DNA of 64,000 bases, taken from Lama guanicoe. Lineage: Eukaryota. Numbering within the stretch: position 1 is the stretch's first letter; each line of letters opens with the position of its first letter. Made by a program: the position numbers and the translations under genes. Under the pieces are notes generated by a model. The model saw nothing but the letters and a program-made list of their open reading frames with translations, searched no databases and was not told the DNA's origin. Shown here piece after piece: positions 1 to 64,000 of the stretch. The stretch spans positions 21,837,520-21,901,519 of the forward strand of contig MU055600.1 of NCBI GenBank assembly GCA_013239625.1, written 5' to 3'.

Positions 1-169
1 CCTTTCTTCTGCTGGGAATATTGACATTAAGACGTGGTGTGAGGTTGTGGTGGCCATCTAGTGACCGTGGGGAAATAAGGCCACGATGATAAGTGACAAA
101 GAGTGTAGCCAAAAAGAACAGAAGCTCAGGGCCAGGAGCGCCCACTGGCATTTGGAGTGGCAGAAACGG

Positions 170-690
170 TCTGTGTTGTTTTTACCCGCCTGGTGTCCAT
201 GTCCCCTTCTGGTAACGGTACCTAAATGTTCCTTCCGGGAGCCGCCCCACTCCCACTCTCCATTAATGCAGTTCCGCGGGGTTTACTCCACGGCTGGGTT
301 CCAGGAATGGAAACAGGAGCCAATGATGGTTAATGAGAGCATGACTGCAATAGGTCCAGGACGGGTATGAGACCGGTCCTTCGCTGGGACTTCTGTTGGG
401 ACTTTCAAGAGAGAAGTTTGCTTTTCCTGCAGTTGCTAAGCTGGTGGGATGTAAGCCTCGAGTTGATGGGGCTACTCCATGAAACTTACCGTCACCCACT
501 CCCTGGTGAAACTAACTCAGAGCGAAATAACAGATCAAAAGAGTCAGTAGAACCAGAAGAGAGAGAGGAGTACCAGCGTTGTTGACCGAAAGTCGCATTT
601 AGACTCCATCCCAGTGACATGAGCCAATAAATTCTTTCTCTTTCTTTTCTTTTTTTCTTAAGCCAATTTGAGATAAGCCTCATGACACAC
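170..690 (+). mobile_element. Ancient MaLR solo LTR (MLT1K-like)
   Basis: Ends in 'acatgagccaataaattc...ttcttaagccaatttgag', typical of MLT1K/L 3' ends; internal 'gctaagctggtgggatgtaagcct'. Family from recalled consensus. Confidence 0.6.
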
Positions 691-1324
691 GACAAAGAGT
701 CCTCATACAGATGGCTGGGGACTGCTACACAGAGGAAATGGCCATGAGCTGTGCTCTGAAGATGTATGGAAGTCTGGTGACAGAAGAGAGGAGGGCACTT
801 CTGGGTGGGGTGAACAGTGTAAATCTACGCTGGGAGTCCGTAGGTAGGACTGTCTGGTGGGACAAAAATTCACCTAGAGAGTAGGTGGATATAGGTTAGG
901 TCAGAATCAGATTACAGGTGACTTTGAAGGCCAGGTGAAGTCTGGGTTGATTCTGTAGCCAACTCTTTTAAGCAGAAGCCTCACCTGGTCAAATCAGCGT
1001 CCAGGGAAGATTAATCCAGTAGGATTTCACAGGGAAAGCTCAAGTGTGAAATGACGGGGGCAGATCCAAGCACGGAGTCTGCTCAAGACCAGATGCCCTA
1101 AACAGTAGGTGACCACTCAGCAGGGCCGAGCTGATCGGCGTTTAAATCACCAAGCAGTAAGGGAACTCTAGATGAAGTTCTGACCTAGAGACACAATGCG
1201 ATTAGTAAGTGCTTACAGTTAGTGCCGACACAGTGCCTATGACTGGTCCCGTATACATCCTCAGATATTTACCATAAGTCCAGCGTCCGCCAGGTGCTTG
1301 GCAACCAAATCCTAGTCCAGTTAG

Positions 1325-1600
1325 GTCCCTAGGAGTCAGGGAAGGCTTCCCCAAGGAAGTAACACTTAAAATGAGGCCTGAAGCAGCAGTAGGAGTTAGC
1401 ACGGTGAAGGGGTCGGTGCGTAGACCCTCAGGCAGAAGCATGCTGAGATCAGACGGGGTTTCTGCCGAAGATCTGACGACTGCAGTGTGGCTTTCCTCCA
1501 ACGGCATCGGAAGTCTGAAGAGGTGAGTAGGAAGCTGGATTATGCAGGGTCTTATGTGCTATGCAAAGGATTTGGAGCTTTATCCTAAGAGCAGCGTTAG
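1325..1600 (-). mobile_element. L2 LINE fragment
   Basis: 'gtcagggaaggcttccccaaggaagtaacacttaaaatgaggcctgaag...aaggatttggagctttatcctaagagc' matches antisense L2 3' region. Confidence 0.65.
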
Positions 1601-2154
1601 CATGTTTTTCTGAGACTGGTCAGTCCCACTCTCCGATGCAGCCACCACAAGGAGCCAGTGAAGGGACCAGCCTCGTGCACATTCCAGTGGGTGGTCACCA
1701 GATGGGGGGACTCTAAGGTTTGGGGGAAGCTCCTCTACTTTGAAAATTTCTCCCCTGCTTGCAACCTGATGTCTAGAATTTCCTGAACAGGGAATATCTG
1801 ATACAACAATGGAAGATCAAATATCAAACGCTAATTTCACCAGGAAGAGGAACGCTAAGGTGCCAACAGCTGACAACTGACCTTCCCTGAGAACAGGTTT
1901 GAGGTCACAGGCAGGTGGAGGCGAGGAGGAAGTCTGATCCGGAAAGCAGGAAGGAGGCGGGCTGCCGGGAGGGGAAAGCAGTGCACAAAGGAAGCCCCGG
2001 AGGCACCAGAGAGAGTACCTAGCACGCAGTATGCGCGGTGAATATTTGTAGGAAGAAATGGAATAAAGAAAGAAAGAGATCTCATAACGTTACCAAAACT
2101 TGACACCTATTTCAGGCAAGTAAATTGGCTCTTTTCTCCCGAGCCCACACTTAC

Positions 2155-2321
2155 CATGTTTTGGGGAAACCAGGCGCAAGGAAAGGAGAGGAGAGTTCGC
2201 AAACACATCCTCCGGAAGTCCTTCGGGTGCGTGGAGCACGGCTTGAGGTCTAGCTGGTTCCCGGGGACGCAAGGTCAGACAACGAGGAAGGCTTCCAGCT
2301 TTCCCCGGGAAGCCTGGGAAC
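2155..2321 (-). other. Candidate 167-nt exon of an unidentified (probably non-coding or UTR) minus-strand transcript
   Basis: Minus strand reads ctccgtctcccccccgttcccAG|GTTCCC...AAAACATG|GTAAGTG, a strong acceptor and consensus donor. No recognisable protein. Confidence 0.35.
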
Positions 2322-2530
2322 CTGGGAACGGGGGGGAGACGGAGCCCTGTCGGACAAGCAGGCAGGTGACCACGGCAGGCGCCGCATGTCTGGGCCTGCA
2401 AGGCCGGGGCCCGGCCCCCGGGCTGCGGGGCCCTGCGTCTCCGGGGCCTCGCTCAGAAAAGCCACTGCCCTGCCTCTGAACGTCTTTCGCAGCTCCTTGG
2501 ATGGGCTGCTCAGTAGCAACCGCCAGAGGT
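2155..2530. promoter_or_regulatory. CpG-rich promoter-like patch with ETS motif
   Basis: Local CpG clustering in non-repeat sequence (ggccggggcccggcccccgggctgcgggg) and a CCGGAAGT ETS site at about 2212-2219, in an otherwise CpG-poorer part of the window. Confidence 0.4.
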
Positions 2531-3063
2531 TTTGTTTAAACAGCCACATTGGGCTACTGTGCCCGGCCAAGACTCATCTGTACCCTTGGGCCTTAGTACA
2601 GATGTTGGGGCAGAAAAGTCTTGAGAAAAACTGCTTTTGGGTAGTGAAGGATGGTTCCTTTTTTCTTCCCCAAAGATACCCCCCCCATTTTCCTTGTGCA
2701 CATTTCAACTAAATATGTATTTTTTCTCCATATTCTTATAAGCCTCTGCTGCCAGGATGAAGATACTTCTGGAATAGCTTAGTAAACTCACTGTGTTAAT
2801 GGTAACTTGACCTTTCACTGATTTTAAATTAACCAACGAGGAAACAGTAAGTTGCCTTAATTAAAGCATTATCTTCATGGAAGATTGTTAGATAGGTAAG
2901 AAAGGGCTCCCTGAAAACCGGCACGTGCTCCAGGTTATAACGGCCCCGGCATTTTGAAGGAAGCTTGACAGAACGGTCTGGAGTTGAGTTTGGAGGTTGG
3001 ATATCTCTGCAAAATATGAGCCGTGTTCACAATGATCCCTTCCCCCAGTGTGTTCTAAAGGCG

Positions 3064-3077
3064 GTTTCCATGGCAAT
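3064..3077. promoter_or_regulatory. RFX X-box-like palindrome
   Basis: GTTTCCATGGCAAT versus consensus GTTGCCATGGCAAC. Confidence 0.4.
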
Positions 3078-3699
3078 CTACACTGTTTTGTCTAAATGAT
3101 CCTTTATGCCACCTTCCCCTCCATCTAGCTATTCGTGAAGCACCTATCACTTGAGCATCTCCTCTCTGAACAAGTGCCCAGGAGGGAAAAGAGAATATTT
3201 CTTGGAAGAAATGAAAGGCTGACACTTGTCAAGAAGAGCCCAATCTGTGAGGTTATGTAGGGCCTGAGCTTCTCTGCACAGCCTCCCTCGCAACCTGCCC
3301 CCGCTGGGATCCACCTTCTGCTCGGTGGTGCAAAGGCAGAAGCCCCGGTCCATGTCTGCTGTCGCTTCTGAGATGTCTTCACAGGAGGCCAGTCCTTTCT
3401 AGGCTTTGGACAGAATGATAAACTGGGGTCAGGGAGATGGGCCGGACTGAGAGGAGATGGCCCTTCAAAACACACACCTCCACGTGTAGCAGAGATGCTG
3501 CTGCTTGTACAGCAAAAACTCTCGTCTCCCCCGGCACGCAGGCAGGTTTCGTTTTCTAGGTGCGACTGGGTACCAAATCCAGCCAGCGATGAGGGCAGCA
3601 GCGATGAACACCACTTCCTGGCCAGGCCCTGAAATCTCCTGAGAGATCCTTTGCTGTCTCTCCTTCCTCATCTACCGGCTGGCTAGATACAGAGGAACC

Positions 3700-3856
3700 A
3701 GTTAAGGATTCCAAGGCCCTAGAGGATGGAGGGGCCACTGGATGGAGAAGCATGTCCTGAATCACTACGTGGTAGATGGTCAAACCTTGATGTGAATGAG
3801 AAATAAACCCGTTCTTTGTTAAAGCTACTATATTTGGGGTTGTTTGTCATAGCAGT
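3700..3856 (+). mobile_element. MLT1J-like LTR 3' part
   Basis: 'atgtgaatgagaaataaac...ttgttaaagctactatatttggggttgtttgtcatagcag' is the MLT1J-type terminus. Confidence 0.65.
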
Positions 3857-4585
3857 TGGCCTGGTCGATGAGTTGTGGCAGGTTTCTGGGCAGAATCAGC
3901 AACAGACAGCAGCAGGAAGTCCACGGAGGGAAATTAAGTGCAGCCGCCAGAGATGAACTGGACTGGACAGGGGCCAGGGGCCAGCTCAGGGCCCTTGGGG
4001 TGGTATCAGCCAACACAGCCTGCCGTTTGCGGAGCGTGGCAAGAGGGAGTCTTGGGATCCAATGGGCTGGGGCTCCCAATGGACTCCAGCCTCAGAGGGT
4101 GCAGCTGGCACAGTGCGAGACAGGGCCTTCATCCCAGGGACTGTAGTGAAGCGTTTAGGAAGGAGTCAGGCAGGGCAGGGCTTCAAGCAGAAGTGAAAGA
4201 CATAGAGCTGGTGACCAGGAAGGCAGCACAGCGTGGAGGCCTGGACGCTCGAGAGCAAGCTGAGGATTCCCTTCCAGGCCCAGAGACATGTCAGAGGGAC
4301 AGAAGTGGCGGCCACAACATGGCTGACTCCTTGTCAGTCTTCTAGGGCAATGGTTCTTGGGGAGCGGTCCGGTCAAGCACTGATAGGAGGGGACAAAGTG
4401 GCCTGACAGCCACAGAGGACAGCGGGGCAGGGAGAAATGGAGAAAAGCCCACCACACGGTAGATCAGGAAACCGGAGCTCAGGAAGTAAGACCAGAGTCA
4501 GGAGACCACTGTGGGCTCAGGTGAGAGATGGTTGCAGTAAGAGGTTAAAAGAGTAATCTGAGAAAAAGCAGCAAGAATGGAGCTT

Positions 4586-5092
4586 AAATCTTAACGTCCA
4601 TTGACAGGTGATTGAATAAAGAAGCTGTGGTATATATACACAGTGGAATACTACTCAGCCATGAAAAAGAATAAAATAATGCCATTTGCAGCAACATTGA
4701 TGGACCTAGAGATTGTCATTCTAAGTGAAGTAAGCCAGAAAGAGAAAGAAAAATGCCATATGAGATCACTTATATGTGGAATCTAAAAAAAAAAAGACAC
4801 AAATGAACTTATTTACAAAACAGAAAGAGAGACCTAGGAAACAAACATAAGGTTACCAAAGGGGAAATGTCAGGCATTTGAGATTAGCAGATACAAACTA
4901 CTGTATCCAGAATAGGCATACAAGAAGGTCCTACTGTACAGCACAGGGAACTACATTTAATGTCTTGTAATGACCTGTAATGAAAAAGACTATGAAAAGG
5001 AATATATATATGTGTGTACAACTGAATCACTATGGTGTGTAACAGAAGCTAGCACAACATCGTAAATCAAGTATACTTTGATTAACAAGCAA
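4586..5092 (+). mobile_element. 5'-truncated L1 (camelid/cetartiodactyl type), ORF2 end plus 3' UTR
   Basis: 'gccatttgcagcaacattgatggacctagagattgtcattctaagtgaagtaagccagaaagagaaagaaaaatgcc...'; decayed TSD aagaatggagctt (4573-4585) / aagaatagagttc (5093-5105). Confidence 0.92.
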
Positions 5093-6079
5093 AAGAATAG
5101 AGTTCAGTGATCAGTCAGTTGCCTTCTAATCCCAGGTCAGGCAGACGTCAAGGACGGTAACAGGAGCGACTTGGGAAGGGGCACGATGAGCCAGGAAGTC
5201 CGGCAGTACCCACACCAGGCAACAAGGGAAGGAAACCAGTCAGCACAAGCAGGCACCCTCATTTCTCCCTTGCGGCCCTACGAACAAACCGTGCCAATGT
5301 GCTGGTGAGGTCTGGCTTTCCCGAACATCACTGTAGCCCACATGCTGCCACACAGAGAACCAGCACTCATCTCATTCAGCTGGTAGGAGGTGGAATTATC
5401 ACTCTAGCTGCAGGCACTGGACAGTCGCCTGTTACTTAGACACTCACAAAAGAGCTTTTACAGGCAACGAACTATGAGACTGTTAACATTTACGTTCTGC
5501 CCTCTGCCTAGGAGTTTGGCTTCCCGTCTGGGGAGAATACGGGTTCTGCAGTTGTTCGTTATGGGCCACACTCTGTTTCATTGGGAGAAGTGGTTAGCAG
5601 CATCTTGGATAATTAAGCTCTCATCCAGATACCAGGGGAGCTCAGAATGACCAGAGGTGGTACAGGCACATTGAACAAACGGTTAGTTGAACCTGGGATT
5701 CTGTCTCTGGCGAAGAGTGGTGGATTGGCTTCCCCACGAGACTCTCACTGCGGGCTGACTGTCAAACGTAGGAAGGAAGTCCACAACATTCTTTCAAATA
5801 AGAGAGACACAGCCTTTTGTTTTCTAAGCTGAAATCAAATAATAATAATAGTAGTAATATAATAATTTAAAACTTCTCTGAGAAAGAACTGTCTTAAAGG
5901 TGATAGATAATCTCAATTACACTATAGTGTAAGTGACTGCTATCAGGCACATTCCAGAGTAGAGTTTGATTGTGGAAAGGCAGAGAGCAGGGTCTCAGAA
6001 GTGGGAGCAAAGTGGGATTGTGAGGAAAGGAAAGCTCATAGAATGGGTGTGGCTAGGGTTGCTGCTTGATACTCCTTCA

Positions 6080-6490
6080 CAATGTGACCTCAACTTACTG
6101 CTCCAGCCTCCTCCCCTGCCCATCTATCCCTTTCACACCTGTTCTCCAACACCAACCAGATATCTACCTTCCTCAAGACACATCGTGTCCTTTCGCGTCC
6201 CACTTGCTCCCATGGGTATTCCCCGGCTTCGGACTTTCCCAGCCACGGTCTCTGCCTGGACAGCCCTTACCTCTCCCTCCAAGTCCAGGCTAGATGCTGT
6301 CCCCCCTGTGAAGCCTGCCCGTCTCCCAGGCAGTGCCTGTTGCTGCTTCCTCTGTGTCCCGTCGCACTTTGGTCAGCTGTCTTTAGCTCTGGTTATGTTA
6401 GATTTCTTTTCCTCTAGGCTGTGAGACCCTCAAAAGTACAGGGACCATTGTTAACTTGTCTCTGGATCCTGTGTCCTGCACAGGACCAGG
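6080..6490 (+). mobile_element. L2 LINE 3' fragment
   Basis: 'ctctgcctggacagccctt...ccccctgtgaagcctgccc...ctaggctgtgagaccctcaaaagtacagggacc' typical L2 3' region. Confidence 0.6.
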
Positions 6491-6896
6491 CACTGCTGCT
6501 TCTCAGTCCATGGTTGCTGGATCAGGAAAAATTTTTCTACTTCCCAACTTCTCCCAGAGTCCAGCTCTTCCCTCAGCCTCTACCCTGTGCCCTTAGCTCT
6601 CCCCTGGTCTCTCCAATCTCAGTTTTCTCACTGATGAATTGGAAGTAAATACAATTAGGTGTTGTGAGGGTGGATGAAGAGAGAAGTAAACTCGAAGTAG
6701 GAACAATTGAAGAATCACGGCAACCTGAAAGGACTGTCTACGCGGCTTCGCTCTGAAAAGGACCTAAAATAAAATGCTGATTCATTAAAAAAAACAGTCC
6801 TCTACTGAGTACCAATTATGCTTCTGATGCTGGACTGGAAGCTAGCTTTTACCTTACTTTTAATGGAATTTATATACATTTTCCATTTCCACCTTC

Positions 6897-7003
6897 TGTT
6901 TTAAAAAGTTAAGGTGCAATTGATGTACAACATTGTATTAGTTCCATGTTTAGAACACAATGGTTCAATATTTCTATATACCACAGAACAGTCACCACAA
7001 TAG
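6897..7003 (-). mobile_element. L1 3'-terminal fragment
   Basis: 'ttaaggtgcaattgatgtacaacattgtattagtt...acaatggttcaatatttctatatacc...gtcaccacaatag' is the reverse complement of an L1 3' end. Confidence 0.7.
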
Positions 7004-7299
7004 CATTTCAATTTTCTGAGAACAGGCAAGACCAAAATGTTCCATCCACTAGAAGACATTGCTCTCCTTGGCACCACCCTGATGAGGCTTCATGTTTGAA
7101 TCAGCCTATCCGCTAAATTAATGACCAATTAATTCAGAAAGATAAAACCTAGAGCCAAAGGCAGCTTGACGAAGCAGAAGGAGCTCAAATCCAAGAGAAC
7201 TGGTTCTAGTCCCTGCTCTGCCCTCAGGAAACGTGTACCAATTATTTGTCTGTGTCACCTTTCAAATGAAGAGGGCTTGGCAGACTATCTTTTCCAATC

Positions 7300-7820
7300 A
7301 GGACCACACCACTATTTCCTACTCCACGTTCTCTTCTTATAGTGTGGCATCGATTCCAATCCCATCTTGTTCTCTCCCCTGATCGTGGGTGAAAGTCTGG
7401 ATGGCTTCAACCAACAGAATCTAGCAGAAGCAACACTGTGTGACGTAAGAGTCTAGATGATGAAAGAGTCGTGAAATCCCGTCTTGCTCTTGGAACACCA
7501 GCTCCTTGAACTGCACCTCCATCGTATGAGGAAGCATAAATTAGCCCCCATGACAAGACCACAGAGAAAGCCCACACGTAGGTGTCCCAGTCAACAGACA
7601 GACCTGTGAGTGGAGACACATCCAGGGGAGTCTAGCCCTTGGTTATTGAGTCACCGCGTCTTCCCAGCTGAGGTCCCGGACATCATGGAGCTGAGAAGGC
7701 ATTTCCTGCTCATGCTCTGAAATTCTGACCCACAGAATCCGTGAACATGTTGAAATGGCTGCCTGATGCCATCCAGTTTGGGCTGGTTTGTTTGTTAGGC
7801 AGCAGTGGGAACTGGAAGTG
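7300..7820 (+). mobile_element. MLT1G/H-like solo LTR
   Basis: 'ccaacagaatctagcagaagc...cccagctgaggtcccggacatcatggagctgag...aattctgacccacagaatccgtgaac...gtttgggctggtttgtttgttaggcagcagtgggaactggaa'. Confidence 0.75.
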
Positions 7821-9179
7821 ATGGTAGTATCTGTTTTGGCTACTTTAACAACGTTGTGAAGATTAAATGAGATTAGTGTGTAAGATCATGCTCTGCACGT
7901 TCAAAATTAGCCTACAAAGGAAATTCAGTAACCTCATGTGAAGCAGCTGTGCCTGGCTTGCCCGGCTCCCCACCGCCCTGGAACCATAAGACCTTAAGGA
8001 ACCCAGTTTGAAAACCACCATTCTCGCGCAACCCATTCACTCTATGATGAGAAGACATAGGCCTAGAGTGATTCGTCCAAAATCACACATTGGCGATGTG
8101 CTTGTTACAATTTGTCACGCTGCCTCCAAAAAGAGAGCTGTTTCAGGTAGGCCGATCCTCGTCTGAGAGCCAGGAAGTTGCAAGCAGGGACAAGCAAGAT
8201 TACTGGGCGATATTTCCACCAGGCACTTTGAGCTGTTACCCAAACACGCCGGAGACAAGCCTATTTCGTTTCCCTCAGCCCCTCCCTGCTCCTCTCCCAC
8301 TCAGGCCTGGTAGCATAGATCATTTCTTTGGGCAAAACAGAAAGATGGAGCCACGTGTTCCACGCGGAGCTCTGCAGGCTGTCGGCTCCGTGATGAATGG
8401 AGATCTGAGCTCATGCAGAGGTCTGCCTGGTCTGGGTGGAGCTCTGTTTGATCGCCGGTCGTTGGTATTCACGGAGAGTTCCTAATTGTCACTTGGTGAT
8501 GGAGGCTGCACCGTGGTGAGTGCGGGGGTGCCTGTCTCTGGTACTAACCTTTAAGTTGCCTGAGAGCGCTGAGGGTGAAGGCAGGCTGGGGTTCTGATCA
8601 AGTTACACTGAAGGCACTGACTCTCCTACTCAGCTAAGGTCCCAACTACTTCAATGGAAGGAAAAAACAACCCCCAAACCAAACCAACCAGATGAAGGAG
8701 AAAACCACTGACCCGCGTGCAGCCGCGTCTCCCCACCTGATGCGGTTCGTTCCTGCACCCGGGGAGGCCCGGGGTACCGACGAGGGGTCCCTGACATCCC
8801 GAAAGCCACAGAGTCATACACCACTGAGTCTGAGAAAGGCTATGGTGCCCGTCTCCTGAAAGAAGGGTGCCGTCCATTTAGGATTCATGGCTCTGAGGAA
8901 GGCGATTTGTCTAAATGGCTACAGAGAACGTTAATGGGACACTTTAGTGTTTCCGATCCAGTGGGAGCCACGGAGCTGGGCGCTTTGCGTGGGAACCCAG
9001 GAAGACCCGGTTTAAATGGACTTTCAAAAAAGTCGAAGGATGTGGTCATTGCCGAGCAATCACCGGGTGGGGATATCAGTGTCTGCGTGCTCAGCGCAGG
9101 GATAATGAAGTGTCTTCAGAGACAAAGCGAGATGTTTACTGTAGTGTTTCACGGCAGAGTATGGGGGTTTTATTTTAAA

Positions 9180-9740
9180 TTTTAAATTAAAAATTTAAAG
9201 ATATTAATAACAAGCGTTTTTATTACTATAGAAGTGCATGCTGACTGAATAAAACTTGAACGGATACAGAAAAGTCTGCAGAAAGGATTGTCACCCATGG
9301 TCTCACTCTGCAATGAGGACCACAGTAAGCAGGCCGGGAGTCTTCCCTTCCAGCCTTTTTTCTGTGTGTATGTGTGTGTGTGTGTGTGCATCTTCACACA
9401 CACACACACACAGACACACTCACACACAGGATTTTATGTTGTATGGATACATTGTTTAAGATTAAGAACTTTCGCATTGCAACGCTGCACTCTGCTTCTT
9501 GATTTAAAGTTATGTGACATCGCTTCACATCCTTCAAAAGTATGTTTCGCAGAAGCAACGTAACATTTAGTCGTACACACGTGCCATGATCTATTCAACA
9601 GCTCCCCTGATATTGGACATCTAGTTGCTTCCAACTTCCACACTGTCTCTGAAATTTTCTTTAGGTTAAATCCTAGGAGTGAGCTTTGTGGGTGAAAAGA
9701 TCTATACTTTTTTATCAGGCACTTGACACAAACTGCCTTG
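9180..9740 (-). mobile_element. Old L1ME/L1MC 3' fragment
   Basis: 'gtgccatgatctattcaacagctcccctgatattggacatctagttgcttccaac...aatcctaggagtgagctttgtgggtgaaaag' typical of antisense L1ME. Confidence 0.7.
9363..9428. repeat. (TG)n followed by (CA)n inverted microsatellite pair
   Basis: TG arm 9363-9388, spacer 'catctt', CA arm 9395-9428. Confidence 0.9.
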
Positions 9741-12144
9741 CACTTCCCAGGCACGAGTGAGCTCTGGGAGGTCAGCCCGACTCCACCCTTTCCCTGGCAT
9801 GAGCTAGGTGTGCCGCTCTCCGCACTGCTCCCGCCCGCAGTCCCACACTTCTGCCCTCCTGTTTACCTACTCCACACCTCCTGGGGCTTTGCTTACTCAG
9901 TGTTGCCTTGGCCCACACTCACCTTCCCCCTTTTCTCCCCTCCCACAAACCCCACCCATCTTCAGGGTTGAACTCTCTCCTCCCGCCCTGAGCCTTCCAG
10001 ACCACTCCATCCACCGGCTCCTCTCTGGAACTGCTCCGTATTTCACTGTCTTCACACCACTCCTCTGACAATTAATCACCGCTTACCAGCTGTATGACCT
10101 TCAGTAATCCCGGAAGCTTGTCGTGAGGATTTAAAGAGATCAAGCCTATAAAATAAATACCCATCACAGAGCGGGGCACTCTGCAGGTGAGCCGCGAACG
10201 GAAGTTGCGACCGTTGTCACGGCCAGTTTGCCGTGGGACGCTTCTTCTGGTTGATGTCACAGTCACGTACATCCTCTTCCACCGCTGTTTAGCTGTGTGG
10301 GAACCGGATCCCAAATCCCCTGAGGGCAGCTGCTCCCTGGCACCCAGAGCGGGACGATCACGGGGAATGTTGCTGCTGGGGACCACGTCGGGTCATCCAA
10401 GTCCCTCTCGCTTGCTTCCCCGGCACCTTTGGCTCCTTAGGCTCCTTAGATGACCGCAGAGCCCAGAGCTCTGAACGCTTCTGCCTCCTCACTGGAGCCC
10501 ACAGCAAGATCCAGCAGGAGGCAGTGGGCCAGGGCCAGTTTTGCACCTAATTTGACTGAGGAGTAGAAATGTGTGCATGCGCATTTCTGGGTTGGAAGGG
10601 AGTGCAGAGGTCTCCTTGTCTCTCGCACCCGTCTTTCAGATGTGGGGCGAGTATCTTGACCTGTGCCTGGGCTGACAGTTAGGAGGCTGGGCTCCGGCTC
10701 TACCATCTACAGGGCTCTGTGCCGTAGACCAGTCACCACCCTTTCTGGTTGCTTCATCTATAAAGTGAGACGGTTGGACCAAATGCCTTAAGTGCCTTCC
10801 AGCTAAATTTTAGGATTCTTTGAACCTGAAGCCCAGAAAGGTTAAGTAACTTTCCCTAAATTACAGAGAACAAAGAGGAGAATAAAAATCTGACTTAAGT
10901 TCCAGAGCTTTGCCAGTCGCTCTAGCCTAACTCGCCCACGACGGCGCTCACCTCGCGCCTTCCCTGGGCTGGACACCCAGCCCAAAGGATCGCAGACAGG
11001 CAAGAGTCAGGGCCCACATAGACACAAGCAGGAAGTCACTCGCCTGCTAGGTTGTTCCCGGCATCTGTTCGCCCCTTTCACTCACAAGTCAATAAAATCC
11101 CCAATTTTAACGTAGCCCCGCAGGATAATCTCACGCATGTGGCCGTGTGGTCCAGCTCAGACACTGCGATGTGGTCAGAGCTGTTGTGTGCGACTCCTGG
11201 GTCACTGGTCTCCCCATCTCACTTTCCCCTTTCCCACGGATGGGAATGTGGGCGTGGTGCCGAGCCGTTTTGGATCACGTGACCGAAGGCGCTCTGCTAC
11301 GGCTGAGCCACAGGATAGCAGGAGTCTGGGCCCCAGGTGCCCTGGGGACACCACAGACTGATTATGGTCGCACTGTTAGGGAAGACAGAAACGTATTTTG
11401 AGGTGCTAAACGAGGCAAAGCTGTTATCTTGGGTCTCTGTCACAGCTTCTAAACTCACAGGCTAACCAATATGCGTGCCAGTTGGGGGCCAAAGGTGCGC
11501 ACGGAATACGGGTGAGGGGCCATTCCTGGAAGCTGGGATGGTCAGGATCCGTACAGGTGGAGGGTGAGCTGGGTAGAAGCGGAGAACAGCCAGCCTAAGT
11601 GAGGTCCAGGGTGCTGAGCCAAGTCGCAGAAACGGGAGTATAGATGGAAGTTTGGAAAGAGACTGAAGAGAAGGTTTGTGAAAGATGAGGGTTTGGAACC
11701 AGATGATCATCACCCTCTGTTGGGAGTCTTGAGATCAGATTCCTGGGCAGCAGCCGCAAGCGTTATGGTCACAGCAAAGCAGAGATGGGGCCCCAGAGGC
11801 TGTGCCTCCAGTGATGCAAAGCGCTGGGTCTTGGATAAAATAAGCTAGAATGGGGCCAAGTCACGAAGAGCTTTACAATCCAAGCTGAGACTCTGCTGCT
11901 CCCCAAGACCATGCTTGGCACCCGCCCCCCAGACACCTTATCCTGTGCTTTTAAACTGCCAGGTAAGAGGAATTCTAAGGGCAAGTCCACACAGTGTCCT
12001 AGAAATAGGTCAGACCTGGGCTCTCATTCCAGCTCTGCCAGACCTCGTCGACCATGCAACCTGGGGCACGAGCCTCAGCTCTAGTCAGGAAGAATAGAGA
12101 AGATAGGCGCTGGTGCGGAGATGAGAGGGGAGGTGTGTGCACAG

Positions 12145-12180
12145 ACACCTAGCTCAGCCAAACACCTAGCTCAGCCAAAC
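12145..12180. repeat. 17-bp tandem duplication
   Basis: acacctagctcagccaa x2. Confidence 0.9.
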
Positions 12181-14412
12181 AAACACCAGCCACGGCTGAA
12201 GTGCTGGCTGCCCTCCGGCACTGGCCCCGGCTCCGCCTGCTGAGTGAGGGGCTGACTCCGGGGCTGGGGTGGGAGCAGGGGTGGGAGTGGAGGCGAGGGT
12301 GGGGCTGGGGGTGGTCTAGGCACCGGGATCACAGTCCTGCCTCTGGCACCTACTGAGCTTTGACCCTGGGCCCCTGGCCCCTGGGTAAGTAACGCCACCT
12401 CGCTATTGTTCGGCGTTCTGCAGCCCTGACCGGAGACCCGCCAAGGCCAGGCCGGGCCTCTGTGGCACTGAAGGGGTCCTGAGGACTCCCCGGCAAGCTC
12501 GGCCTGCAGCCTTGATTTCCATTAGTTCAGCGTGGAGGATAAAGGGCTCATTCTAGAAGCTCCCAGAGCTCTGCACTATGACTCGGACAAAATAAAAAGG
12601 CTTAATTACATCGGGCTGAAGTACACAGGCATCTGGCATTTTGAAAAATGGTTTCATGACATTTCTTTGATGGGTCTGGACCAAAGGCAGCTGCTTATAC
12701 TTCAGGGAGGTGACAGAAAAAGAGAAGGATCGAGTGAGGCAACTTAGCATGTTAACAACACTCCCTAGCATTTACAGAGCGCGCTACGCTTTTCAGAGCG
12801 GCTTCACATTCACTACTACATTACTTGATTTTCACAAGTGCTCAACAAGAGAGAGCGAGCAAGGGCTGAAGGAGCCCTGCCACTTACTAACTGGGTGTGC
12901 CCGGACAGCTAACCTCTGACCGTGGCTTTCTCCGCTCTGAAGTCGGGTGCTGCCTGCTGCGCAGGCTCGCGGTAGTAATTAGAGGAAATGCGAACTGTAA
13001 GCAAAGTCCCTAGCACGGCTGCCAGCGCAGCTGCTCCCTAGCTGCCAGTTTCCCTGTCCTCCCATTACACAGGTGTGCAAACCAAGGCGAGAGAAACAGT
13101 GTGCGTCCGTGAAGTGACAGGAACCAGTGCCCGGTCCCGGGGTTTTTCTCACTACAACATTTAGGTTCTCCGGAAAGGCTTGTCCCTAACAACGCTGCTT
13201 GTCGCATTTCCCCCAATATTCCATCCTGGGGGTAGAATCAAGAAAGGGCTGGGGGCCCCTAATCAGCAGGATGGGGGGCAGAGGGAGGGGAGGGAGGCGC
13301 TGTGGGGGGCGGCAGATGGGTGAGGGAGAAGGAAGCTCCTGGTGGGCCGGCTGCAGGCAGCGCATCTTCCCTGCCAAGCGTCCAGTGGGACAGGCAGCCG
13401 AGGGCACAGAGGAAAAGCACTCAGAGCCGGAGGAAGCTCCCACACAAGGCCGGGAGACCCACCCCAGGAGTGCGTCTCCAAACCAGGGCTGGCGGTGATC
13501 CTGACAGCTCGGACGCGGTGAAGAGGACGACATCCCACAGAACCAGACCCACGGTTACGCATCGGGTCCAAAACCAGCAGCACAAAATGCTGTGTGAGAA
13601 AAACGGTCCTAAAAGCAGAAGATGGCTTCCACTTCCTCGCTGGCTCGGCGGCCAGTCAGACGGCAGGTTCTACGTCACAGAAGGCGTGCGGGACCGGGGT
13701 TGGGGTCCCTGCTCTGTCCGCACTCTACGTGGATATGAGCCACGTAACCTCTCTGGGCCTCAGTTTCCTTTCCTACAAAATTAGTGGCGTGGCCACTGGA
13801 TAATTCTTATGTTTTATCTTAACCTTCGCATATAACTCTCTCATTTTATCCCAGCCGAGAAGGCGCGGTCATTTTAGTCAGCCGTACATTCGGTAGGAGC
13901 CAACAGCATGCAGACAGGAGTTGATGCCAATCGGGGTGCACAGTAGGAACAGAGTGGTCACTTAAGACAAGGTGATCCCCAGCTGAGCTCCACTGCCAGG
14001 CCTGCCTGCAGCAGCCGACCTGGGGAAGTGCACACTTGGAGGGTCTGTAGGAAAACTGGAGTCTGTCCGGAGAGAGCTCCTCGGGATTGCAGGAGAGCAT
14101 ATGTGAATTTGGAAAAACTGAGAAACTGGAAAGATTTACTCTCATGAAGAAAACCCTGAAAAGGAGCATAATGGCTACCATTCAAGTATCTGATAGGCTG
14201 GAGCTCAAACGATGAATCGGATCACCCCGAGCCCTAGTTTCTGCAATCCAGACAAAGCGGGTCAGCCTGACCTCCACACAGGGGTCTGCCACGGCGGGCC
14301 TGGGGCAGAAGGCCCGTCACACCAGGACAGCCGGCCGGCGCCCCGGAGCAGCCCTGGGAGGCGCAAGGGGAACCCAGATGCATCCAAGATCTCTTCTAAT
14401 GCTGCCATCTGA

Positions 14413-14598
14413 GAATTCAAATCAAGGAAGGAGTGGGAGGGACTGAAGACAAGGCTGCTGGAAAATGAGAGGAGCAGGGGGAAGGGAGGTGGTGAGCAGA
14501 GAAGGGAATTCAAATCAAGGAAGGAGTGGGAGGGACTGAAGACAAGGCTGCTGGAAAATGAGAGGAGCAGGGGGAAGGGAGGTGATGAGCAGAGAAGG
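14413..14598. repeat. 93-bp tandem duplication, one mismatch
   Basis: Copies 14413-14505 and 14506-14598, both starting gaattcaaatcaagg; differ only at ggtGgtg/ggtGatg. Confidence 0.95.
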
Positions 14599-14944
14599 CC
14601 TGGCTGCCTCTGTAAAAGCCACATTCATTATGTGGCCCCTGCAGACAGTGGTGTTAGACCAACTAACACGCGGGCGAGAGGCAGAGCAGCGTGGCCAGTG
14701 GCTGCCCCTCACAGCCTGCGTGCGGGGCAGCGGATTAGGGTCGGGGCTCGGGGCCTGCAGAACTCAGTGGTTTCTGGTTTGTCTTTTCAGTTGTCAGACC
14801 CCAGCGAGCAGGGACCTTGTTCATGTCTTTCTGCTCCCCTGTCGACTAGCTCCTGGACACATGCCTGCAGCTCAGTAAACATCCTGTCTCGTGCCCGCGT
14901 GACCAGGCGAAAGAAAAGCTGGAGCTTGATAAACAGTTAGTGAC

Positions 14945-14969
14945 TTAATTAATTAATTAATTAATTAAT
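14945..14969. repeat. (TTAA)6 self-complementary microsatellite
   Basis: ttaattaattaattaattaattaat. Confidence 0.9.
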
Positions 14970-15174
14970 GGGAAATTGACCTGGCCTTTCATTCTGATCT
15001 CAGGAGGGTGAAATTATGAGAAATGCAGCTCCCCATGGAAACAAAGATGGAGGTGATGAAAACTCAGGAAGTGGGAACATGTTGGCAGAAGGAGAGGAGC
15101 GAGAGATGGGGAGGAAAAAATGCAAATAAAGATCAGTGATAGGGGACTGTCAATACTGCCTCCACGAATGGTAC

Positions 15175-15405
15175 TCTATCCATCCANNNNNNNNNNNNNN
15201 NNNNNNNNNNNNNNNNNNNNNNNNNNNNNNNNNNNNNNNNNNNNNNNNNNNNNNNNNNNNNNNNNNNNNNNNNNNNNNNNNNNNNNNNNNNNNNNNNNNN
15301 NNNNNNNNNNNNNNNNNNNNNNNNNNNNNNNNNNNNNNNATATCCACCCACCTATCCAGCCATCTATCCAGCCATATGTCAATCCAGCCATCCATCCATC
15401 CACCC
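15175..15405. repeat. (CCAT)n-type microsatellite spanning an assembly gap (N 15187-15339)
   Basis: 'ctatccatcca' before and 'atccacccacctatccagccatctatcc...ccatccatccatcc' after the N run. Confidence 0.8.
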
Positions 15406-15469
15406 ATTATTCCTTCATTCCTTTGACCAGCCTTTTTCAAGGGCGTCCAGCTTGTTTTCGAGATGACCT

Positions 15470-16095
15470 AAGACACTGTGAGACACAGAATCCAGCTACT
15501 GCTTCTAGTATCTATACCAGAGGCTCCTNNNNNNNNNNNNNNNNNNNNNNNNNNNNNNNNNNNNNNNNNNNNNNNNNNNNNNNNNNNNNNNNNNNNNNNN
15601 NNNNNNNNNNNNNNNNNNNNNNNNNNNNNNNNNNNNNNNNNNNNNNNNNNNNNNNNNNNNNNNNNNNNNCAGCAACATGGATGCTCCCAGAGAATGTCAT
15701 TCTAAGTGAAGTAAGCCAGAAAGAGAAAGAAAAATACCGTATGATACCACTCATATGTGGAGTCTAAAAAAACACAAACAAAAACAACCAACAAACAAAG
15801 CATAAATACAAAACAGAAACAGACTCATAGACACAGAATACAAACTTGTGGTTGCCAAGGGGGTGGGGATTGGGAAGGGATAGATGGGATTTCAAAATTG
15901 TAGAATAGATAAACAAGATTATACTGTATAGCCCAGGGAGATATACACAAGATCTTATGGTAGCTCACAGAGAAAAAAATGTGACAATGAATATATATAT
16001 ATGTTCATGTATGACTGAAAAATTGTGCTCTACACTGGAATTTGACACAACATTGTAAAATGATTATAAATCAATAAAAAATGTTTAAAAAAAAG
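15470..16095 (+). mobile_element. Young camelid-type L1 3' end (contains N gap 15529-15669)
   Basis: 'cagcaacatggatgctcccagagaatgtcattctaagtgaagtaagccag...ggatttcaaaattgtagaatagataaacaagattatactg...aatcaataaaaaatgtttaaaaaaa' with poly(A). Confidence 0.92.
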
Positions 16096-16799
16096 AATGC
16101 TGCTAAAAAAATAATACAAGATGCATGATGGCTCAAGATCATACACCATCTCTGTGGTTTCCTAGATCAGCAGGGCCCAGATTGGAGGGGAACTCAAGGA
16201 ATACAATTTAAAAAATATTTCTCTGACTGCCCCTGTCATTCTAAGGCACCTCAAATTTCTTGCCATTTAGTTCTGAGGTTTCCCAGAGGGTCCCCCCCCA
16301 CACCATTTATGGGGGTCTCTGGGTGCCTGACACCAGCCTGCTCATCCGCTCTGCCTTGCTGAGCTGAAGACTTCGGTCACCACCAATGCAGCAGCCTCAG
16401 AGGGCACATGGCAAAGCCCGGCGCGCCGGGGGCACCACCAAGGGCCCTGCTGCTGCTGGCGGAGTCGCTGGTACTTGTGTTGACGCCACTCATGCCCCGC
16501 ACCTGCCTTACCCAACACCCGGGATAGGTGACCGGGCAGGAGACGATCTCTCGTCCCATCCAGCAGCAGTTGCTGGCCCCAAAGCAGCAACTGTCTCAGA
16601 CCACTAGCAACTATGACCATCATTACAAAGCTGCTCTTTTATAATTCCTTCTGCAGCCCTCCCTACAGAAGAGGGCTCAGATGTCAGGCCAGTGGAGCAG
16701 CGGCGGGGCAGGCGCATCCCGTGTGCTGCGTCTAGGCCGTCCCTGGTCCAGGTGACTGCCTTATGAGGAAGGGAAGGGACTTGAGGTTTGATGATATAA

Positions 16800-17071
16800 A
16801 ATATTTAACAGTGAATATCTCACAACAACCTTGGGAAAGATGTATCATTAACAACCTCTTTTACAGATGGAAATACAGAAGTCAGAGAAAGTAGGTGATT
16901 TATTTAAAGCCAGACAGCTACTGAATGCAGAGTCAGGGTCCACGTGGAGGTTTCTCGGACTCCAGAGCCACGTTTTGTACAAATACAGAAGTCAGAGGAA
17001 GTAGGTGATTTATTTAAAGCCAGAGTCAGGGTCCACGTGGAGGTTTCTCGGACTCCAGAGCCACGTTTTGT
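16800..17071 (-). mobile_element. MIR SINE whose distal ~110 bp is tandemly duplicated
   Basis: 'ttttacagatggaaatacagaagtcagagaaagtaggtgattta' is the MIR core in reverse; 16871-16980 is repeated at 16981-17071 with a 17-bp deletion. Confidence 0.8.
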
Positions 17072-18611
17072 CCCCACATCTCCGAGAGCTTAGGCTGAAA
17101 GGGGTTGGACCTCAAAACCGCTGAGCACAGTGATGAAGATTTGGGTCTCATCCCAGACAGAGCTTTACCCAAGCACCGGTCGTCAGCAGGCGCTTGGGTG
17201 ACTCACCCTGGCAGTGACGAAGGCCGATAATGAAAAAGACTGTGGGGATGAAGCCCAGGCCCCCTCCTCATAAAGAGTGGACTTCACAGCAGTAGAGACA
17301 GGGTTAGCTGCCCCCAAAGGCATCTCTATATGTGATAGATGGTCGGCCTGACTCCTGATCATTTCAAAACGCACACATTCATCAGCGTCACCCAGCCCCA
17401 GAGGAGCACTCAGCCAGCAGATTCACCCCAGCGCTTTTCCTAAGTGCAGGCTGTGTCTGTGTCCTCCTTGCGGACACCAGCCACGGTGGCCGGTCCCCTT
17501 CGACTCCCGGCTGTCCTTGACCATCAGGGTGTCAGTGTGCTGTAGCTGGATTTTATGCCTACGGCTTTCCTGTGGCATTTTCCAGTTTGACAGGGAACGA
17601 CACACACATGCTTCAGTTCCCCATTATGTATGTCCTAGTCTCGCCCTTCCAGTTAAGGAGCATGAAGTTTCCGCGACACACACACCAGCGAACCCCCTCC
17701 CCTTATTCCCCCCCCTCTCGAGGCAGGAGGCGGCGTTACAGCCCAGGGCAGCCACTTCCTCCAGTCACAAGGGGTGGTCACAGGTGTACTGAGCGCTCAG
17801 CCCAGAGCCCTGCACAAGACGGAATTCAGACCCCGCCCTCCGAGAGCTGAGGACACCATCCAGGCACAACCACGCCACGCGGCAGAGGATGAAGTGCTGG
17901 GTTTGCGGCAACAAGAAGGGATTCATGAAGTCAGAGGTAAATGTAGAGCCGCACTCACAGGGAAGGCCTCATGCACGGCGGCAGGAGGTGGAAGGATTAA
18001 ATCTGGGTCTTGAAAGAGGCTAGGATTCTAATTCAGAGACAGATCTCGGTGGGGTCTGGGCTCTGCCCCTCACGGCTGGGTATCCTTGACCACGCGCCCT
18101 CTCTGAGCCTGTTTCCTAACTTACCAAGTAGGATGATCTGACGCCCTCTGAGGACTGCGGTCCTGGCCGTCCCTGCCTCCCGCAAGTGCCCAACACGGTG
18201 TGAAAATGGCAGTGCGACCCCTTAGCATGGCTCTGGGGTCCCAAAGGCCGGGAACCCGGAGTGACGTCTGTAACGCATTGGCAGCCACCTCTGGGCTGAC
18301 CTGACGTGTGGGGTCGCAGAGCCTGGTCTGAATCGATGGGAACCTGTGGACGATCTCCCTTATGCCACAGATGGGCAGAGCCATGCATTTCACTGCAGAA
18401 AAACCCGTGTGTCTGACTGTGGACGCTTCCTCAGACCCCACCAGGGCGACATGCAATATGTTGCATGTCACGTGTTCCTGAAGCAGAGCCTGAGCAGCCC
18501 TGCGCTGAGACACCCCCGGCCACAGGGGCCCATGTCCGCACACAGCCTTGGCTCAGAGGAAGGCAGTGGCATCCCCAGCCTCTAGCCCCATGACTGACAG
18601 CTGCCACGCAG

Positions 18612-18805
18612 AGCCGGGTTCGGCAGACTTTCTTCTATAAAGGGCCAGACAGTAAATATTTTAGGCCTGGGAGGCCGCACATGGTCTCTGTTGTAACTAT
18701 TCAACTCTGCAGCGTGAAACAGCTACCACAGAAGGACATGGCTGTGTTCCAATAAAACTTTATTTACAAAGACCAGACAGCTGGCGGGGTTTGGCCGTGG
18801 GCTGT
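18612..18805 (-). mobile_element. MER58A hAT-Charlie MITE
   Basis: 'ctataaagggccagacagtaaatattttaggc...atggctgtgttccaataaaactttatttacaaa'. Confidence 0.88.
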
Positions 18806-21742
18806 GATGAGCTGACTCAGAGGCAGAGGAACAGGTTTGAGGCCTGGAAAGAGCTCCTGGTCACCTACTTCATCCCACCCCGACCTCCGAGAGGGGCAGG
18901 GAAGGCTGGCTCAGGGCCGGAGTCCAGGCCTGTGACTCTCAGTGTCAGGTGGCAAGTCCCCCTCCTCCCTGGAGTGGACTCCGCCCTGCACAGGCCTTCT
19001 GCCCCCCCGGGAGCCGGGCAGAGAGCCAGTGAGCCTCTCTGGGTCCTGATTCAGTGCCAGGGAGCATCGGAAGCAGAAGAGAGCCTGAATTTCCTCATTC
19101 AACAGAAGGGAAATATCAACGCGAAAGTCAGAGCGATGAGAGGTGTGAAATCGAGTCTCAGGGCTCTTTGTCTGTAAAGGTCATCTGGCCTCTGGCCGGG
19201 CTGCAGGGTGGGTGCTGCCAGCCCAGACCACAGCCAGAGTGAGGGTGGCAGATGACAGCTACCCAGGGCCTGGGGACAAGGCAGCTCTGCTCACCATCTG
19301 CCACGTTCCTTCCCTCCCCTCAGCCAGAGTGGGAAGAGCTCTGCCTTTTGGCAAGGTACCACCGGGCGCCAGTCCCTCCCAACGTCATGCCAAGAAGCAG
19401 GAAGCAATGACAGATGCTCACCAAGGGCCCTGGGGTGGGGTCAGAGGGCACCACGCGGGTGGACACCACAAGCCCGTGCCACCTGGGAGAGGGGCAGCTG
19501 TGGGCAGGAGCTGCGCAGCCAGCCTGGGCCCAGGAAGCCGATGCGGAGAACGGGAGGCAGATCCGGAGTCACAGAGCCCGAGCAGAAGGGAGCTTCAGCC
19601 ACGCTGCCCTTCACCCCCATTTCACAGGGGAGAGGACTGAGCCCTGACATCACACACTTGTCAGCAGCAAAGGGGGATGTACCAGCCCCGTGTCCTGGGC
19701 CCCGGCCGAGGCCTCTCTGACCCAAACGGCTGTGTCCCTGGGAAACGGGATCTGACAGCAGTGCCTGCGTCGCAGGGCTGCTTTGAAGGGTCAGTGAGCA
19801 ACTGCCCTGGAGAAGCTTTCCCAGAGCCGGGTCCCTCACCCGGGCTGTCCTGATGCTCCTCTTTGTTGGCTCAGACTGACTGACTCATTTTTCTCAGGGA
19901 TGCAAAGAATGGCCTGACTGCTCATCGATCGGCCCAGCATGAGGCTTCTGCCTTTGCGTCAGCTGAGAGAGACGGATGGACCCTGCAGGCTGTGCGTGTG
20001 TATCCACCCTCCACCCGCACCCGCCTTCCATCCAGGGCCCCACCTTCTCGTCACATGCATGCGTATGCACAGATAATGTATCTCTGTCTGTATATTCAGG
20101 ACATTATCCTGGAGACTGGCTCAGAAGCACACCAACCAAGCCAAAAGCAGTCCCTTTCCAGTGTCCACCGCCATCCCTCAAAACAGGGAGAGGGTGGGCA
20201 GATAGCCCGGAAAGCCTTCTCAGGCGCCCCTCCCTCTGCTGGAAGCCTGGCTCTCAGGAGCCCCAGGAGGCACCACCAATCGCCAGGTGGACTTTCTCAC
20301 CTCAAAGCAACAGGTCCCAACCTGGAAGCACCATCTCCCTCACGCCCTGGCTCCCTTCCTGGGTCACGCTGATGGAGACAGGGTCCCACAGCGACTAAGA
20401 GCTCAGGTCTGGGGGCAGGACGCTGGGCTCACGTCTCGGCTCGACCACTTACTGGCTAGGGGGCCCCAGGCGAGTTAGTCTCTCCGCCCCTCGGTTTCCC
20501 TGTCTGTAAAAAGGGAGGAAGTGTGGCGCCTCCCTTACAGGGCTGCTGTGACTCCGCCAGTTAATACACTACGTGTGCACGCATCGGGCGCCCAGTGAGC
20601 TAATAGCATTCGGTGCCCACAGCCACCACTCGTTTCCCCAAACGTGGGGCCGGCTCGGCTCCAGCCAGCGGACACGCTTTCCACTTCCAGCCCTGCCCTC
20701 GGTCGCCCCCTGTCCTCCTCCAGCCCGCCTCCGCACCAGGGCCCCTGCTGGCCCGTCGAGTGCGCCCTCCTCCGAGTCACAAGTGCGCCGCTCCGCCTGC
20801 CCCAGGGGCCACTCCGGGCGTGGCCTTGCCCTGCTGTCTTCCTTCTGCTTTTGATGAGAGCGGAGAGTGTGCCGTCCGAAATTTTTATGTCAGGCCCTTG
20901 ACATTTACTTCCTAGCCCTGAGCCAGCTCTGCTTATAAGGTCTGTCGATGAGACCGTCACACCTTGTTCCTGGTTCCGCCCGTTCACGTGTGAAGTCACT
21001 GCTCGGCTCCAAGAGCGGCTCACTTTTTAGAACATGCGACATTTTGTCTCTAACAAAGGCCTCAAGCGGTCAGCACCTCAGTTGGCGCGTGTTCCCCAGG
21101 ACAACTTGAGAAGCGCTCCGCTCCGTAGAGACAGACCTGTCGGCCAGGTGATTGGCTGGCCGACGGGCAGCCCTTCCAGGGAGCCGGGCGCAAGGCCCCG
21201 GGGCCGGTCAGCAGGGAGGGGCCTGGTCCTGGGCCGCAGCATCCGCAGGAAGCACCTGTCAGCTGTGCCCTGGTCCCTTTGATCTTCCCTCAGTGCCCCC
21301 TCCTTGGGGGCACTCTCAGGCCCAGACTGGCTCCTGCGAGGATCCTGCCGGGACCTGCTCTCTTAGGGCCGGGAAACCAGCTCCCGCGAGTGCTGGTGCA
21401 GCCTTGATGGATTCTGCTGGCGGGGGGCCCTGGCCTGGCTCCCCCGTCCATACTGCTCAGCAGAAGCCTTTTTAGAACAGAGCCAAAGAGAAGTGGAAGG
21501 CGTTGTCTGCCTGGTGAACGGACCTTTGCTGACTGGGGACGGTGTTTTCTTTCTTTTTCTTCCTCTCAGCTACTTGTCAGACATTCTAGCTTCTCTTTCT
21601 GTCCCTCGCCCTCCTCGGCACTCCCCTCCCTCTCAACACAGTAAAAAGCACAGTGTGTCTTAGAGCAACAGAGTAATAACTTTCAGTTTTGTTACCTTCT
21701 GCCTCAAATAATTGTTGGAAGATGACGAGGTGCACAACAAAA

Positions 21743-21771
21743 GGATGGATGGATGGACGGATGGACGGATG
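21743..21771. repeat. (GGAT)n microsatellite with GGAC variants
   Basis: ggatggatggatggacggatggacggatg. Confidence 0.85.
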
Positions 21772-24629
21772 AGTGGCACGCAGCAGCGCAAGCACGTGGC
21801 CCTTAAGCGTGTCTGCCAAGTCTTGTCTTTTTTTCACCTGGTTTCCTAAAATCATTAGGACGGGGATAAACTAAATGCCGACCAAACTTCTGATAATTCT
21901 GTTTTCTTTAAACTGGTGGTTCCTCACTCATGTTTGTGGATGGGGCCGTCAGGCTGTTGCCTCCTCCCTGGGTAACCTACCTGTAATCCAGGTAGCTGTC
22001 ACCAGGTGGCAGGTCACCGACGCCCCTTTGTGGCCTGCCACCCAAATGTCTGGAGTTTCCACAGTCGATGCTGAGAAAAGCAGAATGGACTTCCTCACTG
22101 AACAGCTGGGGAAACTACAAGTCAGTGGGGGTGGGGCCGGCCCGAGCCACGTGGGTTTGGCCGCTGCACACACACAGGGCTGAGCTTGCACCACTGTGGA
22201 CTGACGGCTCGGAACAGCCCCTCCCGCACCGCCGCGCTCTTCACAAAACGGCTTCTCCCCATTCCACCTTCTCTGATCAGAAGTCAACCACAAAGGACAC
22301 AGTCATAAAACCCCACACAGACCCAGGACGATTTGAAAAGCAGCGCACAAATCAGGCACCAACTTCCACGGCCCAGCCCTCGACAGCGGAGACAAACGTG
22401 CCGTGAAAGCCTACGAGAGGCTCTGTTTCACCTGGGCTCGGACTGAGGAGAACAAACTCGGGAGGCCCAGTGCCATGGCGGGTGAAGCTCATGACCGTCT
22501 CTCTGGTGCCCAGGAGCTAGGGTTCTTACATCACCACCAGCCGGAGAACGACTAAAACTCGTAACAAGCAGGAAGGCGCGGGCGCCGACCCAGCCCGCAG
22601 CTCAGGAGCCGTGCCAGACGTGGCCTTCTGCTGCTGATTCCGTGGAGGGGCCCAGAAGGGGGCGGCGAGAGGGCTCGGGAGCGCGGGGAATCCGGGGGCT
22701 TGGGATGGGGTTCCCACCAGCCCCTGCAGGTGCATCTGAGTGTTCCAAGAACCGAACACCTCCTGCGGGGTGCACCGGCCAAACAGCAAGCTTGCAAGGT
22801 AGCTGGTGCCGTCCCACTTTCAAAGAGGAAGGTGTGAGGCTTGGGGGGAGGAGACTTCCCTGAGGGCCCCAGGCCAGTAAGGGGACTGCTTGGCTGGGAA
22901 GGAAATGACGTCAGAGTCGCTGGGAGGGGGCGGGAGTGTCTGGGCCACAGATTCAGAGAGAGTCGAGGGTTTCAGCTGGGAAGTCTCCCCGACAGCTCTC
23001 ATCCGAGGAGCTTAGAGAAAAGCAGCTACTCGTCGAATGGCTTACAGAGGGGTCTCAGGGCAGCTTCTTCCTCCCCGGGGAGCCTGCGTCTCACGGCAAA
23101 CACGATGAACACTCATCAGCCGTGCCCAGACGCTGAGGCCTCCCTCCCCACGAGAGACAGTGCAGCCCTCCAGCTGCGTTCCTGGGCAGCCCTGCGTGCG
23201 AGGAACGGAACGTCCAGACACTGCCGGGCCGAGGGCCACGGATCGGAGCACCTCTACGTGGCGGCCGGAGAGGCCTGGCAGAAGTCGAAGCGACCAGCCC
23301 ATCCTCAGTACTTATGAAGCACTCGGCCTGCAGAGCGTCGGCAGGTGTGAGCGGTCCTTTCACCGGTGTCGAGTCACATGGCCCGTGGGCCGAGCGTCGC
23401 GCCCCGGCCTCAGCCACCGCGTCCCTCTTGCACTCGGCTTACACATTCGGGTGCGATTCCAATGGCACAATAATTTTTCAAGTCAGCAAACCACTGACCT
23501 TATTCACTCACCACGTTTTACTGATGAGGAAATGAGGCACAGGGCTGGTGACCAGCTGTCACATGGTGGGGTGGCCTCCCGATGACTAGTCCAAGCCTCT
23601 GTCCACTTGGCCTCCCACCTCCTTACCATGTGCCCAACACTCTGCCGCACAAAGGTGTGAGGGAAGAAAAGAAAAAAAAATGTTCATCCTCATTGGGCAA
23701 AGGGTGGGCAGACTCGGCTGTGAGCAAAGGCTCAAAAGACCCAAAGCTGTTGTCCTGGGTGCATTATGTGTAGCCAGGAGTCAGGCTGCAGACACTCAGG
23801 GAGGCAGAGGTCAGTTGATCTGGAATGTTGGTGACTTGAGCTGGCCCCCGAAGGATGAGCAGGACTTGGAGGAGCAAAAAAGAGAGATGGGGAGATGCCG
23901 GGGGGGAGTGGCCTGGGCAAAGGGCTCGGCAGGAAGTGGTGGAAAGACGCTGACGTGGGGAGACCCCGGACCGTGTAGCCCCACTTCTCTGTCGGCCACT
24001 TGCCGTTCTTTGGCCGTATCGGACAGAGCAGAGCCCTGGCTCCCGAACTCTCCCGGCCGCCAGAAGCACTGGGTGGGGGGCTTTCAGTAACGAGGGTCCT
24101 GGGTTCCACTAGTTCTGAGGCAGAAGGTTCAAGCTCTACACTTTGAGAACCCGAGGCCCCTGAGTTCCCGTCCAGCTGTGAGATTCTGCAGTTTTCTGAT
24201 GCCTCCGGGGCGGGGGCGGGGGAGCATTTGGACCTCTCCCCATAGAACTCAGAAAGCACACTGCTCTCGGCAGATGCGTGCCTGTCCAGAGCCCTCAGGA
24301 AGGAGGGCTGCATCCTTCGGGGGGGACACGGGCCTGCCTCCCCACCCCCACCGGCTCCGCAAGTCCCGGGCACCCAAGTCCCTGACGACCGGCGATGCTT
24401 TGCTCCTGGTGTTTGCCCGAAGAAGGGTGACGCCTGTGTGAAGCCGCCCACGCCTGGCTCCTTGATTCCAGCCACTCCCTCTCACCCCGAAAGCCCACAG
24501 CCTCTCCCTTCACCCCGCCTCCCGGCTCCAGGGCACGTCACCCATTCATAGCTGGCGGGTGGGTGCTTTAGGCTCGGCACCAGGACATGTATTTTTTTCA
24601 AGCTGGAAAATTACTTTTACTGGATACTT

Positions 24630-25125
24630 AATCGGCCTCAAAGAGGAGCCAGCGATCCCTGCCTCCCAGTACCCAGGCTGTCGTGTGGTCCCCTCCCGCG
24701 GTGTGCAGGGCTGATCTGCATGATCAACAGAGCGCTGCAGAAGGGACAGCGTGGGGCTGCTGATGTCGGTGTGAAGGACACTGGGACCTCTGTGCTGCTC
24801 TCCGGGATGCCCTGCTCTGGGGGAAGCCAGTGCCGTGCCGTGAGGACACTCAAACGGTCAAAGGAGAGGGCCGTGTGGTGGGAAACAGAGACCTCTTGCC
24901 AACAGCGGCGCGAAGGAGCCACCTTGGAAGCGTCCTCTGTCCTCGGCAGAACTTCAGGTGACCGCAGCCCCGGCCAGCAGGCTGACTACAGCCTCGTGAG
25001 GGGCTGTGAACAGAAGCCGCTTCTGGAGCCCTGACTCTCGGGACTGTGAGGCGGCACATGCTTACTGTTTCAAGGCACAGATTTGGGGGAGTAACTTGTT
25101 ACGCAGCAATAGACGATGAACACAC
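24630..25125 (+). mobile_element. MLT1F-like solo LTR
   Basis: 'ctctgggggaagccagtgcc...gtgaggacactcaa...ttcaggtgaccgcagccccggcc...atttgggggagtaacttgttacgcagcaatagacgatgaacaca'. Confidence 0.8.
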
Positions 25126-25139
25126 TTGTAAATACTGTA

Positions 25140-25480
25140 TTTTCCTTAAAAGATGGGGTCATAATACACATACTGCTCAGAAAACAACTTTTTCATTTAA
25201 ACAACGTATCACGAACGTCTTCCAAGTCAGTAAATCCGTATCTATAATCATTTTGAATAAATATTCAGAATTTTATGGAACCAACGTACCGTAATTTAGC
25301 TAACCGCTTCTCTCAGTCTCAAAATTTTCACTGTTACAGTAAAAATTGCAGTGGCCATTTTGGTGAGTAACTCTTTCTATGACATCCATGTTTTCCCGGG
25401 ATAAATTCTTAGAAGAGGAATTGCTGGGTCAAAGGCTGTGTTTGGGGCGACAGTTTCAAACTGTGTTTCCAGAAAGTGTG
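25140..25480 (-). mobile_element. Old L1ME 3' fragment
   Basis: 'gtaccgtaatttagctaacc...ggataaattcttagaagaggaattgctgggtcaaagg'. Confidence 0.7.
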
Positions 25481-27139
25481 TGTGATTCTTTCCAGGAGGA
25501 TCTGAGAGCTCCTGCTCAGGAGGCAAACCCTCCCAAAACGTTTACTGTTTTGCCCACCTTGTAAGTTTTCAAAGTGGCCTTTGATTGCTTGAACGTTCTT
25601 CTCTTTGACTGTTAATCACAGCAGCTTTGAAACTGGGTGTGTGGGCAGCCCTGGGTAGGGGGGTCTCAGAGGTGGAGAGGGCTCTGCCCACCTCCCCACC
25701 CCAAACAGCCCTCGGGAGACCCTGGCCTTCCTCTGTTTCTAAGCCGCCTCCTCCTTTTTCTCTCCCCAGGGTTTGGGCAGAGGAGAAGGGGGGTCCTTCT
25801 CGAAGCCAGGCCAGGGTCTTGGTTTGCCCCTGCAGATGAAGGCACTGGAATCGCTAGGTCCCCAGCTGCGATCTGTCCTGCGGCTGGTGGGGTGGGGTCC
25901 AGCTGTCGGACCTCTCCGCCTGTTCCCATAGATGAGGAAACACACTGCCTCCATTCCCCCACTCCCGGCCCGTTCTAGCTTGAGGGAAAGAACATGGTAT
26001 TTAAATTAGTGATGCCACGGACAGAACATGAGCTTCGCGGTCAGACTAAGCCACTGAGCGCGTCACTCGTCAGAGAGAAGATGGGCACCACTCTTGGTGG
26101 GCGGCTTCCCAACCCTGCTGCTGGGGTCCCCACAGTTGGGGGGTCTCCCGGGGGCCAGCTTCCTCCACTTTCTGGAGAGCGGGAAGAAAGCAGAGGAAAG
26201 GGGAGAAGGGGGAGTAGGGGCCCCCAGGTCCTGTGGGCCCCACGCCCCGCGCCTGCTGTCCCCAGGGACGGTGGGCCCGCCCCGCTGCCTCACGTGAAAC
26301 ACTGCACGGATGCACTGCAGCCCGCTTTTCAGTGCTGCCACAGCCATAGAGGGAGACGACATTATTAGGAAGGAAAAAAAGAGCTGGCTGATTAATAATG
26401 TAAAACACCTGCGCGCCTGACAGCCCTCCTGCTGGGAAACACACAAAAGCCACAGCCGCTCCCCCAGGTAGCCCAGGGCCCGGGGTCCAGATTCCCCCGG
26501 GATGCTCGCCCGCTCCTCACCCCCACCTGCCCAGCGCACCCTGACAGCCAGCTCCCCCAGACACCTGTCTAACGCCACTGCCGAGAGGACGCCTCCCTTC
26601 TCCCCTGGCGAGGTGGCACGGAGCACTTTTACCACAAAGACCAAGCGGAGCTGCGCAGAGACCGGGACAGCTCCGCGGTTCCAGACTGTCCCGGGAGACG
26701 GCACTCAATTAAGAGGCTGGTTACTCTTTCTGCGCGAGCCTTGGAAGGCCCCAGGTAACAGCTCCTATAAATTCTATGGCAGGTGATGGCGAGTCACAGC
26801 CCGTCTTTTTGCCTTTGGGGAGGAGGCGTCGAGAGCAGGGATGGCAGATGTGGGTTGCACATGCTGCCGGCCCCCTGCCCGGATTGGAAGGGACATTTCC
26901 ACTTAGTCACACACACCGTCTGCCTTGGAACGCTTCACATCCCTGACGGTGCGGTGTTCCCCCCCACCAGCCGGCAAGCCCCCCCGAGAGCGTCCTAGCA
27001 GGGACCTGCTAGCCAGCCCTGAGCTCAGTCATTCTCTCCAGCCCTTGCTCCCTCACTCTGTTTGTAACATTAAAGAAACATGTTCATTAGAAATCCAAAC
27101 AGCTCTGCGTATTTCTAACTCCTGCAATAACTGTAAGTA

Positions 27140-27285
27140 CACGCACACACTTAACACGTGATCACTGTTCCTGCTTCGCAGAAACAGGCAGAAAGTGAGG
27201 CTTAAAGAGCTCAAACACCGAACCCAGAACCTAACAACTAACAAATGGTAGAGCTGGGATTTGAACACACGCTGACTAACCCAGC
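27140..27285 (-). mobile_element. MIR SINE
   Basis: 'gaaagtgaggcttaaagag...aacaaatggtagagctgggatttgaacac'. Confidence 0.65.
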
Positions 27286-28309
27286 CCAGAACACAGCTTA
27301 ACAGAGACGTGAATTCTGGTAGGAACATCTTAAATGACCAATGAAACATTGACTCTGGAACTCCTGGCAATGAGGAGCGAGGGAAACTGGGGCATCATTA
27401 CCCCCAAACCACATCATGTGAGCCTGCCTGGTGAGACTGAGATCTTAATTTGTTCTCCATCAAAGGCTCCGGGTGTGATGTGAGGACTTGCAGAGAAAGG
27501 GAAGGGGCACGCCTGCCTCTCTTCAGATGCTCTTGGATGCCTGCCTTCTGGCTCCTTGCGAGACCCTGGCAGTGTCTGGGCAGGAGTCAAGTCTCCAGGG
27601 TGCCCTCTGGGTCTGGCTGCCTTCTCAACCCTAAGGACCCAGAGTTACAGGCAAGCTCCCCACTGCTGTGTTTCCACCAGGCATCTCCCTGCAGGAAATG
27701 TTAAATCTGTAAGTCACGTGCCTGAAAGAGGTTAGAAAGAAGTAGGGGAAGGTACGTGAAGAATCAGCCCCTCCCAGCACCTGGGAAGGACGGTGCTGAG
27801 AACGGGCCACTAGAGGTGGACCCTGCAGTGCAGGGCCAGCCCCCCAAACCACAGGCACCAGAGGGGTGGGGCCTGAGGGGAACGCCTCATTCTCCTCCTC
27901 TGTGTCAGCATCCCAGCCACTTCTGCCGTCTTTCTCTCCCGGTCCCGCTGTGGGGATGCACAAGTCCACATCTGTGTGGCCCCTCCCCTAAGGTGGCACG
28001 TGACCCAGACTTCTCCATGAGCAATGGGGGGGTGCAGGGAGAGGATGTTAGCACTCATTACGTGCAAGCACTCTAGGTACCTCATCTCATCCTTGGCCCT
28101 TTGAATTGGGCGTACAGTCTGAACTTCATCGCGGTGCCAACGGAAACTGAAGCGGTTAAGCAATTTGCCCACACGGCTGGAAGGCGTGGCTGAGCGCCTG
28201 TCCAGGGCCTGTCTGTCCAGCCTCCTCGAGCTGAGCAATAAATCCGAGCTGGCCCACCGCCGGGCTCCAACCCTCCTGCGTAGGGGCCTCCTGGCAGCGG
28301 GGTTGCCAG

Positions 28310-28470
28310 TGCATCAGGTTTCCAGGGCGGCAGGGCGAGTTGGACACGGATGCTCCCGCCTCCAGATCCCGACCGGAGGCCTGGGTGGGGCCTGAGCACC
28401 TGCATTCTAATGAGCTCTCAGATGCTGCTGCTGCTGCTGGGCTGGGGGGGTCCATACTTTGAGAACCGTG
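28310..28470. mobile_element. MER5A hAT-Charlie MITE
   Basis: 'ctgggtggggcctgagcacctgcattctaatgagctctcagatgctgctgctgctgctgg...catactttgagaacc'. Confidence 0.8.
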
Positions 28471-29059
28471 CTTCCAATCATAAGAGTGGGTGTCTAACGA
28501 GGGAGCTTCAGCCCTCCAGCAGGAGAACATCTGGGGCTCGAGGGGCTTTCCAGCGACCCTGGCAGGGCCAAGTGGGCGGCGGCCCTGCGCCCCCAGGCTT
28601 GGGCCCAAGCCTTTGATGTGCTCCAGGTGGGGCCGTGCACTCAGTGCCTGATCTCTGGAGCAGAGCGCTCAGTGCTGGCTCGGCCCTGGTCACGGTGCAG
28701 GCGGGAGCGGCCCGAGCACCTGGCAAGCGCGGGGAAACTGGACGGCAGCGGTGGGGCTGACGGGGGCTGACAGGCTACAGCGAATGCCGCACAGCCAAGT
28801 GCAGCAGCTGCCTCCACCTGTCCAGCAACGGACACAAAGCAGCGAGGGGGCAAAGGCAGAGCAGCTGCTCCCGGGGGCACCGCATGGAGGGCCGGGCAGG
28901 ATTCACACTCAGCCGGGCAGGAGCTTCCTGTCCACCCAGACTGTCCCAGGTGGCCTTCAGGGGGTGGGAAACCCAGGATCAGGAGGAAACAGGTGATGAG
29001 GGCAGCCTCTGGACGCCTGTGAAGGTGCAGATACCAGCGCTTGCTCTAATAAGAGCTCA

Positions 29060-29290
29060 CATTTACTGGGCTGTTACTAGGCTCCAGGCAAAGCACGTTT
29101 GATGGATTACACAATTTACCCCTCCCGACAGCCCTGTCAGGGATTTACTGTTCTCACTTGCCTGACAAGGAAAGTGGGGTTCAGAGAGATTGCGTACATT
29201 TCCTAACACAGCACAGCTGCTCAGCAGCAGAACTGCGATCTGAGCTGACACCCGTCCTCTCCAGATGCCATGCTCTCTGTTACACTGCCT
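29060..29290 (-). mobile_element. MIR SINE
   Basis: 'catttactgggctgttactaggctccaggc...gacaaggaaagtggggttcagagagatt'. Confidence 0.6.
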
Positions 29291-30289
29291 CCCTTCTGAG
29301 GCTGGATTCCGACAGTTCATTTGTTCATTCATTCATTCACACACGCGTTCCCTCACTGAAACATTTTAGGCACTGGGAGTGAGAAAGGCAGGCCCAGCTT
29401 TTACCCTCAGGAAATTCACAGACGTGATGCAGAGAGGCAAGCGCCCTGAAGGGCAAGTGGCAGGCTGGGGGCTAGATGAGGGCGGCTCCCCAGCTCGGGC
29501 AGAGAAAGGGCCTGGGGCGTCGCTGGGAGTGGTGCTGCTTGAGTGAATGAGTGAAGGCCCCAGGGAAGGGCTGGCTTAGTCTGGCTGCCACGCATCCAGG
29601 CCAGGCTGCCCCACGGAGGAGGCTTGAGGGCTTCCTGGTCCAGAGGTTCCAACTTTGCTGCACAATGGACTCCTCTGGAGGCTGTAGAAGTCCCTCTGCC
29701 CTGGCCCCGCGCCAACCAGTCGGACTTCTGGGGCGGGGGACTCCCAGGTGGCAGTGAGCTTCGGCTCTCACCCACCGCCTGCCCCCGCCACGCTCTCCAC
29801 TGAATGAGCCAGGGCCCCAGGAGGCAGTTTAAAGGCCTGGGACCATCAGCTATGTCTTGTGACTTCGTCAGCTGAAGGTTGAAACCAGAAGAGAAAAGTG
29901 GTTGCAAGAAGGGAACAGCTGGACAAACGCGTCAAGTGAGAGCGTAACTCAGATCCAGGTTTATCTTTAGCTCTCTCTCCACGGGCACACCACCGCACAG
30001 TCACATCCCGGATCTGGCATTCTGGACCACGGCTGATGCCAGAGAAATGTTGCCTCCTAGCCCGGGACTCGGCGCGTCTCAGAAAGACGTGGGAGGACTT
30101 TGAGCTCTCACTAAAGGGAGCGAGGGCCCCGGAGGGTGAGACGGGTCTTGGGAGGGTGTCTCTGAGAGTCCCAGCCCCGCCTCCGGCCCCTCACTGCCCC
30201 ACCCCTGAGTCAGGAGGAGACGCTCTGGCCCTGCCCTGATGCCCGCGCCCCAGGCCGTCGCTGAGTTCTTTCACTCCCAAACTAGAAGT

Positions 30290-30530
30290 GCCCTATTGTG
30301 ACATAGTTGCCGCCAACAGCAACTGAGCAGCAAAAAGGTTAATTAGATTAATTTTAAAACAAACTCTGCAGAAGGAAGGTGCTCAGACAGTTGAGCAGAC
30401 CAGTGGAAAGCCAGTGTTGTCGCTAAATTGACTTCCAAATGAATTTTACATCCGTAGCTCATTTTCCTTAATTCATCCTCTGCTTCCTGTGATTTGTTGA
30501 CAGCAATTGATTATTTAAGTGAGTGGCATC
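30290..30530. promoter_or_regulatory. AT-rich, non-repeat enhancer-like island
   Basis: Clustered TAAT/ATTA (ttaattagattaatt), TGACAG 30498, TGATTA 30508, TTAAGTG 30515, CTATTGT near 30293, embedded in GC-rich flanks. Confidence 0.4.
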
Positions 30531-31029
30531 TGGGGGCCAGGATCATTCAGTGACCGGAAACGCACATATGATCCTAATGCTGAGTGTTACTTGCTTGAGT
30601 TTGCATCACCTACTTAGGCTGTAGAAGGGATCGGGGCATCAGAGCCGCCCCCATTTCAGGGCGCAGGGCTGACCACGGGGACCCGGGGCGCTGGGGTGCA
30701 CTTCACACCAGAGGCTGGATGGTCCTGCACCTTTAAGACACCAGATCACAGCCTCACATCACTCACGGGCCATCTACCACTAGTTCTTGTTTGTTTGTTT
30801 GTTTTCAAAGCAAAAAAATTTAGAAAAACACACAGATTTCTGGGTTTGGAATCTAGGAATCTCTTGGATGGATGAGTAGCTGTGCTGGTGATGAGAAAAA
30901 TATGATGTGTGTGGGGAATGTGGAGGGAAAATGAGGAGAGGTTGAGACTAGAGCCAGAGCAGGGCTGTCGGATAGAGCAATGGTACACACACCACACATA
31001 CACACACCCCCCAGACATAACCCAGTCCC

Positions 31030-31203
31030 AGGACCTGAGATTCTCAGACCTCCATGTTGTCCGAATCCCCAGATGCTGGTTTCACAGGTGACTCCCAGGC
31101 TCCACTCCCGAGGAGATCTAGGAAGGGGCCCTAAACTCTGCAGTAAATAAACACCCCGAGTGGTGCTGATGTGGGTGGCCCAATGCCCCTTTGAGAAACA
31201 CTG
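31030..31203. mobile_element. MER5B-like MITE
   Basis: 'atctaggaaggggccctaaactctgcagtaaataaacaccccgagtggtgctgatg...ctttgagaaacactg'. Confidence 0.6.
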
Positions 31204-31279
31204 TTTATCCCTAAACATTCTTCGTGTCCTGCCTCAGCTCTTTTCCCAGCTGTCTTTGATCCACTCTGTGCCTTGCCGC

Positions 31280-31458
31280 CTCCTCTCCCACTCTCGCTGC
31301 CGCTGCATCAGGGCCCACTCTGAATCCAAGACGCTCTCATGTCAAGATTCTTAACGACATCTCCAAAGGCCCTCCTGCCAAATAAGGACACGTTCACAGG
31401 TTCCAAAGGTTAGGATCTGGACATATCTTTTGGGGGATCATTATTTAATCCACTATAG
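31280..31458 (-). mobile_element. MLT1B/C-like LTR fragment
   Basis: 'gccaaataaggacacgttcacaggttccaaaggttaggatctggacatatctttttggggg...aatccactata'. Confidence 0.75.
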
Positions 31459-31459
31459 T

Positions 31460-31870
31460 GGCTTAGAATCAAGATGAAAGCAGTGAAGTTACTGAAAAAA
31501 ATAGTTATATTTTGAAGGTAGAGCCAACAGGATTTGAGGAGTAAGAGAGTGAGGAGTCAAGGATGACTCCACGGCATTTGGCTGAACAACTGGCACGATG
31601 GAATGGCCATGATTTGAGGCTGGAAAGGCTGCCGGTGGGTCAGGTTCAGGGAGAGTGGAGACCAGAAGCTCAGTTTTGAACATCTAAAGCTTGAGAAGAG
31701 TGTTAGGCATCCAAGTGGAGACGCCAGGCAGGTACATGGATGTAGACGCTGGACTTCAGGAGGGGGTTCCTGGCCAGAGACGTAAGTCTGTGAACTATCA
31801 GCACAGACACGGCGTTAAAGTCGCGAAGCTGAATCAGGTGATCTCAGTGGTGAGTGTGGCGGAGGAGAGG
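31460..31870 (-). mobile_element. L2a LINE fragment
   Basis: 'tattttgaaggtagagccaacaggattt...ggagtcaaggatgactcc...gctgaacaactgg...ggcatccaagtggagacg'. Confidence 0.85.
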
Positions 31871-33044
31871 AAGGATCTGTGCGCAGGGCCTGTGCCGGGC
31901 TGTGGGCAGAGACACGTCTGATGGTTCCTGCTCCCCAGTAACCCGCGGTCCAAGGTGGGAGACAGCCAGCAAGATCCATGCTCAGAAGTGTCCCATCTGC
32001 CAGCCACGCTGCTTCTCACACCAGCGCTCGGGTCACCACGGGGACGGTCACGCTTCTTCCATACGTCCTCCGAGTGGCCGATGGCTCATGGCTTCTGTCT
32101 TTACAGACTTCTTTTAACGCTCAGTCCTCTTGCACAACCATATGTTTGAAAGAGTAAGAGCAAAAAGAAGGCAGGCAACCCCCTTGCAGTCTGGGGAAAT
32201 CCAAAGCTCTCCAGGAAGGAACTGGGCCGTAGCGTCTCCAAGTTCATCTCCTCTATGAAAGTGGTTCCCATTTCTGACTTTTTTCCAAACTAAAAGGCCA
32301 GTGAGACACATCAACTCAGATCAAGGTAACTCTCCCTATCTGAAAGGCGTTGCCAACCTGGGTCTGCATCTGCAGCCGCCAACCCCCATTCCTGTTTGTT
32401 GAGAGATGAGAAAACAAATATATTGGCAGCTTGTTATGAAATATGTTCTCCCCAAATCCAATCTACTGTGTGTGATTCAAATCTATTTATACTCTTAAAA
32501 AATTAAAATCAATGCTTCTGTTTGGAGCACGGCCGTTTGTTCTTACTGAGTTTGCCTTCACAACGAAGCGCCCATAAAGCTGGCTGAGAGTTTTCTCCAT
32601 TCAGGAAAATTGCGTGTTTCTGCAGGCGGTAGACGGGGCCGCGGTCCCGGCATAGGCAAGAGTGGTCCGGACGAGCAAAGCCAAGGTCAAGGCTGTCATA
32701 GTTATGTTTTACGGCCACAGAATGTAAAATCATGAAATTATGAATTTCCTTGAAATTCTGCTTTTGGGGTAAAGGGAGGCGGAAGTTTGTCTGCAGGGTT
32801 GGAGTTTCAGTCGGCACAGTTAATTCACACCTTGTTTAAATGCGCGTGTTCTCCAGCCTGGTCTTCCTCAGATGCGGCAGAGCCCACAGGCGCCCGCACA
32901 CGTGTGCACCGAGCATGGATCGCAAGGACGTCACCTGCAGCGCTGTCAGCAATAGCTCGGAGCTGCAGACGGCCTCCGAGTCCACCGGCACACGCGTTTT
33001 CTGTGCCATCTACAAAATGAAGTGCTACGTATCGTATGAAAGGT

Positions 33045-33415
33045 CGGGTGAAGAAGCCTGCTGGTTTTGCCAAAACAAATACCGCAGACCAGGGGCTCAC
33101 ACCACAGACATTTATTTTCCCAAAGTCCTGGAGCCTAGAAGCCCGGGACCAAGACGTCAGCAGGCTGGTTTCTCCTGAAGCGTCCGCCCGTGGCTGGAGA
33201 CGGCTGCCCCCTCCCTGAGCGCGCGCGCCTGAGGCCTCTGTGTCCCGAGCTCCCGCCCCTGAAAGGAGACCAGTCATGCCGGCTGGGGCCCACGCTAATG
33301 ACCCACTTTAACTGAGCTACATCTTCAAAGGCTTCATCTCCAAAAACAGTCACACTTTGAGGGGCTGGAGGTTAAGGCTTCCACATGTGAATTTTGGGAG
33401 ACACAATTCAGGCCG
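33045..33415 (-). mobile_element. MLT1A/B-like solo LTR, GC-shifted
   Basis: 'acaaataccgcagacc...acagacatttattttcccaaagtcctggagcctagaag...ctccaaaaacagtcacactttgagg...gttaaggcttccacatgtgaattttgggagacacaattcag'. Confidence 0.85.
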
Positions 33416-33532
33416 GCACTGGACGAGCCCCACATACTCTGACTTGGAAGAATGGCCATGAAATTCTGCTTAGAGAGAGAAGGAAGCTGCAGGGGAGTAT
33501 GTATCGTGTGATCCTAGTGTTGCTTTAAAACC

Positions 33533-33639
33533 TGTGTGCGTGCATGTGTGTGCGCACATGCGTGTGTGTATGTACGTGTGTGCATGTGTGTGTGCGTGCG
33601 TGTGTGCGTGCGTGCATGTGTGTGTGCGTGTGCGTGTGT
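33533..33639. repeat. 107-bp uninterrupted alternating pyrimidine/purine tract
   Basis: TG/CG/CA/TA dinucleotides in a single register from 33533 to 33639. Confidence 0.9.
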
Positions 33640-34944
33640 CTAGGACACCGTCAGCAGGTGCACACTGACCGGGTAGCAGGGGCCTCTCTGGCAGGTAGAA
33701 CATGGGGCAGAGGACTCGACTTCATTTTCTAAATGTCTGTATTGTTAGTTTGAACTTTTTTTTTTAACAGCAACCAAGCAACAAATTTGTAATTCAGTTT
33801 TTTGCAAACCTGGCAGGACAAAAGGAAGGCTGCTCTCACTCACAGGGAGGGCCCAGAGACAGCGCACACCTCAGCACTTCTGCCATCATTACATACTAAG
33901 TGCCTACTGTGTGCCAAGAACTTTACTACAAGTCTCACTGACCCCCGCCCTACTGCTGTAAGCTGAACACCAGTGCCCACTTCTTACAGCTGGAGAACTC
34001 GCACCTGGAGCATGAATAATACAAATTCCTTGAGAATCAAAAAGGGTCAACTGAAACATGTGGGCCAGATGGCAGTGGGAGCCATAGACTCACCACTGAG
34101 ATCAGGGAGGCTGCAGGGCCAAGGACAGTGCCTGGAACAGTGTGTGTCCCCCTGGACAAGCAGGAGTCCAGCCACAGATGCAGACAAAGGACCGGGTGCC
34201 TGGGACGAGTGCTGGGCGGGGCCACACTGATCCCCGGACTGCCAAGGATGGGTTTCATCCAGAGACGGGACCGAGGTCCAGAGCCAGGAACTAATCTGGG
34301 AACTCCAGACCACCAGAGCTGAGAGTTACGGCTTGACGATACGGGGTGAAGCCTGGGGGTTCTTTCTCGGTCATGGGGCAGAGCAGCGGAAGGGGTCTTC
34401 GCGGTGGGACTGAGCGCACAGTAGCTGCTGAACACAGGCTAATGTCCTCCTGTTCTGAAGCTAAGGAGTGTTATTCGCACACTGGTGACATTTGGGGTGT
34501 CTCCATACTTCTAGCTAACATTTTTATTCTTGCCCTCAGGACGGGTCAGAGTTCACCCAGGCATCGGGTCCAGCTGGTGATTTCAAAGAAGGAGCGCTGG
34601 TCGAAGCTGTGCACAAAAGCAGGGAGAAATAGACAAAACTCTCCAAGGCAGAGCGGGGCCCAGTGGGGAGGAAGGCAGAGCCAGGCAATGGGATTCAAGG
34701 TCTCACTGCCCCAGACGGCTGGAGCGGCCTGGCCGGACGGCACTTTACATGAAGACTCGAGGTTGCTCACTCGGCTCCCAGTCCAGGCGAACTCACGGTA
34801 CATCACGCCACAGCCACTAGGAAAGCTCCCGCATCTGCCGCCTGCGTCCCTAGAAGCATGGCGTTTCGGTCAGACGAAGTGAGGGTCCGACCGTCCTCAG
34901 GCCCGGCCAGACTTCGTCGGGGTTTGGGGTCCAGCTGGTGAACA

Positions 34945-35115
34945 CTAGCAGCAGTTGTAAACCAGCAGCCCAGGGGCTGGATCCAGCCTGCGGACACTGT
35001 TGTCTGGTTTACATAACGCTGTAAAAAAACCACAAAAAGCAAAGGAAAAAACAAGCTGATCAAAAGCAAAAGTTTTCCAACAAAAACCCAGATTTCCAGC
35101 AGCTTTTAAAAGGTT
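34945..35115. mobile_element. hAT-Charlie MITE fragment (MER102/MER3-like)
   Basis: 'cagcagttgtaaaccagcagcccaggggctggatccagcctgcggacac...aaaaacccagatttccagcagctttt'. Confidence 0.5.
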
Positions 35116-35223
35116 CAGAAGACCCAGCACCGTCCTTCACGACAACACCTGGCTGGGCCTGAGCACCATCTGCTTTTTTCAGATGCAGCGTCCACCTGGC
35201 CGTTTGCCACAGGGCTCCCCATT

Positions 35224-35322
35224 CCCAGTGGTCCCCGAAGAGCGAGACTGGGGGCTCCCAGTGGTCCCTGAAGAGCGAGACTGGGGGCTCCCAGTGGTCC
35301 CTGAAGAGCGAGACTGGGGGCT
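35224..35322. repeat. 33-bp minisatellite x3
   Basis: cccagtggtccc(c/t)gaagagcgagactgggggct repeated three times. Confidence 0.95.
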
Positions 35323-36599
35323 AGCTGGCCTTTATCACTGAGTTTGCAGAGCAAAGCTTTTCCAGAGCCACGTCTGTGAAAAGCGGGAACATGAGAGGAG
35401 ACGGCCGGGTGGTTCTACTATACCTGTGGCTCCATTTATTCTCCGACGCGTCTGCTGTGTGCAGACGTTTGAGTTTGCGGTCTGCGCTCAGTGCACCCAG
35501 AGGAAGCAGCCCCGCATCTAGGAAGGCCTGCTGGGGAAGGGTTGCACTGGTGGCAGAGATTCAGCGTGGAGGAGAGACGGCTCAGAGGATGCAGCACTGT
35601 GGAGCACAGGCCCCGAAGGACTGCCACAGGCAGGCGGACTGGCTTCCGGGTTACTCCAGTGGGCAGACGGACGACGCGGGTTCCAGGAAAGCAGATGTCA
35701 GCTTAACACGTGAACCAGTGTCTGAGCAGCCAAGCTTTCCGAAGGAGCAGGAGCAGGAGTGGAGAGCGGGAGGGGATGAGAACGGCGTCGGGGATGCGCC
35801 AGGAAGAACGAAGGAGGAGGCAGCCCCAGCCAGGGATTCCAGTCCTGCCGGTTATTCGCCGTGGCCTTGAACAAGTGCTGAACTTGAGGCCTGCAAACAG
35901 GCATTAACATCACGCTGCCTTTTAGGGAGGTGGTGAGGGTAAAGCGAAAGCCATAAAATAAAAACCAAGTAAACGCTTTTGCGTGATACGTGTCCTGTAG
36001 TAAACACTCAGCAAATGTCAGCGGTCACTGCTCGTGATTGGGCGAGACGTCGGACAGTTATTTCCAAGAGCGCTGCCGAGCCGAGACTCTGTGCTCTCCT
36101 CTTCCTTCACTTCCACTTCCTCCCCTCCACAAAGTGCTGAAAAAGAAGGGAAATGAGGAAACGCAGCCTCGTTTTCCTGCCCTGCGCTTCTCACTCCCAT
36201 CAGCGCGCTTCTCCTCATGAAACGGCCACAGGCGACGTCCGTGAACGGGGAGCTTTATCCTCAGCTCCTCCTATGGCCTCTGCTTTGGCGCCGCGCGTCC
36301 TGGAAGCCGGCTACGGTTTGCAGAAGGGACGCTCGTCCGAAAGTGCCTGCTCGTCGCTCTTCCTTCAGATTTAAAGTTGGTTGCAGTGACGCCGTCGGGG
36401 GCTGAGTCAGCATCCAGATCAGTCAGCTTCTCGTGAGGAACTTGGAACCTGGACCCGGCTGCTGGGTATCGGTTTGATGTGATTCCCGATCCACTTGGTG
36501 ATGACTTAAGTGAAGTTGTTTTAATCCACGTGTTTATGACAAAGACCCAAGTTGGTTTTAGAAGTAGAGTTGTTTTGAGGAAAGAACAAAGCAAGCTGT

Positions 36600-36830
36600 G
36601 TGAGGGTGTCGTGACCCGTGGCCAGCCGGTCAGCACTCGGGGGCCCGGCGGCCAAGCGCCCGCCGGGGGCTTGCTGGTGAGGGTGCATGGAGGAGCGGCC
36701 GCGGCCGCGGCGCGTGGAACACGCGGGGCGAGAGCCACGGCGGAGAGGCCGGGTCTGGGCCGAGCGCCCTTTGCTGGTCCAGATCGTGGAAGATCGCGAG
36801 ACACTCGCTCCTCTTGGCCGGCAATGGTGC
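36600..36830. promoter_or_regulatory. Small very CpG-dense island
   Basis: gcggccgcggccgcggcgcg (two overlapping NotI sites, 36695-36708) and many CpGs; no repeat recognised. Confidence 0.45.
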
Positions 36831-37649
36831 CATCTGTGCGGCAGCCTCAGCGAGAGAAGGGGCATCTCCTCCTGCTGTGGGAGGGACTCCTGTAGGCACT
36901 GGTGCTGGCCCTGTCACAGTCCCTGGAGTGACAACCCTGGAGAGCCTGGCTACACCGGTGCCTCTGTTCCCTAGCAACGTGCTCCAGCAACAGAGGACTT
37001 TTATTTTGCGCTGGTAGCTGGATGCCACCTCCCTGTTGGCAGAGCCGGCTCTCCTGAAGCCACAGCTCTGAGAGGAGGCACACCTCGGGCTGAACCTGGA
37101 CTTCTTCTCTGTCCTCTCCCCTGGCCTGGAACAACGGTGTAGTCAGTCTGTCATTTGTTGGAGTGTGTTGATTCTCTGTTGCCTTATTCTGGAAGCTATT
37201 GGCTCGTGAAATTATTGTAATTCCCCCGGGGAACCTGCGCTAAGTTACCGCTAAAGACAAACCGGTCTCTGAGCTGAATCTGCCACTCCTCAGACAAAAC
37301 CCAGACAAACAATATGAAACGCCGAGCCATGAGGTGAGACCAAGACCTCTTCCCTGGAGCAGGGGCTGGTGTGTGCTGGGTGTGCGGGCTGCTGAACTCG
37401 CGGTTTATGGCTAAACTTGGTAGAGAAGGGGACGCTCGTGAAGTACATTTGTTCCCTCTTCCAGCAGAAGCTGGCTGAGGCGGACACCGTGAGACGCACA
37501 CCGGTTCCTCCTTCCTGGTCAGACCCCGTTCTGTGGGAGAGGGAACGTCACCAGCACCTCCAGAGTCCCCTTCGGCACAGCTGGTTCCGACCAAAGATTC
37601 GAAGTTTCTTTCTCATCACATGAGCATGAGAAAGCTCTCACTTGCTTAA

Positions 37650-38280
37650 GCCACTGTTCATCAGCTGTTCTGTTACTTCCAACCAAGCAGAATCTCCACC
37701 ATTCTCCAATCCTCAACTGGGTGTCCAGCGATTCAACTCTGACGTTACCTGCCTGGAGTTGCCATCAGACCTTGCAAGTTAAGGGCTCATTCCCACTTCA
37801 GGCACCAGTCCTGGGCCACCCGTCCCGTACTTCTGACCCACCGTCCATAAATCCCCACGACCCCCTCCTCGGGTCTGATGATTTGCTAGAATAGCTCACA
37901 GAACTCAGGAGCACACTTAACGTTTGCCGGCTTCTGAGAAAAGACATAACTGAGGAACAAGAGGAAGAGCTGCACAGGGCCAGGCACGGGGGTGTGTGCA
38001 GGAGGGCGGGACCGGGTCGCCGGCCAGCAGGGACTGAACTCAATCTCCAGCCCCTCTCCCTTCCTCGGAGATTGCGTGGGTTAGGGTTCCAAGTCCCAGT
38101 CTTTTAATCACGCCTTGGTCTTTGGGGTGACCAGCCCCATCCTGAAGCTGTTGGGATCCCCAGCACGGGTCATCTCACCAGCATACAGAAGACATTATCC
38201 CTCAGGAGAGCCCAAGGGTTTAGGAGTTCTGCGCCAGGAGCCAGGGACAAGGACCAAATATTTATTTTTCATTCTACCAT
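37650..38280 (-). mobile_element. MER21-family ERV solo LTR
   Basis: 'aactgggtgtccagcgattcaactctgac...gatttgctagaatagctcacagaactcagg...ggtctttggggtgaccagccccatcctgaagc...cccaagggttttaggagttctgcgccagga...gggacaaggaccaaata'. Confidence 0.85.
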
Positions 38281-38351
38281 AGACTCGTATCTAATTCACA
38301 GGCCAGCTACTCACTGGGTATCTCCATTAATTTTCACTGCATAACAAAGCA

Positions 38352-38668
38352 CAAGATGGTCCCTGACTTATGATGGTTTGACTTACGACTTTGCGATGGC
38401 ATGAAAGTGAATACACATTCAGTAGAAATCTAATCAGAATTTTGAATTCTAATCTTTTCCGGGCTAGTGCTACGCAGTGGGGGTGCGCTGGTAAAGCTGG
38501 GGCATTCCCAGTCAGCCCCCAGATCACCAGGGTAAGCAGCCAGCACATTTGTAACCATTCTGTACCTACACAACTGTCTGTTTTTCACTTTCAGTACAGT
38601 TCTCAATAAGCTACATGAGCTATTCAATACTTTGTTGCAGAATTGTCTTTGTGTTGGATGATTTTGCC
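38352..38668. mobile_element. MER47 (Tigger5) DNA transposon fragment
   Basis: TIR-like 'gatggtccctgacttatgatggtttgactta' and 'ctgtttttcactttcagtacag...acatgagctattcaatacttt...tttgtgttggatgattttgccc'. Confidence 0.85.
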
Positions 38669-40069
38669 CTTCTGGGGCACCACCGCCCCCACACTCAAGT
38701 CCTCATCCAGGTCAGAATCTCAGGTGCTCACCTGACTTGCCTGCCTCACTCATCTCTGTTACCGGGCTGGCCTCTCAAGGCTTTTGAGTTGCAACCCCTG
38801 CATTAAACCTACCCTGAATTTTCTCTTTTTTACCATCACCCCCATTCCCCGCATCTTCCCTCCATAAAATATGCACATTGTCATCTCCCACTCATTCAGC
38901 ATAATCCCGTTACTGCACCTTATGGAAAGCTTTTCCCAGCTTGAGGTCAGCTCATCAGAGAATCCTTTGCCTTTCATTGAAGCAGTGCCAAAAACCCCAC
39001 CTCCTTTTAAAAGCCTTGCTTCTCTTACCAATGGTGAAACAGCGTGCATTCGTCTGGATTCAACATGTTTAAAAACAGGACTCCACAGTCAGTCCCCTCC
39101 TTCATCAGGTCTCAGGTCAAAGCTTGATTCGAAATACCCCTGTTTCTGAGCTACAGAAGGTGTTTGAGACACAAGCACAGAGTCTTCATGCAAAGCAGCA
39201 TCCCCCACATGAGGACCAAGAAGCAGACTGAGTCCTTTTCAAAGAGACACATTTGGTCCAAATTTGGAGAATCGCTGAGGGCAGTGACTCTCCTGGTGTA
39301 GTCCTTGGAGCATCGCCACCAGAACCACCTGTCAGCTGGTTAAGAATGCCACGTCTCCACACCACCTCTGACCCAACGGAGCAGGCACTCTAGGGAGCAG
39401 CCCAGCAGCCTGCGTTCAACCAGCCTCCGGGTCGTGCTGACGCACGCGGTAGCTAGACAGCCACCAACTAGGGCCACTCCCACCGCCGGGCCCCGTGGTC
39501 CCAACCTGAGCGCAGCACAGTGAGCGGCTGCCTCCCTCCCCTGACGCGCACCTGCAAAAGGGGCAGCTGGCTCTGCTGCCCTCTGTATGTTTCCCAAAGT
39601 CCCTGATGGCTGCAGGTAAGTGGTTCCCAAAGTGGCTCAGCGTCAGCACCACCCGAGTGAGGACGGACGCCCAGCCTGCCGCCCTCACCCGAACCAGGAG
39701 GTCTGGGCTGGAGCCTGGAGTGTGTGCAGCTCTAACAGGCTCCCAGGGATGCTAGTGACCACGAGGGCTCGGAAACCCTTTGTAGAAGGTACCTGCTCAT
39801 GGGTTCACCTCTTTCCCACTCCCACTGTCTACAGGTTGGCACTTGAATTCCTGGAAAACTATTTTCAAAGCCTCTAGATTCTGCCGCTGGTTTTGGAAGG
39901 CTGCTAAGTGGCAGTGTGGTGGCTACGGAGTGGCACACCTGTCTGGCCGCCGCTCCGCCGCGGAGTGGCACACCTGTCTGCACACCGCACCGCCGCACAT
40001 GCAAACTGTAGCTTTTGCGCCCAAATGCCCACAAGGCCGAACGATTCGGCCAGCCTGCCCTCTGAGGCT

Positions 40070-40440
40070 CTCTGCAATGCCGTTTGACCCATAATGTGCT
40101 TTCTGCCTGGCCACAGGGGATTGTTGGCAGGCCTTCTGGAGGGTTAAATAAATGATGGGCTTCTCCGTGGTCACAGGAAACCATCTCCAGGTCAATGATA
40201 CCGCGAAGCAGGGCTTTACGGAGCTTGCTAAGATGAAAACATCAGCTCCCACTAACCACATCCCCTCGTTTCTGAAACTTTGAAGCTTCATTGCTGCAAA
40301 AAGGAGCACAATCAAGCCTCGATAAAATGTTAATAGCGGGCACTGCGCTCTGCAGCCAGCCTGCAATTAGCCGTTGCTACGCTACGGGCAGAGCCCAATC
40401 ACGGTAATGAGGCAAACAAAGGGAGGGGATTCATCAGGGC
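40070..40440. promoter_or_regulatory. Enhancer-like non-repeat island
   Basis: CTTTGAAG (TCF/LEF) 40278, ACAAT and AACAAAG (SOX), CAATTA/TAAT, GATAA, CCAAT 40395; AT-richer than flanks. Confidence 0.4.
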
Positions 40441-40707
40441 TCTGAGGCCAGCGCGCAGCCGGCTCCACTCCGAGCGCTGGTTTCCGAGAGGCGGCAGCTG
40501 TGCCCCTGGGAAATCTCAGTCCTCCGCGAGGTCCACAAGGTCGCCGGGCTGGGCGGGTCGGGGGCGGGCGGGTGTGATCTTCCCAGTAAGGAAGGCTGGT
40601 GTGCGGCATCATCCCTCCCACCACCGTGAGGACGCGCGCATGTGAAAACCGGTGCTGCCCCGACTTCGTGCAGGAACCCATGCGAGAGCGCGCGCCGCCC
40701 TCCAGGA

Positions 40708-40872
40708 CTCTGCTCTCCCACGTGTGCTCCCGGGAGCGGTCGCGTCCACTCCATCTGGGAGCTTGTAAGAAATGCAGGTTCTCGGGCCCACCTGGCCCTC
40801 CTGCGTCACAGCTGGATTTTAACAAGATACCCAGCTGGTCCGTGTGCACACGGAAGCCGAGACGCCCTGCTC
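40708..40872. mobile_element. MER5A1 MITE, GC-shifted
   Basis: 'catctgggagcttgtaagaaatgcaggttctcgggcccacc...attttaacaagatacccagctggtccgtgtgcacac'. Confidence 0.8.
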
Positions 40873-41219
40873 TGGGAGACCTCACCCTAGTGAGGACAGC
40901 AGTTGTTATGACAATGACAGTGACCCTCGCTTCTGCCGGGTTCTGTGTGAGGCATTCTACACGAGACTCTCCCTCCATCCTCACCATCACTCCAGGGACC
41001 TCTCCCCATTACGCACGTGAAGAAATGGAGGATCCGAGAAGTTAAAAAACTTGTCCACGTCCACTGGACTAGTAGTGGTAGGAAACAGAAACGTAATTTC
41101 AGGGTTTCCTGATGGCAAAGCCTGGCTTCTTAGCCCCTGGTCTGGAACGCGACCCATCACACGCAGGTGAAGGGTGATTAAAAGTGACCGCCGTTCAGAT
41201 CAGTGCGCGGTAACAGGTC

Positions 41220-41640
41220 GCAATGGGCTTAAAAAGGAGGACAGTTTGAAGGCTGATAAAGGGGCAGTGATCCTCTTTGGTCGGAGATCAGGGAAGAAGG
41301 AAGTAGCATTTGTGCTGGAATTTGAATGAGAAGTAGGATTTACACACAAAAGAAAAAAAAATGATGGGAAGGGCGTTCCTGGCAGCCGGATCAGCACAGC
41401 AAAGTGCAGTGATCTGAAGACGTGAAGAGTGTCTCCCCAGCCAGCGAGTGGAGCACTCAGGTCTGGTGCGTGTGTGAGCGGGAGCTGGGTGACGGACAGC
41501 CCTGAAGGTCGAGGGAAGGGTCTGAACTTCATTAGGAGGTGATGAGGATTCACGGGGGGTGTCTGACTGCGGTGTGGGGCGGTCAGGCCAAGCTCCAGAG
41601 AGAGCTGTCTTGGAGATTATGGTCTGCACAGAGAAGACCG
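41220..41640 (-). mobile_element. L2 LINE fragment
   Basis: 'gatcagggaagaaggaagtagcatttgtgctggaatttgaatgag...gggaagggcgttcctggcag...agcacagcaaag'. Confidence 0.65.
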
Positions 41641-42478
41641 GAGGGCCTGAGAGCCCCAAGGCACCGCGGGGTCTGAGTCAGGGAGGTCCTGGGGGAGGGT
41701 CCAGGGCACTGGGAAGAGTCAGAGCCTCCGACGGCGGGCTCCCACCCGGGTGACCAGGAGAACACTGAGACAGAGGGAGGGGTGGTTTGGGGGAAAATGG
41801 CACAGTCTGAGATGGAGGACATCTGACATGGTTCACAGCTTCCCATCAGCAACACCAATGTTCATTCAATAGCTGTTGATCCAGAGGGACAGCGAAGTCA
41901 GTAAGGCCCAGAAGCGAGCCCGCGGCAGCCCACAGTGACGGGTACCCCGTTCAGGGCCCGAGCTCAGTGCTCCGCAGGAAGGGTCCTTCTGACCCGACCT
42001 GTCACGTCTTCACTCAAAACCCAGGACATGTCTTACAATCACCCGGGAGCTTCAGAAACACCAGGACTCACCTCCTGAAAGATGTGTGCACGGGCGGCAG
42101 TGAGTGACGGTCCAGGCTCAGAAGGCGAGGGTCTCGGCTGAGCCTGGGTGGACCTTCCAGTTCTGTCGATGCCCTTTAGCCAGACCACCAGGAGGACACC
42201 CAGTGAAACCAGGCAAATGCACTCCTCACTGTGGAGGCGGAGAGCGCCCCCCGGGGGGCGTGGGGGTCAGGGGCGTGTTCTGCCCACAAGGAGGTCTCAG
42301 AAGGAACCCATCACAACACTGGAGCCTTGCTGGGAGCCCTGGGGGAGGGTCTCAGGAAGTGGGGGTCGCTCTGGATCCGGTGTCTTCAGAAAGCGGGGGC
42401 ACTTGCATTTCAGTCAATCCCACTTATTTCGGGGGAGACGAGCATGAAGACAAAGTTGAAACTGGTAAAGAAGTAGCA

Positions 42479-42703
42479 AAGGATAAACTGGGAGTTGGAG
42501 ATTTGCAGATACTACTGTACATAAGGCAGACAGTAAGTTGCTGTTGTAGAGCACGGGGAACTACATTCAGGCTCTTGTAAGAGTAATCTGTGATGGAGAA
42601 GAACGTGAGAAGGAATGTATGTTTGTATGCGTGTGCCTGAAACACGATGCTGCGCACCAGAAAGTGACACGACACTATAAACTGACTGTCCCTCAAGTAA
42701 AAA
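42479..42703 (+). mobile_element. Short camelid-type L1 3' UTR insertion with TSD
   Basis: 'ggataaactgggagttggagatttgcagatactac...caccagaaagtgacacgacactataaactgactgtccctcaagtaaaaaaa'; TSD core aagtagca at 42471-42478 and 42704-42711. Confidence 0.9.
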
Positions 42704-45700
42704 AAGTAGCAGTCACTCGTCTCGGCCAAGAGAGGGGGTGTTTGGTGGGTGGCGCTGCCCCCGTTTTCGCCTGTGCTTAGACGACACTGTGAGGCGGACT
42801 TGCTTCACCTCATTTTGTCCTGGTCTCCGAGCACACTTGTCTGGGGCTGGTGAAACTGGTCCTGTCTACTGGGAGCGTAACCTGGCTTAGCCGTGGGCTA
42901 AGGTCAGGCCTGAAGGTCAGGCTGCCCATCCCGGCTCCCCCACCACCAGCAGAAGGGCGGGAAGACAGAACAGAGGCAAAAGGAAGCGCAAAGAAGGTGC
43001 AAATGTGAGAAAGTGAGGAGAAGAGGAACGAAGGGGGTCGGTGAGGGTGGGTGTGGGGAGACCAGTCCTCATGGATTCCGCTTCCAGCTCTGAACTGCAG
43101 GCATCGCCACTGAGCGTGGGTGGCAGCGCAGGAGGCCCCCAGCGAGCCCCAGGACGGGGGGCTGCCATTCATTCCCTTGCCCCGCCCCTGCTGTCCGGGG
43201 GACGCGCCGACCCTGCCCCTGGGAGCCACGCCCTTTCCCGCCATCTTTCTGGCTTCAGTGACTGGTGGCGCCCAGTTTGGTGTGAAGGGGAGTCTGCTGG
43301 TGGAAGGGGAGGAGGGTGAGCGGTGAGGGGAGCCCAGCCGGCGACTGTGTGCGCGCGTGCGTGCGTGTGCTCACTCTGGCCTAGAGAAATCTTGGCCAGA
43401 CCATTTCCACCCAAGATGCCTGCACTGAGGGCCTCCTGCACCTGGAGCCTGGCCCCAGAGCAGGTGTCTGCAGCCTCACCTCTGCTCCCACCTCTCGAGA
43501 GGAGGAGGGCCCGCACCTGGGCCCTTTAAGCTCCCCCTGGCTGGGGGTGCCGTCTGAGAGACCAGGGCCCCTCCTCCGCTTTAGGGCTGGCTCTACCTAC
43601 GAAACCCTGACGACCCGGGGCCTGGGGCACGGCAGGACCCAGACGGCCCCAACACGCTGTATCTTTTGTGCCGTTCTTGCCTTGGCTCAGCCCTCCCCTC
43701 TCCCCGGAAAACCGGGGCTACCCTGCCCTAGTCAGACTCCACAACTGAATGCAAAGGCCCGCCTCCCCCAGCGGAGTCAGTCCTGCCCGGCAGTGCTCCC
43801 AGAGGGAGGCCTGCGCCCCGCTTCCCCGGGAAGCCTCTGCCGCTCTCCTTACGTGTTCCTCACCTGAGTGTCGTTCCAACCGAACGGGGCCTGGCTTATT
43901 TGCCGCTTGGTCCCCAGGCCCTGGGACTCGGCCAGGCTCATGGTAGACATCTGGTAAATGTGTGGGAAGGAAGGGAGGGGAGGGGAGAGGAGACCCTGAG
44001 GCGTCCTAGAGGTGGGGGAGGCGGGGTGTGCAGAAACCCTCTGACGGAGTGCAGCCTGGTTGATGCCAAAAATGGTCGAGGACTCCTCACCTGGGCCCCG
44101 CGGCAGCTCCCGCCCATGCGCCTTCCCGGATTCGAGCGTCTGCAGAGTCAGGAGCGAATGAGGCAGACCTGGGAAGCCCTCAACCGGGGAAGGATCTGGG
44201 CCAGGGAAGCAGCAGCTGTCTCGGTGTTAGTCCAGGAAGGCCTCAAAGGAGGGGTGACTGGCCCACGTCTCCCCTGTTGACACAACCCAGCGACCATTTC
44301 AACCCAGGGACTTTGACGCTCTCTAGAATCAGCTCCTCACCGAAGCCACGGAGAAAACTGAAACCAAACTAAGACCGGAAGCAAAGCTCCCTGGGAAGCA
44401 AGATGGGGAGCTGGGAGACATCACCCAAGAGCAGCCCCCTTGGGCAGAAGCAGAGGTTGGCGGGCAGCACGCACGGGGCAGTGGGTCTCTGGGCCGCCGG
44501 GCCTCCGTCTGGGCCCTGCAGGGGGTGGGGGCCTGCGCGCCGGGTCGTGGGACGCGCGGGGCGCGGAGCCTCCGGGTGCAGACTCAGGCGTGAGCACTTC
44601 AGTTTCGCCCTCCGCCCCGGCCTCAGCGGAGCTGCCAAATGAAAGCGATGATCAGCATGTGCTGGTGACTCACAGCCTTGTCACCGGTGAGACGCGCAAG
44701 AGGGCCGGGACAGGCGGGGAGGGCAAGGGGGATTTCCTTCCAGCTTGCAGTGTGCCTGGCGGTCAGCACCTCAGGGCTCACCTCCTGTCAAGTCCTACCT
44801 GGAGCCGCGTCAGGGACCACAGAGGCTCAGAGTCAGCCCCGCGGGAGGGAGGAGGGGGCTGGGAGCCACATCTGAAATGTCCCCCTGAGCCCACCCCATG
44901 GGGCACAGGGCAGCCTCTCGCAGTCTGTGGTTTCAAAGATGCCTCCCAGAGTGGAAGGAGCAAAGGCCTGGAAGTCAGAGAAGCCAGGGTTCAAATCCCA
45001 GCCCCCCACCTCCCGTTCTGTGATCTCCCACAAAGCGCGAGAACTCCCCCGAGCTTCTGTTTCACCTTCTGTCACCAGAGAACAAGGCCTTCCTCCGAGG
45101 CTGCAGAGGAGACAGGATGGACCAGAAGGCCTGGCATTCTGGAAATGCGCGGGAAAGGAGGTTCCCTGCCCCCATCCCCACCCCCTTCCCAGGATAGCAG
45201 CAGGCCCCCCAACACACGAGACAGCCTCCTTTCTCATGATTTAATTATTCAGGAATCCACCTGAATCTAAACACTCTGTGCATGTGTCTTTGGCAGAGGA
45301 AGCACCTGGCTGGAAGTGGTGGCCTGTGGGTTCCAAATATTGACTCTCCGGTCGGTGAAGCAGAATTTCTACTTTGTCCTAAAGCCTGTCCATCCACTGC
45401 AGGGAGGGCCTCACACTGGAGCGAGCTAGGATTGGACAGCCTTTCCCATCATGATTTTATCGACCCTAATCACCTGTCTGTCCAGACGTCGAGCCTCCAA
45501 GTCTTCAGCTTCAAGTGATTCATCTCAAAGGCCACGCCCACGGCCCTCCTCTGCTGTTTAACGGGAGAAGGGGTGCTGGGTGCCCCAGAGCCTTAGCTGC
45601 CTCTGTCAATGGGAAGGCACGGTTGTCCCTGCCACGCTCGGGCACGCTGCCAGCCAGGTAGACAATGATTAAGAGGCCCTTTGAAACCCCAGCTGCCTAC

Positions 45701-46530
45701 AGCGCTCTCCACCGACTGAGCAGCGGGGGAAGCGTTACCGAGCTCCCCTACGCCTTTCTTTAAATTACCTCCTGGCTCCAAAGTCCACCTCGGAGCAGGG
45801 CGCTGGCCACATGGTGCAGAACGTTCACCATCCGTCAGCTGTCACTTGGGCACGGAGCCCAATCAGATCATCAGTCGGTCCTTCCAGCACCCACAGACTG
45901 GGAGCTAGCTGGGGCGAGGGGGTGCCTTGGGGGGCTGTCCAGCCTGACTGCAGCCCCTGATTTAACTGAGAGGTGACCTGAAGTGTCACACGGTCCTCTG
46001 GCCTGGGCCACCTGTCTTCAGCCCCAGCTGGGACCACCACATCACCTGCTGGCTGGTCTGCTGCCCCTGACTGTGCTCTTCACCAGGCAGCCAGAGTGAT
46101 CAGCTTGAACCCTAAATGAGGTCAAGCTCTGATTATCCTGAATGCCATCTCAACTCCGTGCCTGGCCTCCGAGGCCCCAGGCGGCCTGGTGCCTGGCAGG
46201 TCCCCCATCCTCAGTCTCTAGCCCTCCAGCCTGTGCTTACCAAGCTCCAGCCTCACTGGTCTTCTCGCCCCAGCTCCCCAAATGTACCAAAATCTTTCCA
46301 GCCTCAGGGCCTTTGCACGTGCTCTCTCCCCAGCTTCCTTGTGTAACATGAGGATAATAACATGTGTTCCTCTCATGGTCGTCGTGAGGATTAAAAGACT
46401 GGAGGTGTCTGCATGTGACGGTCATTTCATGTTCCTTGCAGCCTTGCCCTCTCCCTCCCGCCCTCTTCCTACCCTCTCACACAAGTCCAGGAGATGCTGT
46501 GCTGAAGCAGGGACAGCAGGTCCCACAGGG

Positions 46531-46544
46531 GTTGCTATGGGAAC
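46531..46544. promoter_or_regulatory. RFX X-box-like palindrome
   Basis: GTTGCTATGGGAAC within ggggttgctatgggaacccc; AP-1 TGACTCA about 110 bp downstream. Confidence 0.45.
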
Positions 46545-47134
46545 CCCGGCCCCAAGTGCAGTAGCTGGGGGTGCCCACCGCTGTGCGGGGCCGGCTGCAA
46601 TGACTCTGCCTTTTGGAGCAGAAAAGCCCAGCTGCTCCTGTCCCCTCGGTCCTGACTCAGGTCGATTCACAGAGCTACAAGCAGAGCAGCTGTGCAGCTT
46701 GGGGAGATGGGAGGAGGAACGTACCCTGTAAAGCCCTCGGCTTCCAGGCTCAGGGGAGACTGGCAGATGGGAAGAGCATCCTCAGCTGAGTTCTCAGGCT
46801 GGAAACAAGCCCTCAGAAGCCGTGCAGCCGATCGAGCCAACAGCAAACGTGCAGTGAAGCAGTGCCGGAGCCCAGCACTGAGCCGGGCGGGCAGTGAGGG
46901 GTGCGGGATCAGAAAGCATCCGTGGAGAGACGTCAGAGGAAACAAAAACCGAAGTTGACAACAGCAGCCACCACGAGCGAGCCGCTCCGCAAAGTCCTTC
47001 CCCAGCTCCTCCGAGGCCGGTACCGTCAAGTGCGCCAGGAGAGGCGAATGCGCCCTTTGACCCCGCGCAGGCTGGTAAGCTACCGCGCGTGCCTGAGTCG
47101 CCTGGCCGGGAAGGGTCACCTGGGGTGATCTGAT

Positions 47135-47770
47135 CAATTCATTTACTCAGCACCCCCGGGAGTTTGTTGAGCATCCGTGTGTTTGGGGCTCTGCACTGGA
47201 CGTGCTGGGAGTTCAGTGGGAGCAGCTCAAGGGCACGCAGGTGACAGTGATACTGGCGAGGGCCGGAGAAAGGACAGCGAAAGCCACGGGGCAGGATGAC
47301 ATCAGTGCGAAGCGGGGAGGTGACGGCTCAACTGGGCCGTGAAGGATGGAAGGATGGTAGGTTAACAGCGGAGATGATGGACGGGGAGGGGGACTTCTCA
47401 GGGGGAGTCGGCAGGGGACAGCTCCCCTGGGGGGCCCTGGGGCTCTAAGCCAGGGCTGAGGCCAGACCACGAGCCCAAGCCAGACTGCACACGGCCCTGT
47501 AGGGGATCTGAATTTCACCTGGTAGGGAAGGGAGGCCTCTGAAGGGTTTTCCGGAGGAAGAGATGGGGTCAGATTTGCCTGATACCCATGCCCTCATGCA
47601 CAGGATGCACTGAGGAGGGGTCAGAATAGGGGCTGAGATCCAGACAGGGGACTGCTGACACTGTCCGGCGGCCCAGGTGGGGGTTTAAGGGACTAGGGCT
47701 GTGGCAGGGTGAGGAAGAGGGACAGTTAGGAGAAGCATTTCAGAGATGGAATGAGTAACCCTCACTGGTG
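47135..47770 (-). mobile_element. L2 LINE fragment, GC-shifted
   Basis: 'aattcatttactcagc...gtttgttgagcatccgtgtg' (L2 tail, reverse) through 'ggaggcctctgaagggttttccggaggaagagatggggtcagatttg'. Confidence 0.6.
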
Positions 47771-50700
47771 GGACAAAATTACCTCCCTTGCTGGAAACCT
47801 CCAGGTGTGTCTCTGTAGTGACTGCACGTGCAGCTGCGTGTCTGTCTCCACAGATGTCACGTGCAGGCACATCTGTGCACACGTGCGGTTAAGGCTGCCG
47901 TGAATGCGCACCGGGGGCCGTGTACGCACCATGCATGTGAGTGGCGGTGTGGGCTCAGGCACGTCTGTGTGGCTGTGTCTGTGTGTCCGAGCCTGTGGGC
48001 TGCATGTCTGTCTGCCGTGAGCGCCCCCCCGCCCCCCATCATGCTCTGGGCTCAGCAGAATTCTGTGCGCCAGGCGCCCCCAGGGACCTAAGCTGCTCAC
48101 AGGCTCCCACTGCTAAGGCGAGCTGCATCTTGCATCCCTGTTTGATGCTGCAACATGAACCCCAAGGCAGCTCTTCAAAGGGAGCAACTGGGGAGGAGAG
48201 AAAGGAAGTAAACGCGGGGATTAACCCTGTGAACTCACCGCTCCTGCCTGGCCCTGGCCCAGCGACCTCCCCCGCGGCCAGGCTTTGATTTGACAAGGGC
48301 TGAGGGGTTCTAGAAGGGGCCTGGGGGAGAGGCTGTGGCCCCCACAGTTTGCGGAGTCCCCTGTGTGGGTGTGAAACAGGCAGCCTGCTCCCGAGGGCAG
48401 GGACAGAGGACCCCCTCCCTTCCCTCTGTCCTTCCTTCCCTCCTTCGTCCCCTCTCCTTCCCTAACCACCATTTCCCAGGACTTCAAGGCTTCAGACTGA
48501 CTCCCGTCTGTGTACTAACTCTGCTGTTTAGTGATCCTGCGATTGTGGGCACGGATGCCTCTGTGTTAAAAGGCAACGGCTCTTACCTCACAGGGTTGCT
48601 CAGACTAAGCAAGTCCAGGCACGTGGTGCACAGCACGGTGCCAGGCTCGTCAGAGGAGCTCGGCCAACAGGAGCCACCAGGACCTGTCATTGATGCACAG
48701 CAGTCAGTGGGGCATCTCCCCATCTCAGATGGCTTCTACGCAGCAGACAGAGGTTTATAACGGGCAGGGTTCAGGGTGCTTAGAGGGGGCTCAGAAGGGC
48801 AAGGGCCCGCTCTTCCAAGGAGAGGGGTGGAATCCTGGAGAGCTTCCTGGAAGAGGTGACTCCAGAGTCTTAAAGGACAGCTGGACTGCGCCACGTGAGT
48901 CTGGGGGGAGGGCATGCAGACCAGGGGGAGGACTTTGCTGAGGTGTGTGGGGGAAACAGCAAAGGCCCTGCCGTGGGTCCAGGCCGCGGGCCCTGTGTGG
49001 GAAGCCTGCTGTGACCGCAGTGCCGGGCAGGCCCTGTGAGTGAGGGCCTCCGTGAGACTCCATTTCCCCTCCTCTTCTCAGTTTCCTTTTGGCTGGAAAA
49101 ACTGAAATACAAAGGGTCACAGAGCGAGGCCAAGAGCAGAGATCTGGAGTTTTCACAGCAAGCGAGACGGACCCTGGGGAGGAGCTCGGCCTCGCCCGCT
49201 CCTCTGGGCCCTACCAAGTGGTGCCTCGACTGAGGAGATGCAGGACCCGGGAGCTCTTGGGCTCAGGAAGCAGCAGGGACTGGAGGGGACGGAAGAACTC
49301 GCTTCCCTCCAGAGACAGTGCACTGAGCCAGGGCCCTGAAGTTGATGAGAAGGAGGAACCAGGGGCCAGAATGCCTTGGGGGATGCGATCTGCTCCGTGG
49401 ACAGGACTCCGTCTTCCTTATCCCCAGGTCCCTGGCCCTCAGCAAATTAAGTGCCCCGCAATCCCCCCGGAAAGTAAGAGATGCGGAGAACTTTCTGCAA
49501 GTAGCTCCGTGAGGGGAGCCTGCAGGAGCTCCTCAGTGTGCCCTGAATGAGTGACGGTCACGGCCATGTAAATAATGTGCGTCAGGCGCGTTCACACGCT
49601 AGCGTCTCATTTAACACAAGCAGTGCCTCCAGTTTGCAGAGGAGACCAGGTAACCTGGCCAAGGTCTCCAGGCTGGACTTCACACCAGCTCTACCTGACT
49701 CTTCCATGTGCTTCCCCCTAAACCACGCAGCTTCTCATCTGGGGAGACAGGGCAGCTGACCAAGGTCTTCCACCCACGGCAGGAAGCCCCCCTCCCCCCT
49801 GCAGGTGAGGGGCACAGAGGCCGGTTAGGAGGGGATAAAGGTGAAGCCGCGGGCACTGCCCACCACCGCCCTCCAGCTCCACATCACTGCCTTCCCCCCA
49901 CCCCTCGTCCCACCACCCACGTTATCTGAGCACCTACTGTATGCTAGGACCCAACAGACACAGAACTCCTGCCTTCACGCAGCTGAGGCTCGAGTGGTGA
50001 ACACGGAGGCGAGTTAGTCGAGTGAATCCGTCATCAGGGAGGCAGGTGGTGGTGGAGGTGATCATCCTCTCGGCTCTTCCCGCTGCAGACACTGCCCCCG
50101 GCGGGGGAGGAGGCCCAGCGCCGGTGACTTCTGTTCCTGGAGGCCTCTGCGTTGCTGGGTGAACCCCAGCCGCGGGCTGCTGTTGCCAAGCACCCAGAAG
50201 ACACCCCTCCCCTTCCTGGCTTTTGTTTTGTGAAAACACATTTTCAGAAAAATTATGCTGCATTGTTTGAGGCAGGGGGCGCTTCGATGGGGCGAGAGGG
50301 AAGCAGCTGCAGTGGAGAACTGGGCGCTCCTCCCACCCAGAGAAGGGGCAGGCGTGGGAGGCGGGGCCGTGCCTGGGGGGCCTACTTGTCACACAGGCTC
50401 CCGAGCGTGGTGAAGATGCAAACAGTCCCCTACAAACACATGTGCGTGCACACACACACACACACACACTTGGCAGCGACACCCTAGAGCTTCCCACCTG
50501 CAGGGTCTAGGACAGACACAGCTGTTACCTGTGGCTTCCAGGGTAGGACAGAGGCCAGAGGACCCAGCCTGGCCGAGGGTGCTCCCTAGGTCGCCTGAGA
50601 CCCTGGCAAGAGGCGGGAGGAGCCCCACGTCAAAGGAGATGCAGCTTCCCGCCCTCGCGACCACCCCCAGTCCCTCACCTCACTCCCCCTACTTCACGCT

Positions 50701-51509
50701 CAAACCCCTTCCTGGCGTCTGAAGTCCTGTCTGTCTGACCCTCCTCGCTGAGCCTCACCCGTTCTCTCCTCCAGGGTCGACCTCAGTCCAGATCCCGTGT
50801 CTGCTTTCCCAGCATCGCCCCCGCGGTGTCTGAGTCGTGGAGACAGGGCCGGGGGTGTAAGAGTGCTTCCCAGAGGGGAGCTGTGAGGATTCAGTGAGAC
50901 AAGCCGCGTGCAGCCCTCAGTGCACCGCCTGCCCACGGAAAGTGCCCCCCAAGCCCGGGAAGTTGTCGCCAACGGCCTGTCCAGGGGAGGGGCGGGCACG
51001 CAGGCTCAGGGGCGCGGGGCCTGTGTGTGAGCGCTGCGCCATGCGGAGGGGCTGCAGCCCCTCGCAGCAGGCTGTGGGCGCGCTGGCGTTCGTTCTCCAG
51101 GCAGGGTGTGCACTTCAGAGCGCCTGCCTGGCCGCAGCATGCAAGACGGGTCTGAGTGGGGGAATCTAAGGTCGTGCCGTTGCAAGCCATCGACCCCGGT
51201 TGACAAGAACGGCTCTTTAGCATCTGGGCAGGCAACGTAAGGGGGGGAGTCTAACCTATTTTCCAGCAACACCTCAATTTTTAGTGAGTAAGCGACTTTA
51301 GAACCACGTTAATTGCGCCTTCAGGGAAGTTACACAGCAGGAGACGGGGAAAACCTGTAAAGAGATCGCGAAATAGAAAATCCACTGATGTGGCTCTCGA
51401 GGGGACAGCGATTCAGGGCCACAGAAGTATCAAAGTTTCTGAAATCCTGACACCTCCCCTCCCATCCCAGACCCCACACACTGACCCGAGGAGGTCTGTT
51501 CCTCAGCGT

Positions 51510-51900
51510 GTGCATCGCAAGCAGTAAAACAAATAAACCCTCTGCTCAAACTGACTGGAACAGTAAAGGGAAGTTATTGACTTGCCTGATGGCAAAGTCT
51601 AGAAGGAGCTTCAGGTAAAGCTTGATCTAGTGGCTCAAACAGTGTCATCTAAGACCTGATCTCTCTCTGTCCTGCCGTCTGTAACGTAGGCTTCCAACTC
51701 AGGCCTCACTTAGTGGACCTCCAGCAGCTCCAGGCTTCCCCTCACAATGACAAACGTCTGTGCTGGGGCCTGACCTCACGTCCTCACTCTACACTTTCCA
51801 AGCCAAGGGGAGTCTCTCTTCCGGTGGAATAGCTCCTCTTTCCCCCAAAGCCGCCCTTTCCCCCACGTCTCCTTGTTTCCTGTTGGTACTGAGGCCAGTC
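51510..51900 (-). mobile_element. MLT1K-like LTR
   Basis: 'ctcaaactgactggaacagtaaagggaagttattgac...gcttcaggtaaagcttgatctagtggctcaaac...cctccagcagctccaggctt'. Confidence 0.75.
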
Positions 51901-53619
51901 CAGGTGTCCCTCCTGTGCCCTGAAACCCTGGGTCCAGCTGCCGCTGGGCCTGTCCGCCTGGAGGGGCCCAAACCCCACATGTCACAAGCCCAGCTCATTC
52001 TGGCTCCCCAGACCCATGGCCCCAACCTGCTTTCCTGTCTGTGTTCCCGCTGCCGCCACTGAGCTGGACACTGGGGCATCCTGGACACCTGCCTCTCCCT
52101 CACGCCCCCAAACCTAATCAAGCCCCAGGCCACACATCTCTCTGGAATCCCCCCTTCTTTCTAGCCCTACCGCCCGGCTCACGTTGGGTGCCTCGGGGCC
52201 CTGGGTGACCACCGGTCTCTATTTAGCCGAGGTCCCCCATGCTACAGGACCTCCTCACCTCCCTCCTCCACGTCTGGCTCTGTCCCGAGGGCAGGGTCGA
52301 TGTCACTGTCACTGCTGCGAGGGCTGCAGCCCGGGACAGGGCCTGGCGCTTGAAGACTCCCACCGAAATGTGTGGCTGGAACACATAAACGGACGCGCGA
52401 GAGAAGAGTTAGGAATTCTTCTTGGGAAAGAGTCAACCTCCCCGAAGGCCCAAGAAACAGGACATGCCTCTGAGCGACCTCCCGTGCAGCCCGGCGGGGT
52501 GGGCACCCCAGCCCCACCACCCGCTCCCCATCGAGCGAGAGCTGCCCACCACGGCAGGGGCTGCAGAGAGGCTCCTGGTGGGAGGAGGCCCCCAGAGCAG
52601 AGGACTCCCAAAGGCCCTCACATCTCCGGATTCTGGATTCTAAGAGCTCAGCTTTCCCTGCAGCTCAGTACAGTTGGCCCCAGTTACCGCCTGGAGCAGC
52701 TAAAAGTCGAATTGCTCTATTGTTCGAATTCACCAGAAAACCAGCACACTGTGGCAGGGGCCCCGGGAACTAAGTGTGCTGGTTTCTGCCGCACCCTGGT
52801 CACGTGGCAGGCGTGCGGGCTGCAACACTGAGGATGTCAGTTCCTGCAGCGACGTTTAAGCGTGCGTCAGGGAGGAGGCAAACGTGTGAAGAGCTCCCCA
52901 CTTTCTTTGACCTGCTGTGACTTGGCAGAGATGCCAGGCGGGGGACAGCCGCACCAGTGTGGGAACAGGCATGTGGCTTCGAGACGCTGCACGCTGACAG
53001 GTGAAGACTTGCTCGTATCCCTGTGCCGTTAAACGAGGCCGCCCTCAGCCCTCGGCAGGCTGGGAGGAAGAGGTGAAGAAGGAGACGAGAACTCGGTTTC
53101 GCCGTGTCCTGCCCGGGCGGGTGGCTGAGCTGGGCGCTGCCAGGCAGGGTCGTATCTAAGCCTCATATTAACCCTGAAAACAAACATCCCTGTTTTCACA
53201 GATGATGAGACAGAGGCCCAGAGAGGTCCCCTGACTTGCCAGTTGAATGACTGGGGAGCGGCAACCCTGAATACAAATCTGTTCTCCCCACAGCCCAGGA
53301 GGCCCCAGGCGGACAAGACAACCATGTTTGGATCTGAGGGCCTTGGTGACCTGTGTCCAGGGGTTTATCACACTTCTTGTGGCTCTGCCCCCGGAGGAGG
53401 GGCCTGAGCGGCACCCTTACAGAACGCCCCGGTGCTTCGTGTGCGAGAAAATAATACACAAAGAGCAAAACGGATTTCTGCCAGCGTTCTCCGCCTTCTA
53501 TTGTGCTGGTTTGACTTTTTGTTTTTTTAATACAAAGAGGTACCAAGAAGCCAACTAAAAGCAAGTCATAATCTCCTTGGTCAAACTAGCTTTTGCTGAC
53601 ATTAAAAAAATGATTGACA

Positions 53620-53730
53620 ATACTTCCTTCATCGCTTTATAGTATATACACGTGTCAAATCATCATTTAAACGCCTAGGACGAATACAGTGTTGGGTGTC
53701 AGTTATGCTTCAATGAAACCGGGGAAGAAT
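53620..53730 (+). mobile_element. L1MA/MB 3' tip
   Basis: 'tagtatatacacgtgtcaaatcatc...gtgtcagttatgcttcaatgaaaccgggg'. Confidence 0.6.
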
Positions 53731-54502
53731 CTAAATTTAGAACATTCGAACAACAGGAAATGTTAAAAGCAGAATGCCACTCTCCGCTGGTCCCCTCCCA
53801 AAGGCCGTCTTTCCAACATTTCCTTGCGGTTCCTTCCAGGAAGGAGCACGCGGAGCGCGGCCCGAGCGGCTCGGTCCTCACCCACGCGGGGCCGCGGGCC
53901 GTCCCTGCAGCTGCTCCTTTGCGCCCTTTTTCACCCAGTCACTCATCCTTCCATTTCAGCACGGAGCCGCCCCCCTTTCTTCTCCTGAGCACATGGTGTT
54001 CATGTTCTTTGCTCATTCAGAAATCCGGTTTGGGGTCCTTATCAAAATTTGTATAAATCAAAGAACTCTGCTCTTGGTCAACTTTGTGTGTTGCAAATAC
54101 GCTTTCCTTGTTTCCCACTGTTTAATCTCAAGTGCGCGGTGGCCTTTGCTTCTGGAGGTAGCTCCCAGGACGGCTCCCGGGGAGCGCGGGGGGGGAGGAG
54201 CCATACTGGCTTTTCTGTTGCTGCCGGGACAGATTTCCACAAACGCAGGAGCGCCTTAAAACTGGTCAGACGCACCGTCTCAGTTCAGGAGGTGGGGGGC
54301 TCAGCGGCTGGGCGGGGCCGCACTCCCCCCGGAGGCTCTGGGGAGACTCGCTCCCGCCCCTGGGCCGGCTGCCGGAGACCACGTCACGTGGCTCGGGTCC
54401 CTGCCTCCAGCTTCGAGCCCAGCAGCGCCGTCTCCTCTCCTCTCTGGCCTCCGTTTCCAACCTTACATCTTCCCTCTGGCTGAGCCTCCCAGTTCTCTCT
54501 TC

Positions 54503-54680
54503 TTTTTTTTAACCTTTTTTTAAAATTGGGGCAGAGTCAGTTGACAACTGTGCCAATTTCTGGTGCACAGCACAGTGTTTCCATCATGCATACACACACA
54601 TGTGTTGCTTTTCATGTTCTTTTTCATTATAGGCCATTACAAGGAATTGAATACAGGTCCCTGTGCTGCACAGCAGGACT
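54503..54680 (-). mobile_element. Camelid-type L1 3' end
   Basis: Poly(T), then 'agtcagttgacaactgtgccaatttctggtgcacagc...ttttcattataggccattacaagg...gtccctgtgctgcacagcaggac'. Confidence 0.88.
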
Positions 54681-54807
54681 TCGTTTTTTTCTTGGAATGG
54701 AAGAGTGTTATTTATTTAGCATCTCAAGTCTCTGTTCTTCATTTTATATATTCACTAGAATGAAATGTACTGAACAACGTTCACGTGGCCTCTAATAGAT
54801 TTGCTTT

Positions 54808-54890
54808 TGGAAGGAAGCAAAATTGCACCGCCCCACAAATGCCCCTCTTTGGCATGAGGATAATTTGGGGTTGACTGTTTTTAAGAGACA
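54808..54890 (+). mobile_element. ERV1 LTR 5' stub (MER34/MER39-like)
   Basis: 'gccccacaaatgcccctctttggcatgaggataatttggggttga' resembles the MER34-type start CCCCAAAATATGCCACTTTGGCATAAGGATTATTTTGAGCTGA. Confidence 0.5.
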
Positions 54891-55027
54891 TACATACATA
54901 GTAGGCAGTATCTACAAACCCCGATCTCCCAGTTTACCCTCCCCAGCCCCTCGCTCCCCGGGTGGCCGTAAGTGTGTTTTCTGGGTGTGTGAGTCTCTGT
55001 TTCGTTCATGAGTTCGTTTGTGTCGCA
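54891..55027 (-). mobile_element. L1 3' UTR fragment
   Basis: 'gtatctacaaaccccgatctcccagtttaccctcccc...ggtggccgtaagtgtgttttctgggtgtgtgagtctctgtttc...gagttcgtttgtgtc'. Confidence 0.8.
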
Positions 55028-57399
55028 AGGAGGAATTCTTGAACCTACTCCTGTGCCTCCCACAACCCCAGCCGCTGGCTCTGAGTGACCGTGTCTCTTC
55101 TCACTGCCGCCAGTGGCTCCGGCTCCAGAGGAGGGGAAGGCGGTGCAAGTGTGGGGGGTCGGGAGTGCGGGGTCTTCCACTTAGACTGCAGCTGCCTCAC
55201 CCAACGGTGCATCTGAAATCAAACCTGCCTCGCTGCCCCAAGACTAATTTCTTCCCGGAAAAAACCCACAGCCGTACAAAAAAACATTTGACCCACATAA
55301 GAAATTAATAGTCTTCCTGTTACTATACTGGTAGCTGTTTCCTGTGAGCAAACACCCTGACCTTATCGGCCCGAGAGAACACTGACCTCCTCTCTGTCGA
55401 GGCTGGATGACGAGACTTCATTACCTTGACAAGGAAGCGTGTTGCTTTAGTGACCTGGAAGGGAAACGGGGCGGGTGTGGGGTGGCGGGGAGGGCAGGGC
55501 GAGAAGTCTGTATTCACTCCGTCACACGTATTTTTAACATACTTGAAATCATACAATTTTGCATCCTGCTTTCTCTCACACGGTGGTAAGCATTCTTCCA
55601 AAGTTTAAACACCACCCCCACCCAACCACCTTGTCTTACATAAGCCCCGTTTTAAATGCCTGTATCACGTTCCACTGTAGAGCAGAGCACAGCCTGTGAG
55701 TTTTAGGGGCAAAAGGCAACGTTCCAGGATTATTCTTGCTAAAGCAAATCCTCGTGAGCCCTAATAACTAGCTGAGGAACCGCTGGAGGCGTTCCAGAGA
55801 AGTCGCTGACGGGGAACAGCTTTTTTAGACTGGGGACGCGGCTCCAAGTTGTCACAGCGGTGTGCGCGAGGCGCGGACGCCAGCGCTGCTGTAGGGATGT
55901 GAGCTGGGTCAGGAAACACATCCCAGGAGGCGGCCAGGGTAAAGCGTTAAAATAAAAAACCCAACAGATACAGAAGACACACTGCCTGGGCGGCGTGTCC
56001 CCGGGAGAAAAACTGGAGGCTTGGTCGGAGGACGTCTGGCCCGGACGCAGGCAGGCAGGCAGGCAGCTGCGCTCCTGGGGGCCTGCTCAGGCCCGGGGCC
56101 AGCAGGTTCCTAGCTCTGAGCTCTGACCATCTGTGCGGCTGCGTGGCCCTGGGTTCTCGGCCCTGACTGCACGTGAAGGGAAAACAGGACTTACCACATC
56201 CGGACTTTTCCTGGAGGCGGGGTGGGCTGTATGACCCCCCGTCAGCCACCACCCCACCCTCAGAAGTCAGGGTCCCTGCTCCTTAGTCGGGCGTGGCAGG
56301 AAACACTGAGATATCAATTTTGCAGAGCATTTTACATCCAGTTTTTTGTTTTGTTTTGTTTTGATCTTGCAGACCCTATTTTCAGGCCTCACCGTAGGGA
56401 GACTTGGTTAAGGCTCCGCCTCCGATTGCCGCAGGTCTTCTTGGAGGCTGCAGCAGAGTTTCACCCAGCAATCTGCGGGGAACCTCCCAGGGAAGTGGCA
56501 GGAGCCCGCTGTCCCATTAGGACTCTCAGTGCCCTTCCCAGAGGGCCCAGCCTAAGCGTCAGGGGGTTGGAACTCGGCAGGAAGTGCGGCCCGTTTTAGG
56601 TCACAAGCAGCTTCCTCGGCAGCCGCCCTGATGTAGCCCACCTCCCCCTGAGCCACGCCCCCCCCGCCCCACTCAGACACCGGATCAGCCGGTAAACACC
56701 ATCAGCACCACCCCCCAAGTCTGCCTTGGATCCACGCCTCTGGCTCCCCAGTGCAGGGCAATCTCCTCGCTGGTCTTCCAGCCTCCATTTTCCTGCCTCC
56801 GCCTGGGCTCCACGCCACAGCCAGCATGATCTTTCCAAGCTGAGCGTGTCTGACTCGAAGCCGGTGTAAAGTTAGTGATCCTCATGTCTTTTACTGGAAA
56901 CCATCCCAAACCAAAAAGGAATTAAGAAATTAAAAAACCCATTTTTAGTGAAAGGAAGAGACACTTAAAACACAGAACAGGTGGGAGAATTGCCCCAAGC
57001 CAGAGACCCTCCGCAGAGGAGGTGGACGCGGACAGTCTGCCGCAGCCGCAGGGACAGCTGCATGACACCCATCAGAAGGTGGGGGCACACCTGCAGGCGC
57101 AGCTCTGAAAGCCCTCGTCCCCAGCAGCAGGGAGCAGGTGCGTATGCTGGCGGCATGAGGTCTGCTGGGCCAGGACTAACCGGGGCATCATCGCCCAGAG
57201 GAGCCGTACTTGTCTCTGCAGCAACAGAGGAGGCGGCACTTGGCGCTGGGAAGAGCCTCCCCTGGGCTGGAGGCAACGCAAGCTAAGTGCCCTTATATTA
57301 ACCCTGGGTCACAAGGAACATTGAGACCACCTGGAAGGCAACCTTGACCGCCCGCATACAGGAGGTCTGTGAGGAAGGCAAAGAATCAGCTGCTTCAGT

Positions 57400-57930
57400 G
57401 ACGGTTAATCAATACAAAGATTTGACAAGAAAAAAAGGGAAAAAAGATTAAACAAACAGCAGGCGAAGGTGCATCAAAGAGCGTTTCCACGGAGAGGTGG
57501 AGACTCCAGCCAGAGAGTTAAGGAGACAGTGAGGCGACGGCGTCTGTGAAGAAAGAGCACACGGAGACCCGGGACGGCGTGAAACCGCAGGAGGACACGA
57601 GCCGGAGCTGGCGGAGCTGAGGGAGGGAGCGGAGGGAAGAGACAGCCATTTAACCCGCATGCTTCAAATGAAGTCTAAAATCGGAAGGAGTCAGAGGGAG
57701 AATAAATACTGTTAAAAACCAATTAAGAGGAAGCAAGAGAAATGAGGGAACAGAAAATTAAATGGAAGTAAAGCATGAGAGAAGACAACAGATATGAAAG
57801 ACCGAGAGGACGCAGGAGGCTGACACCGCAGTTTGCTTCTAGGAAGGGAAATTAGGTCGTTGGGGCCGGGGGAACGGAAGATTCTCAGTCTTTTGAGAAT
57901 TTTGACTTCTATGAACATATTAGCTCTTCA
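57400..57930 (+). mobile_element. Very old L1ME/HAL1 ORF1-like fragment
   Basis: A-rich purine strand ('aaatgaagtctaaaatcggaagg...aataaatactgttaaaaaccaattaag...agagaagacaacagatatgaaagac') resembling decayed ORF1 coiled-coil sequence. Confidence 0.4.
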
Positions 57931-59659
57931 GAAAAGAAGCTAATTAAGCAATCCCTGCAGCCCCCCAACACACACACATTCAAAAACCTCATTATGCTCC
58001 AAACCCTGCGGTCATTAGCAAGGCAACCCTAGAATTTACTGCCCAACAGGGGTTGGAAGGAGGTGCGACAGGTACAACCCAAGACCAAGGCCGCCTACGC
58101 AGAGGCCGGTCATGACGCGGCCCTTGCTGCCCTCTCTCCCCCATTCCAGCCCGTGGCTCTCCCCCGAGCCGAGCCCCAGGCCTCTCGGTCTCCTCCAATC
58201 ACCCCCACTGTCTCGGGGATGGTCAGCGATCAAAATTAGCAACGTGCGCCCCCAGGCTAGCCGCGCGCCCAGGAATCAGGAATCAGGTCCAGCATAGCGC
58301 TGCCCGCCTGTGTCCAAGACTCGAAGCCCTCACGTCCACAGCTGGGGGCAGGAGGCGGGCCGACGCAGGTGCTGCGTCTTTAGAATTTTGCCCTGGCTCC
58401 TCCCTGGCTCCGCCTTCTGTGCAGAGCCGGGTCTGAGAGGTGGCCTCTGCCGTGCCACCCCAGCCAGGCCCGGCCTCCGTGCCTTCCGTGCACAGCTGTG
58501 ACGACCCGGAGCCACACTTCCAATCTCCCAGCACCAGCCACTCTCTCTCAGCAATTTCTCTGGAAACTGCATAATCTCCAATGCGTGATTTCCATTAGTA
58601 ACTTCATTTTGAAAGCCCGTCAAGTCTACCGGGTGCTGCCCAAGAACCCAACATGCAAACACCCTAACAGCTGCCCCCTTTAAAAGAAGGAAAAGTTTTC
58701 TTCCTTCGGTTCAAAACTTCCAAACTCATTTTGTCCCTACTCCTGGCCTCGGAGCAGAACTGACGAGGAAGAAGAGAGGACTGGGTCCCGGGACACGTGG
58801 CATGGGGTTCGCCGGGCTCCTCTCTCCCTGTGACTGCTCTCTGAAGCCCCTCCCTCCCTCCCTAAGAAGTTGAACGGAAGACCCCCAACTGGCCTCAGCT
58901 GCAGCTGTCACTCCTGCGAGCCTCCATCTCTCCATCCATCAGTGCTCTTGTGAGGACCAGGGGCGACACCGCGGAAACCCCGAGTCCTGCACGCTGCGCG
59001 CAGCAGGCCGCTGGGCAGTGATCACCCCCTCCTGCCTCTGGAGTCTGTCCTCTAGGGGACGTGACTGTGCTGGGCCTTCCCAGTGGCACTGCTCGTGAGC
59101 TAGAAAGGGCAGCCCCGCCGCTCAGGATGCTGGTTTGCAGGGAACCGAGTGGTCGCGTTGACGCCTGCAGAAAGCTTTCTTGCCAAGCCTGAAACACCTT
59201 GCAGACCTGAGCCTGCTGGTGGCACCTCTGTGGCTCTGGCAGGCCCGCGGAGTCCAGTCAGACGCCCGGGGAGAGGCAGAGTACTTGGTTTCCTTCAGGT
59301 TCCAGCAAAGTCAGGTGGCCACCACGTCCACTTCAGCACGAGGAAGCTCACATGCACTGCGCTGTCTGTCTGGCACGTGGGAGGTGTTCAGTAAACACCA
59401 GCGAGCTGAGCAATGCCAAGGAGTAAACGAATTAACTGCGCAGGCCAGAGTGAACTCTGCATTGTCTGACTCTGTGCTGTCTGTTTCGCTGTGTATGAAT
59501 GGCTAACTGCCAGTGCTGATGTGTTAGATAAGCACACACAGAGGTGTGTGAGGCCCTGTGCTAGGTCCTGGGGACACAAGTACAGGCAACAAAGTCTTGC
59601 CTTCCGAGAGCTCTCTGTGCAGAGAGGGAGGCGGGGCGAGGGGACTACAACCTGCACTG

Positions 59660-60008
59660 TCCGCCGGGGCCGCGGGAACCAAACACCACAGACCGGGTGG
59701 CTTAAACCGCAGGCCCTTATTCTCCCACGGCTGTAGGAGCTGGAAGTCCGAGATCAAGGTCCAGCCAGCGCGGGGTCTGCTGAGTTGAGCGCTCTCTCCC
59801 CAGCTTGCAGATGGCGGCCTTGACGCAAGCTTCCTCGGCGCCTGCAAGAGAGAGCTCACCGAAGCCTCTTCTCAAAAGTAGGCTGACCCTATCGGACCAG
59901 GGCCTCGCCCCGCAGCCTCGCTTAACCTTCATTACTTCCTTGTGCCAACCATGACCACACTGGTGCTGCAGCGTACGACTTTGTGGGGGCGACATTCAGT
60001 CCACAGCG
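59660..60008 (-). mobile_element. MLT1A-like solo LTR, GC-shifted
   Basis: 'aaacaccacagaccgggtggcttaaac...ttattctcccacggctgtaggagctggaagtccgagatcaagg...gcttgcagatggcggcc...gggggcgacattcagtccacagc'. Confidence 0.85.
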
Positions 60009-60687
60009 TTACCGTGCAGCGTGACAGCCCTGCGCCGGAGGGCCCTGAGGCACCCAACCCAGCCTGGATGCCGCGCGGCGAAGGGGCCACCGAGGGGGGG
60101 TCCTTTGACATGGCTTTTAAATCAGGTGCCTGCAGTCCTGACCCTGTGGGCTGCAAAACGCCCCTTCCCCTCTCCCCCCCGCTGTCTCTCTTATCTGCCT
60201 GTCTTTCGCTTTCCGTGATTTTCCTTGGCTTTTCGCACAGGGAGTACACAGGCGCGCTTCTGTTATAAGAGCCTGAAACAACACACGCAGGAGACTTCAC
60301 AGCGAAAGGTCAAGACCGCACGGCGCCCCCACACCCAGCTCCTCCGCCCTCGTCGCAGACAGATCCCCACCGGCAGACGGACCCGCACCGTCCGCCTGCG
60401 CCCCCTTGGGTCTGCGTGCGCGCGCACAGACATGGTTGTATGTGAGGCACGACGGACGTGCACACGACTCCCGTGTTTTCACATGGTCGGGGCCCTGCCG
60501 ATCGCGATGCTCCCCCCGCCGTGCGTCTGAGGACCGGCAGCGAGGAAGCCGGCAGGGCTCTCACACGCAGCCTCCGTCTAACGGCTCCAGACTGCAGGTT
60601 CCTCATGGTTTGTTTAACCTTCATCGCTGACGTTTCTGGCATGTCTAACTTTTTTGCTATCGAAAGCAAGGAAGCAGTGGCTCTTGC

Positions 60688-61170
60688 GTCAGTTATTTCT
60701 TGCTCCTAACACGTTCTCCCAAAACCTTGTGTCCTACAGCTGTGATGAGTATTTACCGTGGCTCAGTTTCTGCCGTCAGGAACTGGGGGGTGCCTGGCTG
60801 GAGGGCTCCCGGCTCAGGGGGTGCATTAGGCTGCGGTCAGGATGTTGGCTGGGGTTACAGTCACTGCAGTTTGACGCGGCTGGAGGGTCCACTCACTCCA
60901 GGGCTGGCAGGCGGGTGCGGGCTGCTGGTGGGAGCTTCAGCCGCCCCCGCGTGGCTCTCTCCGCAAGGCTGACGGAGTGTCCTCACGACACGGCGGCAGG
61001 CTTCCCCCGGCGTGACTGGTTCCCCAGGGCAAACAGAGGCACCAATGCCCTTTATGACCTGGCCGCAGAAGTCACAGGTCGTCACCTCTGCCTCATTCCG
61101 TCCATTAGCACAGAGTGAGCTGCTGGGCCAGACGCCGGGAGCGGGGTGAGGGGGACTGACCAGGAGCCCA
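60688..61170 (-). mobile_element. MLT1F-like LTR, GC-shifted
   Basis: 'gtcaggatgttggctggggttacagtcac...gagtgtcctcacgacacggcggcaggcttcccc...ctttatgacctggccgcagaagtcac'. Confidence 0.75.
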
Positions 61171-62842
61171 GCGCAGTCTGGGTGAACAGAACACACAGAG
61201 ATGAGACGCTGCCCCTGAGATCCTCCCACCACCCCGAAAGGACGTGTCCATCACCAGAAAGGCTCCTGTGGACACGCCCTGCCCGTCCTAAAGGCATTAC
61301 CGATGAACGGGGGAGGGGAGAGGAGGCTCCCGGAAGGAGACCGTGGGTGGCGCAGGTGCCCTCGGGGCTGGGCCAGGATGGAGAGCAAGCGTCAGCGCTG
61401 GAAGGCTGCGGCTCACGCATTTCTAAGCTGCTCTGGGCACGAGCAGGGAGGGGAGCGCGATGACCCGGGAGAAGGCGGCGGCAAACGGAGAAGCGTGTGG
61501 GCTCTGGGGCCAGTCCGCCGGCTGCCACGGCCCGTCCTGCCACGTCGCTCTGCTGACACGCAGATGCGTGCGAGCCCCGAGCAGCCCGCGGGCGGCGCGG
61601 GGACCCGGGGACTTGCCCCAGACAGCGGGGTGGGGAGCGCGGCGGCTGCTGCCACCACGGTGGGAAGTACCACGCAGGCGCCTGGACGCCGCGAAGACTC
61701 GGGGCTGCTGCGACTGAGGAGAGTCACAAAGGGAAGAGAGTCTCCAGGACCCCGGTTTCCTCCCTGAGACATCTTGTTCCCTCCCTGGTGATTCCCGCAC
61801 ACTTCGTGTTAACGCCCAGCCCAGAAAAACCGCAGCAGCCCTGCTTTCATAGAAGACCCTTCTCGCCGAGAAAAGGCGGACGTGGCTTTATGCGCTGACC
61901 TGTCACGTGTGCACTTCAGCGGGGGACACGCTGTGTTTGCCTGAAGCAGAGGGATGGAAGTCTGATGACGACGTTTCAGGCATCAGCCAAGCCGGGGGGG
62001 GGGGGGGCCCACTGGTGCTTCCCGGTGCTGCTGCCACCGTGACTCGAGGGAGCGGCCCACCTCCTCTCCTCTGCTCCCCCACTTCCCTCCCGGGCAGCCT
62101 GTCCTCCCCTTGCCCACGGCCACCTGAGTCCCTGACGATTCCGGGTGGGTGCGTTTCCACAGGCAGGTGTGCGTCCTGTTTAGTCACATTAAAAATAAAT
62201 CACTTGGCCACACAGACAGTACATCAATCTGCTACTTTCCTCTGCTTTCCAGGAACAGACGGTTCAAAAACACAGAAGTGCAAGCGGGCAAGGAGGGAGG
62301 GGGAGCGGACGGCGCCTTCCCAGCTGGCCTCCGACTTCCGTCCCGTCAGAGGTGGAATCGGTCACGCCGGCAGCTCACCAATACCTCAGCCTCGCGGGCC
62401 TCCAGCTGCGGGAGGAACGAGGTGTGGGGAGGACGGCGGCTCTGCGCCGGGCCCGGTGCAGGCTTTTGCACCTGGTGTTTCCCGAAGGGGATCAGGATCC
62501 TGGCCAGTTTCGCTTCCAGGGTCTCGTTTCTTCAGACTGGAAACCTCACATCATTCTCTAGTAACTCCCCAGAGTCCTGGGGTCAGACAGACCCAGCCCC
62601 ACCCCTGTGGGCAGGGGTCCTAACATCTCCGAGCCTCTGTCTTGGTCTCCACAACGAGGATGGGGGTCAGGGAGGAATAAGGTAACATATTTAAGACAAA
62701 TGGTAAAGCGCCGGGAGTCAGACGGGCACAAGGACGGACTGCACAGTATCGCGTAGTTACTGTAAACGGAGAGCAGTCTTTAAACTGGCATAAAGAAGTC
62801 AAAGTTTAAAGAAATGTAGGCAATATCAAGACAACAAATTCC

Positions 62843-62925
62843 GTGCTCGCTTCGGCAGCACATACACTAGAACTGGGACGACACGGCAATTAGCACGGCC
62901 TCGCGCAAAGATGACGCGCAAACTC
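62843..62925 (+). pseudogene. RNU6: U6 snRNA retropseudogene (U6 nt 1 to about 87), 5' half of a U6/L1 chimera
   Basis: gtgctcgcttcggcagcacatacactagaactgggacgacacgg...ttagcacggcctcgcgcaaagatgacgcgcaaactc aligns to U6 from nt 1; ACAGAGA box destroyed, no upstream PSE/TATA evident. Confidence 0.93.
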
Positions 62926-62929
62926 TTTC

Positions 62930-63175
62930 AAGTCTCAAAACAAACTTGCGGTTACCAGGGGGACGAGGCGGTGGGGAGGGGCGCACGGGGAGTCTGGGAT
63001 TGGCAGGTACTGAGCGCTACGTGTAAAACAGATACAAAGGTCCCTCCTGCCGTAGAGTGCAGGAACTCCATTCAGTATCTCGAATAACCTACAATGAAAA
63101 GGAGCTCAGCCTCCACTCTGTGCACCAGAAACTAACACAGCGTCGAAAATCGACGATGCTTCGATAAAAACCATA
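62930..63175 (+). mobile_element. L1 3' UTR fused directly behind U6
   Basis: 'aaaacaaacttgcggttaccaggggg...ctgtgcaccagaaactaacacagcgtcgaaaatcgacgatgcttcgataaaaa'; decayed TSD aagacaacaaattcc (62828-62842) / aagtcaacaaaacc (63193-63206). Confidence 0.88.
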
Positions 63176-63679
63176 AAGCTAGATCGAGAGAAAAGTCAAC
63201 AAAACCAGGCAGGGGCCTTGTTGATGGTGATTCCAACGTCCCGCCCTGGGGTGCGCGCACTCACGATCCTGTCGCTGTTCTTCCCGGTGCAACGTCCCAC
63301 CGAGAGGTCATACTCCTCACCTGCAAATTCACAACAAAAGAAGGCACCTCAGAGCGCCTGAAGAGGCGACTAAAACCAGACGGCGCTCAGCCTCTCCCCA
63401 CAGCACGCACACAAGCTCACCCTCCGAGAGACGTCCGTGACCTGCACAGGTTAGGGCGGCCGTGTTCCAGGAGCTGCGTGTGTGCTTGTGTTTCTCATTT
63501 TTGGCAAAATCGGTCTGAGGGGGAGAGATCTGAGTCTGCTGTAGGAATATTGAAAAATTTTGTAGAAATTTAGAAAACCAGAGCCTTGCCTGGACGAAGC
63601 GCTCTGTGGGGGCGCCTGCGGGGGCGCCTGCGGCCAGCTGGGCCCACAGTCACGCCTGCCTGGCGGGCATCCTCCACGT

Positions 63680-64000
63680 GGGCGCTGGGCTGCTCTGCAA
63701 CTCGCTCAGAGCAGCAGCATATGGCAGAAGCAACACCGGACCCGGGCCTTGAGAGGCGCTGGAAGCACACGCCTTTGGCCCTTGGGAGGCATTGAGCCAA
63801 CACGTGAGAAACGAGGTCTCCGTGCAGCAGGGACCGTCTGGAGAGGTCGTGAGATTACATGGGGGTGGGGAGACCCAGCTGCCCCAGCTGGTCCCAGACA
63901 CCCCGGCAGAGCGGCAGCCACGTGAGTGACCCAGCGTGGATATCCCAGCCCAGTCCAGCCCCCAGATGGCTGCAGCCCAGCTGGTGTCACGGGCCCCAGA
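63680..64000 (+). mobile_element. MLT1G/H/I-like LTR running off the window end
   Basis: 'catatggcagaagcaacac...cccgggccttgagagg...ccaacacgtgagaaac...gcagccacgtgagtgacccagc'. Confidence 0.55.

Follow-up and report, generated by a model that had tools for sequence, protein, structure and literature searches.

The window analyzed here is a 64,000-nucleotide stretch of the Lama guanicoe genome, located at 21.84–21.90 Mb on a 22.45-Mb scaffold. A dead U6/L1 chimeric retrocopy, 330 bases long, is found there roughly 550 kb short of a chromosome end: TTAGGG arrays close the scaffold at a distance of 553 kb. GLCE was recognized 49 kb ahead of the window start through matches to PDB entries. The terminal block presumably also includes KIF23, ANP32A, and ITGA11, labels assigned from motif hits, and telomeric repeats were seen ~70 kb beyond the ITGA11-like exon. 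The human counterpart of this gene block is interstitial, at 15q23. Should this synteny hold, the scaffold would stop at a chromosome end specific to this lineage, from which the GC shift described below could be dated. The literature search returned no printed camelid breakpoint at human 15q23 and no camelid chromosome end placed here, the accessible text of PMC9547437 and PMC6371769 included.

CpG o/e is mostly 0.15–0.4 in 10-kb samples from the scaffold interior, and 0.4–0.6 from ~19.5 Mb on. In the last 40 kb of the scaffold, it drops to 0.14–0.19, and the L1 bias vanishes beside the telomere. The element lies in a CpG-island-like stretch with CpG o/e of 0.62–0.84 over 3.5 kb versus the regional 0.4–0.6, where a strict island filter accepts a single 500-bp bin. 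No host gene exon emerged from a simple splice scan of the window. On the minus strand, a 56-nt stretch at 63271–63326 with a good acceptor and donor and open frames had no match in Pfam or the ESM Atlas; it may be a non-coding exon lying between NOX5 and GLCE, or may have arisen by chance.

The features are listed below, with W for A/T and S for G/C; fractions give changed sites among the ancestral sites of that class.

15804..16079, plus strand: L1 3′ end of a younger subfamily, the comparison copy in the first-pass annotation (5/180 W>S, 2/84 S>W)
42478..42696, plus strand: neighboring L1 3′ end (26/128 W>S, 8/58 S>W)
54535..55018, minus strand: neighboring L1 3′ end in two pieces (21/105 and 11/53 W>S; 5/41 and 2/36 S>W)
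60001..63500, no strand: CpG-island-like stretch around the element, 3.5 kb (500-bp bins: GC 0.53–0.66, CpG o/e 0.62–0.84)
62828..62838, plus strand: weak candidate 5′ target-site duplication (TSD), 10/11 identical to 63193–63203
62843..62925, plus strand: U6 snRNA retrocopy, U6 nt 1–87, with two small deletions (8 clean W>S, 1 clean S>W; five CpGs intact)
62926..62936, plus strand: U6/L1 junction patch of 11 nt, U6 3′ end and oligo-T absent (3′-truncated U6 or later deletion)
62937..63168, plus strand: 5′-truncated L1 3′ UTR of an older subfamily, in U6 orientation (37/123 W>S, 2/55 S>W; internal deletion near 63103)
63169..63192, plus strand: A-rich stretch past the L1 end, probably a decayed poly(A) tail
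63193..63203, plus strand: weak candidate 3′ TSD, pairing with 62828..62838

The U6 match starting at 62843 was obtained with Rfam RF00026 at 38.2 bits (E 6.8 × 10−8), below the gathering score of 44, and Rfam at the gathering threshold gave no match in the whole window. The U6 5′ end is joined to a 5′-truncated L1 on the same strand and followed by an A-rich tail and a candidate TSD, as in the U6/L1 chimeric retropseudogenes described in the accessible parts of Doucet et al. 2015 (PMC4476161) and Moldovan et al. 2019 (PMC6789731). The canonical chimeras in these sources have a full-length U6 ending in 4–7 T, whereas here no full-length U6 with oligo-T is present at the junction, the U6 alignment ends at about nt 87, and the TSD is a weak one, its 10/11 match score being equaled by 80 of 2000 random stretches of the window. 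The missing U6 3′ end may reflect a later deletion, and the element is thus a candidate for the canonical class. Elsewhere in this genome, U6/L1 chimeras are common: many young full-length U6 copies run straight into an L1 3′-UTR (at least 11 loci).

Direction of change within the element

The U6 reference is the 107-nt sequence common to 6 of 30 fetched genomic U6 copies, which are identical. Since U6 is invariant, the ancestor of this part is exactly known, which makes the copy a clean teaching example. Across the 77 clean columns of U6 nt 1–87, G/C replaced A/T at 8 of 40 sites (T23C, A28G, T31C, A35G, T40C, T57C, A78G, and T85C), and one of 37 G/C sites changed to A (G71A); U6 bases 1–22 carry zero changes. 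The first-pass annotation had counted 9 W>S against 1 S>W. The bias it described is real, but the numbers need correction. A43G was excluded, as it falls within the first indel patch and hinges on gap placement, and so was C62T, a second S>W change adjoining the second indel. The ratio is therefore 8:1 for clean columns and 9:2 at most. Taking composition as the expectation, 8 versus 1 has P 0.026; with the interior spectrum P is 0.001, and with the subtelomeric spectrum 0.05. Evidence from the U6 part alone is modest, and most of the signal lies in the L1 part. The CpGs at U6 positions 6, 11, 37, 66, and 79 are all preserved, in agreement with the earlier reading. In the 30 control U6 copies, CpG sites mutate 14 times faster than the rest (31 changes at 14 sites versus 14 at 90).

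For the L1 part, three subfamily consensuses were built from search hits (28, 15, and 30 copies). The focal L1 fits the older-subfamily consensus best (scores 212 versus 205 versus 97.5). The L1 at 16 kb, used previously as a stand-in for the ancestor, is a member of another, younger subfamily (it scores 514 with its own consensus versus 267 with that of the focal L1) and was replaced; the tail differences quoted at the time hold against the correct consensus, and the L1 tail is biased like U6. Against the 30-copy subfamily consensus, the focal L1 has 37/123 W>S, 2/55 S>W, 2 W>W, and 2 S>S, where the ancestral states are consensuses of similarity-picked copies from three subfamilies only and older copies assigned wrongly raise both W>S and S>W. 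W>S ranged from 29 to 44 and S>W from 0 to 4 across 24 alignment settings. At sites with two agreeing consensuses, one ambiguous patch being dropped, the counts are 20/94 W>S versus 1/42 S>W, and at non-CpG-prone sites 17/67 versus 1/32 (P 1 × 10−4 versus interior). A count of 33:4 from a mixed-subfamily multiple alignment was discarded due to two misaligned patches.

The whole element, scored against genomic U6 and the L1 subfamily consensus, has 45/163 W>S and 3/92 S>W. The S>W rate is below neutral, with P 3 × 10−4 at the interior rate and 0.013 at the terminal rate. GC-neutral changes (W>W plus S>S) number 4/178, or 2.2% versus 1.9% in the interior and 2.0% in the terminal region (P 0.78; few events and a wide error). 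Transversions comprise 6 W>S versus 0 S>W. The U6 and L1 halves agree (8/40 versus 37/123 W>S, P 0.31). A>G (22/100) and T>C (17/63) are strand-balanced (P 0.57), and these equal per-site rates bear out the argument, made from the presence of both changes on one strand, against ADAR editing. The bias is genuine, and stronger than the first-pass annotation had it.

The locus was compared with sequencing runs by shared words; lack of read support for these bases had been named as grounds for rejecting the claim. In 62300–63700, 24% of the 31-mers overlap a derived base. Among the runs listed (20 of 24; 7 studies, 5 organism labels), 0.80–0.92 of 147 sampled words were present. Shares this high without the derived bases have P 2 × 10−7 at 0.92, 0.012 at 0.84, and 0.12 at 0.80. 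As far as tested, this word sharing excludes an assembly artifact. Since the words are shared across five organism labels, it also suggests that most changes are older than the split of these organisms.

Regional extent of the bias

Identical scoring was applied to every L1 3′ end of the terminal 816 kb (43, with the focal one) and to those in 10-kb scaffold samples. Hits shorter than 100 or longer than 600 bp, hits with fewer than 70 scorable sites, and copies that had been search hits were left out of the controls, and young-subfamily copies were counted apart. The 37 older-subfamily copies besides the focal one in the terminal 816 kb have 586/4682 W>S and 218/2137 S>W, versus 158/2193 and 143/967 in 18 interior copies (P 3 × 10−10). 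Median GC* is 0.56 versus 0.33, while GC-neutral changes stand at 2.0% versus 1.9%. For MIR, non-CpG GC* is 0.67 in 179 terminal hits versus 0.47 in 125 control hits, with equal neutral classes (P 8 × 10−18). Young-subfamily L1 copies show no clear terminal/interior difference (40:14 versus 63:28, P 0.57), which counts against the regional reading. At one ancestral L1 site, CpG is retained in 3/15 terminal and 0/7 interior copies, which is uninformative.

The focal L1 departs from the interior copies with P 6 × 10−8 (W>S alone, P 5 × 10−13). A W>S/S>W ratio equal to the neutral value, which the first-pass annotation had regarded as fatal to its proposal, is contradicted by this comparison with scaffold-interior L1. 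Among the 38 terminal copies, the focal copy ranks first for W>S (0.30, next 0.23) and for GC* (0.89, next 0.83). Its difference from the region has P 0.001 in a pooled test and 0.054 with non-CpG sites only. Set against the between-copy spread, its tail P is ~0.01 per copy, and 0.19–0.35 as the maximum of 20–38 copies. L1 copies 8 and 20 kb from the element already have W>S near 0.20. The bias is thus regional over the terminal 816 kb, and milder there than in the focal copy, whose values lie within the upper tail of the regional spread. For the hotspot originally proposed, support is partial: the focal copy ranks first, but the bias extends across the terminal block.

Datable repeats close to the element are few within 8 kb, and a pile-up of other repeats near it gave too few multi-copy matches. 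Directly upstream, a MIR-like stretch at 62567–62790 has 16/51 W>S and 6/26 S>W, which is the regional level, on a weak alignment. Its forced alignment scored 84.5 versus 66 ± 7 for shuffles (maximum 92.6). The MIR profile missed it, and a genome search with it returned a self-match only; from its sequence, it is possibly a very decayed MIR.

Strong W>S excess was also observed in three further L1 3′ ends on contigs C371 and C4972 (23:5, 21:5, and 19:1 versus a mixed consensus). These loci were picked by similarity and are therefore biased, and they indicate that the pattern is not unique to the focal element.

Probable GC-biased gene conversion and competing explanations

The replacement of A/T by G/C is very probably the product of GC-biased gene conversion (gBGC) in a subtelomeric zone of presumably high meiotic recombination, for which the telomere 553 kb away is indirect evidence. 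Heteroduplex repair would prefer G/C at W/S mismatches, so that fixation would be sped up for new W>S alleles and slowed for S>W alleles, among them those of CpG decay. Raised W>S, lowered S>W, flat neutral classes, strand symmetry, and biased transversions match the expectation for a fixation bias; this combination is not expected from editing, hypermutation, or hypomethylation alone. Together with the real telomere adjoining the region, these observations support the gBGC interpretation offered earlier, in which fixation bias is told from mutation bias indirectly, through substitution counts.

The strength B was estimated as a single parameter with interior rates as the baseline, under a model as in the accessible part of PMC11161765. 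For the focal element, B is 3.7 (2.7–4.9), under which 40.5 W>S and 1.3 S>W changes are expected, versus 45 and 3 observed. For the region, B is 1.4 (1.2–1.6), which under-predicts the terminal set (346 + 103 expected, 404 + 141 seen). The two values, ~3.7 and ~1.4, would represent lifetime averages relative to the scaffold interior. One parameter covers both the G/C gain and CpG survival: the ten intact CpG bases have P 1 × 10−3 to 2 × 10−7 without bias, by assumed age, 0.04 to 8 × 10−4 at the regional B, and 0.2–0.5 at B 3.7. Intact CpGs indicate either a bias sustained for a large part of the element's existence or hypomethylation. Because S>W changes and CpG loss are both suppressed, the bias may have been active over much of that life, through recurrent hotspots or, conceivably, a stable one at the CpG-island-like stretch.

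The process is already known, and subtelomeric gBGC tracts are well described; the element is a new locus and not a new mechanism. According to the accessible part of Capra et al. 2013 (PMC3744432), tracts detected with phastBias cluster near telomeres in human and chimpanzee, and a clustered W>S excess near a chromosome end is likewise seen here. Those tracts have a model B of 2–10 and extend over a few hundred bases to kilobases, and the ~3.7 of the element is comparable. They were polarized on a terminal branch, whereas the changes here were polarized by repeat consensuses over the element's whole life, without defined tract ends. The runaway GC regions of gerbils, as presented in the part of Pracana et al. 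2020 (PMC7403616) consulted, share a region-scale AT>GC excess attributed to gBGC; all substitution classes are raised there, whereas at the present locus GC-conservative rates stay normal, and the effect is much weaker.

As a sharper form of the gBGC reading, a discrete and long-lived hotspot independent of PRDM9 may sit atop the regional effect, at the CpG-island-like stretch of 60.0–63.5 kb; this alternative is tentative, and its chances are clearly below even. The top rank of the focal copy among the 38, the agreement of the L1 part with a U6 part whose ancestor is exactly known, and the better fit of the ten intact CpG bases at B 3.7 than without bias all favor it. The accessible part of Joseph et al. 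2024 (PMC11161765) also describes PRDM9-independent hotspots as common in placentals and active in many mammals with intact PRDM9. The resemblance to those hotspots lies in raised GC* at a CpG-rich locus with PRDM9 seemingly kept; they rest on methylation, DSB, and orthologous-hotspot data, whereas the present locus is known from its sequence and no peak above its flanks was shown. The focal copy is not an outlier as a regional maximum, W>S is already high in the L1 copies 8 and 20 kb away, and the island character is limited to one bin under the strict filter, all of which weakens the case for a discrete hotspot. A PRDM9-like gene in this genome also speaks against it. This locus (contig C9322, ~4,264,800–4,277,500) has KRAB, SSXRD, and PR/SET exons and a short array of at least five near-identical zinc fingers, and the exons found are all in open frames. 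Camel, alpaca, and Vicugna are absent from the main text of PMC11161765 as far as accessible, and the literature search gave no paper on camelid PRDM9 and no camelid gBGC study among the matches listed. The data are compatible both with recurrent PRDM9 hotspots in a hot subtelomere and with a single stable PRDM9-independent one, as low S>W and intact CpGs fit either.

Local mutation bias or germline hypomethylation in place of conversion is improbable. Hypomethylation would account for the intact CpGs, and the element does lie in a CpG-rich stretch, but neither process can lift non-CpG W>S about fourfold (17/67 versus 95/1434) with W>W and S>S unchanged. It is also very unlikely that the counts reflect an assembly error, since most words are present in independent runs, or selection for a GC/CpG-rich regulatory element. 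The CpG-island-like surroundings, with the GLCE promoter on one side and NOX5 on the other, would suit such selection, but divergence is high, not low, and the bias spans unrelated repeats over 816 kb. Least credible of all is that the changes arose on RNA or in reverse transcription, through ADAR editing or an error-prone enzyme, or came from a GC-rich source element. Of all single changes, A>G is the most frequent (22), as editing would have it, but per-site T>C matches it, W>S transversions occur, the U6 and L1 halves are equally affected, and independent neighboring insertions are biased too. As for a GC-rich source, the closest L1 relatives found are merely 69–81% identical.

The gBGC reading may be extended by a speculative scenario, which we consider unlikely on present grounds. 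A gene block that is interstitial in human, at 15q23, would have turned into a chromosome end in the lineage studied, where, although PRDM9 looks intact, an orphan CpG island would have served over tens of millions of years as a stable PRDM9-independent hotspot with B 3–4; the decay of NOX5 may have gone along with this regime. If so, retrocopies with known ancestors such as U6 could serve as gauges for dating new telomeres. The locus would matter more if a multi-genome profile gave a stable narrow hotspot, or if the GC* rise could be tied to the birth of the telomere.

NOX5 beyond the element

Exons of NOX5 were observed 7–13 kb beyond the element, at ~69.7–76.3 kb in window coordinates (scaffold ~21,907,250–21,913,800), on the minus strand. 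The 5′ and middle exons match human NOX5 through PDB entries, and a homolog search with a NOX5 exon gave no match. One exon appears to shift frame ahead of its 3′ end; the second frame, which had no PDB match, is presumably also NOX5. Neither the terminal 816 kb nor a Pfam search of the scaffold yielded an FAD- or NADPH-binding motif. In the accessible part of the supplement of PMC10458973, a survey lists alpaca NOX5 as present. From these exons, the guanaco NOX5 looks like an eroded pseudogene, as yet unconfirmed, and an apparently broken NOX5 is maybe of more interest than the GC-biased element itself.
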